A DNA stretch of 64,000 nt from Tubulanus polymorphus. Its lineage: Eukaryota > Animalia > Nemertea. Shown here one piece after another: positions 1-64,000 of this stretch (position 1 is its first letter; the number at the start of each line of letters is the position of its first letter). The position numbers and the translations under genes were made by a program. The notes below the pieces were generated by a model. It did not search any database. It was not told where the DNA came from and saw only the letters and a program-made list of their open reading frames with translations. The stretch is from contig NC_134035.1 in NCBI RefSeq assembly GCF_964204645.1, positions 5,394,001 through 5,458,000 of the forward strand, given 5' to 3'.

Positions 1-3000
1 CTGCGGCAATCAACAATTGCTTCCAACGCGCCTGAAGTTGAAATCAATTCAATGGCAACTCTGGCCCACAGAACAGGTCCGGCAATATAAAATCATAGCC
101 AGAAAAAAAACTCTTAATTCTAAACGTGGTAACAGTGAATGAATGAGGGTGGATATGTAAGGAAGGCTTAATATGAATAGAGATTTCAGTGAATATTCGA
201 CGCAGATGAAATAATATGAACAAGCAAAAACAAATGATAAAACAAAACAGTTCACCATTATTTTCATAACGTTCATCATCGGCCGGTTGAAACAAGTCGT
301 AACCATCTTCACCTAACACTTCATAGATAAATAGAGTTAGACACACCGGGGTTAGCAAGCTATTATTATCTAACACCTCAGACGCCTATTCATCGTGAAT
401 TAGTTAAGTATGTAGGCGTAAGGTATATCGAGTCTATACCCGTAATTAGTTGTGTAGACCCAGTTCCCGAGGCTACTATAAGGCCTATACGGGCTAACGT
501 GCTAAATATGTCATATTTAAAAGAAAACGCAAAACTGGTTAAAACTAAATTATATACCACATAAACGAATGGAGTTCATTTCACAATTAAAGCTCACATT
601 TATAGCTCAAACAATTACGCATGTTAATACGACCACATTGAGAGGCAATCGCTCACTCTTAATCGATCGTTAAAACTAATTGTTATAAGGATCTCTTAGG
701 AATGAATCTGCAGCCTGGACCCGGTACCTCATCTGAATATCTATACTCGCCTTACTTAACTATACAATGGTACAATGGTGAATGTCTGAAAGGGTGTAGT
801 GGTTCCAGGCTGGAGGTTTATACCCGCATGAATTCTTACATTAAACATAAGTAACGAAGAAAGTTGTGTATTTCTTTAAGTTTATTACCTGCAGCGGTAG
901 GGGGCAGGTCAGTATATTTGCCTTCGACGAGTGACAGTTTCGAGTCGTAAAATTGCCGTAGTTTTGACATGTCCTCTTGAAGTTTAGCCTTCGATACTTT
1001 CTCTTCTTCGTATTTGCCTTGCATCGACGCCAATTGTAATTCATATTCCTTCATTATCAAAATTCAGAAATGAATTCATGTTCAATAAGACATTTGCAAT
1101 TGCTAGTTTAGAATTTTCTAATTATGAGCTTAGATTTCATGCGTTTGAGGCAAAAGTGTCAAGAACGAATGCTTAACTCAACTAGTTAATATATAACCAG
1201 CAAAGATTGAAAACCGATTGTACCTTTCTGATTCGTAATTTCTCTGCTTCGATCTCAGCGCTGTGGTCGACAACGACGACTTTTTCGATGACCTCAGGTG
1301 CAGGCACAGGTGCGGGTGGTGGTGGCGCTGGAGCAGCAGCTGCGGGAACTGTTGAGAAAATTAGAACCGAGGAGTGAACTGACATACCAGTAGCTGGCTG
1401 TTTTAATGCCATGATTAAATACTACAAGATAATCTAAACATAATAAAAACTAACGTACCTCCGGTAAGACCGCCTTGAGGTAAAGGTATCTGACCCATCA
1501 ACATCGCTTTCAACTTCTGAATCTCCTCTTGATACTCGCGCAAAAGCGCGTCTTTTGGGTCTTCATTTATCTTCGGCTTGTTCTTGATATTCTTGGCGCG
1601 GTTCGCGTATCTAACATCGCGAAAAAGCAAATATTACAAAATCATTCAACGTAAGTACAGTAGACTGAATGCTGATTGCCTTTGACTATCATCATGTGCC
1701 CCGGACAAAATAAAAGACTTTTTTATACGGCATTTTATGTTATGATGTCCCTAGAATTTCTGCCCTTGGATTAGCAAATGATTCAACATGCAGCACACTG
1801 CTACAGGGCCCAATGCCTTCATGAAAATCTCCAAGAGGAGGCATTCTACCCAAAACTTCAGTTTAACTTATTTTAGTTACGAATCACTCATAGAGATTTT
1901 GCATAAACTCAAATGTAGAAGCAACCGACCTCAGCGTACTGAGAGTTTCATCGTAATTATTATCAGCCGGTGACAGACAGGCGACCATCAGAGTTTTAGT
2001 ATTCCCGCCGAGTGAATCCTGCAGCAGACGTGTCAATTTCGAATCTCTGTACGGAATATGTTTCGATCGACCGTCGACCAACGCCGATATCACGTTTCCC
2101 AAAGCAGACAGCGATAAGTTGATTTTCGTTGCTTCTTTCAGCCGATCGCCGGTAGCACCTGTTCAATTAAACACACAAAATACACAATTTAAAACAAGTT
2201 TCATTTGAAAGAGTTTAAATTTATGTAAGAACAGGAATCCAATTCCGAAATTCCCTGATATTTCACCCAAGATTCATAAGATATCTTCAGTGGGGGCTGT
2301 TCTTATCAAGAGGTACCTTCCTTACCAGCAAGATCAAAAATTCCCTGACTTTTCCCCCGATTTTCAAGAGTCATTCCTTGGATTTCGGAAAAATAAATCA
2401 GGAATTCCCTGATTTCTCTGGTCTGTAAGAACTCTCTCATGTCTAAAGATATTCCATGCTTCACACTAGACAGTGGTTTGAATGTAGTTGAATACCTGTT
2501 TTAGCTTGTCGCTCAGAACCGGCTAAATCGACTAGATTCAGTTTTCCAGCTCGGATGTGATCCTCTCCGTTCTCGTCGGTGTTCGCCATTTCTAGATTGA
2601 TTGTGAATATCGAGTGACTACGCGATGAGTCGGCGTTCATTAGCGTCGATCCCGTGGAACGATTGCGCCAACCTTTCTCCATCACTCGCTCACAGTCGGA
2701 CACAGTGTGAACGGTGTGCTTCGATAAACCTAGAACATTAGAAATTCTCGAGATGTATCTTAATGTTGGAATCCGGGTAAATTGAATTTCTAACTCTGCT
2801 TCCTGGGCTGAGTATCGTAGATGTGGGGACAAAACCATTTTGAAATATCTCAGTTATTACCATGGTTACTCATTGTTTTTGTGGTGGTTGTCACCAAGGT
2901 TGAGGATTTACCCCTAGGAGCAAGTGGTAACCCATAGTGATAAATTTGATACTCAAGCCTATAAAACCGGGCACAGGTTGAAGATTTACCCCTAGTGGTA

Positions 3001-4438
3001 ACTTTGATACCTGCTCTATGAAACTGGGTCTGTGGTCCAGCCAACTATATACTGTTTTCTAAGTTTTCCGAGTAAAGCAGAATCTACTGTATTCAACCGC
3101 GGTTCTTGTATTATCAATTACCTTGTACGTAAACACCTTTCTCCGGATGTTCTTTCAGGTCTAGTTTAATTTTCACATCTTTCCCGAGCAGATCACGTAT
3201 TTCTTCGTTGTATATTTCCAGAAACGACGCGTGCACTAAAAACTTTGTTCCTTCCGTCACCGAGATTGTCTCAAATATGTGTTCAAATGCTCTACAAAAC
3301 AAACGTGAGAATTTCAACAAAAATATTTCAAATCAACAATCAAATAAGCATCGTCGTTACAAAAGTGTCTTGCGATGATGAATTGTTCCCTCAAAAAGTT
3401 ACTAGCCTGACAGAATTGGAATGGACAGTGACAGACAATTAACTACTGGGGAATTGGCAAAATCAAACACATCTCGAATCAGGTGCCAAGGGTTTGCCAA
3501 AAAGTGAGAGAGAACCCCATGATATCCATGAATGTTACTATCAAAAGGGGTAGCCCAATGACAATTGATCTTAATGATATTCTGGTCATCAATCAATAAG
3601 ACGCTAATGAACATTTAGGCCCTACACATTGAGGTAGGGGAATGAATCCGGATTTTTTCATACCTTGGTATAATTCCTCTTTGCGTTGTTGGGTCTTGTA
3701 TTCCCTGCATACTAAATGATTTTCCACAACCAGTTTGTCCGTAGGCGAATATCGTTCCATTGTAACCTTCTGTAACACCCTGAAACATTGCATTCAGAAT
3801 TCGATCTATCAAAAGAATGGCTACTTTGCACTGGTGTTGCTTCTCAATAATAAGAAAACAAAATAAGCTTTTTACTGAGAAAAGAATGATAGGGTGGCCG
3901 TTTTTATTAGACTTGCTTTTTCTCTGTCAAATTACTTAAGTATAGACAGAAACTTATTCATTTTATGCGCAATCTAGCAATCTCAACAAATTTTCCTGAC
4001 TTTTAAGCTTTTTTATGAAATTCCCCGACTACTCCCTGCCTTTTTTGAAAAGAAAATTTTCTGACTTCTCCCAATTTCTAGGTAGTGGCCACCCAGTATA
4101 ATTCAATGGCTGAGTGGTCAGGTCAGTCTTCATAGCCACACGATTGGTTCTTCGCGCTTAGACGAAATATTTTTAGGGCAACAGTAAAAACCGCTGGATA
4201 AACTCACCTCGACTAAAGGGTAGCCGATATCGGCGTAGATTTGTTCCGTCGTAGAATCCATGAAATAAGCTCCGTCGAATGTGAACGTTTTCGGCGGTGC
4301 TTTTTCATCGGCGGGATTCTGAATCTGACACTGGCCGCGCGACGCTTCCATCTTCACGCATGTTTTACAGTTTAAACTGCGTTCTCGGTCGTTCATCGGC
4401 CGACACCTAACGATCACCTTCACCGCCTCGGCAGCCAT
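1..4438 (-). CDS. KIF17: Kinesin-2 family motor KIF17/OSM-3-like, multi-exon, 3' part runs off the left edge
   Basis: Exons with GT-AG boundaries give [14 protein letters not shown] (4208-4438), the P-loop [17 protein letters not shown] (about 3664-3779), [13 protein letters not shown], switch [12 protein letters not shown], switch [31 protein letters not shown] and the neck [30 protein letters not shown]. The [13 protein letters not shown] motif and N-terminus fit KIF17 better than KIF3A/B. Confidence 0.88.
3890..4095. mobile_element. hAT-like MITE remnant of the CAGGGT/ttccctga family
   Basis: Ends agggtggcc and gtggccaccc, with internal ttccc(c/t)gac repeats. Similar remnants occur at about 2230-2430, 29174-29320, 49220-49464 and 56545-56818. 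Confidence 0.5.
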
Positions 4439-5499
4439 AGTTACACGCTGATCTTTTGTTCGTGCTCTTTGATAATACTGAAAAACAATCGCTGTGGTTT
4501 GATTTTACAAACTATTCTTTAAGCCAGAATAGCTACGGTTTCATATGGGGTATAGCGAATGTATTGATGTTAAGTGACAAGTATGTCGCATGTGTGACAG
4601 ACAGTACGTCCTCGTAGGCATAGTTTCTTTGATTGATTTAGGCCTTTAGATATACCCGGGTCAGTGTCTCAAAATTGGGTTAAAAGTTAGGCCTAACTGG
4701 TGGATGAATGCCATAACGCTGGGTGAAACTGCATTAGTGTTTAAATCCACCAGTAATTACTAAATTTGAGCATATGGGCCATATGGTGCATGAACCTATT
4801 TCAAATTCAAATCCTATATTTAAGTAGGCGTTCGCCTTGTATGGGCCTTTGCTTCATGATATCAATAATAAATTTCTACTTAAACATTGCACAGCGGAAA
4901 GTGGAGGCCTCAAAATTGTAAAACAACTAAACAAAATACATAGTTGTCAGTGCAGAGCAGAGAGAGATAGCCAGTAACCTGTCCGTTGTGAAGTTTCACG
5001 TTCGGATATTTTTAGCCCATCCAATTATAAAAGCTTACCACCAACAATTAGGTAGGTAACTAAGAGAAAAAGGTATGGTTTCATAGTCAGTAACCTGTCT
5101 GTGGTTTAGTTTCACGGTCGTATATTTTCACGAACCACAAGCTCATCCGATTATAAAAGCTTACAACTAATGAATATGTAACTTACTAAGGGTTTCAGTG
5201 ATGGGTGGTCCGACCCTCTGTCTGTCAACGTCACAGAATGTCAGACTCAGAGACAGCGGCCCAGTCGACAAGAAAGAGTGACAGACAGACAGACACTATG
5301 CCTATGGACAGCATGTCAGCAGTACCACACTGACTCACACCAACTTCAAGTCAAGACGGATACAATAAGTTGAGTTCACAACACTGTTTTACAACGATAG
5401 CGTTAGCGATACCCACCAGTCAGTCGGTAGCCACACACAAACAAAAAAAGTCAGTGGGGGAAATGTTTTCGTATAAACAGTGATAACAGATGGGAATTT

Positions 5500-6064
5500 T
5501 ACCTGTTCAAACTAGAAAACGCACTTCACTAAATGCAGTTTAAATCGACACGACGACCAAACCGGTTTAAATGCTATAATAAATCCTCATAATCAGTTGT
5601 TGTTGATTGATGTTTATTTCGGTGGTGGATTTGTTATTTTATTCGGCCTCTGAGACACCACCCGTGACGAGTTACAGGTCCGTCTGTCTGCGCGGGTTCT
5701 GTTAAATTACAAACGATGAAAAGAACCGTTGACACACATGGAAAAATTCACTTTGCATGATTAGCTCTACTTTTAGGTAACTTATAAGTTATCAATCATA
5801 CTTTGGTTAAAAGTTTAGCGCGAAATTGCTATTTTGTGATAATTCGGTGGAATAACTACAAATTATATTGATTTGACTGTTTTCAATTTAGCCTCGGCCT
5901 CATGAAGGCTTGGGGCGGCGCTGAGTTCACCGCGCTCGTGCAGGATAGTTGTTAGTAACGCGAAAAGAAGAACGCAATGTCCGATCAAAATTTTTCAGTG
6001 AAGTTTAGATGATCGGATTCTAGCTGGAGTTAGATAACGCTAATCGACGCGGTTATATTCACTG
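5500..6064. promoter_or_regulatory. Putative bidirectional promoter and 5'UTR exons of KIF17 and INTU
   Basis: Candidate donor of a KIF17 non-coding exon near 5502 (- strand) and of an INTU non-coding exon near 6065 (cactg|gtaaac). X-box-like GTTGTTAGTAAC at 5948-5959 and forkhead-like TGTTTAT at about 5611. Confidence 0.5.
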
Positions 6065-6577
6065 GTAAACGATCTCTTCATTCTAACTCCAAATAAACTC
6101 AGATTCTTCATAAATTGCGATGTTTTTTTGCGAAATATTTGTAGTAAACAACTTTTTTGGATAATCTGATCAATCACTTCCGGGTTTGTAAGTCAAATCT
6201 TAAATTTTTAAGATTTTTTATCCAAATTCGTTCGTTAAAAAATCGTTCTTATCTTACCCATATCTTGCTTACTACACCCGAGGCCAAACCAATCAATGAA
6301 CGGTTCAACCCTACCAACCCAGTATCCCTCAAAAACGTTTTTTATATAGGGGTTGGGCATTAAAACTGGTTTTTGACAAGTCCCTGTGGTTGATTCAAGT
6401 CAAGACCCGTAAAAGTTTATCAAAGTATAAAATTATATAATCTGCCACTGGTACTGCAAAATATTTCTACATGCCAATTAAGTTTTAGGCCTAGGTCAAT
6501 TTATAAGTCGATAGATATTTAATGTTTTATGTTTAAAGGCGTTTGTTTTAATCATTCATTTACTTCAGGCAGCAAAA

Positions 6578-9274
6578 ATGATTTACGAAGATCACATCGC
6601 GGACATCGACCACCATGACACGTCCGGGTCGCTGACTGACCCGACATCATCGGGATCCGATCTGGACGAGTCAGAAGATGATATCAGCGCCGAGGAGGAG
6701 GACGTGCCGTGGTCTGAGTCCGTCGGTAAAACCGGCGATGTGTTTTACGTCGAACCGTCGCGAGGTCCGATTTCGAGCATCGCTATCGAAGAACAGTCGG
6801 TCGCCGTGACGACGGCGATGCAACAATTAAACAAAAATGATCGCAACTCGACGACGAAGAGCTGGACGGGAAATCTTAAGAAACAGTTTCGTAAGAGTAT
6901 AACGGAGCGGCTGAAAAACGGAATCGGAGGCGGGCCGAAAATAGACGAGGTTCTGTCGGGAATTCACGGAGTCACGTTTCAGGATAAGTCGGGAATTCTA
7001 AAAGAGGTTCGCCTGTTCGTCGACCCGGAGAAAAATAACTTCGGACGCCGTTCGACGGCGATGGAGAGTTTATTCGGGATCGTGCCGGGAACGTTCGCCG
7101 GCAACGACGACCGCCGCATCATGGTGCAGGGTTTAACGCCGCGCGGAGAGGCGATGCGTTCGCGCGAGGTGAAGATCGGCGATTGGTTGATGAAGATCGA
7201 CGGACAGGAAGTGAACGCCGACAACGCAGCGGCGACGCTCGGCGCGATTCGGTCGGCGCGCGACGTTCGAATCACGCTGCAGCGATTCGCGCAGGAGGCA
7301 TACATCACGTCGCCGATCGCGCGGCGCGACCGCGACACCGAGAACCTCGTGCGGTTCATGAACGGACTCGAGATGCCCGAGATTCATAACATCCTCAACA
7401 CGGTGCCGCACGTCGCGATGTACCTGACGCTGGACTCGGAATCGGATTCGGAAATCGCGTATAAATATCCGAAGAAGGACTCGGACGTGGCGTCGTTGTG
7501 CGGACTGTACATCAGCCTCGGTCACATGTTGAAAGAGGCGACCGATTCGGACGCGCGTAACTCGACGATCGTCTGCAACGGTCGCCCGCTTCATGTCGGG
7601 CACCGGGTTTTCGGCAGAGAGGTGTTAGTGATCGCGGCGCCCGCCGATAAAGTACCCGCGACCCTACTGTCGAGCGTCGTTGAGCAGACGACTCGTTTAC
7701 TGACGTTTCTCTTCGGTTCTGTGTCGGACGCGTTTAAATCGCCGATCGTTGATGACGAAGCCCCCTCGCGTGTCGATCATTTATTCTCGTTACTATTCCA
7801 GCGTTTATTGCTGCCCGACGAACTATCGAAGCGCGGAATCCCGTTTCGCGTGCCGTTGCGTAACCTACTCGACGTCGAGGACGGTGTGCGCTGGTTGAAT
7901 TTACCGGACGCCGCGCGCGTCGACGTTAACAACGTTCTGAGCGATTTGGAAGCGGCCGATTTCGGCGACATGTCCGATGATTTCTACGGAATTCGTCGTC
8001 GTTACTCGATCGTCGGTTCGTGTCTGTATCATAAAGGTTTCCTGATCGCGAGTCACTTGCCGGCGCCGGATCTCGCCGATATAAACCTGTACGTACGTTA
8101 CTACTGCCTGCTGGCGTTATCGCGCCATCGTTTCCTCAGTCAGTTGATCGTGTGGAAGGAAGTTTTTCCGTCGAGTTCGAAAAACGGCGCGCTCGTACCC
8201 GGTTATGAAGAAACGCCCGGTCGGCATTTTCTTTTAGTCGTCGGGATGAAGTATAGTTTACTGTGCGTGTCGTTGCGTACGGGAGGCTGCGCCGAACCGG
8301 CGCTCGGTAACCCTCCCCCGGACCCGTTCTACGTCGACCAGGCGAAGGCGACCCTCGTTCACTTGCAGTCGGTCGATCTCGCCGGTTTGTGCGATAAGAA
8401 ACTGCGCGAGCCGCCGACTCCGCAGTTGGCGAATCCGGAAAACTTTTTCCCGAACACGAAGATCGCGCGCGGCGACAGTTCGACGGCGTTGGATAAAATC
8501 GCGATTCCGAGTTCGCCGACGAAGAAGAATCCGCCGGAATCGATTTTAAAGAAGCGCGGTTCTCCGAACTCGTCGCAGCGTCGCGCGAGCGTCTCCGGCA
8601 GCAGCGTCGGCGAACGCGAGTCGGACGCCGATAGTCTACAATCGGTCGGCAGTAACTCGAACGTGGCGGCGCCACCGGTACCGCTCGTACGAGGGATGAG
8701 TCAACGTAGTTCGGCTGGCTCGAACGAATCGGTGGCTAGCGGCGCCAGCGGTACGCTGTTTCGCAATCAGAAACAAACGCGTAATCTGCCGAGTATTTAC
8801 GACCTGAACGGAACGCGAACGTCGCACGACGAACACGTTCCCGAACTGAAACTGACGAGCGGTCTCGAGAACGTTCTGTTCCATTATGTGAACGTCGAAC
8901 GTACGGACGGACTCATTTTGTGTCCGTTGAACGTCGATTCGAACTTTCAACCGTCGTATAAACGATTAGTCGAGAACTTCGCCGCGTGTTGTCAACGGAT
9001 AAAAACGCGCTTTCCGTCGGGTAACGACGACGGCGATCCGTCGCGCGACGGTCGCCCTCTCGGCGACGTCTACGAAGAAGGCGTTTTATTCGAGTGCGAA
9101 CCGGAGCGTTGGAGCGACGCGAAACGATCGCCGCCGACGATGTGCTACTGGGTCGTCGGGCGGATGATTCGCGATGCCGTCGATCGACGCGAAGTTTATC
9201 TCTGTTTCCACGAGTCGATTCCGCAACATATCGTCGAATTGATATTCCAGTTGAAATTCGGAACTGGTCTCTAA
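6578..9274 (+). CDS. INTU: Inturned planar cell polarity protein (PDZ plus longin domains), single coding exon
   Basis: 898-aa ORF with an acidic N-terminus, a PDZ domain (IMVQGLTPRGEAMRSREVKIGDWLMKIDGQEV) and longin-type regions, including DLEAADF...RRRYSIVGSCLYHKGFLIASHLP and the C-terminal YWVVGR...EVYLCFHESIPQHIVELIFQLKFG. Splice acceptor ttcag just upstream (about 6568). Confidence 0.93.
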   Translation: MIYEDHIADIDHHDTSGSLTDPTSSGSDLDESEDDISAEEEDVPWSESVGKTGDVFYVEPSRGPISSIAIEEQSVAVTTAMQQLNKNDRNSTTKSWTGNLKKQFRKSITERLKNGIGGGPKIDEVLSGIHGVTFQDKSGILKEVRLFVDPEKNNFGRRSTAMESLFGIVPGTFAGNDDRRIMVQGLTPRGEAMRSREVKIGDWLMKIDGQEVNADNAAATLGAIRSARDVRITLQRFAQEAYITSPIARRDRDTENLVRFMNGLEMPEIHNILNTVPHVAMYLTLDSESDSEIAYKYPKKDSDVASLCGLYISLGHMLKEATDSDARNSTIVCNGRPLHVGHRVFGREVLVIAAPADKVPATLLSSVVEQTTRLLTFLFGSVSDAFKSPIVDDEAPSRVDHLFSLLFQRLLLPDELSKRGIPFRVPLRNLLDVEDGVRWLNLPDAARVDVNNVLSDLEAADFGDMSDDFYGIRRRYSIVGSCLYHKGFLIASHLPAPDLADINLYVRYYCLLALSRHRFLSQLIVWKEVFPSSSKNGALVPGYEETPGRHFLLVVGMKYSLLCVSLRTGGCAEPALGNPPPDPFYVDQAKATLVHLQSVDLAGLCDKKLREPPTPQLANPENFFPNTKIARGDSSTALDKIAIPSSPTKKNPPESILKKRGSPNSSQRRASVSGSSVGERESDADSLQSVGSNSNVAAPPVPLVRGMSQRSSAGSNESVASGASGTLFRNQKQTRNLPSIYDLNGTRTSHDEHVPELKLTSGLENVLFHYVNVERTDGLILCPLNVDSNFQPSYKRLVENFAACCQRIKTRFPSGNDDGDPSRDGRPLGDVYEEGVLFECEPERWSDAKRSPPTMCYWVVGRMIRDAVDRREVYLCFHESIPQHIVELIFQLKFGTGL

Positions 9275-10019
9275 AGCTCACGGGTTTTAAGAAGACCTAT
9301 ATTGTTCTCTTGGTTCACTCAATGACTCGATAAAACTCATATGCCTATCTATGACTGGTATTAACTTGAACCTAATTGAAAATGAATCGAGTTTAGCCCC
9401 AAGGTACCAGTCTATGAACCTGGCCGCGAGGTTATATAGGCCCTGTATTGTAAACTTTATTGAATAAACTTTTCGATTCGAATTCGGCCTTTTAAATCTT
9501 AGGTTCTCCATGCACTTTAACTAAAAGAGGTTTTTTGCATCAAGCCAACATGTCATGATGTGAGGTAGCCTAGAAATTCATTCTATCATTCTCAGTGAAT
9601 TTGTGACTTACTTCATCCTATGATAAATGTTGCTGCCATGGAAAACGTAGCCTCTGTATTTCAAAATCCGTCCACTTTTTCAAATAGAATCGAATCGATG
9701 TAAATTCTCCGTAGTTTTCTGCAGTCTGTAGGATTGGTTTTACATGCGTATATCATAGTACAGTATTTGATCTCAGTATTGAATTGATTGGTCGCCTCTG
9801 TGTAGAATGATTGAAGGGATTATATACGGTGGGCAGCTATTCATAATCTACCGCGCAGTAGATGGAACTTATCTCATTGCATTCATTATTGTGTATATAA
9901 TTTCATCTTTTATTGGCGTGGAAAATAGTGGATTAGAATTAATACGTTCATTTATTGAATCATTAGAAATAGTTTACGTATAGTAGAAAGTTAGATGATG
10001 ATGTCATAGGTGATTTTAT

Positions 10020-10410
10020 AGAAGATGCAAAATTTTCTTACGCCTAAGTAGCAAATTAAGAATATAATGCCATAAAGGGGGACTTCATGAAGTGGATATC
10101 TTTGCCACAGAAAGAATGTACTTCAATTCGAGTTCGATGATTATGTCATTAGTAGGGGGTTTGATGATAGAAGATGCCAAATTTATTCTGGCAGGTTCTT
10201 GAAAATCATCAGTTTGATGTCTTGTAGGGGGACTTCATGAAATGGATATCTTTGCCACAGAAACAATGTACCCAGTACTTTGAATTCAAGTACCCGGTAT
10301 GATAATATCGTTGGAGGGAGGGGTTGAGAGATGCCAAATCTATTCTGGCAGGTTCAAATCAGTTTCTTAATAAGAGTGCATGGTTTCATGTAGGGGGATT
10401 TAATGAAGTG
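10020..10410. repeat. Three degenerate tandem copies of a roughly 150-bp unit
   Basis: gaagatgc(c)aaa and agggggacttcatgaa.tggatatctttgccacagaaa recur at about 10020-10120, 10170-10270 and, more degenerate, 10328-10410. Confidence 0.75.
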
Positions 10411-10436
10411 CAGACATTATTGATTGAAGGAATGTT

Positions 10437-10607
10437 CAGTAGAACTCGCCTAAATCGGATTTTTAAATCTGGATTTTCACTTAATTCGGATGAAATATTT
10501 GGTCCGTTTAACCTAGAACCTTGTAAACTATTATTCATAATTCGGATTTTACTTAATTCGAAGAAACCTGGGCAGTTCCTAGTCATCCGAATTGAGTGCG
10601 TTCTACT
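10437..10607. mobile_element. Tc1/pogo-like MITE
   Basis: Inverted ends cagtagaactcgcctaaatcggat and atccgaattgagtgcgttctact. A related element lies at about 53668-53835. Confidence 0.55.
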
Positions 10608-11536
10608 CGGCTTCAATTATTAAACATGTCTTTGTGACTTGCCAATAAATTTTTCAAATACCGGTACACCAGTCAATATGAAGTTACTATTTGTTGTACG
10701 CTTGTTAAATAAATGGAGGAGTTTTTCTCGAATAATAGATACATTTTATGTACAATTGTTAATTTAAACGTCTGTGCTGCTTCATCTTTTTGCTAATATT
10801 TTTTGTACATATAAATTCATTTTGTACTCGCGTACTTATTATGTCTTATTATATTATGATATATATTATAGTTGAATAAATTATTATTATTACTTTATAA
10901 ATGACCGAAACAAAATATTTGATGCATTACTGATGCAGATTTGTCTTTTTCTGCTGGGATCATTTTATCTGGAAGGGACTGCCTGCTTGGAAACTGGTGA
11001 AATGCTGGACAAGATGAGCTGCAAGTTGCCGTATGTTATTTCAATATATCAGGGTGGTCACTAGATGAGCTTACAAGGATCTCTGGAATGATTGAGAAAA
11101 AGTCTGCCCTCTTTTCTTACTAAGTATCAAGAAAAAGTTCAAACAGGTCTGGAAAAAGTTGATATCATCAACAAACATCAACAGACATAATGTGAACCCC
11201 AAAGTGGCACATAAACAAAATGCAGAATCAAATGCATGAAAACAAGACTCGTCAAACGACAGTTTTTGAAGTGGGAAAAAATATCTTTTATTTTTTTAAA
11301 TAAAAAAAGCATCGATAAAATATTAAATAATTTCACTTAAACTATTGCGATACATCAGAAAAAAGTTAATCTTAAAAACATAGGATAAAAAGTAACATTC
11401 GCGTTTGGTCAGACACAAATAAATAAACTCGGTTCAAATTACCGTAATTTCTGATGTTAGATTCAACCTTAGAAATGATGACTGGTAAACAAAGATTCGG
11501 ACACAATTACAGATATTTCCAGCTTGATTCACTTGA

Positions 11537-14002
11537 CTAAAGCATAGCTATGTAGTCTTTCATATGCGATGGTATCGGTAAATTAGAGATTACATCGGCT
11601 ACGTTCGTGGAGGATTGAAAAATCACATTCCTTACTTTCACGCGACACAAAACCTGCAAATTCCCCGGTTTCGAAACGATGCGTCTCACACGTTCGATGT
11701 ACGCCAGACGCTCGGACGGCAATCGAACCCTCGGCCGCGACTCGAAAACGTTCGCGCCGAACCAGTATTTGAAAACGGACTTCACGTCGGCCGCGTGGCA
11801 ACCGCAATCGAGCAACAATCGAACGAAAGCGCCGTCGTGAAGCACGCCCTGGAACGCAAGCGTGTTGCCGCTGAAGCGATACGGAATCCCGCACAGCTTA
11901 CGCACAATGTACGACAGAATAAACGGATTGTGGCTGCGCCATTGGAACAAGTGACGCTCGAACGACTGGAAAAACGAACACTTCTCCGCGTACGAGCAAT
12001 AATCGAAAACGACGTCGAGAATTTCGCAGAGTTGCGCCGACGTCAACTGGTTCTTGGCATCAAGAGCGGCGACCGTTTCAATCTTCCACATCCCCTTCGA
12101 CAGCAGTCCGCTCGCTACTGACTCCGGATGTAGCTTCAACAAATACATAAACGTCGGAAAAAACCGTTCGACTTTTTGTTTGTCGTCGGCGATGCGTAAA
12201 ACAGCGATCGTGATCGCGTCGATCAGAAACCTCGCCTGTAAATGTCGTAATCGCGTGACGATCGTGCGAACCGACGACAACAGCTCGCGATTGAAATCCA
12301 TCAGATACTCGTCGTCGTAGCCGATGACGACGACGTCGCTTTTATCGTCGTAATCGACGTCGAATGAGAAAACGTGAACGACGTTTCGACGGTGAACTTC
12401 GGCTCCTAACTCGAGCAGACGATCGACGAGTTTCAGATTCCGCGCTCGACACGCGGCGATCAACGCCGAAATACCGTCGTGATTACAACCGGTAACCAGC
12501 GCCCCGGCCGCGATCAACATCTCGAAAACCGTTGACGCGTCGTCCGTCGATTTCGAGTCGGTTTTCGAGATACGGATCAACGGCGTGTCGCCGGTCGCCG
12601 GGTCGAACGAATTGACGTCGGCTAGTTTCAGCAAAACTCGCGTCATCTCTGGTCGCGCTTTCAAACACGCGTACAACAAATACTCGACGACGTCGCTCGC
12701 GTCCGTCGAGAATTTACTAGATAAAAGACGCCAGATTTCGACCGAGTCGGCATCACACGCGGCGTGGAACGCTGTGTACTCGGCGCCTCCATCTTCGGTC
12801 GCCCCGGCATCCAACAACAATCGAACAATCTCGACGTTTCCGTTTCGACACGCAAGCGTCAACGGAGACACGAATTTCTGTTTGACGTCTTTGATGAGAA
12901 AATGATTTTCCATCTCGCGCGCGACGTCGACGCCTCTTTCGACGAGGAATCGAACGAGATCGGCGCTCGGCGATTTAGCCTTCAGTGTTTCGGCGAGCAG
13001 ATCCTCGAGTTTGACGTTCGACGGTATATCAAGCGACAGCAGGTATTTCACCGCGTTCACCGAGCCGAAATTCGTGCTCTCGCGCAGCAGAATCGCGTAA
13101 TCCGCCGCGTTCAACGTCGCCATCTTTAAATCGTCGACGCAATCGAATAAACAAAGTATGTAGAGATAGTCGAGATACGAGCCGGGTCCGACGATTGGGA
13201 GTAGCATGCGGGCGCAACCTCGCGCCGCGTACCCGAGCGTGATCGACAACCCGACTATGAACCCGTTCATCGCGTCCTCGAACACGTCCCGGTTTTTTAT
13301 ATACTCGTCCAGAACGTCGGTCCAGTCCTCGCTGCACGCCTCGCAGATCATCAACTCGGTCAGTCGTTGGTCGATGAATTGACCGCCGTTCTCGGCGAGC
13401 GTGCGCCCGCGCCAACGCAGAATCCGACGCGCCATTTCGTATTTCTCGCAGCCGTACAACTCGGGGAAGTCCATCAGATCGCCTAAATTCGGCGGAGACT
13501 CGAAACGCGATTCGAGAATATCGACTAGTTTTTGCGGTTCCGCGTTCATCGGTAACTCTCCGTCCGTCGACAGTCCGTCTGTCAACATTCCGTCTATCGA
13601 CTGTCCATCCTCTGTCCGTCCGTCGACCAAACATTTCTGATCGTCTTTACCAGCGGCGTCGACTCTATACTTCGGTAAATCCCAACAATCGAGTTTAAGT
13701 AATTCGAGTACGATATTGCGAGCTTTATGACGTACGGCGTCTTTGAGCAGCGAGTGTTTACGCGTCGCGATCGTCACGCCGTAATAGTCGGATTCCGATT
13801 TTTGTAGAAGGCGCATCATTTTCGGATCGTCGCGAATCATCGCGAAATACATCAGCGACTCGGTCGTACGATTCGGGCTCAGTCTCAACGTGACGTCGAT
13901 TCCGGTTTTCAGGAATTGTCTCGCTAGATTAACGTTGCCGGTCTGTACGGCGTAGTAGAGACCGCCGAGATACTGTTTCCTCTCACTACCAGCCAGCGTC
14001 AT
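11537..14002 (-). CDS. Ankyrin-repeat protein with C-terminal SOCS box (ASB-like Cullin-RING adaptor), single coding exon
   Basis: 821-aa ORF with ankyrin motifs (SPLTLACRNGNVEIVRLLLDAGA, TAFHAAC, GDTPL, SALIAAC) and a terminal SOCS box PGNLQVLCRVKVRNVI...ISNLPIPSHMKDYI. Confidence 0.88.
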   Translation of the reverse strand: MTLAGSERKQYLGGLYYAVQTGNVNLARQFLKTGIDVTLRLSPNRTTESLMYFAMIRDDPKMMRLLQKSESDYYGVTIATRKHSLLKDAVRHKARNIVLELLKLDCWDLPKYRVDAAGKDDQKCLVDGRTEDGQSIDGMLTDGLSTDGELPMNAEPQKLVDILESRFESPPNLGDLMDFPELYGCEKYEMARRILRWRGRTLAENGGQFIDQRLTELMICEACSEDWTDVLDEYIKNRDVFEDAMNGFIVGLSITLGYAARGCARMLLPIVGPGSYLDYLYILCLFDCVDDLKMATLNAADYAILLRESTNFGSVNAVKYLLSLDIPSNVKLEDLLAETLKAKSPSADLVRFLVERGVDVAREMENHFLIKDVKQKFVSPLTLACRNGNVEIVRLLLDAGATEDGGAEYTAFHAACDADSVEIWRLLSSKFSTDASDVVEYLLYACLKARPEMTRVLLKLADVNSFDPATGDTPLIRISKTDSKSTDDASTVFEMLIAAGALVTGCNHDGISALIAACRARNLKLVDRLLELGAEVHRRNVVHVFSFDVDYDDKSDVVVIGYDDEYLMDFNRELLSSVRTIVTRLRHLQARFLIDAITIAVLRIADDKQKVERFFPTFMYLLKLHPESVASGLLSKGMWKIETVAALDAKNQLTSAQLCEILDVVFDYCSYAEKCSFFQSFERHLFQWRSHNPFILSYIVRKLCGIPYRFSGNTLAFQGVLHDGAFVRLLLDCGCHAADVKSVFKYWFGANVFESRPRVRLPSERLAYIERVRRIVSKPGNLQVLCRVKVRNVIFQSSTNVADVISNLPIPSHMKDYIAML

Positions 14003-14179
14003 ATTGCAATATCAGATCTCTATAAATAAACAAGAATTATCATTATCATGAATGATTAATAAATAACACTCGTGTGGTTTTGCTTGATGGGCTGATGTGA
14101 CTGCATAAGCTTAAGGGGTCATCCTTATTACTGATATGATATATGATGTCAATTGTTAAAATCGATAAGGAATAAATAA

Positions 14180-14367
14180 AGGTAAGATTCAAGAATAGGG
14201 GACTAGTGGTTAGGATTAGGGTTAGGATTAGGGTTAGGGTTAGGTTTAGTTCCCTAATCATCATTAATTACTATATCATCATTATCAATTACTAATATTA
14301 TTACTTAATTGATTACTATCACTACATATATATTGCTATAGAGTCCCCTATTCTTGAATCGCACCTA
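14180..14367. mobile_element. Small inverted-repeat element containing TTAGGG-like repeats
   Basis: Ends gattcaagaataggggact and agtcccctattcttgaatc. Internal ggttaggattagggttaggattagggttagggttagg at about 14208-14246. Confidence 0.65.
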
Positions 14368-14919
14368 AATAAATATGTTATATTTCATGTCATCTCGGTT
14401 GATCTCGGTAAAAAACGTCATCTCGGTAATAAGGATGACCGAGCTTAAGCATATAATATGCATTGATGTTATAGACTGATGCAGTACTTTATTAGTGGGG
14501 TATCACTAGACTTTCAAGTTGTGATTGCCATTTTAACTGACTACTTTGACTGCAGACTTTGAGGCCACCCATGCCTATTTACTGTTGTTGCGAAATACTC
14601 AGTCGCTCCAAAGTCTGTGAGTCAACAAAAATATCAAATTCAATCAAAAACACTGACTGTGATTGTGAAGAGATTGAGAAAGACATTACTTACTTCTTTG
14701 ATTCAGACGCAGCTGAGAACTGAACTGTATCTTAACAGTTAATCATCAATTAACCTTAAAATTCATCGATTCGTTCATCAAACGCCAGATATCAATCCTC
14801 TCGATTATTTTTGTTTTTGTTCAGACACGAATAAGGCAAATTCGTTGTAGTGTAGCTACAATCAATCATCGAAATTACTCACATGCCACAGTTATACACG
14901 GTGAACCGTGACAGATCTC

Positions 14920-15436
14920 GACCGTGAAGTGCTGTCTCTGCGTATAACGATAGCGAGAAAAATTGGAACTAACTATTTCCTCGCCTGCCAGACACTTTTT
15001 ACTGAAGCAGTGGACGGACTATTTACCGATTTGCGGGCCGGACTATATGAATTTGTGTTCCAAATAACTTTTCCATTTTCGTAGAACATTTTAACGAAAA
15101 GTCTTCTGCCCTTACACCGGTTACACGGTGTCACTACCATTTTGTTGTTGAAAAGTTCTGCTTCAAATGAATTGTGAAAAAAATGATGTCGAACAAAGAG
15201 GATCGGGCCTTGTCATCCTCTATTCCCTTCAAAACAAATTAGATTTTCAAAAATAATTTGCAATAGAAATGATTGCCGTGTAGTTTAGTGCTGTTTCGCG
15301 AATATCTTCTATGTTCGGCCCGCAAATTGGTAAATAGTTCGTCCATTATGCCTGTAAAAAGTGTCTGGCAGGTGAGTAAAAAGTTAGTTCCCGTTTTTCC
15401 CGCTATCGTTTTACATAGGGGCAACACTTTACGGTA
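14920..15436. mobile_element. Non-autonomous element with about 130-bp imperfect inverted arms
   Basis: The left arm aacgatagcgagaaaaattggaactaac...cctgccagacactttttac...ggactatttacc matches the reverse complement of 15305-15436. Confidence 0.7.
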
Positions 15437-16143
15437 AGAAATATACAGCTCGTTATAGCACGCGGGCCGAAAGCGCTGAATCTGCACAACTCACGCGCGG
15501 ATTCAGACAAAGCCCCGCAGGCACGACGTGCTACCGTTTTTCATTTTCATCCCCTAAGTAAAGAGAGGCATATTTAGTCGTCTATCAATCCCATGTAGAA
15601 AAAGGGCACAGTTTTTGACGAGAGGCCGAGATTAACACTATAATATAAGGCACATTCGGACGGTGTTCAGTCCATCAATTTTGAAAAAACCCCCAAAAGC
15701 GCTCTTTGTCTAGCTCCATCAATCCTTAAAGTGTAAACTTTTACACCAAAAAAACCCCAGTAAATCTTCAACATTTTCTATTGGAGGACCCCACACCCCT
15801 CCTTTGTCGTGGATTATGCCCTTATAAGTTGCCGCGCTACCGTCAGTGGTGCTGGATCAGTCCCTGATACTTTGTAATTTCTTTCTACTTTTAAAACATC
15901 TTTAAAAAGTGGAAAAGTTAATTTGAATCGGGATATTGGTCGATAGTTTATGAAAGGGCCATTAATCGCTGCAATACCTAACCGTGAAGGTGATCGACTC
16001 GAGCCGCTGGGGCTTCCCTTCTTTGTCTTTGGTGCCCGGTTACAATCAAATTGTACAATATAAATATTCATGATATATTTGTTTATTTTTCATTGGTCAA
16101 ATTACTGATTGTTTTCTGCGCCGATGTGGTACCCAGCACTCTA

Positions 16144-16782
16144 CTATTCGACAGTCGGCGGTCTCTCTTCCCAAGCAAATATATATTTTTCAGCCTGATC
16201 CTCTTCAGCCGGTGTCTGAGAAACCTGCGCTGCTTGTACGATATCGCAGAATATAAGAAACAAATATACTAAAGTACAAGTTATAGCGATCGTGTAAGGT
16301 GTCATCAATTCCGAAAAGTCGCCAGTGTATTGGGTTAGAAGTGCGGCGTAGTACGCTGATAGCGCTAAAACTAAGAATGCAAAAACACTGGCGATGACAC
16401 TGGTCGCCATGCAGGCTACGATGTAACGTCGAGAGTTGTATTTGGCCGCTAGAATTCCCAAAAATCCGACAGCTTCGTGCAAAATTCCGACGAACAGAGT
16501 AAGCCACCAAACTCGCCGGGCCACGCCAGCCTGCGGTACTACCAACCCCAACACCGGCACAATAACTCCCGCCGATCCTAATGATATGATACCGTAGGAA
16601 AGAAGTATAACCGCCTTTTTGCGAATGTGCTTCGGTATTTCATCGTCTGATGATATAGGTTGATCACCGACAGCCGAATGAGGTTCGTCTCGCGAACTGT
16701 ACAGTTCATTTCCTTTTGAATGTTGGCCATCGTTACTTGAAAGTGTAATATTTGGAAGAGCGATGCCGTCTTGAGCTGACAT
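16144..16782 (-). CDS. Four-transmembrane MS4A/CD20-like membrane protein, single coding exon
   Basis: 212-aa ORF with four hydrophobic segments and a G-x-x-G-I-L-A-A...Y-I-V-A-C-M-A-T-S-V-I-A pattern like CD20-family TM2-TM3. Acceptor at about 16811 and candidate upstream donor at about 16886. Confidence 0.6.
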   Translation of the reverse strand: MSAQDGIALPNITLSSNDGQHSKGNELYSSRDEPHSAVGDQPISSDDEIPKHIRKKAVILLSYGIISLGSAGVIVPVLGLVVPQAGVARRVWWLTLFVGILHEAVGFLGILAAKYNSRRYIVACMATSVIASVFAFLVLALSAYYAALLTQYTGDFSELMTPYTIAITCTLVYLFLIFCDIVQAAQVSQTPAEEDQAEKYIFAWEERPPTVE

Positions 16783-17357
16783 TATTGCAAAATTCGCACA
16801 GCTTCCAACCTAAGAATGGAAATTAGAAAAGTTTGCGTAACGAAAAAAAATCCTAACACGAATATCGGATGGCTTCTATATATTTACCTTGCTTATTTGG
16901 AAGCCTTTTAAAGCATAACCATTTAAGATTTAAATAGATTATTAGAGGATTTGAATCATAGAGCACATCAAGGAATGGCGGACATTCCCGGTCGTCCAAA
17001 CATTCATCATTGTTGTTTAACGCATCGTAGTAACGACCAAAGGAAGCGGAAAAGACGGAAATATCTGCGGAATTTTCGGGGAAAATTCGACTGAAAACGT
17101 GACCGTCATACACGTAGAAGTCTTGACTATACAATCAAACACAAAGTAATGTTTGGGCTTTTCCAAACTCCAACGGCAACAAAATTTTGAGAGATAGAAA
17201 AAGGCCAAACTCCATTGACGGAAATTGCAGTTGAACAAAAACAAAATCGTCTGTTATTCATTTGTAAATTCGTTAAGAGTTTAATTATACAATATTACAT
17301 GGTTAGATTATGATTATGATGATGATGATGCCCTGAATAACTGGAGTTGGAGGAAGA

Positions 17358-18708
17358 TCAGCTGCCGCGATATGTAGAATATCCGTATGGATTCAATAGT
17401 AACGGTACGTGATAGTGTTCTCCTGGACTCGTTATTTCAAATACAATCTGTAAATAGAATTAAAATCCCATCGTGCTTTACAAAAAGAATTAGGGGAATT
17501 TAAGCCCGTATTGTGTTCTTCTCCTTACTTCGGACTACTTACGTCAACATATGGGTAAAACCCAGTGATATTCTGCTGTTTGAAGTAGGATGCTGTGTCG
17601 AAATACAGTTTGTAGGTTCCTTTAACGAATGTTCCTGGGTCCGTTATCAGGTTCGGCAATCGGCCGTCGGAGTTCGTTTTTCTGTAATAAAAAAAGTTGG
17701 ACTTGGGGTTGGTGGACTGTAGTCATAATGAAAAAAGAAATGACAAAGTTTGACTAAGTTGGGCACTTATATGCTATTTTAAATAGTTTTATAATTTTGA
17801 CATTGCAATGACACCGAGAAAGTCCACAAAACAGCGCTGGGTCAAAATTGCCAATCAAATATTTCAAACCATATGGCGACAATGCCTATTATTCACTTAG
17901 TGACACACACTGAGCCCTATAGTTTCACGGTTGGGTATATAGATTGTGGCACACTGATTATCGCATACTATCACGCATAGCTTGATAATGATAACACAAC
18001 TTGATATATCAGTGATCTCGAAAGCTCCGTTAGATTGTCTGGGTCCAGATGTATCTCAATCTCAAGTTAATTTTCAAACATTCAAGAGTTTAATTGTATA
18101 TATAAAGAACTAGAAAAGGATTTACATAAGAAACTGCCTCTCGACGACTTACCCTTCAGATAGAAGCTTCCAACCGATATTAGGAGTGTCGTAGAAGAGT
18201 TTGATTGGTAAATCGTTAGCCGGCTTACCGATGGACGTATCCAACACGTGGGTCGTTAGCGGATTCGACATATTCGACTGGAACAGATCAGATGGGATCA
18301 TGCACGTAAAAACAAATACGAAGCAATAATGATAACGTAGATTTAGTGTTGTTAATTCATTCCAGAAATTCCACAATATTCAGTTGTGACCATTTGATAT
18401 CCTGCTATGTGTGTAATGATACCAACAGCAGTACTGCTGGTATACACTGTGAACTCCTAATACATGCACTGCATTGAATATTGCCTGATAATTGCTGTCC
18501 GTCCGTTTTAACGATTATCATATTTTTAGTTGTTTGAATAGAATCTGAATCGTTATAATTCAACCCAGGAAACATTTGTGTGTATATCGTTCGGTCTTAC
18601 CTTTCCAGTTGGCAGAATAAGTCCGAGTGTCACAGCAATTCCAGTAATGTATAAAATACACGTCAGTACCGCTGTTACTATAATACCTTGTCGTGAAGCG
18701 ATTGCCAT
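17358..18708 (-). CDS. URAH: 5-hydroxyisourate hydrolase (transthyretin-like), 4 exons, with hydrophobic N-terminal exon
   Basis: Exons 18601-18708, 18153-18277, 17543-17681 and 17358-17447 join in frame: [36 protein letters not shown]|[20 protein letters not shown]...G|KTNSDGRL...FYPYVD|IVFEI...[19 protein letters not shown]. The catalytic His, Arg, His and C-terminal YRGS are present. Confidence 0.93.
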
Positions 18709-19698
18709 ACTTCTAGGTTAACACGAGATATGAACGTTATTCGTTAACGATAACAAATATATTTTCGTCAACTTTCCCGCGATGATTGCAACAAGTATGA
18801 TCGTTCAAACTTTATCCGATCGATCAATGGCAATGGCATCCAGTAATGCCCCTTCTCAAGCGATAAGAATTAATGCGACCTGCTTCTATTGGTCAACGAT
18901 ACGAACTATAATGAAGTATGTTTGGAAACAAATATAGATCATCAGAACCCTGTCATAATAATGCGAAATTCATGTTAATTTTAGATATTCAAACAATTAT
19001 CCAGGGCACTGAAGTATTGAATTATCAGGACTTGTTTTGTGCACCTTCCCCGCTAATGACATTTTTATTTACATGTATTGGATGGTTCCATTCATGAAAA
19101 ACTTTTCTTATTCGTGGAAATTAAGTCGAAGTAGAACAACAAGAAAAGTTCGAGGTTTTGACGTCCTTGAAATGAAAGGTTTCAGCGAACAAACAAAAAA
19201 CGACTGAACAATATCTGATTAGAATAGAACAAGTTATTTATTAGCGGGTTTTCTGTGCTAAATATTCAACACAATTTCCTGCGTGTTTTAGGCTAAAAAA
19301 TTGATACCTTGTTCACACGGCCCTTGTCTTCGTGAGAAAATCAAATCTAACGGTAATTCTCCTTTCAGGAAGAATTTTGTGAGGAGAATCTCGCTGAAAA
19401 TTCCAATAATTCTACACATTTAGTCGATAATGATAATTTATTAATCTTATTACGATTCACAATAAAATAAACAAGTGAAAGACAACAACATATACATTAT
19501 GTACAAACAATAATTCATAAATATTTTATCGCAGCAAAAACAAATCCGATTTTCATGTAGCCAGGTTCATATTAACATATTTTACCAATCGCGCATAGTA
19601 TTTACGGATAAATAGATAAACAACAGTTTTTTTTTCTTCAAAATTTCCCTTTCATCACGTTTTAGTTTTTGGTTTTATTCCTCGGTTTACTGTTCTAT

Positions 19699-22600
19699 TT
19701 AGAAGTCCATGTCATCACCAACATCTAAATAGACATCATATGCCTGTCTATTACACGTTCCTTCAGGAGTAAACATGTATTTGTGGAAAGTTCCATCAAC
19801 GCAGATCGCTGAAAAATCCAAAATAAAATCTTTAAAAGTCTAAGGCAAAGAAAATTGATACCGTACCTTCTCATTTCTGCTTGGCTTAAGAATTTTTCCG
19901 ACCAGTCACCTTAATACCCTGTAAATAACTTAATTCTAAATCATGGTCAAGCTAACTTAACAGACCCAGCATTTACAGAAATAACTGATAAAGAAATTTT
20001 TATTGTGATTTACAAATTGACCAGGCCGATTAGGGGAAACAAGGTATTTCATTTTTAGCCTAATCAATTAACATTTTCATTTACGAGGAATTAATGTAGA
20101 CAGGTGAATTAATTAGATTTTCATATGTTTATTTCACCACAATAGACACCTCCCCCAACTTGATCTGATCAACCAGATTGATATATTCAGATTAACTGGT
20201 CGACTGTACTCACCGTACACAGTGTTTCCAGGTCCAAAAGCGCATATACACGCACATTCTACGGGTACAGTGAAATTAGTTAATCCCCATTGAGATTCGA
20301 CGTACTGACCGAGAAATCCCATCTTCTTAAAACTGCAAAATATAAACAAATGCTTGCTTTAGTACCTCGGAGAAATACAACAATGTTTTTAGATGCAATT
20401 TTAAAGTGTTCATTCAAATGATGAATGGTTCCACAACTGATGATATCTCCTTAAATTCATTATTCTAACGGTTTGGAGATTAATCTTAATCAGAGAAACA
20501 GTTGAAATTTTTTTGGGTTTTTTTTTGTGGGATCGTTCATTAACTTCTACACTCAGAATACATAAGGATCCAGTTCCACAGTTCTGATATAGGATTTGAG
20601 TTAAGAGTTAACTCAATAGAAATGAACTAATTTTAACCCAAACCCCAACTCAAAACTGTGGAACTGGATCATGATTATATATGTCATGAGGCCAGTGAAG
20701 TAGCAGCAGCACCAGAAACCTCTCCACTACCCACTACTCCACCCGGAAAGTATCATTCATTTTACGTACGTTGAACGCTTATTCAGTCGTTGGTCTTTGA
20801 TGGCGAATATATGCACGGTCCCTTTATCACTGGACGTGCACAAATACGACGAATCTAAACTGAAATTAATGCTGCAACGAAAATGGAATCGAAATGAAAT
20901 AACCTCAAAATGTTTCGCGGTTATATCGTACTAGAGAAGTTGTTTACCGACCAGTAGAGTGTAGCAGGATCGGCTCCTCTTCGCAGTTCTAGCAGTTGAG
21001 GCTTTTCTTTCTTAGTTATATCGAATACACGAATCAATGTACCCTGAATAAAACACCACACTTCGATCAATCAATCGCTAAACATTTTAAATGACAAAAC
21101 TCATAAACAATCCGGGTATGACAAACTTTTTCCAATTTTGCCAGTTGTTCAAAGGTAGATTTAAGATAACCTTGAGTTAAACCCACAGTTGATGATATAA
21201 CTATTTATTCTTACGGTTTTGACTAAACTCCATCATCAGAGAAATATAGTAGTTTAATCTAAAAAAATTCGAAACTGTCAGAAAAAAAATCAACTGCGTG
21301 TTTTGTTCATTCACTCTGAAATACCGGTACTGAGGTTACTATCAGTCTACCGGTCATGTTAACCTGTGCTTGTTACATGGACGAATCTATATTCCTGTAC
21401 TCACTTTATTTGAAGCTGTTGCGACCATCGTTCCGGGTTGATTAATGGCGATACACGCGAGGTCTCCTTGGTGAGCATTTATCGTAACGGGACTCGACGA
21501 CACACTTTCAACAGCGGAAACATCGCTAAGATCCTTCAAACAACAACAACAATGATATAAACGCATCTTGTTGAATATGTAATCGATATGTCGGAAAAGC
21601 ATCTAGAAATTGTCAGAAAATGGCTTAAACGTAAAACTTCTTACCAGTAATTGTAAACTTCCGCACTTGTAACCGGGGAATGCGACAATCTGGCGTTCTA
21701 AAGATGGGCTGACCTCACATAACCCTATCAAAATAGCAATATACCCACGCTCGGTTTAAAAACCATTCACTGAATTCGGTTCCAAAGTTGTCATTAAAGG
21801 TTTGAGTTAAGTTAATAAAACATTCAAAATTAACTTATTTTGAAGAAATTAACTAATTTTTAAGATACAGAAAATGTACATCTACATATCTCAGTTATGT
21901 GATTGGTTTATGTTTAAACTTGGATAGCAAAATATTCTCAAAGCTCTCCTAGTCTAATCTAAACACAACCCATCTTATACCTATGAGATATGCAGATGAG
22001 ATTTTCTGTTTCTTCAAAATTACTAGTTGTTTTTTGATGAATTAAATTCAATGCACTCCAATCAACTAATTTTTCAACTGTGTTGTCATTAAGAATTGGG
22101 GCCACTGATTCTGTAGTCGAACCTCTATATTTTTTTATAGCGGATTTGTATCCACAAGTCAGATGTAAGAAGATATATAGAACTGCATATCGAGGGTATC
22201 AATACAATTTTCACCACAGAAGAATCTGTATATTACGAATCGATCATAGTTACACTCACCACGAGGATTATCTCTCGTGTCGAAGCTACAAAGTTTTTGA
22301 GGATTGTTCGGAAACGTAAATACGTGAAGCTGATTGCGTAATACAACGATGAGTCGATCTCTACGCATTCGTACGGCTATCACCGGTTGAGAGAACGTCA
22401 ATTCCATTACGATCTTCCTCTGCTGTTCCTTCTGAGCGTCGTCAACAATTATTACTGAAGTTTGAAAAGGAGAGAATGTACGGTAATCAATCTGATAGTG
22501 CCGGGGTTACTGTTCTCAACTTTCAATTAGGTATAGCCTATATGTCTAAGTTAGTTGAATAGGTAGGGAAACTAGTCTGGATCCAGTTCCACAGTTCTGA

Positions 22601-23568
22601 GTTAAGATTAGACTCAGGGTTAACTCATTGAAAATGAATTGATTTTAGCTCAGAGTTAACTCTAACTCACAACTGTCGAACTGAGCTCTGAACACCAAAA
22701 AATGTACAGGTACCCCGACAATAGATTTTGGCAACAACAGCTCAGTCTAGTATCTAGCCATTGTTCCTAAAATTAGCATTGATTGTGGACTAAAATCTGT
22801 GGTTTTGCATTGCAAGAAACAGGAATTTACATATATTTAACAGTTTGGCGTAGCGTCGGTAGGGGAACCCTAGCTTTACATTGTCTGGTATTTAGACTAG
22901 TTACTTAAGGCTTTAGGAAAGCCTGGACAATCAATAATTGGAAGAATTTCACTAAAGAACTGACGAATATCACTCTACTCAGGGCATTCAGTCATTTCAA
23001 ACGACGGTTTAAAGCATACCAGTGTTTTCAGCAAATTTCGGCGTCTGTCCGCCAGCCACAATAGCGAGGAGGTTTGTCCTGTAGAGCATTTCGGCTTGAG
23101 ATAAACTGCCCACGACATCAGCTCCTGCAAAATATCAAATGGAATTTCATAGTACTTTTAAGTTACAGCGCCGATGATACGAAATCACAGGATAAGGATT
23201 GGGTCAATTCAAAAATTTTGGATAGGCCTATCCTTTCCTATCATACCGAAGTTTAGCTTTTGCGTTAAGGGCTCCACATTGTATATTCTCAGCCCAGCGT
23301 CCATTGTACATGTAAAACAACCTGCAAAATTAGCAAAATCTGACATTTCAGCAAAGAGGAGCAGTACCAGTGGGGGTTGGACGCACAGGGGCCTGACACA
23401 AAAAGTGTTGACCCACAGCCAAAGGCCCTGGCCTCAGGCTGGCTTTTTTGCCTTTCTTTGTTGGCCTTTTTAGGCAAGCAGGCCTGTGCCGTGGAAACGG
23501 TTTAATGAATGAAGTTATTTACCATGATCCTGGTTGAATCTAAGCCCGATCACATTACGATTCGTCAT
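19699..23568 (-). CDS. WDR45: WD repeat domain phosphoinositide-interacting protein 4 (PROPPIN), multi-exon
   Basis: Starts [16 protein letters not shown], continues with [14 protein letters not shown] and the LRRG lipid-binding motif ([17 protein letters not shown]), and ends [35 protein letters not shown], typical of WIPI4. Confidence 0.92.
20567..20670. mobile_element. PIF/Harbinger-like palindromic MITE (family member)
   Basis: Inverted ends gatccagttccacagtt and aactgtggaactggatc. Related copies at about 22579-22688 and 50086-50195. Confidence 0.7.
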
Positions 23569-23794
23569 CGCATTCACTCGATGCTTGTCAACAACTAGAA
23601 AATAGTTTTATTACACAATTCTTTCATAGCGAAACCATTTGTTGACATTGTGAAAACTTATTACCGGCTCGTGCTGTCACCTACACATAGTTTCAGCATT
23701 CCGAGTCCGAGATACCCAGTATAATATCAAGGTCGTTGAGCCAAAAATTTGGGAATTTGACAACTGGTGAATTTTAACGAAAAATGCGAAGAAG

Positions 23795-26117
23795 ATGCTT
23801 TTTCTAAGTGAATTGGAGCGGATAGCTTTGCTGTCTCGCATAGTTTTATTCTTATTTCAAGTAAGATTGATTAAAGATTGGCTGTTCTTTAATAATCAAG
23901 TGATAATCAAGTGATCAACAGTCCTCCTAAGAAAATAGAATGCAACCAAGCCTGGGCTCTGGTCTGGTTTTTATCTAGTTAGTTACCTAATCGTCGTTGG
24001 TAAGCTTTTACAATCGGATGGGCTAATACCAACTTTGGTTTGTGAAAATATCCGACTGTGAAACTATCCCAAAGACAGGTTACTGACTATTTTTTATCAA
24101 AAATAGGTTATACCTATGGTTTTGGATAGGCCTCTCCTACAAGATCTAGTGAGGCTGAGGGGTAACCTGCTCATTATCATTAGATTACCTTGTAGTCAGA
24201 CCAGTCATTACCTTTATGTTTCTCGTTTCAGGTAATTATCAATGGTTTGATTCCTGATCTGAATCCTGATGTATTCAATCCTCCGTCTGATTCGGATAAA
24301 CCGAATCTAACCGATTCGATCGTTGAATCGCTGCTGGGTGGATTCAGAAGATGGGATTCCGTTTATCTGCTGCATGTCGCCGAACACGGTTACACTTACG
24401 AGAACACGCTTGCGTTCTTTCCTCTATTTCCGATTCTGGTCCGATTAATCGGTAACACTTTATTCTATCCGCTGACCACATTTTTATCGTATCCGAACGT
24501 ACTGTTAGTCAGCGCGGTTTGCTTAAATACGGTCGTGTTCGTGAAATCCGCCGGACTGTTACGTAGTCTCGGCGTCCGCGTTTTAGGGGACAGGGATCTC
24601 GCCGAGCGGGCGGTCGTGATGTTCTGTTTTAATCCAGCGTCGGTATTCATGTCGGCCTCGTATTCCGAATCATTGTTTTTCTATCTGACTCTACGCGGGT
24701 TATTACTCGTCGAAAGCCCGGGTTCGAGCGGCGTCGCCGGTCCGCTGATTCTAGGACTGTCCACCGCGACTCGATCAAACGGACTCGTCAACGGCGGTTA
24801 CGTCGCTTATCGCAATTTTGAAACGTTGCTCCGGTCGATTACCGCTCGAACTAAAATTGGCGCCGTTGCGAAAACGATTATATGGATCTCGATTCGGAGT
24901 TCATTCGGTCTGTTACTGGTCGCTATTCCGTGGGGTTTGTTTCAGTTTTACGCGTATAATATTTACTGCTTCGACGACGGCGCCGCGAAGCTCGATATCG
25001 ACGACCGCATTCTGCGATATGGACACGAACGATCGTATAAAATGCCTCCGTCGTTTTCGCTGTGGTGCTACGATAAAATCCCCGTATCGTACTCGTACGT
25101 ACAAGACGTCCACTGGGACGTCGGTTTTCTGCGTTATTACCGATTCGAGCAAATTCCGAACTTTATTCTAGCGACGCCGGTGATCGTTTTATCCATCTGT
25201 TTGATCTGGGATTACGCTCAACGTCGGACGAGATATTTCCTGACATTCGGAATTCAGGGCGATGCGTCGACCGCGAAGAAGAAAACGGACGTTACCGTTT
25301 TTAAAGAGTTCTACGCCGACGCTTGCTACCCTTACGTCGTACATCTGTTATTTTTGCTGTCGTTCGGAATATTTTTCATGCATATTCAGGTAAAACATAA
25401 TCATTGAACTTGAGCTCGAAAATCTCGAGTAACGGTAAAACTAGGACTTGGTCAACTAACGCCTAACTTGAACAAAAATTGTTTTTTTCTGATTTCTTCT
25501 GTTCTTTTACTCGGACTAAGTCAAGTATTTTGCAGGTCCCAGTTTGTTCCAGGTCCCAGGCTATAATAGATTACTTTAGTATATGATAACTCATGATAGT
25601 AACCGTTGATTGATCAGAGGGCCGGTTCCATAGTCATGGCTTAGACTTAAGACTAGTCTAAGACTATTTTAGTTATAGAGCTAATCTAACAGCTTTAGAC
25701 CAGTCTTAAGATTTAAGACCACTTTTGGACTTAAGTCTCGACTATGGAACCGGCCCCTGATCATTTCAAGTCAAGTCAAATGGAGCTCGAAATTTCTTTC
25801 AAACTACACATCTATGTCCTCTCCTCTCTTAATTTGGATTCAACCATTCAATATATAATGAATATATTTTTCAGGTTTTGACGAGGTTCTTGTTTTCATC
25901 GTGCCCCGTATTGTACTGGTATATAGCGCGCGTTACGCGATCACCACCGACTAGAAAAACGTCCGAGAAAAATAAGGAAACTCAACTGAAGGGAATCATC
26001 CAGCAGATCACGCACTGGAATAAAAACAACTTTAAAACTAAACTGATTTTCATTTACGCGATAATTTACATCACCATCGGAACTGCTCTTCATGTGAATT
26101 TTCTTCCATGGACGTAA
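23795..26117 (+). CDS. PIGV: GPI mannosyltransferase 2, 3 coding exons
   Basis: Exons 23795-23860 (MLFLSELERIALLSRIVLFLFQ), 24232-25389 and 25875-26117. Motifs RRWDSVYLLHVAEHGY, LAFFPLFP, FCFNPASVFMSASYSESLF, TRSNG, YVQDVHWDVGFLRYY...QIPNF, MHIQV-LTRFL and HVNFLPWT*. Confidence 0.93.
25619..25758. mobile_element. PIF/Harbinger-like MITE in PIGV intron 2
   Basis: Terminal inverted repeats ggggccggttccatagtc and gactatggaaccggcccc, with a palindromic interior. Confidence 0.75.
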
Positions 26118-27876
26118 CTTTTGGACGAGTAATAAAACGTAAACGTAATATTTTGTGATAATATTAGTAAATCGGGACCACGATCTAATAAATGAATCTT
26201 AATATTTCTACATGGAGCATTATCGTTTATTTCATTGTGGAGACAAGTGGAGCAATGAATTCCCGAGAAATATTCCAAGGATTGAACGGAAAAACACTGA
26301 TTACTGACTGAGAATCTTCCACAAGTCATTCTAACAACTCAACAAGCCGTTTACATTTTCATTAGTTCCTTTATTTATTCGAAAAGTTATTCAATTTTTT
26401 ATTCATATTCCGTGTAGAAGTGACACTGATTGCATACTCGGACCTGGTGGCACATTGATATGTACGAACTATACCAGTCGAAACTTTATATTAACAATTA
26501 TATATAAAATCACTATTTTCATATCTACGTTTAAAAAACTGCGAAAACTAAGTCTATTTGTTATGTGATGCAATTTTCGCCGAGTTTAGCGGAAATGAAC
26601 TTAATATGAAACCTCTAACGGTTGAATTACAAGACATTTACATCCGAATGAATGTGTGTTGTTAGTTGCAACAGGTTTTAGAGTATAATTGATATATTAT
26701 AGAAATATTCTGCCAGTCCCATTCGATAATAACATACAATATGCGTATCTTTGCTGTAAATAACTGTATAATATCAAACAAATTAATCATAGATTTATTA
26801 TTAATATTGTCGTAAATAGTAAAATAATGTAATAATATTTCTATGGATTACTGGGTACCTCTAATACCTCGTTTTTGGATATTGATAACTTTTAAAAAAT
26901 AAATCTTTCCTATAGATAAATATGAAGACGCTTGACCCAGTACGCAGCTATTTCATTTCATGAAGATATAAGGATCTTTCATAGACAGAATGATTTCAGA
27001 CAATAACGTCTCGTTGAAAAAACTTCATAGGTACTTCATAGACACTTCACTTTGAACAGCTCTTTCATGTTACGCTATGCGGATATGGCAGTTTCTGACT
27101 CGGGACAGAGCTATTTTATATGTACCTGTGACAACTTTTTAGTGGCTACCAAGATAAAAACTCGAGACCGATCATGACAATTCTATTAATACATGAACTA
27201 CCGGTAGTAAAATTCCCAATGTGTCTCGCACTTTAAAACACTATTTAACGATCATTACATTAAAACCTCCACACAAAAAATATTTACACTACTTATATAA
27301 ACTAAGCCATTATTTCATCTAAAATATAATACAGAAAAATAGTCGTTTGTTACTTTTCTAAAAACGAATGTACATTCAACGTACATGCAACAAGTTTTTT
27401 TGACTAGAACTGTGCTTGGCCCTGCAAGCGACAGCTTTATGATGCACCTTTATTTGTTCATTCGCGCGTAGTCTTAATATCTTTACGTATCAATCATTCA
27501 TGGTTGAGATCACGAAATCAGGTCCGCAGTCGACGATCAAAACTGGTCCAGTTTTAACTTCGACCGTAGCGGTTAACTCGGTCAATTTTGAGTTCAAATT
27601 TGTCTACAAATCAAGCCCAAAATTGCACCTGGCGTCCGCATTGGAACGTCACATGATTAAACTATCAACAGTCAGTAAACTGTCGGCAACACACTAGGTA
27701 TTTCACGCTTAACAAACATTAAGAAAAAACCCAAAGCCAGATTTTTAGAAAAACACTTGATTGTTAAATGACGTAAAGAAGGTGGGAAACGGATATTCAT
27801 AATGGCACTACTACAGACGGACACTTGAAACTTCAAATTCACCGAAAGGAAGATAATTGATCAGTTCCTTGTTTAA

Positions 27877-28063
27877 CCCTTTCAGTGCGTCTACACCGCA
27901 GTGCAGTGTATGAATCGGTGAGGGATTTTGCTAGTACACGGCACTGCGGTGTATTGATGTAATTAGTAATTAGTTTTTATCTCTATTGAAAGATGGCAGC
28001 ACCTGTCAAACATAATGGAATATCAGTAACTAACCATACACCGCACCGCGGTGTAGACGCACT
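27877..28063. mobile_element. piggyBac-like MITE with a truncated right end
   Basis: Begins TTAA|CCCTTTCAGTGCGTCTACACCGC. The inverted copy gcggtgtagacgcact at the right end lacks the terminal gaaaggg. Confidence 0.6.
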
Positions 28064-28939
28064 ATATCAGTTCCTTGTTTAAACACAACTGATTCTTATT
28101 ATCTGCGAACACAGTCCAAAGAATATTACCATCTATACAAAACTGTGACCGAGAGACGATTTTCAAACATCTTTGTTTCAATCAAAATTATTGGATTGAC
28201 GCTAAAACATCCATTTTGAAGATGATACTGTAACTTCCTTATTACAACTTATATATCAAAATATACAAATTCAGCCTGTACACGTATTTGCTGGTTCTGT
28301 TAAGCTATCTGCGCCAGTTCAATACTTAGCACATTGTCTATCACACTAATTCATTAAATATCGTTTGTTCAATCAAGCAGGCATTTACAGAATTAAAACT
28401 CGATATAAAAATGGATGCGTACAATACTGATACAGAAATATTATCCCGTTTAGGAGAAATATGACGAAATAAAACACTCGGTAGATCACCGCAGATTTTG
28501 AACCCGAACAGGGATGTGTTCGCAAGACTCTGGTGATAGAATCAAACTGAATGCGAGGTGATTTGGGACATCAATATCAAAACTTAAGTGGTTCATCGCT
28601 TATTGAATGAATTGTCTAGTTTTTATGTACCGAATATAGAACTGACAATAGACTATATAATACATCAAGTCTGGGAAGGAAGATGAAAAATACCACAAAT
28701 TCGCAGGTGAAAATGTTATCAATGGCGGGTCTGATCCGAAGTCAATATTACGAGCTCTGGACAGAGTCGGCTCTCCTCACTGGAAGTTTAAAGATGTCAA
28801 GCGGTCGTCAGTACCACGATAAAACCTGCTTAAACTGTAACGAGGTAAATCTGGATTCTGTTCTGCAGGCGGAATACTATATCACAAGAGGAATCGCTAG
28901 CATATTCATTGGCGCCCGCAATCGGACGATCGCCGATCA

Positions 28940-31900
28940 TCATAACTCGATTTCTCCTCCGTAGATCGCCATCAGTAACATCACGCCGTAACCGGTCATC
29001 AAACCGAGATTTTGAATGAGTAAAGTTTTTAGTTTCGCGCGCGTCGTTCGGTTTTTCTCCGTTTCCACCGCGTGATTCATTTCAGGCATCTGAAACATTA
29101 ACACAACACGTTTAAACGTAGCATTACGATAACTGTCAAAATATCTTGTTTATATTCTAACGGTTATGAAATCAGGGTGGCCACTTTCCCCGAGAGTGAA
29201 TCAGAGAAATATCTTGGTTTAAAATAACAATTAATTCATTTCATTGATTAACAACACGCGGTCAATAGCATTATCCAAATTCCCTGAGTTTTCCATGTGA
29301 TTACACAAAATTCCCTGATCGAATAAGAGTAATTTCTAGGTTTAAAATGTTATAATTCATTCATTTTCCATTGAATAACGATATGATGAATTATAAAAAC
29401 TGAAAAAGGGCAAAAGCAGCTGAAATATTTTTGCTACCCCCTTTCACGTTCAAGGCCTTTCTTGAAAAACATGTTTTCGTTTCACTGCTCTCAATACCCA
29501 TACAGTGAACCTATTTAAGGTTAATTCAACAGCTGGCAGCTGCACCTGCCATACCGTCGAATAGCTAACATCACCTACATTATAAAGACGACGTTATTAA
29601 AAAAAAAAACGAAAGGAGAACGTACCATATCGGCGAGAGATATGTATAGAAACATGCCGCCGGCGACGGCGAAAATCCATCGATTCAAAGACGTGTTCTC
29701 ACCCAACACGATCCCGATGATCAGACCGACGTAGCACGTGCACGCCGATAACAGGTTGTACAAGACGGCTTGACGAACGGTCATACCCGAATTCAACAAT
29801 ATAGCGAAATCACCTGAACAAAATAAAAAGAAAATACATCTGATTATCAGAACATGTACCGCCCTCTCATATATATTGCCAGGTTTTCTCTTTGTACATC
29901 TCTAAACAAAAATATAGTAAAACACCCCCGAATTACTGCCATACTCCACTCTATACCGCCAAAGTCGTTCGTGGGCAGTATATCGAGGGGGGGTTGTCTG
30001 TGTATATAACTTAGTACCATATGTTTAAATAGGGATTGTAGATAAACGTAAATAGAATTAATGAAATGTAAATGATAATGTTAAGCGCGGCGATTGTTTT
30101 TATAGTTCCGCGCTTTACATTAATGAATAAATTATCATTATTATTATCATAATCAAAAATAGAAACTAGATACAATTTCCAAGAATCGATTTAACTATTA
30201 AAATCAAAAACACACTTTCCAAGTAAGTTTCATCTCATTTTCATTAATCATGAGCCGATATTAACATTTTTTTTCGAACCCGATCCTTAAGCAAACAGTT
30301 TCCAAAGCAATAAACGACTTCTAAAAAACAAAATACGAATCCTACACGTACCTAACTCGTGAGGCAATTCCTCGCAGATCACAGCCAGCGAGATGCTGAT
30401 ACCGGACAGGATTTTATCGGAGAACGCCGCGCCGATCGAAAGTCCGTCGATGAAATTGTGCAACGCGTCGCCGAATATAATCATCCAAGCGACGGGAGCG
30501 ATTTCTCGCTTTTCCGTTCGGTCGCCGTGGCGATGGCTAATGCTGTTCTTCGCTACTTTTCCGTTCGATGGAATTTCGCTTTCGTACGCCGCATTCTGGA
30601 TCGACTTTAAAGAGAATAGAACCGTTAGATATTTCCGACTGGCGACGGACGGGGATTGATTTCAGCTCCAACACCAGTTAAACAAAGCATTTTATAAGAT
30701 GTCTGCTTCTTAGTTACTCCCATGACATCATCAAATTGCCTACTACTGATTTGTATACTTCTTGTTATGTTCTTTTTTGGAAATTACGAGAAGACATTTC
30801 CGTCTCCATGATGTCACAAGACGATTCAGGAGGCAGCCGTCTTTCCATTTAACAAAGCCCTAAAATATTTTGTGTTGATTTGTTAAACTATCTACTGGTA
30901 CTTTCGACTATAAGCATATATATATGTACATATATAATCGCTTATTTCTATTGAGTATTAAATTCAGTCTTGGGGTCAAAAATCATTAGATATTTCATAT
31001 TTGTTAGAGATATGATTAGAAAACTATTTCCTAAAGATTCTAAAACTTCACTTTCACCAGATGTAGTATTCAACAACATGTTACGTAATGCTAAAGGTTT
31101 CTTACAGATCAGGTTTTCCCTTGGTTTGGTGTAGAGGACTGTAACTATGTCTGGCATTCAGGCTAGTTGTCTCTAAGCCTTGACCAAAAGAGCAAGACAT
31201 AGAGAATTGACCAGATCAAATCATAAGACATCCTTAGTGAGGGCTCTGTTTCTTCTGGTTTATCAAAGAATCAGTGATCCTCATATTCTAAATGAACCTC
31301 ACTAATGTTTATAAGTGGTTCCCTAATGTAAATGAATAGACCGCATGCTTAACCCTAACTTTTAGCTTCTGATTTATACAAGGTGACTACGTCTGACGAA
31401 TCAGAAGCAAGGGTTAAGTATGAAGGCAATTCGCATAGCAGGTGACCGACTGTGTCCTACAAAGAGACCACACTTGCAGCATGGCCGAATTACAACATGA
31501 ATCGACTTGTTATTCCTGTTTATAAGATAAAAATCTAAAGTTTCAAGTCCAAATCAGTGCACCCATTACAATACATTCCGAATGTAATGTATTATTTTCA
31601 GTTGAGTGGATAAAAATGACAGGCAAAAAATTGTCACAGGGTGACAAATTATCCCAGAAGATTAGGTTGAAAACCATTAAGTTGACTAACACCAGTACAT
31701 TAATGATACAGTACGGTTATGTTCAAGCTAAACACTACTATTTACATCAGGCATTTTAAGTAAATACACTGCTGAATTTTTTAGAGTATTTAGTCAGACT
31801 GAATTTCTATTCTCTGCTGGTAAATAGAGACTCTGGCTGCTCATACATTAAACCTTCAATGTTATAAGCCACTATTGCCAAATGCCTGAAATACGTTCTC

Positions 31901-34900
31901 GGAATTTATAGGAGGCCAAACCTAGGAATTCTTGTTTCATTGACCATGTGAATGAAACAGTGAACCGTAGTAGGAGCATTTCCGAAATTTTCGTATTCTC
32001 GAAAAGTACAAATGTTACGCAGTTTGTGATCTCCTGACGTTACCTGTTTTTCAAATAATGTCAGGGACAATAAATCTAGAATTCCCCGATCTGTAAGAAC
32101 CCTGATTACAAAATACTAACGGTAATATCAAAAATGTATTTTCTGCAATATCAATCACAATCAATTACAATATCAAAGCAACCATCTATTCTCGAAAAAT
32201 CTAACTATCCAGGAGATACATTTTGATTCTCTTATAACAGGGGAATAGTAGAGTTTTGAATTCCTTTCAAACTCAAGTAAAATTTCTAAGAAATTCCCAG
32301 ACACCAGAAGAAAGTACATCAACCACCGAACAGAAATACACATAGTTTTATCAACAAATGGATGAATTTCAAACTGTTTTCATTGTGTGTGCGCTACAAT
32401 AAATATAATGTGATACGTGTACAGTTAACGCTACAAGAACATTTAGAGGAATTAGAATAATACGATGAGAAAATGATCTAGATGTTAAATATCGTTAAAA
32501 CCCTAAAACCGAATGGACAAAACGACAAGAACACATATAGAAATTGGTGAAAGGTGATTTGATTGTGAGTACAATTAACATCGATGACGCGATGATCAGT
32601 CGTGGTCCCGGGATATACATCATTCATACTTACTACTTCGTCTGATTCGGATGTGAGCAAATTAGCCTGCAATTAGCATTCCAGCAACAGCATTAAAGAA
32701 ATAAGTCGATCATCGTTCATTATATTCGAAAACCCAGTTCTAAATTCGAGTGCATTTACACATCTGACTCTAGTCGGTCGATACTTAATGAACTATTGTA
32801 ATTAAATTTCTTACCACACAAAATCAAACGATTCGTAATGAACTAAATCGAAGTTTAATCAACAGTTCAACCAGTACAGACTGAGCGAATCAATTAAGAA
32901 TTCAATAGCATCTCATGTTCCTCCCTTGGTCCCCTCCCTTGCAAAGATTTGAACCTAATGGCATCGGGAGACTCTGCCACATTCCTCCGCATAGATTTTA
33001 ACCTGATGGCATCGTGAGACACTGACACATTCCTCCCTCACGGGGATTTGAATCTGATAGCATCACGTTCCTCCCTAGCAAAGATTTGAACCAAATGGCA
33101 TCGCAAGACTCTGCCACATTGATCCCTCGCAGAGATTTGAACCCGATAGCGTCGCGAGACTCTGCCACATTCGTCCCTCGGGGATTCGAACCTGATGGCA
33201 TCGTGAGATTGCCATCTTCCTCCCTTACAGAGATTTGAACCTAACAGCTTCGTAAGACTCTGCCACATTCCTCTCTCACAAGTTTGAACCTAACGGCATC
33301 GTAAGACTCTGCCACATTCCTCTCTCGCACAGATTTGAACCTGATTAGTATGTGAGACTCTGCCACATCCCTCCCTTTATCTCGTCGCATCTTTCAGAGA
33401 TAGAATCAGATTTTAATGTAATCACGAAGTAGGAGCTGATAAAATATATTCAAAGAGGAAATCAAATCACGGGAAGGAATTCTAAGACGATATGCAATAA
33501 TGTAATATTTACCATCGTCGATACGCTGTTGTTTGGAACGATACGAGCCGTCGAGTCCGTTTTATGGATCGCGTCGCCGTTTCCGTCTGCTGTCAGCGTC
33601 GGAGGGACCTTCAACTCCGGGTCGGTGTCGAGATGCGTTTGCGAAATGGCGGAACAAACCGGAACCGGTAAATCATTGTAGCTCAAATCAATTTCACATT
33701 TGTTTCGCTGAAATCAGACATAAACAGCAGTTGACTTTAACCTTTCGCTACTTGATAATTGTGCACACTCTGTACCAGATTGGTATGTGGCAACGCCTAT
33801 ACAGTTGAAAAGGAACTAATGAAAGGTCATATATAGCCGACCGAAATATCGGTCGCCATGGAATACAATAGGCAAACTTAGCTAAGTTAATTCAAATTGA
33901 ATTTCGCCATCTAGACGTATCACTGGACACATTTAGGCTTACAGTTCATTTATTGGAAACCAATTTCCGGAGAGGAGGGTAAACTTTGTTTAGCAATAGA
34001 GCGTCGAGATATCCCAGACAGCGCAACCGAGTCCGGAGCGCCAGTTCAACAGTTCTCGAGTTAAATCTGACTAATCAGTTACCACTGCGTTTCCTGATTA
34101 TTCACTCATTACCTGTTTTATGCTCATGATCAATTTCATGATTCTTTCCAACATGAAGAACAGATAAATACCACCGATCACCGTCGTACAGAGATAGGCA
34201 TAATCTCTTGGGTCTTCGTACAATTCACCCAATCCTAAAGCCTGGCGAGAAATAAGAAATTTCACAATGAACATAATATTCTCATGCATATCATAGGTTG
34301 TTGGCAGTGAAATTTTTACATTTCTTATATTTGGTCAACAGCACTTCTGTGAGTTTTTATTCCGAGTTTTTCTAGTAGGCCCATCGGTACATAATTGCGT
34401 ACCCATCACTTCTTTATCTAGAGAATTGAAATTGATTGGGACTGATACACGTGTCAATAGTTTCACGCTTTTCTTAATAAGGGAAATCTGTTTCGCTTCT
34501 CTTCAAACATGTACCGGAAAAAAGACTTTGTGAGCAAAAAAGAACATTCGAGGAAAGAATTGACAAAAAGACGTCTGCCTTTGAAAAATTCAGTCTGTTA
34601 CTGCTACACGACACATGGCACAAAGTAACGAAACAATGGACAAAAAATTGGAAGCGACATTGATGCAACGATATCGAAATGTACAGTAGCTTGGTGCAGT
34701 GATTGAATTGAACGCAGTGATTGAAATAAATAAAGCAGGGGCTAGTTTTATAATTAGACTGGCTTTAGAGTAAAACTCGGATCAGTTTTACTTGTTTTTA
34801 CTTTTACCCAATCGGTCTGGTTTTAAAGACCAGTTTTAACTTCATTAACCCAGGGCTGGTTGTATAAACCGGTTTGAAACCTTGGCCTTTTTTCAGTAGT

Positions 34901-37358
34901 TTTGACTTCATCCACTAAGCTGGTTTTTACAACAAATTTTAACATAAACTTAGATGGCGCAATATTTGTACTTATACAAATCACTATCAATGTCTAACTC
35001 TTAATGGTTTCAACTCAGCCGTTGGGGGGCTGATAATATAGACCGGTATTAGCTTAAACCAATGAGCCTGTCCTAAAGACCAGTTTCTACTTGAGACTAT
35101 TACTTACGTCCGGAATTAGAAACAGTAAACCGCTACCGGCCAAACTACCGACCGCTAGCGCCACCATGAACGTGAGTATCGTCTCGTAGAATGATTTCTT
35201 CATGAACGGAAGCACGAGAACGCCGATCAGCGACCCTCCACTGATCACCGTCACAAACAAAAATCCATAGCCCCAAACTGAAAACAAAATATTTACCAAG
35301 TTTGTCATCGTTTTCATCTTTTATCTTATAATTTTACAGGTATAGGTAAATAACATTTCATTAACAGATATCGAATTTTAGAATAAGACTTAATGAAATC
35401 ATTCTTCAACAAATTTTGGGCGCTTCATCAAAACATCAGATTAATTCTGGGCTCCACGGTTTACGGCGCAAAGGAGGGTTAAAAATATTTGGATGCTTTT
35501 CATGAATTTTTCACGAATTCTCAAGATTTTTCATGTTGCATATAATTTTTCCAACAGCAATCTATTTTTCACAACAATCTGACATCGCCCGATATTGAAT
35601 ACATTATCAGAAAAGTCTTTCTTCATTCAAACTGTTCAACCGATTTTTTGCAACTTCATCGAATTGTTTCGTCAATCTCTGTAGTCGTCATACGCCGCCG
35701 CAGTAATAATCATCGATTATCGTCGACGCCATTATCACAATAATCCCCCGCCGTATTTATATCATTACCGATAATAACGATACTTATTTGCCGATTTATT
35801 CAACTGATAAGTTGATAACGTATAATGATAGATATTAGTCTGGACTACGGACCTCATTGGTAAGTCAATAAGTCTGAACTTATTTCGACTTTCCCTTCGT
35901 CGACAATAACACGCGATAAATATTTATAAGTATCGAAATCAAACAACCAGCATTTCGTGTGTGCGTACTCATATTTATGAGGCTAATTTCGGCAGTTACC
36001 ATTCGGAACAAAAACAGAATTATTAAGTGACGTAGCTTAATGTTTCGAGTTCAGTTCTACACTTTTCACGAATCGAACCTGACTTTCAGAAGCGTCAAAT
36101 AAATAAAACATTTAAAACAAACTCATTGTTACTGTACTATTAAACAGACAATGGAATAGTTGAAACATTGCTTTCCTAAGATACAAAATCATTTTACCTT
36201 TTTTTACAAAAATTTCCCTAGCTATCAATGTTTTAATACTTCCATTTTAAAACGCACATTAGGTTGAGCTAGATTTTCATAGTAATGTGCCCGTGAACCT
36301 GGAACTTATTTTGGTACTGATATAGGCCTACCCGGTCCCTGTAAAATACCCAAGGAGTATGAAATGTACATATGATGACGGAGTACAAACTGAAACTGAC
36401 CTTCAGCGGCAGATGGAGGTCGGTGGACTTTATCCGGTACATCGGAACATTCGTAGTTTTGCGCGGTGAACAGAACCGTGGACGAAATCGTATCGAGTTG
36501 ATTCGAGTTTATTGATCCATTCAATGTGTGCAATTGAAAAATATCGTCAGCAGAAAGACACTGAAAACAAATGAAAATGAAATCAGACTAGATTCGTAGT
36601 TGAAGTATCAATTCCACGATGAATTCCATGTTCATCGTTCTCTCAATTACATGAATTCAAAATTAGAAAAAGTTTTCCCAAATATTTCATGGGTGATTTT
36701 TTTCAGTTTTCCCAAATGGCATTTAACAGATACCCTCATACTATATATGATTCATGAATCTTGATGCACTATTTCTTTTTTTAAGGTGGATTAGGTTGTT
36801 CAGCTATTACTACCACAGTAGATGATTGGTTGATATCGGCGAAAATGAAGAAAAATCGCTAAAATAAAAGTTTCACCAAGCAACACACAAGTGAAGTGTA
36901 AAATGGATTTCAATGATATTTCCAGGAAAATCTATCTGCCATCAAATTCACCAATATTTCGAAACCAGGAATCATTATTTCAAAAGTTTATATATCCCCA
37001 ATTTCCCGTAACTGTAGACGCTTACCTTTTTCATATAACAATCGGAAGTTTGAGATTGAATTGGAATCGAGGCATTACACTTCGCGGGGGAGGATGAATC
37101 AGCGCCGAGATTCCCGGAGTGTTTGTCCTTGCCGCCGCGTAAAATATTGCGTAACATCGTCGCTAATTCAGTAGAACTCAGCGTGCCGTTAGTACCGTAC
37201 TTCGTAACTAACGAACTCGCGAACTCTTGTTCGATCGTCGGGTTTTGTGCCACGACCGACGATTTATACGAAAATCCGAGAAACAGCGACGAAACGAAGA
37301 CGATCCGAACAACGGCGCTCGCACTGCCGCGGGGTGTCGATGACATTTTCAGTTCCAT
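28940..37358 (-). CDS. SLC39A14: LIV-1 family zinc/metal transporter, ZIP8/ZIP14 type, multi-exon
   Basis: Signal-peptide exon (37026-37358), then [13 protein letters not shown]...[54 protein letters not shown], the TM5 motif [15 protein letters not shown] (EExPHE, as in ZIP8/14), [24 protein letters not shown] and a last exon ending [11 protein letters not shown]8 versus ZIP14 orthology cannot be resolved here. Confidence 0.88.
32918..33375. repeat. Minisatellite of about nine 50-bp units in a ZIP intron
   Basis: Unit approximately gcagagatttgaacctgatggcatcgtgagactctgccacattcctccct. The core gatt(t/c)gaacc recurs near 32946, 32994, 33045, 33083, 33134, 33183, 33232, 33282 and 33332. Confidence 0.92.
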
Positions 37359-37969
37359 GGCTGAAATATTAAGATTAAAATTTAAAGTGAGTAAAAGCGA
37401 AGTAAATTCAGGCCGATTGGTCCAGCTCTCCGGGGCCTCCCTGAGCCAGATAGCTAGCGACCTATAAAGCTTTCATAAATTCTATTTTTTAAATCATTTT
37501 CATCAGATGAAAATAACCAAGTCTAGGTTATTCAAAAGTTGTGGAAATTCCACTGGTGGATAATTGGTGAAGTGACAATTGAAATTGCATTGTGCGTTTG
37601 TCCACCAGTTAATTCTCACCAACTTTTGAAAACCTCAGCTCCTGATTGTGAAACTAAACTGTAGTTTGGTTACTGATTAGATAGAGTAACAGCTAATGAT
37701 TGTTCTGGTCTGTTGTTACAAGCTCACCTCATAACAAATGAAAATAATTATTCCGGTCCACCTCTTTACACACTTACAACTTAATTAATAGCAATAACTT
37801 TAATCAAGCCTTATTGAGCTGAATCTGTTCATTCATAGTCAATGACTGAGGAGTTTCAGTAGGGCCTACCCTATATAGTACCAGTAGGCCTACTTGAACA
37901 GCGCACTCGAACTACTTATACTTTTCGAGTTTTAGTCTACACACTGACTCTAGTCTCTGTCAGTGTCAG

Positions 37970-39446
37970 CAGTCAGGAACACTTTCCAAAAACGGCTTAT
38001 TCTGCCAATTTCGGCGTTTTCCGCCAATAACGGCGGAATCAGCCATTTATGGATTACTCAGTTTTAAACTGCTTCTGCCAATTTAGCCGAAATCGGCGTT
38101 TTCTGCCATTTTTGGCTTGTTCTTAAAAAACGCCATTTCCGCTGTTTTCAGCTGTTACAGTTTTTAAAACTACATCGCCAGAAACGGCGTTTTAGCTTAG
38201 ATAGTTTTACAGGTGCTATTTATAGTGCTTAGTTCGATGGGAGTCCTTATTATGACATCATCGCTTTTCTGCTGGCATACATTTGTATATTTGCGCCGAA
38301 AAATGAATCTCATTGATCCATTCCAGGCTTCAAGAAAGAATTAAATATAAATGTACGGGTTTCCGATGGCAAATGTATTTGAATTCTGTTCTTTCTTTAT
38401 ACCTGTATTCTATGTAATAAATATATACATACATGTATCCCAAATAGTTTCGAAAATGTCTGTTTTATTTTGAAATGAATCTAGATACAGCTGTATTGAT
38501 TTTGAGTGTTGTAACGTCATCGGCCACCAATTCATTCAATCACTACCCATCACAAGTCCAATTAGCTGGGAGGCATCGAAGATGTTAATTACCTTCAATT
38601 AACCAACATCATATGCAGTCCAATATATCCCTCAACCATTCTATGCTTTATTAGGCAAGATAAGACCATGGGCAAAACTTAAAACTAGATTTTTGATACA
38701 CTAGTTTATACATCCATGATTGATTTGTCTTATGAGAACGATAATTATAATAATAATTTTATTTTTATTTTCAACATATAATATTTACACATCCGTTCAC
38801 CTCAGCAAATTAATTATTTTATTCCGAAAAAAAGTACCCTGTAGACACTAGGGAAAAAGTCTAAGCGGGTGGGGGAATCCTCATAAATAACAAGTGGACT
38901 GCCAATAATGGCTTAATAGTTTATGATTATAAAACTAGCTACGCCAAAAACGGCGGAATACGCCAGAAATGGCGAATGTTTTTATGTGTACCCATGGCAA
39001 CATTTAATTGAAAACTTTATAGTAGTTTTTAAAACTAGTTCCCAAATTTATTTTTAACAAAAATCATGATTAATAAACTTGTTTCATGCTGTAGTAGTTT
39101 TGAGAGTTTTCCCAGAGTTTTTGGGCTGCATATGACGTAATCATTTAGAAAAACGTGAATTTGACCACTTTACCTAGCTCAAAAATTTCCATCCTAGCGT
39201 CATATTAAAGCTTATCGTCTGCTCGAGATTATGACGTAATCGGCAACATGCGCTAATTTGACCGGAAGTGCGCAAAAAACTTTAAAGCAAAACTCGAAAC
39301 TTAGTGAGCTGAAAGTGGCTGATTAAGCCATAAACGACTGTAAAAGTTTCAAAACTGAGTGATCCATAAACGGCTGATTCTGCCGTTATTGGCGGAAAAC
39401 GCCGAAATTGGCAGAATAAGCCGTTTTTGGAAAGTGTTCCTGACTG
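37970..39446. mobile_element. Non-autonomous DNA transposon (about 1.48 kb) with roughly 100-bp TIRs and a 5-bp TSD
   Basis: Ends CAGTCAGGAACACTTTCCAAAAACGGCTTATTCTGCC and GGCAGAATAAGCCGTTTTTGGAAAGTGTTCCTGACTG, flanked by GTCAG at 37965-37969 and 39447-39451. No transposase ORF. Confidence 0.88.
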
Positions 39447-39734
39447 GTCAGTACTATCGAGTGTTGACTAGGTATAAAAATAGGCCTATGTATTATTTCC
39501 ACAGGGAAATCCCTTATTCACTAACAAGATCCGGCCTTAAAATACCCAGAGAATTTAAAATTAGCCACACAAACCACACGAAAACCGCACAAAAGTAAAA
39601 CCAAAGTCAAACTTTGCAATAAAATGGATTTTATTTTGAATTGAATATTAGGCCTTTCGCTTTTTAGAATTTGAATTACTGCTAATATTCAACTTCTCAA
39701 ACAATGACTTGAGCGTGAAATACTTGGCACGTAC

Positions 39735-40132
39735 CGCAGTTAGTTGACAAAACAGCACCAATTCCTCATAATAATCCTATGTTCTGTAGGAAGATTTTGA
39801 AAGAAAAATAAACAGCGTCGTGTGACACGTTGCCCGCAAAGTAGCTTATCACCGTCATCGTGCGCCACCTACAGCCGTATCCGCGTTTTATATACAGTCC
39901 AAGTCCGTGGTTTTATTTTCGAAAAAGTGTCACACATATTACTCGGAGTCATCCTTTGTTCGGCGTCACTGACGTGGAGCTGCGCGTAATGTTCGGATGG
40001 TTGATCACGCCTGTAAATATATCGTGTTACGGGTTTAATATCGGTGATTATTGTTACTCGTGCGGGATTCTATTCGTGATCAATGTCGTTATTTGTTACC
40101 GAGCTGTTTGTAATTACTCTCAGTATTTGAAA
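39735..40132. promoter_or_regulatory. Putative bidirectional promoter of the ZIP gene and the OB-fold/MYND gene
   Basis: Candidate ZIP 5'UTR exon donor near 39735 (- strand), TATATAAAA on the - strand near 39886-39894, inverted CRE half-sites cgtcactgacg at about 39964 and the ATG of the + gene at 40133. Confidence 0.5.
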
Positions 40133-43100
40133 ATGACGTCTACTCTCACTAAATCAGCTGTCAAGGTGCGTCAAACCCACAGGGACTTGTCACGACTGAT
40201 AATGGATGAGACCAATGATGGGGGTACCAGTATCCCTGCAACTGTATAATAAAATAACAAGGGTGGCAACAAATTTTCAATCTGACAATGACTTCTCCAC
40301 TTCAATCGACTGTAATTCCAAAAATTCTCAACCGATTCACATGAAATAAGCTTCAATACAACCTAGAAGACTTTCTGCTTCAAACGAGCCTACAACCACC
40401 ACTCTCCGACAATTATCTCACAACGAAATCACCTTTTTTTGACGAGAGATAGCTCAAAATGGAGGTGTACCGATTCTATGGTGGACAGCAAAATGGTCGT
40501 TTTTTTCAATTCAAACGATGATTTCTATGTGAGATCTTAGAGAAAACCCCAACAAACCATACATTTTTTAAAACTACGCGGTCATACCTGTACGCTTATC
40601 TCATTTATTTGTATAATCCACGCGATGGGTGAGCTCACAAGCTCAAAATCGAAAATGAGGACGAACACGGCGTTCAACTTGTCATCAACTGGGCGGCCAT
40701 TAATCACGTGATATCGTAGTAACGGGCTAAATATTTCACGCGCATTGATTGGCTTAGAGATTTCGAAAAACATTACAAAATTTATTAAAAGTTCTGTTAA
40801 TTAATAAAATATCCGTATTATGAAAATATAGTGCAACATTCGTCTGAGGGGTGGTATTATTAGCAAATATTTCCTTTTTTCAAGTCTACAGACGTAGACT
40901 TGTCGCGGTTCTATTATCATAGCCCGAACCTGCACGTCACGTGATTAATGGCCGCCAGCGCGATAGTGCGAGGTGACTTTTTCGTATATTTGTTCGATTT
41001 TGAGCTTGCGAGCTCACCCATCGCGTGGATTATACAAATAAATGAAATAAGCGTACAGGTATGACCGCGTAGTTTTAAAAAATGTATGGTTTGTTGGGGT
41101 TATCTCTAAGATTTCACATAGAAATCATCGTTTGAAGTGAAAAATACGACCATTTTGCTGTCCACTATAGAATCGGTACACCTCCAATTTGAGCTATCTC
41201 TCGTCAAAAAACGGTGATTTCGTTGTGAGATAATTGTCCTAGAGTGGTGGTTAAAGGCTCGTTGGAAGCAGAAAGTCTTCTAGGTTGTATTAAAGCTTAT
41301 TTCATGTGAATCGGTTGAGAATTTTTGGAATTACAGTCGATTGAAGTGGAGAAGTCATTGTCAGATTGAAAATTTGTTGCCACCCTTGTTTTTTATATTA
41401 TACAGGGATAGTGGACCTGGTCATTGATATTGGTTTTATTCATTCACTATCAATTGTGACAAGTCCCTGTGGTCAAACCCGACCGCCACGTTGTTACACG
41501 TGAATCCATCCACCAGCTCCATCATCGCATCATCCATCCATCATGCATATCAATTCAATATCATCTTGTTCTTGTGTCATCCACGATTGAGTGTACACTG
41601 ATACAGGGAGGTCGGGGTGCGCTTTAGGCGGGTGCGCTCTGTGATTGCGGAACTGACAAAGGTCGATTGGTGAACGGAAAAAATTGCCAGGATGGCAGGA
41701 AAAAATGGCCACAGAAAAAAAGGCCAAGGAAGATTAAATAGAAAACTATCATTTCATTAACATACACACAAAAGTAAGATGCATTGATATTTTGACATGT
41801 CACTTTTTAGATTTTTACACCAATTCCTGAATTAGTTTAGGTAAATTTAGGATGATCATATCTAACTTTGATGTTATCAGACACTGCTCAGTTTGTTATA
41901 TAAATTACAACACCATTTCAATTTACCTTTGATGATCTAAGACAGTCAGTGCCCTAAATGGCTTACGTTGATGTTATGAAATATTTATTTAGTTAATTAG
42001 AATTGTAAGTTCATCATATTTCTGAACGCATTATACCGATTTTAAATGTTTTAAGTCCCATAAAATGTAAATGATGTCATTTAATTGAAAAGTTAATGTT
42101 TTATTAACATTGTCAGTATTTCTCATGAATTTTCCTTGGCCAATTTTTCCTAGGCCAATTTTTCCTACAATCCCTGGGTATATCAGTTCCACTCTGAAAA
42201 GAAATGGTTCCAAGAAAAAAGGAGTGACGGAATGCCTTGGTGTTGGCTCGTACTGTTTCTTCATCATCTCATCCTACCCGCCCCAGTGCATTGACTATAA
42301 GTTAGTTTAGCTACCAGCAGGAGATTAGCACAACAGATGACAATAACAACAGCTCCTCTCCAGGAAGGATATAACTTGCCATGTGGGAGTCATTTTAGAG
42401 CAAATATTTGCTTGAAGTGACAGACATTTGTCCTGGCTTAAGAAACGATTGATGATATAATAATACGCCCCCGCACACACAAGGAAGTTCAGCTACCTCT
42501 AATTCACCTCAACCTGGCTGGTTTAATTTAATACAAAATAACGGCTCATACTGCTTGCCTTATAAGTGATCAAACTTTGTTTTAGTCCAATCGAGTCTAA
42601 AGTGTCTTGGCATTATGGAATCTTACATAAACAGTTAGGCCTTTAAACATACACTTGATAATAAATTTAACAAAGTGGTGATGGGTGCGAACAGTAAATT
42701 TGAATAATAAGTGTCGGATAAGAAGATTAATTTCACTTCAGTTTTGGAAAGTTCTTTTAACTAGTAAAACTGCAGTTAAATAATTCTAAGGCTGGAATTC
42801 ACTCAAAAACACTTTATTTCTGCTCGTAGAGATGAGAATAGAATTGGAGAATTGACTTTTAAAATCTTGATATAATGAATTATAGGAAATTAATTGATTA
42901 ATTACGTTTTTACTAAGTATACTCCTTTGACACTTAACAATATAAAGTCAATGATCAGTAAAGCCTCATTGGTGTTTTCTTCCTTTCAGCGTTTGTTACA
43001 GGGAGAAAAACTCAAAAATCCGACCGTTCAAGTCTTACAAAACCACGTTCCATTATACAACTGTGACAAGTCGAAAGAATGGGCGATTGAAATCTCGGAT

Positions 43101-46100
43101 GGAAAGAATTCTCATATAGGTAACGAGCAGTAGAGTACATGTACATGTAAATTGTACATGTATGATGATTTCGTTGAAGCCGTGAACTGGATTTTTTCCA
43201 TTTTTCAGCTCTAATCAATAGCGACTTGCGTAAACGATGGCGCAATGATCCATCAGTGAAATCGTTTATCATCGTCAAATTGAAACGTTACGATCAACTG
43301 ATGGTTGAATACTGTAGAGAGTAAGTTAATCATTATTATTATTGTTGCTTTTAATTGTTATCTTTATTAGCAATATTATCATTTTCATATCTAATTATCA
43401 TTAAGTTTATTTATTCCACAGGACAATCCCCCTATTAGGTACAGCCCCTAGGATTTGGGGTTGTTGTTCTTATTCATGTACCCATTTATTTGTGAAATTA
43501 TTCTAAAGAACTTACGTTTATAATGTTGTACATATCGTAAGTAAGTAAATTGATAATAAGTAATTGATAGACTGTCAGTGATGTTCAACAGTTTCATCGA
43601 ACAACTTGAAAAAACAAATTTTCTCTTGAAAAGTTGATGATCAATTATGATTGTTTGGTTCTTCAAAATTGACGGATACCGGTATGATAATACGTGAAAC
43701 TCATTGACTTACTCAAAGCTGGGATGAGCGATATGATGACAGCTCACAATAAATGAATTTAATTTACAAAAATTGAGAATTTAGGTATAAGGATGATTTG
43801 TCTGATTACAACTTCTGACGCAGTTTGACTTGTTTTATATGAAACTGCCCGAGTGGTCGTTCAGATTTACAGATGTAAGTCACAGGAAATTGAATTGTGT
43901 TTCTAATGTTTCTCTTGTAGGCGAATGCTAACTGTTCTCGATTACGAAATCATTGATTCGACTTTAACTTCGAAGTACGGAAATCCTGTTGGGTGTAAGC
44001 TCCGCTTTGTCTTAGCAGTTCAGGAGACAAAAGGTAAAGACGGAGTCTCCACTCGAGTTGGATCTTTGAAGACAGTAGAAATTTGACAACGTATTGCTAG
44101 CAGAGGCAAATTTTAACGAACTTGACACATCCCAAAAGGGCGCTTTGATTACCTAAAGGCAACATAAGATCACTTCTGCCTTGAGCTAATAAAACCGTCT
44201 GTTCTATCGTGATAGATTTTGTCACTTGAAACACGACCTCAAACCGTACACCCTCAGCAGTTCTATGTAGCAGGACCTGAACTTGTCACATCCCAAAAGG
44301 CACTATGAAGTGCACTCCTGCACTGAAATGCACCAATTTGTGGTTGCTGACAAAGTGAAAAAAGAACGCTCAACAATTTAATGGACTTGTACAAGTCTGA
44401 CAAGTCCCGCTGGCTTGCTGAGTAATTCTCTGAAGTTTAACAAATTTTTTCAGGTATAGATATTTGCACGCGCGATTGGTTCGGCTATGCTTGTACGTGC
44501 AATAATAATAACAATTTGCTGTTGCAAATTGAGCAAAAACTGAACATTAAACAAACAGGTTAGTACTGTAGTACCGATGTCACAGCAGTTTTGGCGCGAT
44601 GCAAGTGACTGTATGTCGAACATGGCTCCAAAACCGATTGCTTTATATTTATATGAATTTCAGAGAAGAAAGATCCTTCGAAAATGTCTCAAAAGTCATC
44701 GAAATGTGAATGTCATCATCACCAGGCTACGGCAGAGAAAAAACGAGCGGTTAAGAAACCGAAAAGTAAATCCGCATCAACGGAAGCAGTTACAGCGAAA
44801 TCGGTCGACAAGAAAAATGTCAAGCAAGGTTTGGGAAATCCAGAGAATAAATTGGACGTTAAGATATCTAAGAATCAAGTTGGCAAGGTTGTTGAAACCA
44901 AGCATGTCGCGTCAACGCAAACTTCATCAGCATTCAAGGTCAAAACTAAATCTACTGCGAGCTGGAAGCAGACGCCGTCTGGTAACCGACCGGCAGGCGG
45001 CAAAAAGGAAATTTTTACTTCGACGACGAAAAACGGCTTACGTAAAGAGCTTGTGGCCGATCAGGTGGAAGAGGTTACCGTCATCAATAGCGTCCTCGCT
45101 GAACGAAATCAACGAACTCCTCGTGCAGGCGGAAAAAACAACGTCGATATGGTCACCATAGCGACTCAAACAATGACGTCCGTTTCAATCGCGACGCAGA
45201 CTGAGTTTGATGATGATGATGATGACGAGTCATCGTCGTCTTCTGAGTAAGTATTAAGTGATCAACAGACGGATTAAGTTTGAATGTGATGGCCCTAGAA
45301 TTGTAATGTCACCTGATTTGGATTACTATTACCTAGTAGTTTCTACTCTTTAAGAGCTCAACTTCTACCAAAAATATTGAAATACTCTCAAATTAGTTCA
45401 TTTTTGATTATTAAACTACACTGTACTATTTTTGATGTAAAATGGAATTTGAAAGCGAGTACAAAACACAGAAGCAGCTCGTCTAGTTAGTAAAACCAGA
45501 AAATATACATCGATCACTCCTGTCCTTATGGAATTACATTGGTTACCTATTGAACAATGAATCAAGTACAAAGTGCTAATTTCGTCTTTCAGTGCATACA
45601 TCATTTGGCTCCTAATTATCTGTGTGATCTCATTCATATTCATGTCCCTTGCCGTCCTCTCCGTTCTTCTGCTTTTATATCTCATTGACAGTCTCTAGAT
45701 ACAAAAGAAAGTCTTTCGGTTCTCGGGCCTTTTCCATCCATGGCCCGACCCTGTGGTATCAGATTCTTGGAGACCTCCAGTCTATAACTTCTCTGGAGAT
45801 CTTCAAGAGGCAACTTAAAACATTTCCTCGCTTTTATGCGAAGCGTTCTGACCGGTTTTTATATAGTATTATTCTCAAATTATTCTGATTTTTTGATGAA
45901 AAGAGATGTGATGTATTAGGTAATGTGAGATGTGGTTATAGTTCTTGCAGGTAATTGATTCCAGATTCAAATTTTAAAGGGGAGATTTGTGTTGCGACGG
46001 TGCAGCTGGGATATAGCGAGAGCGTAAAAATCCTACATACTTCCTCATTAACTTATTTCAGGGACGACAGTGAAGATGCGATCTGTCGCAATAGTGATTG

Positions 46101-49100
46101 TAGAAACCCCTTCCTCGTCACAGATGAAGATGATATATATCTGTTTGAATGTATGAAGTGCGGATCAGATGGTTATTGTAAAATGTGTTTGGACGAGTGT
46201 ATAGTCTGTGGGTTTCTTCAATGCAAATCCTGTCTATTGCTGAATGAACCGTGTATGAATTGTGGCTACGGTGGGTAAGTTTCAGGCGAAAAACAAATAA
46301 ACGTTTACCGTCAAACTCGCTTAAGTCGTCGCATCACTTGAATTTAGAATTTGCGATTCGATTAACTAAGCCTATCATTTTGATTGAAAAGTCATCAACA
46401 GATCGACATATCTTAAACATTTTCAGCAGTATCTCAAAATCGATTAAATTCTATAACGAAAATGAATAGGTTTTCACGGTCAAATAACAGTACATCTTCT
46501 CAAATATAATATTGATTAGTGGCTGAAGCATGCTTTGAGGTGCTATACATGATGCTCAAAAGTTGGGTAAAAGTTTACGTGTTGATAACTGACGACGTTT
46601 GAATTAAAATGGCTTCAACAAGATAATTAACTGATAGCTCGTCTTTATGTTTATCTCACATTTCCCTCTGATTTATTATTTCACAGGTTTTATGAATTGA
46701 ACGAAACCTGCGACTCGTGTCAACATTATAAATTTTCCGTGCGACCGTGTCGTGTTTGTAAGACTCGTCGCGTCTGCCCTGATTGTACTCGACACTGCGG
46801 GAATTGCTTCCTGTTGACGTTTGCTTGTGTGAGATGTTTGATCGATTGCGGGACTTTATGCAGCAATCGTGATTGTGAATCTCGCATGTAAGTTGCTGAT
46901 TAATTGAACCTCTGCCTGCACATTGCACCCCTTCAGCCGTACAAACACCAGGGGCCAGTTGCTCAAAGGCTGGTTAAAGATAACCGACAGATAAATACCA
47001 TAGTAACAATGAACTTTTAATATTGTCACTATGTCGACTATCCACTGGTTAACTCTAACCAACTTTTGAGCAACTGGCCCCCAGACTTTAGACATTTTAT
47101 CAGCACACTTTCAAAAAATGATCATGCACGCTCCACATGTATTCAGAACTTCATCTGAAACATTTTCAATTGAAAATGAACTACAAACACTAGAAATTAG
47201 ACATTTTAACAGTGGGCTCTCAAAAACTGATCATCCACACTTCGCATGTGTTCAGAACTTCACCCGAGATATTTTCGATTGAAAATAAACTACGAACACC
47301 AGACTTATCGGCTCACTCTAAAAGACTAATTACCCAAATTACAGTTAATTGTTATGGTGGATGTCTAAATGCTGCAGATTGATACCTGTATCAACATCAA
47401 TGTAACCCGTTAAAGTTATAAGTATTGATTACTGATTCATCTATTTTCAGCGCTGATTGTGGTTGTACTAAGAATATGTGTACGATATCATGTGATTCGT
47501 GTCAGTCTGGTTATGTGTGTTTCATCTGTGCTGCTGATTGCGATATATGCAAGCGACACCATTGCGAGGATTGTGTTATGGATTTCGTGATCTGCGAACA
47601 TTGCGGTTTTCAGTAAGTATTCATCGTGTTGCCTGTTGCTGATATTCAGCTCTGCTGTGACCGAAGGTGGACTGTCGTCATCCATTCGTTCGTTCGTGCG
47701 TCTGTCAACTTTTTCTTCACATTGCTACTAAAATCCTACAGCTTTTATCAGATCAATTCCAAATTTGGTACGATTGTTCTGTTGACCAAGGCCTACAAAT
47801 TTTTACGGAGCCACTTTTATTCCACTAAACTGACCAGGCTATTGGGTTCACTTTTCGTCCGTTATCCATCTGTCCATCCATAAACGCTTCAATGGATTGT
47901 CTTGAAACCTGTATGTGGTTTACGCATGTATACCTTAGACACATCTTCTGTCCAAAAACTGAAGGATACCCAAAAAGTCTTCATTGAAAGGGGTTGAAAA
48001 GAGACTCCATAATTTGAAAGTTTAACAATATGTTTCGATGCCTACGTACCGAACTTCAGTTAGTAGGCATGGAAATCATGGAGTCTCTTTTCTCTAATGA
48101 ACCTCTTTCAATGCAAACTTTTTGGATATTCAAAATATCCATTCTTCAATACAGTGAATGGATTAAAAAACAATGTTTTTGGTCAATTGCCAGTCCTTTC
48201 TGGTCCTAATAAGACTCATCAGGTATGTAGTCTAGTACCTCACCGTCATTCTACAAACAACCGGTTGTAGGGAACCGGTAACAACGACTGGTATTCAGAC
48301 TAATCAGGTATGTACCACCAAAAATGACTGAGTTAGGCCACCTGATGTGCTCTCAAGTCAAGTTGAAATAGACATTAGTACTGGTACTGTATAAGACGTA
48401 TCAGGTAGTTCCATGGAATGAAATTATATCGGTGCGATATTATGAAATGCTACAGGCAAATGATAATACAGTGAATATGAAGCTGAAAGAAGATTAAAAT
48501 CCAATTCCATTTATGATTACAGAATGTGTGAAGCATGTGGGAACGAATACAATTATGAAAGTGAGGAGTCGTGTTGCTATTGTTTGAACAACAATTTTTC
48601 GGTGGCTTATTGCGATTTGGTAAACCGGAAGTGTTTCCACGGTGTTCGCGGCGGCGTTGAAAAATACAACGGACCGTACAAATCGCGCGCGCAGTTTAAA
48701 TACGAACTCAGCGCGGCGACGCGATCGTCTTGCGCGAAATGTAACAAACAGGTTTGTGTCGAGATTTTCAGTTGATCAGTTTTGGTACCTATGGTAAATT
48801 GGATTTTTTTCACAGTCTGAAAACTATGGAAATTTGTTTTTTTTTTTTCTCTATGGCTGTAAAAAATCAGAAAATGGTCTCAAAATAAAATCTTCCTTTT
48901 GTTTTGAATTTTAGGCTATATCTATGCCTAAATGTCTTATTGCATATTTGATAACAAACTTAATGAAAATGATTTGTCGATGGTATTGATAATTGGCACT
49001 TATTAACTTTGAATGGGCCTACATTGCCCGTTCTAGGTCGGCGATGTGTAACTTAGGGTTATGGAAAATTTATAGTCTTGGTATGGACAAGTATGAAAAT

Positions 49101-49752
49101 GAGATTTTCCAATTCATAAGAACTATGGTTGATGTAAAAAAAGATTTCAGGACTCTGGGGCCTGTTTCAAACACAGAGTTAGAATTTGTCTCATTAGAAA
49201 TTTGTCTCATTAGAATTAACCTGGAAATCGGGGAAATGTCAGGGAATTTTATTTTCCTTAAAAAAAAGTCAGGGAATTTTGTAAAAAAAGTTAAAAATCA
49301 GGGAGAATTCAGAGATATTTGTCAGGTAAGATTGCTAGATCAAAATCAAACAATTTCCATCTATGACTTCCATATTTGACTGTGTTGATTTATTGGATTG
49401 AAACAATGTGCATTTCAGGGAATAGTCAGGGAAAAAAGTAAGTCAGATAAAAGTGATCACCCTGGAATATATTTTGTTATTATTTTCTCGTCCATTTCAG
49501 CCTGGAATTGATCAACTGAAGCTGTGTTCGCGTTGTAAATCGGCGCCGTACTGCAGCCGGTCATGTCAACAGATGGATTGGAAGAAACATAAACAAATGT
49601 GTGGAGATTACATCCCGTTCGATCAACTGCCGTTCATTTCAGCTTGTCTCGAAGAATACTATGAACGAACTGAGAAAGATCGTAAAAAACTTTGCTACGA
49701 TGCAAAGAAAAATGAAACGCAAATTAAAACGAATGGTTTCGAATCAAAATAA
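40133..49752 (+). CDS. Uncharacterised protein of about 675 aa: RPA70N-like OB fold, basic linker with TQT motifs, Cys-rich CxxC modules and MYND zinc finger; 10 exons
   Basis: Exons 40133-40165, 42990-43119, 43209-43320, 43921-44033, 44664-45246, 46062-46274, 46687-46887, 47451-47612, 48523-48751 and 49501-49752 all have GT-AG ends with compatible phases. They total 2028 nt with no internal stop. The MYND finger CAKC...CSRC...YCSRSCQ..DW..HK..C is completed across the last intron. Confidence 0.78.
40178..41471. mobile_element. Foldback-type non-autonomous element (about 1.3 kb) with very long inverted arms and an 8-bp TSD
   Basis: Ends CACAGGGACTTGTCA and TGACAAGTCCCTGTG, with TSD GTCAAACC at 40170-40177 and 41472-41479. 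Positions 40256-40652 are a near-identical reverse complement of 40995-41390. Confidence 0.92.
45460..45830 (+). mobile_element. Decayed 3' fragment of an L2/CR1-group LINE ORF2
   Basis: Broken reading gives AARLVSKTRKYTSITPVLMELHWLPIEQ*IKYK and SFGSRAFSIHGPTLW...SLEIFKRQLKT, the typical L2/CR1-clade C-terminus, with a stop and frameshifts. Confidence 0.85.
46951..47081. mobile_element. PIF/Harbinger-like MITE
   Basis: TIRs ggggccagttgctcaaa and tttgagcaactggcccc. A degenerate second copy lies at about 60978-61100 in a NOSIP intron. Confidence 0.75.
47088..47305. repeat. Two tandem copies of a roughly 110-bp dispersed repeat
   Basis: ttagacatttt...tgatcat.cac...ttcagaacttca...ttgaaaat.aactac.aacac occurs twice, and a related piece lies at about 55725-55812. 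Confidence 0.7.
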
Positions 49753-50779
49753 TAGTTGGGAAATGTTTTTTAGCAAATTTCTTTTGTCACCTTTTTGGTG
49801 TCCGCAAATATTTTCTATTTCTGGAACACAGGAATAGAGCCGTTTTAAATCTATTTTTAGATTATGACATTTTACCCATTTATAACGTAATTCAAGGTTA
49901 TCTTGAATCTTAATTCTCTCCGTGTGGAAATATTTGAAGGCAAAGGTGAATTGATTTCAGGGCGGCTGTTCCCTTTCCCTCAATATGCCAGCTCGCTACC
50001 TCCATTCCTCTCCCACTATTGTCTCCGCTGCTTCTCTTGATCTCTCTGCCCCTCTGTCATTTTCCCGTGATCTGATATAGACCTAGGCCCAGTTCCACAG
50101 TTGTGAATTAGAGTTAACTCTCTGAGTTAAAATTAGTTCATTTTCAATGTTTTAACTCAGAATAAAACCTTGACTCACGAATGTAGAACTGGGCCCTAAG
50201 GAGGATCTTTCAACGACCAGTGTAAAAGAATTTTGTAACGAATCTAATTTTATGTATGAATCTTTTTATTACAACGAACTAGTGATGTAAATACAGTAAA
50301 TGTTTGTAGTTTTAGTAATAAAAACAAATAAACAGATAAAGCAGCAATAAAAATAATACAAAACTTATGTATACGATTTAAAGTAGATTATTGAGTAGGT
50401 ACAACATTATATACTAGTGACGCTTTAAATGAGTAATATTTGAGACAAATTAAGTAGTGAACTCGTAACAGGACTGGATGCAGTTCTGAGTAGATCTCAA
50501 ATACTGGGGGCACACATTTAGTAATATAGAAGTAGAAATTCGCAATGTGTTGTGAATATATTGATAATAATATATTCTACTCTAATTTGACAATGCTATG
50601 AGATGGAAGTGAGCTAAATGTAGTCTAACATACTCTTTATAGTTTGTATATAATGTATAATCTAATATACTCTGTATAATATGTGAAGAAGATCTTAAGT
50701 TAGTGTGATTTCTCAGTAGAGTCTCGGTTAAAGTTCTCTGATCCGAGTTTTAAAATCCATGATTGTTCACGCAATTATT

Positions 50780-51748
50780 TTACAAAGCAGTCTTTGTAGG
50801 CTCAGATTGCGTGGGGTCGTTTTGGTCATACGGTGGTGGGGCGACCATTCCTGCGTACTGTACCGCGGCCGGGTTCTGCTCTGCCCCGCGTACGTTGGTG
50901 GCGTCCGCGCTGGTTGTAGCAGGCGGCGGCGCGTAATTCAAATAGACGACGACCGCCGACTGATTGGCCGCTCGGGACGACGTCCCGCTGCGACAACACA
51001 CCGCTCGACAACAATACGCCGATTGGAGGATCGCGATTACGAATTCGACCAATGAGAAGATGACGATGAACGAATGCATAGCGACGTTCATCGGATGATA
51101 GATGTAGCGTCGGCAGTTGTAACCGTGGGGACAGCTATACCGGGTCCAGCGGAACCGATCGATCGGGATCAATACGGCCGATATAATCATCACGCTGATA
51201 GCGACGACGGCGCTGATAATACACAGGACCATCGTTGCGACGAGGATCTTCTTGCGTGCGAAACGACTACCCATTCCTAAACTACCGGCCACCATGAAAC
51301 AAACGCCGCCCCAAATTCCCTGACCGATCGCCGCGAATCGGGACTCGCGACTGGCGACTAGGATCACCTGAGCGACAATCACCAGTCCGCCGCATATCAG
51401 CTGGATTATGCCCATAGCCATGTGAGCTTTACGATGAGGGTACCGGGTCGTATCTGCTCGGGTCGTATCCTGCTGCATCTGTTGTTGCCCCAGCGGCTGA
51501 TATTGAACTTGCTGCATTTGGGGCATAGTCGTCATGACAACCTGCGGTTGGTTATGCATCGCTATGGGAACGTGTTGCGCCATGACGACTGGTTGCGGGC
51601 AGGCGCTGTATACTAGTTGTTGATTGGCTGGTGCAGTCGGTATAGTGATGTTTTGAGGCAGGCCACCTGCTGCTGGTGCCGTGTATGCGTATTGGATAGC
51701 TGGCTGTTCGTGTCCATTACTGTTAACGGCAGCTTGAGTTGAAGACAT
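50780..51748 (-). CDS. MS4A/CD20-like four-TM protein with Gln/Pro-rich N-terminus, single coding exon
   Basis: Likely start MSSTQ at 51748, downstream of an acceptor at about 51786. Contains MGIIQLICG, GQGIWGGVCFMVAGSLG, MVLCIISAVVA, an extracellular Cys pair, SLVEFVIAILQSAYCCRAVCC and a PPPY tail. Confidence 0.8.
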   Translation of the reverse strand: MSSTQAAVNSNGHEQPAIQYAYTAPAAGGLPQNITIPTAPANQQLVYSACPQPVVMAQHVPIAMHNQPQVVMTTMPQMQQVQYQPLGQQQMQQDTTRADTTRYPHRKAHMAMGIIQLICGGLVIVAQVILVASRESRFAAIGQGIWGGVCFMVAGSLGMGSRFARKKILVATMVLCIISAVVAISVMIISAVLIPIDRFRWTRYSCPHGYNCRRYIYHPMNVAMHSFIVIFSLVEFVIAILQSAYCCRAVCCRSGTSSRAANQSAVVVYLNYAPPPATTSADATNVRGAEQNPAAVQYAGMVAPPPYDQNDPTQSEPTKTAL

Positions 51749-52350
51749 GTTCACCGTCTGTATTATTGTGTGTGTGTTTGTCCCCTGAAATTGTAAAATA
51801 TACATTCATTAATCATGACACATATATATTGATTCGGTCAAATTTAGTTTCATGAATTCATTTACATAAAAAAGAAAGAAAATTGTCATTGACGAAAATA
51901 TCTGACCACGAAAATTATAAACCACCAAAAAAACGGAAAAACTAACTAACTGCGCATTTAAAAACAATTGATTTTCCATTTGCATCATGCATGGGGGGTT
52001 CATATTTCAGGACTTTATTTGTTGATAAGCGTGGAATTAATTCGGTTGATCGTATTATAATTACCCTGCGCGCTATGTAATTACAAAGCTCGGATGATTA
52101 ATCAAACGTTGATCATTAGTAATCGCGGAAGTATTATGAGCAAAACTTGGGAAAACCCAGAACGTAAATCCCAAAATAAGCGACCGTTTCCTCAAATTCA
52201 AATTTACTATATTGATAAATGTTTAGCGGCGGTCGCTACGTTGACGTATTTACTTCCGGGTTCTCGATTCGACGACGCGATGCATGGTCAGAATTGTGCA
52301 GGTTTCAGCAAGTTTTCAGCGGCGTCAGCAGCACAGAACCGACCTCAATA

Positions 52351-55300
52351 ATGGACAAGATGGACTTCTCGTTACTGTTAACCTTGGCGCAGGGAAACCA
52401 AAAAGATAAAAAAGAAGTAAGGCTTAGAAATTTTGACTTGAAAATGGTAGTGAATGAATGAATATGCTAAATCTAAAAATAAAAATAGCCTAGGTTATTT
52501 TTAGAAATTTGGAAAATGCTATATCATTGCATAATAAAATGAATACAAGAACACTGATATTGAGGTTCTGACCCAAGAATCCTTGAAGTACAATGTTTAG
52601 TAGGCCTACATTTAAACCAGGCCCACCATTTGAAAAAGGCCTATTATATGAATTTAATTTAACAGAAGGAAAATTTCTCATTAAATCAGACCAGTTTTTT
52701 TAGCTTCATTTAGGTAATGAAAAATCTGGCTCATACACTTGAAGAGCAGTCTCGTCACAATGGCGGCGCCAGTGGAGTTGCGATAATAAATGTTTATCCG
52801 TTGTTTGTTTAATTGTATTGTAGCAGTCGAAGAGGGAACCGCGAAAATTCAGCACGGTCGTACCGCCCCCGAAAAAAGAGAGCAAAACTCAGAAACCAGT
52901 CGTCGCGAAGGATGCGATCAAATCACTTTTAGAGAAGAAGAAACAAGAGGAGAAAGCGGCGAGAAAAAGGCGAAGTACGTCAACGCGTGGGCTTTGAGTA
53001 GTTGGGCCAGAGTTCTACATTTCGGATTGAAAGTCCAATGACCGCCATCTGTTACAAACGTTCAAGTGGGCTGGGAAAGCAACTTGGCACAATAGAATTG
53101 AATTTTAAGCGCAAAATGTTGCCCTTAGTTTGTGTTCAATTCCCGGGCAGAGATTACTCTTTCAGAGATTAAGGATAGGGGAAGAGAACTGTATTTTATA
53201 GACTTGTCAATTATTATAATTATCATTACTATATTACCATAGGTGCCGCCAAAATTTGAAAAATATTGGTCTCTAAAAGTCTAGGGCCTGTTTTGAATAC
53301 CTCAGGCGTAGTACAAATTGGCAATTGTGCTAATACTGTCAGAAATAGATTTAACAATTTTTAAATTTCTTACTTAGGTCAAATCTTATATTGAATGTTT
53401 TAGCGGATGAATTATTATTTTAGAGTTCATTAAGACGAGGCTCCACTGAATCGGCAGCCCCACTTGTTGAACAAGAAATTTTTTGAAATGCACTTTCTCA
53501 AAAAGGCGCTGTCTCGAGTTGATGACAGTTAGTAGTAATTCATGTTATATCCTCTAGTGACAAATATCATGATTTTCACTCAGATCTCAGAGTGGGAAAA
53601 TCGAAAAAATTTCCCTGTGCTTGCGTGATTGCAACTGAGCTGCAATCTCGTATATTGAACTAACAAAGGAACCCGCTTAATTCGAATAATTTGGGACCAA
53701 CAAAATTCATCCTGTATTTGGGAAATCCGGATTAAAAGTAATTTTCTTCTATATGATAAACAAATGACCGCAAATGTTGTCCGGATTAGACCAAAAAACG
53801 GATTAAGCCGATCCGGATTAAGCGGGTTTGACTGTTGTTCAACAACAGAAAAAATTCAAAACTACCCAACTGAAAATTTTATTTCCTTCCGATGGCCCTG
53901 ATGGGTAAAAAATTGTAATCGGATATTCATTTGCATTTCAGTCGAAGCAATTGTGAAAAAAGACCTCGATAAACGCAACAAGGGCAACAAAAAACTGCAA
54001 CATGACGAGAAAAAGGAGTATAAACTCGATCCGGACGAGTTGTTCGCCAAGCAACATAAACAATACGTCGAACAGAAATATACGAAAGACAAATTGAACG
54101 CCTTGAATTTACAAGAGAAACTGCTGCGTATAAAATCGAACATGATCGGGGGAATCCCCGTCATCGAGAAGGAAGAACCGCCGCAGCAACAGGCGCCGGT
54201 AGAGAAAAAAGACCGTGATTCGGAAAAGCGCAGCAGAGATAGCGCCTCGAGTAAATCGTCGTCGCACGGGAGGGATCATAAAAAATCGTCGTCGGGTCAG
54301 ATCAAAGAATTTAAAAGTCGCCGAAGTCGTAGTCGTAGTCGGTCACCTTCGCCGCAAGTCGACGTCAAGAAGAGTGTCGCCGCAAAAGATAGGACGAAAA
54401 CGAAACGACCGCCGCCGCCGGCAGTTCTGTCGTTCGACGATTTGATGAAAATGGCGCAGGATAAGTCGGCGTCGGACGGCAAGGCGGCGCCACCGGACGA
54501 AAAGAAAGAGAAGGAAAAGAAGAAACCGGAGATTCCGCGGCCGAAGGGCATGCCCGACCGGCCGATGACGCAGGACGAGAAAGAACACTGGTTGCGTAAA
54601 CAAACGAAGGAATATCAGGATTGGATCCGACACGGTAAAGAACGACCTCAGTTCGAGATCGTGAATAACAAACGCCGACGACCGAAGTATACGACGGCCG
54701 GGCAACCGCTGAACGACGGACGCGGACCGAATTTCAAAAGTCGCGAGCGCTTGCCATCGGCTTCGGAGAGCGACGACGAATTGCCAGATCCGAATGCGTC
54801 TGCCGGCGCCGGAAATACGGCGTCGAGGTCGAATAGTTCCGCGTCGAAAAAGGATGCAAGGAATATTAGCGGTAGTAAGTTGAATAGTTCGGTGTCGAAA
54901 AACGTTGTTAGGAATAGTAATAGTAACGCCAGGAATAGTAATAGTAATGCCGGTAGTAGTGGTAGCAGTAGCGGTGCTAGTTCGAAAAATAATTCCATTC
55001 CGGCGAAAAGTTCTTCGAAATTTCAAACCGCGTCGCGTAACGGTCACAATATTTCCGCTCAAGATTCACGTAAAACGCCGTCGTCGTCGAAAATTGCTCA
55101 AAACAACGTGTCGCGACCGTCCGTCGACAAACGTTCGGGATCGACGCCGAACGTCGGGAAAATAACGAAAAAAATTCATTTGTCAGAAAATCGCGAGCGG
55201 TCGGTCCTGAGTAAGACCGTTAGTAACCGCAGTACTTCGTCATCGGGAACGAAGGGTTCGAACAACAATTCGAAGTCGCGCAATTCGCAATCGGAATCGC

Positions 55301-57505
55301 GAAATCGACAGAAAAGTTCCCAGTTGAAAAACGGTTCGTCCGCTCGATCGAACGATTCGAATCGGACGCTGTCAGGTCGCGGTGGCGCTAGCGGTCGTTC
55401 AGACGATCGAGCGAAAGCGATCGCGAAGAAAAATAGTTACGCCGAGGAGAACGATAACGTTCTGGTGTGTCGTCCGGCAGCGGCTGAGGAACCGTTGAAT
55501 CCGTGGGATCGAATTTACGGCGAGATTCAACGCAATCGGCCCGGTAAGAATTTAAACTTTTTAATTGTTTTGATTTTAGTCTTATCCACACAGTCAGTGA
55601 ATGATGGTTGATTTGTTCTTTTATTGAACACATCAAGCAGTCTGTAGTCTGGACCCATTAACAGATATTCTGCCTGTCATCTGCTGCCTAGTGTCTGGTC
55701 ATCTGGACTCATTTCCGGACTATCTCTGAGACATTTTTTATTGAAAATGAAGAGCCAACACTTAACATTTGAAATTTTATCAGCACACTTTCAGAAACTG
55801 ATCGTCCACACTAACACTTACAGTAGTAAATGTCTGAAGTGGTCAAGTGGTTCTAGTATTTGATGAGCAAAACCGGCAGTTGATGATATAACAGTTTATT
55901 CTGACAGTTTCGAAGTTTTGACTATAAAACTTCACATTAGAGGAATGAAAACAAAACTTTGAAACTGTCAAAATGTATTGTTAAATCATATCATCAACTG
56001 TGGGTTTCTCTCATTAACTCTTGAAATACTGAGATTATTGTCAACCAGTCAAGATGAATTTTGACGAAGTGTCAGTTTTTTGGTGAAATGCGTTTCACAT
56101 TCGTCTTATTTGAATTATACAGTTAAACGGCGTCACGTGGAAGATGAATACGATGATGAGGACGATTATTACGATGAAGAAGATGATTTTATCGACGACG
56201 AAGATGACAACGATAGTTTCATCGACGACGGACCGATCGGTGGTCAGGAGGATATCAGCTCGGTTATCAAACAAATCTTTAAATACGACAAACGAAAGTA
56301 AGAAAAAAATTCTTGTCATTTCATTTCTATTTGATGACATCAATACCTCAGTAAGCTTCAGTTGAACTCAAGTAAATACTTGGGTAAGATGAAAAACGAT
56401 TCTCTAGTTATTTCATTTCTATTTCGACATCCATACCTCGGTTTAAGCTTCAGTTGAACCTTATCATTACGAACTCTGAAAATTTAGAGGCTAGTGATAT
56501 AAATGGAATTATGATTGTCATCATTTTTGTGGTGCTCTAATAGGTTGGCCTGGAAAACTCGGGGAATCAGAAAAAATCAGGAACTCAAAAAAAACCTGGA
56601 AAATTCATGGAATTCAGATAATGCTACTTATTGTACTTACTGCTACTAATTGTCCACTTAGTTCTTTATCAGTACGTGATTCAATGAAAAATGAATTTAA
56701 ACATTTTAAACCTAAAATTTCCTCAAGTTCACTCAAGAAATTTTGTTTAATCACATGGACAAATCAGGGAAAACTCAAAAATTGGGGATTTGTAAATGTG
56801 TGGAAAGTGGTCACCCTGCCTTTGGTCTGGCCCTGTGGTTTTATAGACTGGTTTAAATTTTTATTCGGCAGTTAACTCGATTGGCAACGAATTGAGTTGA
56901 CACCTTGAATTGACACCTTGAATTATACTGGAAAATATTACCAATAAAAAAAAACTGTCCCCTGAATTGTTGTAATCACTTAACTGAATATAATATGGAA
57001 CTGTCTGTTATCTAACAGTTTTTCTGATGCCGAAGCTCTCTGTATATCAGGACCTGTCTGTCTGTAAAATCTTTGTTGATGGATAAGTGAAATATCTACT
57101 CTTTAATTTCAGATATCGCGACGAAGATGAAGATCTGAGTTGTATGGAAGCGAGTTTTGCTCAGCAAATGAAGGAAGAAGCTAGGAGGTTTGTATTACAC
57201 TTAAACTTTATCAACTCGGATAAGTAATACACAACTTAAATCATCTCTTTTTGAGTCGCGATTTATATTTGCCAAACGTAATTCGTCATTTGGATAAGTT
57301 ACCACAGTTCTCAGAGTGATGAGTTATCAGACGTCGACTGAACGATAAATTTTCATGAAATCGCGGTTCACTTATAACGTATGATGACTTTTATTTCAGT
57401 GCTCGACTCGGGCGGGAGGAGGATCTCGAAGACATTCGTCGCGAAGAAGAGGAATTGAAGAGACGAAAAATGTTACTCATGAAAAAGAAGATGAAGACTA
57501 AATGA
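52351..57505 (+). CDS. SPTY2D1: SPT2 chromatin protein homolog, 6 coding exons
   Basis: Starts MDKMDFSLLLTLAQGNQ and continues KFSTVVPPPKK, PPPAVLSFDDLMKMA, RPMTQDEKE and a long Ser-rich region. The C-terminal SPT2 domain reads DSFIDDG...DISSVIKQIFKYDKRKY...MEASFAQQMKEEARSARLGREEDLEDIRREEEE. Confidence 0.9.
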
Positions 57506-59065
57506 TGAACCGATGAATAGAACAATTTTTCCGATGATATTTGATTTGCCATTGAGGATCAAACGTAGCCCTTGGAGTAATCATTTGTCTTGAATGATTA
57601 CTCCAAGCGTAGCCTAAATAAACTATTCCTTGATGCTAATTATATTCCTTATTAACTAATTTGATTGGAAATATTTCTTGATTTTGAGGGATGTTTTCTC
57701 GGAGAATAACTTTGATTCCTATAAGTCTATCTACTCTTGCTAAGTTGGTTGGAGAATTTTAAGTCGAGGGGCGTATTTAGTAGTTTGATTAAAAAATCTA
57801 TTCCATAGTTAATAGGTAAATAACTTTTAATTGATAGGTAAATTACTTAACGTAATCATTTTTTGTGTGTTTCTTGTATTAATGGGGTGTGGCTCGTATT
57901 AAGATAATTACCAAATCACTGTAGAAACTGTCGACTCTGCTTTATTTGGTACTAGTCCTTACATATGTACGAATATATGTATATGTGTGTGTATATTTTA
58001 TTCCTAAAACTATATATCGCGTGAATGCAGCACAAAATCATAGAATATAAGCATAGATATTTCAATGTTTTGCCAAAATATGATGCACTGAATATGTGGA
58101 ATGATATTTATAAATTTTGAATAAATGGCGGATACTTGTATTATTTCTATGCCCTATAAAAAATGTGGTGGCCATCCTGGTCGGGTGCTTGGAACATTTT
58201 CCGTTTCAAGCATTTCTAAGCAGCATTTAAACTTGTGTCTCATCGCAGTTGTTAAAAACAATCGTTGATAATTTATTAAGAAAGAAAGAAATCGTGACTC
58301 CTATTTAGGTCAACAAATAAATGTACGACTTACTATAATTGATAAAACGTTAAAAGTTGAAATTTTTTTGTACGTATTTCTCAATTCTGAGGAAACATAC
58401 GTTGGATCAGGACTGGTGTGTGAATCTGGCAAAAAATTAGGATACCTTCAGTCAGGCCAACTGTGGTGGGGTTTTGTAGTTGGGGACTTGTGTGGCAGCC
58501 TAAGATCTTGCAGGAGTGGTAGTAGTCTGAATACCAGTCGTTGTTACGGTTCCGTTGTTTCAGGAACAACGCTAGGTACTAATAGGCTATGTCTATTTAT
58601 TAATGGATGAGACCTGTTTTTCTGGGATATTTTACTTACTTTTTGGGGTACATACCTCATTTATGTCTTAACAGAATGCCAAAAATCGCGGACAACAACT
58701 GAATATCCGATATATTTCCAGTTCTGTACCAATTAGATGGATTGGCAAAAAGACTCCTTAATTAGACTAGAGTGGTAGAAGATTACGACGATGTCCAGTG
58801 AACTCAAGTTGGTGAAAACTACGAACCAGGCCAGCCAAATAATCGAAGCCACTAAAACCTGACATCATTCCGTCGAATTTAACTAAATTGGAGAACCGGG
58901 CCGAATACTTGATCATCGATGATCTGTTACATAAACCATATCCATGTTTTTAATAATCTGTCCGCGTTTTTATTCCGTTGCCGAATCCGTGTATTATTGT
59001 GTACCGGGTATATATTCTTCAAAACAAATTTACATATATAGAAATACCGCTTAAAAACCCATAAA

Positions 59066-62000
59066 ATGACTCGTCATCAACGGAATAGCACGGCTGGATC
59101 AGTTTATACGTATCACGAGAGAAAGAAAGATGCTAAACAGTCCGGATACGGCTCCGATAATATCAGATTCGGCAAAGATTCCATGAAAGTAAGCAATCAA
59201 TTCAACCAAATTAAATTTTATTCCTAAAATTTCCCATTAAAAATTGTGGCGTGTAATTGATTTGTTGTATTTCAGGAGTTTGACTGCTGTTGTTTGACGT
59301 TACAGCCTTGCAGGAATCCTGTTATTACGTATGTATGATTGACAGATTCTACTACAATTTGCCAAGACTTAAGTCTTACTCATAAAACTTTAATCAATGT
59401 ACGTTAATATAATCTTTTAGATGATTTCTTCTAATTTTAACTTCAAGAAAGTGTTTAAGGTCTTGATTTGGTGCTCAAATCTGACGCAAAAAATGTCCTC
59501 CTTTAAGAGGTTATGGTTATGGAATGAAAATAAAATTGGCATTTTCTTGTACCACTTTATGATGCTTTGAAGCCGAGGAACCATGCATGTATTGTGCATA
59601 TTCTATTTAAATGCAGACCCGAAGGATTCCTGTTCGACAAAGAAGCTCTCATCGAATATATTCTACAACAGAAAAAAGACATCGCACGAAAATTGAAAGA
59701 ATACGAAAAACAGAAGAAAAAAGAACAGGTTAAAAATTCTTTGTTGGTTTTTGTGACCGCGGGATGTAATTAGATACTCATACGTTAGAAAGTCATTCGA
59801 CGTATCGACACGATTCATCCCTAAATCAAACGACAACGCTCGCTGTGTTTTCTGATGACTGCGATTGACTCGAGATCAAGCATCGCGGACAGATACGAAA
59901 CATACATTCTCCATTGTGGCCTCATTCGAATAATCGCTTTGAAATAAATGTTATAATCAAACCTTTTTGAGAGTATTTTCTGCTCTTTTTTACGAAGTCA
60001 CTACTCGCAAAAATATCTTGATACACTTAACTCTCAAAATCAGATTCAATTCCACCGATGAAGAGTTACAGCTACCCTTAAATTTGTTGATAGTATTGTG
60101 ACCGCGGGATGTGATCAGATACTCGTACGTTAGAAAGTCATTCAACGTATCGACACGATTCATCCCTAAATCAAACGACAACGCTCGCTGTGTTTTCTGA
60201 TGACTGCGATTGACTCGAGACCAAGCATCGCGGACAGATACGAAACATACATTCAATTTAGGATTAGGGAACTGCACTTGAGATATATCTGTGAAAAAAC
60301 TATCCGTAAGTTTAGATGGTATTTCGTTCTCGTTTCAGTCGGATGAAAAGGAATTGTTCGCTAAAGAACGTCAAAGTAAAGTAGAGAAATTCGTCGAGAA
60401 GGAGAGCAGTATTATCAGTCGCCCGCACGATGCCTTCAAGAGTAAAGGTAATTTGTTTTCTTCTGAGACCATGTTGTGACGATGATATGAAACTGCAGGG
60501 CTGGATTTAGGGGGGTGGTCTCGGACGTCTGAACCCCTGCCTTCCCATTGAGGTTGCCTTTTTCGTCTAGTCGAAGATCATTAAAACCTGCTAGTTCTTC
60601 AAAAATATCTGATAACAAGGGTGGGAACTGCTAGTAGCCTATGAAAGCGTTGCTCTATCCGAGAAATGCCTTTTATTTTCTTTTGGACCCTGGCTTTCCA
60701 AATTTCCAAGATCGGCCCCTGGATTGCGCGCTTAAAACGAAAACTGATGTGTATAAGAACACTTGCTGATTAATTATATTTTTTGTAGACACAGCAGGTG
60801 AAGGAACCAGTAAACAAACTGCTGCTGCTGCGTCGGTCAGTAATATGGTTAATGGTAAAGATAAAGCGTTACCCAGTTTTTGGATTCCTACTTTAACGCC
60901 GCAATCGAAGCCGACACTCGTCCAAAAACCGGTAACTTCTCTTCCTTAGCTCATGCGCTTCATAGTTCTGTAGGTGAGGGGCTGGTTGCTGAAAAGTTGG
61001 TGAAAGATAGATGACGGATAAAATACCATAGTAGCAATGCAAGTTCGATTGTCACTATGTCAACTTTTCACTGGTTAACTCTAACCAACTTTTGAGCCAC
61101 TTCAGTCCGGAACTTTATCTGATAGATCGCTGTTATGACGATCAGTTGATCTATGCTTTTCCAGGATGAGAAAGTTCGATGTCCGATGAGTGGAAAAGTG
61201 TTGAAGATGAAAGATCTGACTCCTATCGAATTCACACTCGCCAAAGACGGAGACAAAAGATCATTAATCACTAAAGACGTAAGTAGATAAAATGTGTCAC
61301 CAAAATCCGAGGTCAGTTCCCCGTGCTCCTGTCCCCCCCCCCTGTTGAGTAAGACATTGTTGCTGTTAATTTCTAGTTGCGTTATGTTTGCCCGGTTACG
61401 AATGACGCTCTCGGAAATTCGGTGCCCTGCGCAGCTTTAAAAACGTCGTAAGTTAAATTCGATCCTTCTATCGTTTTTAATCCTTTGATAATTTGCATAA
61501 GATTGTCGATCCGCTATATGTTGTCAAATTCGATAAAATCTATTCTTTGTTTCCAGCGGTAAAGTTGTGACAATGGAATGCGTGGAGAAACTGATTAAGA
61601 AAGACATGTTAGATCCGTTTAACAGCAAGAAAATGACCGATAAAGATATAATTCCACTTCAACGAGTAAATATTGATTTGCTCCAGTTCCACAGTCGGAT
61701 GCTCAGCCTCCTCATCAGGGATCATCCATTCATTACGTACACAAAAATTTCCGAAAATTTAGACCCCCTTCCTCCCCAGCCTAACACTCACGCGTATGCT
61801 CAAGTTTACCCTCCCCATGCGTAGGTACTTCCTCCACATCTGCAGGCCACCAGCCCAATTTCAACACGCTCAACCCCATATACATTTCATGATGAGCAAC
61901 AAGAATGAAGATTCAATTCAGACATATTGATTAGCCCTACTTAACGACTTATAGAAATGAAAATAAACCTCCGATTAATGAAATGGATTAATATTAGGTA

Positions 62001-62659
62001 AAAATTTAGGTAGAAAAATATTTGGGTAATTTTTTGGTTGGGTAGAAACTTGGGTAGAAATATTTAGGTAATTTTTTACCTAATAAATGGTGGATAAAAA
62101 ACGGATATAAATTCTATATTTATAAGGCTTTTTACCGGTACTTAAAAAGCCTGAGCATGTTGATAATTATGTAAGGATGAGTCCACTATGTAGAAAAAGG
62201 GTGGTAGACAACAAAGACAAGATAGATTCATGTGATAAAATTAACATCATTTGTACAAAATTGTTGACAATTTAATAAGACCCCTCCCTCCTCTGGCTTA
62301 TGATGTAATAAATGGATGACCCCTCACTAACTCTTAAATGATAATGATTTATTTCTCGAAAGCTTTTGGTGTTAAAACAACCTCAGAGCAATCTAAACCA
62401 AACCAGATCAAAATAACACAATTAGTAGAACTAAAATCAGTCATAGAATTGTCTAGATATAAAAAAACAATTCAGTTGATTTTTGGCCTTGACCTCAGCA
62501 CTTAGTTTGTCAAAAAATTACAAGGTTTAATGAAAATACTTTATAAAATTGATATTTGAATGTGGTATGTATTTGTTTCTATTTAAGGGTGCTACAGGGT
62601 TTGCCGGATCTGGACTGAAACTAGAGGCTAAGAAAGATCGACCAACACTGCAGGCTTAG
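59066..62659 (+). CDS. NOSIP: Nitric oxide synthase-interacting protein (U-box/RING-like), multi-exon
   Basis: MTRHQRNSTAGSVYTYHERKKD, FDCCCLTLQPCRNPVITPEGFLFDKEALIEYI, LPSFWIPTLTP, CPMSGK, YVCPVTNDAL and IIPLQRGATGFAGSG...RPTLQA*. Confidence 0.94.
59752..60253. repeat. Near-identical direct duplication of about 155 bp in a NOSIP intron
   Basis: tgtgaccgcgggatgt...cggacagatacgaaacatacattc occurs at about 59752-59909 and 60097-60254. Confidence 0.9.
61717..62324. mobile_element. Non-autonomous TIR element in the last NOSIP intron
   Basis: Imperfect inverted ends agggatcatccattcattacgt and atgtaataaatggatgacccct, with C-rich subterminal tracts. Confidence 0.6.
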
Positions 62660-63678
62660 TAGATTCATGGCTGGCATAACAGAGCTGAAAACCCTTCAAA
62701 GAGTCGGAAGATCAGAATTCTGATGGAGGTCAACATGGCAAATTTGCAGCCCTGAAAAGTTGAGGTCAACACATTTTGATAAATTGCAAATTTGTATTTT
62801 GATTATTGTAAATTATGTACATAGATTTCACGGACACCAGCGATGTATTTTAGATTATATGAATTAAAGATTTGTTAATAGTATTGTTGTTGTAAATGCT
62901 TTTATTGTAAAATGTAAATAAATGTACATATCTGATGTCGGAAAATTTAAAGTTGTTGACATTTTTTCGATAAAGTATGTTTTTGATGGATTTTTAGTTT
63001 GAGGAATGAGTTTCGGATCTGGGCCGCGAAAGGATTATGGATAAATCCTAGTAAAATTTGACTTTAAACTTCCAAGAAGGAAGTTCCTGGCCCGAATAGG
63101 ATCTTTTGCCTGATAAAACTACCGTCCGATGCTGCCATCTACTGCCCTTGCGTGGAACTACGCAAAAAATAAGAAGATGGATTTAGCTGAAGAAACTGGA
63201 TGGCAACCGCATTTAGCGGGTTTATTGAATAGATTGAAGCGTACAGGAGATTACCACGAGTTCAGGGCGATTGAAACCGACTCCAGAAGAGTTTTATTTT
63301 GCGCTCAAAAAAACTACCTTCGGTGAGTATCAATTCAATTCAATGTAGTTTATATTGCGAGCTATAAACGTGGACTGAGTTTACACAGACAGAAAACAAC
63401 GTTCTTTTCTACGAAGTCTCAGTTGAAATGAACGCGTAGTTCGATAGGAAACAATTGTGTGGATGTTGGTTTTTATTTCTGAAGGGGTTTTTACAAATGA
63501 CATGCGCCTAAAAAGCTGGAGGATGGCTCAACAGAGTCAAAAGTAGACAGAAAACTCAGACAACTGGTTCTCCTTCAGCAGTTCAGTTTGTGGAGCGATT
63601 TAATTTCTCAAAAGCCGTGTTTTTTCAGATGCGATCAAACAAACTGTACGCTGCATGTGCTTGTAGTAAATAAGTAAG

Positions 63679-64000
63679 ATGATGCGATATGTACAAATTG
63701 CAGCGTGTAGTAGGTGGTGCCACTCTACCGCTAGGATTTCAGCTGTGCGGAGATGCTCTTCATCTTCGACCACTGGTCGTCGACCGATCGACCCGTCGCT
63801 GCTGTCGACGGTTAAACCGCTGAAACCAACGAAATCGAAATCGAGCACCGACACGAAAAAACACTTCGTCGATTACCGGGTCGTGAATTTCGTCGGCGGC
63901 AATGGAGGCGACGGATGTTCGGCTTTCAGTAGCTACGCCGGTAAAGAGTGGGCGGGGCCTGATGGCGGGGATGGGGGAAACGGAGGTCACGTGATACTCG
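63679..64000 (+). CDS. MTG2: Mitochondrial ribosome-associated Obg GTPase, 5' part, runs off the right edge
   Basis: MMRYVQIAACSRWCHSTARISAVRRCSSSS (Arg/Ser-rich mitochondrial presequence) followed by the Obg fold HFVDYRVVNFVGGNGGDGCSAF...WAGPDGGDGGNGGHVIL. It is absent from the ORF track because there is no stop in the window. Confidence 0.88.
   Translation, partial: MMRYVQIAACSRWCHSTARISAVRRCSSSSTTGRRPIDPSLLSTVKPLKPTKSKSSTDTKKHFVDYRVVNFVGGNGGDGCSAFSSYAGKEWAGPDGGDGGNGGHVIL

Follow-up and report, generated by a model that had tools for sequence, protein, structure and literature searches.

Ten GT-AG exons lie on the + strand between positions 40133 and 49752 of the window analysed here (64,000 nt of Tubulanus polymorphus contig NC_134035.1). 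Their in-frame join is 2028 nt long and is translated into 675 codons and a stop. Each of the ten has an AG acceptor with a pyrimidine tract and a donor of the GTAAG type, and the 675-aa model contains 59 Cys residues. An earlier note on this DNA had read ten such exons with a product of about 675 aa directly from the letters, and the splice sites, the translation and the N-terminal peptide quoted there all agree with that reading.

The ten-exon join is more than chance, as can be seen from four exact RNA junctions and from identity with a RefSeq protein. One 801-nt contig of the RNA-like run X4 contains the junctions 45246>46062, 46274>46687, 46887>47451 and 47612>48523 exactly. RNA thus confirms the joins of exons 5–6, 6–7, 7–8 and 8–9, but the exon 4>5 junction was not observed. 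The RefSeq protein XP_074660786.1 (T. polymorphus LOC141913213, 539 aa) is, letter for letter, residues 137–675 of the model. It starts at the Met of exon 5 (Met137, at 44684) and is without exons 1–4, which encode a predicted OB domain (the OB exons), and without a candidate exon 4b described below. The protein is uncharacterized, has no name and has zf-MYND as its sole family assignment. The gene had been called hidden, which holds for exons 1–4 outside the RefSeq model but not for residues 137–675, which were already annotated. No isoform longer than XP_074660786.1 was found in a collection of 5.8 billion proteins.

Relationship of the first four exons to RPA1

Exon 1 (40133..40165, +) contains the CDS start MTSTLTKSAVK and ends at a phase-0 intron in the alignment column of the first intron of RPA1. 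The first half of an RPA70N-like domain, with P-T-V-Q-V-L and EWAIEISDG (43077–43103), is encoded by exon 2 (42990..43119, +), whose 3′ end at 43119 is a phase-1 intron common to RPA1. Exon 3 (43209..43320, +) encodes the middle of the domain and terminates at a phase-2 intron, again common to RPA1. Exon 4 (43921..44033, +) encodes the end of the domain (YGNP) and has a consensus donor, AAG/GTAAAG, of phase 1.

The reference for comparison was the genome's own RPA1 and not a human sequence. A canonical RPA1 is indeed present elsewhere in the genome, on C2 (26.627–26.633 Mb, − strand). Its N-terminal exon scores 36.1 bits on PF04057, a six-frame search of the genome with this profile found canonical RPA1 alone, and Rep_fac-A_C occurs in the genome only at C2:26627008-26627336.

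Compared with the N-terminus of this RPA1, exons 1–4 gave a blastp score of 32 bits over 134 columns (pairwise E 5e-7), with 22% identity end to end. In a local comparison of the joined model, the Smith-Waterman score was 68, whereas shuffled sequences averaged 25.6 ± 4.3 (z = 9.8) and 0 of 10,000 shuffles came up to it. The score of exons 1 and 2 together was reached by 0 of 3000 shuffles, that of exon 3 by 40 of 3000 and that of exon 4 by 197 of 3000, and the three exon blocks each add colinearly to the similarity. Introns common to both genes lie in the same columns after K11/E10 (phase 0), codon 55/54 (phase 1) and codon 92/90 (phase 2), while the domain-ending intron has phase 1 in both genes at positions one codon apart. 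The landmarks LT..A[IV], P..Q[IV]L, SDG and G[NS]P are all kept. Judged by this similarity, exons 1–4 code for a diverged paralogous copy of the N-terminal domain of RPA1 and belong to the family by descent. The claim that the N-terminus follows the RPA1 N-terminal OB domain is therefore upheld as homology by blastp, by the shuffles and by the intron positions and phases.

OB folds are hard to distinguish by sequence, and the N-terminal domain could in principle be a TPP1/Est3-type or other unrelated OB fold with a convergent likeness to RPA70N. Rep-A_N was not detected when exons 2–4 (36–43 aa each) were searched singly with Pfam (no match at E ≤ 10; gathering cut-off 26.7 bits), which would fit such a fold. 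Yet the end-to-end similarity is specific to the genome's own RPA1 N domain and begins at an MTS(T)LT start common to both; of the introns, three to four agree in position and phase. RPA1-specific similarity combined with common introns points to common descent and not to convergence, and we regard an unrelated fold as very improbable.

Further searches with the single exons added no relatives. No paralogue of exon 2 was found in the genome, a protein search for homologues of its open stretch was blank, and a look-alike search of the ESM Atlas with exon 2 gave no usable match. Against PDB sequences there were chance matches at most: exon 2 matched chondroitin synthase (E 4.6), exon 3 matched tethered HIV-1 protease dimers (E 4e-4) through a short FI.V..YDQ word that is counted twice, and exon 4 had no match.

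The OB exons might also be a silent relic, left by the duplication of a part of RPA1, i.e., pseudo-exons that are neither spliced nor translated, so that the gene would be the RefSeq annotation only. The X4 run has no RNA contigs on exons 2–4, exons 1–4 are in no annotated protein, and the single OB exons are below Pfam detection, all of which are in line with a relic. The missing contigs are weak evidence, because X4 depth, which is 12.6 on exons 5–9, drops to about 5.6 on exon 5, where there are also gaps. A neutral copy should, however, have lost its frame and splice sites at 22% identity, whereas here 129 codons are open over four exons, all with AG/GT sites, with conserved phases and with the landmark motifs retained. 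For random codons of the same composition, the estimated expectation of such an open frame is about 1.5e-4. A frame that is intact at this identity argues for selection on a protein, and a relic seems quite improbable.

The ligand site of the paralogue appears altered from the alignment. In the cleft, D-R-Y-R-L-M-L-S-D-G of the genome's own RPA1 corresponds to K-E-W-A-I-E-I-S-D-G in the paralogue, with both Arg replaced. The proposed change of two key arginines to Glu and Ala thus holds when the genome's own RPA1 is used (RYRLMLSDG vs EWAIEISDG), and the paralogue lacks the arginines with which the basic cleft docks acidic or amphipathic peptides. None of the RPA ssDNA-binding domains DBD-A, DBD-B and DBD-C follows the OB exons, as Pfam on residues 137–675 returned zf-MYND only. 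This agrees with the earlier view that the gene is not RPA1.

The linker, the Cys modules and the MYND finger

Exon 5 (44664..45246, +) encodes a low-complexity linker with a basic cluster, KKRAVKKPKSK (44732–44770), three TQT motifs and an acidic/Ser patch that begins at 45206. The TQT motifs are ASTQT (residues 212–216), IATQT (295–299) and IATQT (305–309), with TQT itself at 44915–44923, 45164–45172 and 45194–45202, and three are observed vs 0.1 expected. A TQT anchor in a disordered stretch, and often more than one, is what marks a client of LC8 (DYNLL), and LC8 binding is predicted on this basis.

Three exon-sized modules with 10 Cys residues each follow in exon 6 (46062..46274), exon 7 (46687..46887) and exon 8 (47451..47612), all on the + strand and all of phase 2-2. 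In exon 9 (48523..48751, +) the Cys array ends and, after a spacer, the MYND finger begins with its first CxxC (from 48731). The rest of the finger (to 49602), a C-terminal tail and a TAA stop are in exon 10 (49501..49752, +), and AATAAA signals are found downstream at 50161–50351.

The zf-MYND profile (PF01753) scored 41–43 bits vs a cut-off of 22.7, with 41.3 bits for its match to residues 450–490 of XP_074660786.1. Profile positions 1–39 of 39 are covered, and it takes the junction of exons 9 and 10 to complete them. All eight ligands are present (C586, C589, C601, C604, C610, C614, H622 and C626 in model numbering) in the pattern C-x2-C...C-x2-C...C-x3-C...H-x3-C. MYND finger, TQT motifs and Cys array, as listed in the earlier note, are all there.

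Relatives of this body were sought in several collections. XP_074660786.1 found itself only among 5.8 billion proteins, and exon 7 found itself and two repeat or low-complexity matches only among 1.84 billion representatives. A homologue search with exon 5 was blank, no paralogue of exon 7 was found in the genome, and the ESM Atlas held no look-alikes of the Cys array at ≥ 0.8. Profile comparison of the Cys modules with the PDB gave generic zinc ribbons only, e.g., bL32 (E 0.014), which were not accepted as relatives. AlphaFold2 without an alignment gave an unusable model of XP_074660786.1 residues 186–500 (pLDDT 34, pTM 0.20). The Cys/MYND gene appears to be species-restricted, since these searches found no relative of the body beyond the MYND domain. 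No literature naming both RPA70N and MYND was found.

The putative join between the OB exons and the body

The sole upstream partner of exon 5 in the X4 RNA is an exon ending at 44558, of which 25–28 nt are visible on that side. This fits a missed in-frame exon of 105 nt, candidate exon 4b (44454..44558, +), which runs from phase 1 to phase 1 and has the frame of the gene as its sole open frame; the model would then grow to 710 aa in 11 exons. RNA shows the donor at 44558 and its junction to 44664, and the putative acceptor is at 44453. An alternative first exon could instead end at 44558, with 44454–44558 as its 3′ part, and because only 25–28 nt of 4b are in RNA, its 5′ end might be a transcription start. 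The sequence of 4b is unique in the genome. Its Asn run is like an Asn run in the RPA1 exon after the N domain, a likeness not counted as homology, as the sequence is of low complexity and shuffling is an unfair control.

The OB exons and the Cys/MYND exons had been presented as one gene. They are in frame and on the same strand, but an RNA join between them is missing: run X4 shows no transcript in which exon 4 is spliced to either 4b or 5, the RNA contigs stop at 4b, and RefSeq starts at Met137.

These observations could also come from two transcription units, a standalone RPA70N-like protein and a separate 539-aa Cys/MYND protein from Met137, with a start inside 'intron 4'. The beginning of the RefSeq model at Met137 fits this arrangement, as do the X4 contigs, which cover exons 4b (its end) to 9 and not exons 2–4. 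Read-through of the exon 4 donor meets a stop after 17 codons (TGA at 44084), followed by AATAAA at 44188. An OB-only product could thus arise; it would have about 146 aa, or a different length with another 3′ end. Candidate exon 4b is without an in-frame ATG, has a stop 14 nt upstream of its putative acceptor and could be 5′ UTR.

Several features of the locus speak against two units. Exon 4 is unlikely to be a terminal exon because it has kept its consensus donor, and this donor is at the RPA1-homologous phase-1 position. The AATAAA sits within a dispersed repeat and not in a dedicated 3′ UTR, and most of intron 4 is a dispersed repeat. The only exons downstream, 4b and 5, are of phase 1, which is what exon 4 requires, and between the 4b acceptor and Met137 no frame but that of the gene stays open; the chance of such a match is about 0.02–0.06. 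Intron 4 has no promoter-like CpG peak (CpG o/e 0.45–0.78), while the ratio is 1.4–1.7 at 39800–40200, before exon 1. X4 depth is zero at 44444, 44468 and 44496, hence no unspliced first exon is seen at 44444–44496, and the depth in 44094–44443, considered as a first exon, was assigned to the dispersed repeat. Finally, no protein of 43–138 aa carrying exon 2 is on record. We consider two units possible but rather unlikely, and the OB exons are, on balance, probably fused to the Cys/MYND body. The RefSeq model of LOC141913213 is then probably 5′-truncated, or at least incomplete.

A putative adaptor and its known counterparts

The explanation that we prefer, with a probability of roughly 0.55, is one lineage-restricted chimeric gene of T. 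polymorphus, of which LOC141913213 would be the 3′ seven-tenths. In an old, partial duplication, the 5′ exons of RPA1 would have given rise to the four exons of a strongly diverged RPA70N docking OB domain. These four lie on the same strand, about 0.4–0.6 kb before the initial coding exons of an orphan gene, with which they are phase-compatible. They would most likely be spliced to the orphan gene via exon 4b, giving 710 aa, or 675 aa if 4b is skipped.

By analogy with the known functions of these families, the protein may be a zinc-rich protein-protein adaptor. It would begin with an RPA70N-type docking domain with a rewired basic cleft (Arg to Glu and Arg to Ala) and continue with a disordered linker whose basic cluster resembles an NLS. 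It would also contain three TQT motifs, of a type that binds the LC8 dynein light chain and dimerises its carriers, and an acidic Asp/Ser patch. Three exon-duplicated 10-Cys modules, predicted to bind zinc, and a C-terminal MYND finger, which would bind PxLxP-type peptides, would complete the protein. A role as a genome-maintenance or chromatin adaptor is conjecture. We see an even chance that an RPA70N copied from RPA1, with its cleft rewired, was fused to an orphan zinc-module/TQT/MYND scaffold as a young, nemertean-specific adaptor.

RPA70N is the platform by which RPA recruits checkpoint and repair proteins, and to our knowledge it is normally confined to the N-terminus of RPA1-type proteins. 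Such a fusion to an orphan scaffold, if true, would make this the first RPA70N domain to work outside an ssDNA-binding protein of the RPA type, and the adaptor could link RPA70N-type ligands with MYND ligands. A diverged OB copy that has long stayed open, lacks the cleft arginines and precedes an unrelated zinc-finger/MYND gene would clearly exemplify exon shuffling, with the docking module of a replication protein put to new use. The probable truncation or incompleteness of the RefSeq model would also matter in a phylum with little annotation support. As no relatives are detectable outside T. polymorphus, the functional payoff stays modest until expression and partners are known.

The locus resembles chimeric genes of the jingwei type, in which the 5′ exons of a parent are copied with their intron phases and put upstream of phase-compatible exons of another gene, although unlike in those chimeras a fusion transcript was not observed here, either in X4 or in RefSeq. 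The RPA1 N domain (DBD-F / PF04057) is alike over its whole ≈125 residues, from the start (MTSLT in RPA1, MTSTLT in the paralogue) through the landmark motifs. RPA1 has an intron after QIL that is absent from the paralogue. Unlike RPA1, the paralogue has no DBD-A/B/C; without such OB domains it should not bind ssDNA, and the protein would not bind DNA in the RPA fashion.

LC8 hubs of the ASCIZ/ATMIN type have zinc fingers and clustered TQT motifs, a combination that the putative zinc modules and the TQT motifs of a disordered region in the Tubulanus protein resemble; the resemblance serves as a lead only. ASCIZ/ATMIN has about 11 TQT motifs vs three in the Tubulanus protein, where two are 10 residues apart as IATQT, and the domain order differs. 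Among the MYND adaptors (ZMYND11/BS69, ETO/MTG8, DEAF1 and the SMYD proteins), we know of none with an RPA70N-type OB domain or with this 10-Cys array. The Tubulanus protein shares with them a MYND finger of the class that docks PxLxP-type peptides, in its case a complete C4-C2HC finger at the C-terminus.

Exon structure and surroundings of the gene

The gene was read from positions 39800–50400, and its exons were assembled by script from the window sequence. On the + strand the model has ten exons: 40133–40165, 42990–43119, 43209–43320, 43921–44033, 44664–45246, 46062–46274, 46687–46887, 47451–47612, 48523–48751 and 49501–49752 (exons 1–10, respectively). All acceptors are AG after a pyrimidine tract and all donors are GT, eight of the nine being GTAAG/GTAAA-like. 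The joined exons span 2028 nt (675 codons plus TAA) and encode 59 cysteines. Script translation thereby reproduces, at the sequence level, the ten in-frame GT-AG exons, the length of about 675 aa and the N-terminal peptide quoted in the earlier note.

The sequencing runs containing the locus all come from a single 2024 study. Run X4 is RNA-like, with zero depth across introns 5 and 6, and an 801-nt contig from this run (45176–45246, 46062–46273, 46686–46887, 47451–47612 and 48523–48670) carries the exact junctions 5-6, 6-7, 7-8 and 8-9. When exon 7 was searched with HMMER in a set of 1.84 billion representative proteins, the one real match was the RefSeq protein XP_074660786.1 ([quoted passage not shown], 539 aa), which equals residues 137–675 of the model letter for letter. 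Since seven-tenths of the protein are annotated, that part is not hidden, as the whole gene had been called; the RPA70N-like (OB) exons 1–4 are absent from the RefSeq model.

Several introns contain repeats. Intron 1 has a foldback with two arms of 402 nt (40252–40653 and 40993–41394; 96% complementary, 339 nt apart), which looks like a young inverted-repeat insertion of the MITE or foldback type. In intron 4, a dispersed repeat (44101–44413) has at least 45 copies with 68–87% identity on many chromosomes and contains an AATAAA at 44188. Its internal direct repeat, together with a 168-nt skip (44149>44318) in the DNA run X2, suggests a length polymorphism. The elements at 46880–47277 (intron 7) and 47875–48471 (intron 8) are very high-copy, with many rearranged joints and a summed contig depth of up to 25,000 in DNA-like and RNA-like runs; they probably belong to abundant families of transposons or SINEs and are also transcribed.

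Downstream, a convergent single-exon ORF of 341 aa (50780–51805, − strand) has a Q/P-rich N-terminus and, by Pfam (PF04103, 30.9 bits), a four-helix membrane domain of the CD20-like (MS4A) type. It is followed by a 552-aa open frame (53953–55611, + strand) of the Lys/Ser/Arg/Asn-rich, RS/KS low-complexity type, for which a Pfam search gave no match.

The Cys/MYND body

Exon 5 encodes low-complexity sequence (residues 131–324). In it are a basic cluster (KKRAVKKPKSK), six consecutive Asp that lead into Ser/Asp/Glu, and three TQT motifs where 0.1 are expected: one ASTQT and a pair of IATQT spaced ten residues from each other. Exons 6, 7 and 8 are each phase 2-2 and encode one Cys module each, whose spacing is C-x2-C-x5-C-x2-C-x3-C-x2-C-x4-C-x2-C-x6-C-x2-C or nearly so. 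As the modules of these equally phased exons share 26–32% pairwise identity, they bear the signature of internal exon duplication. The modules matched no family in Pfam and only generic zinc ribbons in a PDB profile search, and an ESM Atlas search with the array returned nothing useful. Only when exons 9 and 10 are joined does the zf-MYND profile match in full (39 of 39 positions; 41.3 bits, cut-off 22.7), and all eight zinc ligands can be read directly. The MYND finger, TQT motifs and polycysteine array noticed earlier are accordingly all present.

A single-sequence AlphaFold model of the body was unusable (pLDDT 34). No homologs of the body turned up when a collection of 5.8 billion proteins was searched within a length window, nor any paralogs in the genome of the palaeonemertean T. 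polymorphus. As far as these searches reach, the body is an orphan, and the MYND finger that ends it is a standard one.

Exons 1–4 and the worm’s own RPA1

Pfam Rep-A_N was run against all six frames of the complete 268-Mb assembly and matched at a single place (sequence C2, 26631637–26631756, − strand). On that strand, Rep_fac-A_C follows 4.3 kb further downstream, so a canonical RPA1 exists elsewhere in the genome. In the stretch extracted for comparison (C2, 26630137–26633256, − strand), its N domain is divided among five small exons, which were compared in a local script with residues 1–129 of the joined model. By blastp the two align over their full length at 22% identity (134 columns, 32 bits, pairwise E 5e-7), and the Smith-Waterman score of 68 was reached by none of 10,000 shuffles (25.6 ± 4.3). 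The contributions are colinear, shuffles reaching them in 0/3000 cases for exons 1+2, 40/3000 for exon 3 and 197/3000 for exon 4.

Both proteins start with MTS(T)LT, and their introns correspond: phase 0 after A-[IV]-[EK] (K11 in the OB exons, E10 in RPA1), phase 1 six codons past S-D-G (codons 55 and 54) and phase 2 in the codon directly preceding R-[MV]-[LM] (codons 92 and 90). The domain-ending intron is phase 1 in both (codons 130 and 127), the two being offset by one column where the tail aligns only weakly, while RPA1 has one additional intron after QIL. These common positions and phases indicate that exons 1–4 arose by descent, as a partial duplication of the 5′ exons of RPA1, and not by convergence. 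They bear out the proposed RPA1 relationship and set aside the alternative of a TPP1/Est3-like fold.

In the cleft segment, D-R-Y-R-L-M-L-S-D-G of the worm’s RPA1 faces K-E-W-A-I-E-I-S-D-G, and the replacement of two arginines by Glu and Ala, first noticed against the human protein, also holds here. Single OB exons went undetected in Pfam profile, PDB sequence and ESM Atlas searches. Such searches can also mislead: exon 3 (43211–43318) matched tethered-dimer PDB chains of HIV-1 protease at E 4e-4 by chance (S-F-I-I-V-K-L-K-R-Y-D-Q against F-I-K-V-R-Q-Y-D-Q). The first domain, a presumptive OB fold, is a Rep-A_N by descent, but lacks the cleft arginines and escapes the single-exon profile.

Unlike in a neutral copy, 129 open codons (chance ≈1.5e-4 for random codons of OB-exon composition) and eight splice sites have been kept at 22% identity, from which we infer that the OB exons encode a protein under selection. 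That they are a silent relic is very improbable, even with no X4 contig on exons 2–4.

One gene or two, and the proposed product

We give a probability of about 0.55–0.6 to a fused transcript of the OB and Cys/MYND exons. Two separate units, the 539-aa protein and an OB-only protein of ≈146 aa made by read-through as far as the TGA at 44084, are a possible but less favored arrangement. The RefSeq start at Met137 in exon 5 and the missing contigs on exons 2–4 are against a single gene or neutral; as X4 depth falls from 12.6 (exons 5–9) to ≈5.6 (exon 5, gapped), missing contigs further 5′ are expected and little informative. Of the same kind is the RNA evidence at exon 5, whose sole observed upstream partner is an exon other than exon 4, with its end at 44558 (GT..AG, 25–28 nt on that side). 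This candidate exon 4b (44454–44558, + strand, 105 nt) has a T-rich acceptor upstream, begins and ends in phase 1, which makes it compatible with exon 4, and is free of stops in the frame of the gene alone; its inclusion would give 710 aa. It lacks an in-frame ATG, and there is a stop 14 nt upstream of its acceptor, so the region may just as well form the end of a non-coding first exon. Nor does X4 show an unspliced first exon, its depth being zero at 44444, 44468 and 44496; the depth at 44094–44443 coincides with the dispersed repeat of intron 4. The five-Asn run of exon 4b has a counterpart at the matching relative place in the RPA1 exon after the N domain (60 nt, phase 1-1, six Asn), which as low-complexity sequence was not counted as homology.

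In favor of one gene, the donor of exon 4 is still a consensus one at the site inherited from RPA1, which would be surprising in a terminal exon that has diverged so far, and the exons downstream are in the right phase. The reading frame is open for about 42 codons ahead of Met137 (chance ≈0.06, multiplied by one third for phase), and a promoter-like CpG peak lies before exon 1 and not in intron 4. With the upstream neighbor on the opposite strand and the convergent CD20-like gene downstream, the unit at 40.1–50.3 kb is self-contained. The evolutionary case is clean, and the chimeric protein depends on the candidate OB-to-body link.

LC8-type TQT anchors usually dimerise their carriers, and MYND fingers bind PxLxP peptides. 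The fused product would have no enzymatic domain, and its protein-binding elements would be of four kinds: a docking domain of RPA70N type whose cleft is altered, LC8-type TQT motifs, zinc modules and the MYND finger. From the known roles of these parts, it would most likely be a multivalent adaptor, probably nuclear. A connection to genome maintenance is suggested by the ancestry of the first domain only and, judging by the lost cleft arginines, the classical RPA70N ligands are probably no longer bound.

A literature search gave no paper combining “RPA70N” and “MYND”, and the sequence searches of protein collections found no related proteins. Despite the Rep-A_N descent of its first domain, the product has no ssDNA-binding OB domains and is not an RPA1, as already proposed, but a MYND-finger protein; joined to the OB exons, it would be a new architecture in one lineage, made by domain shuffling.
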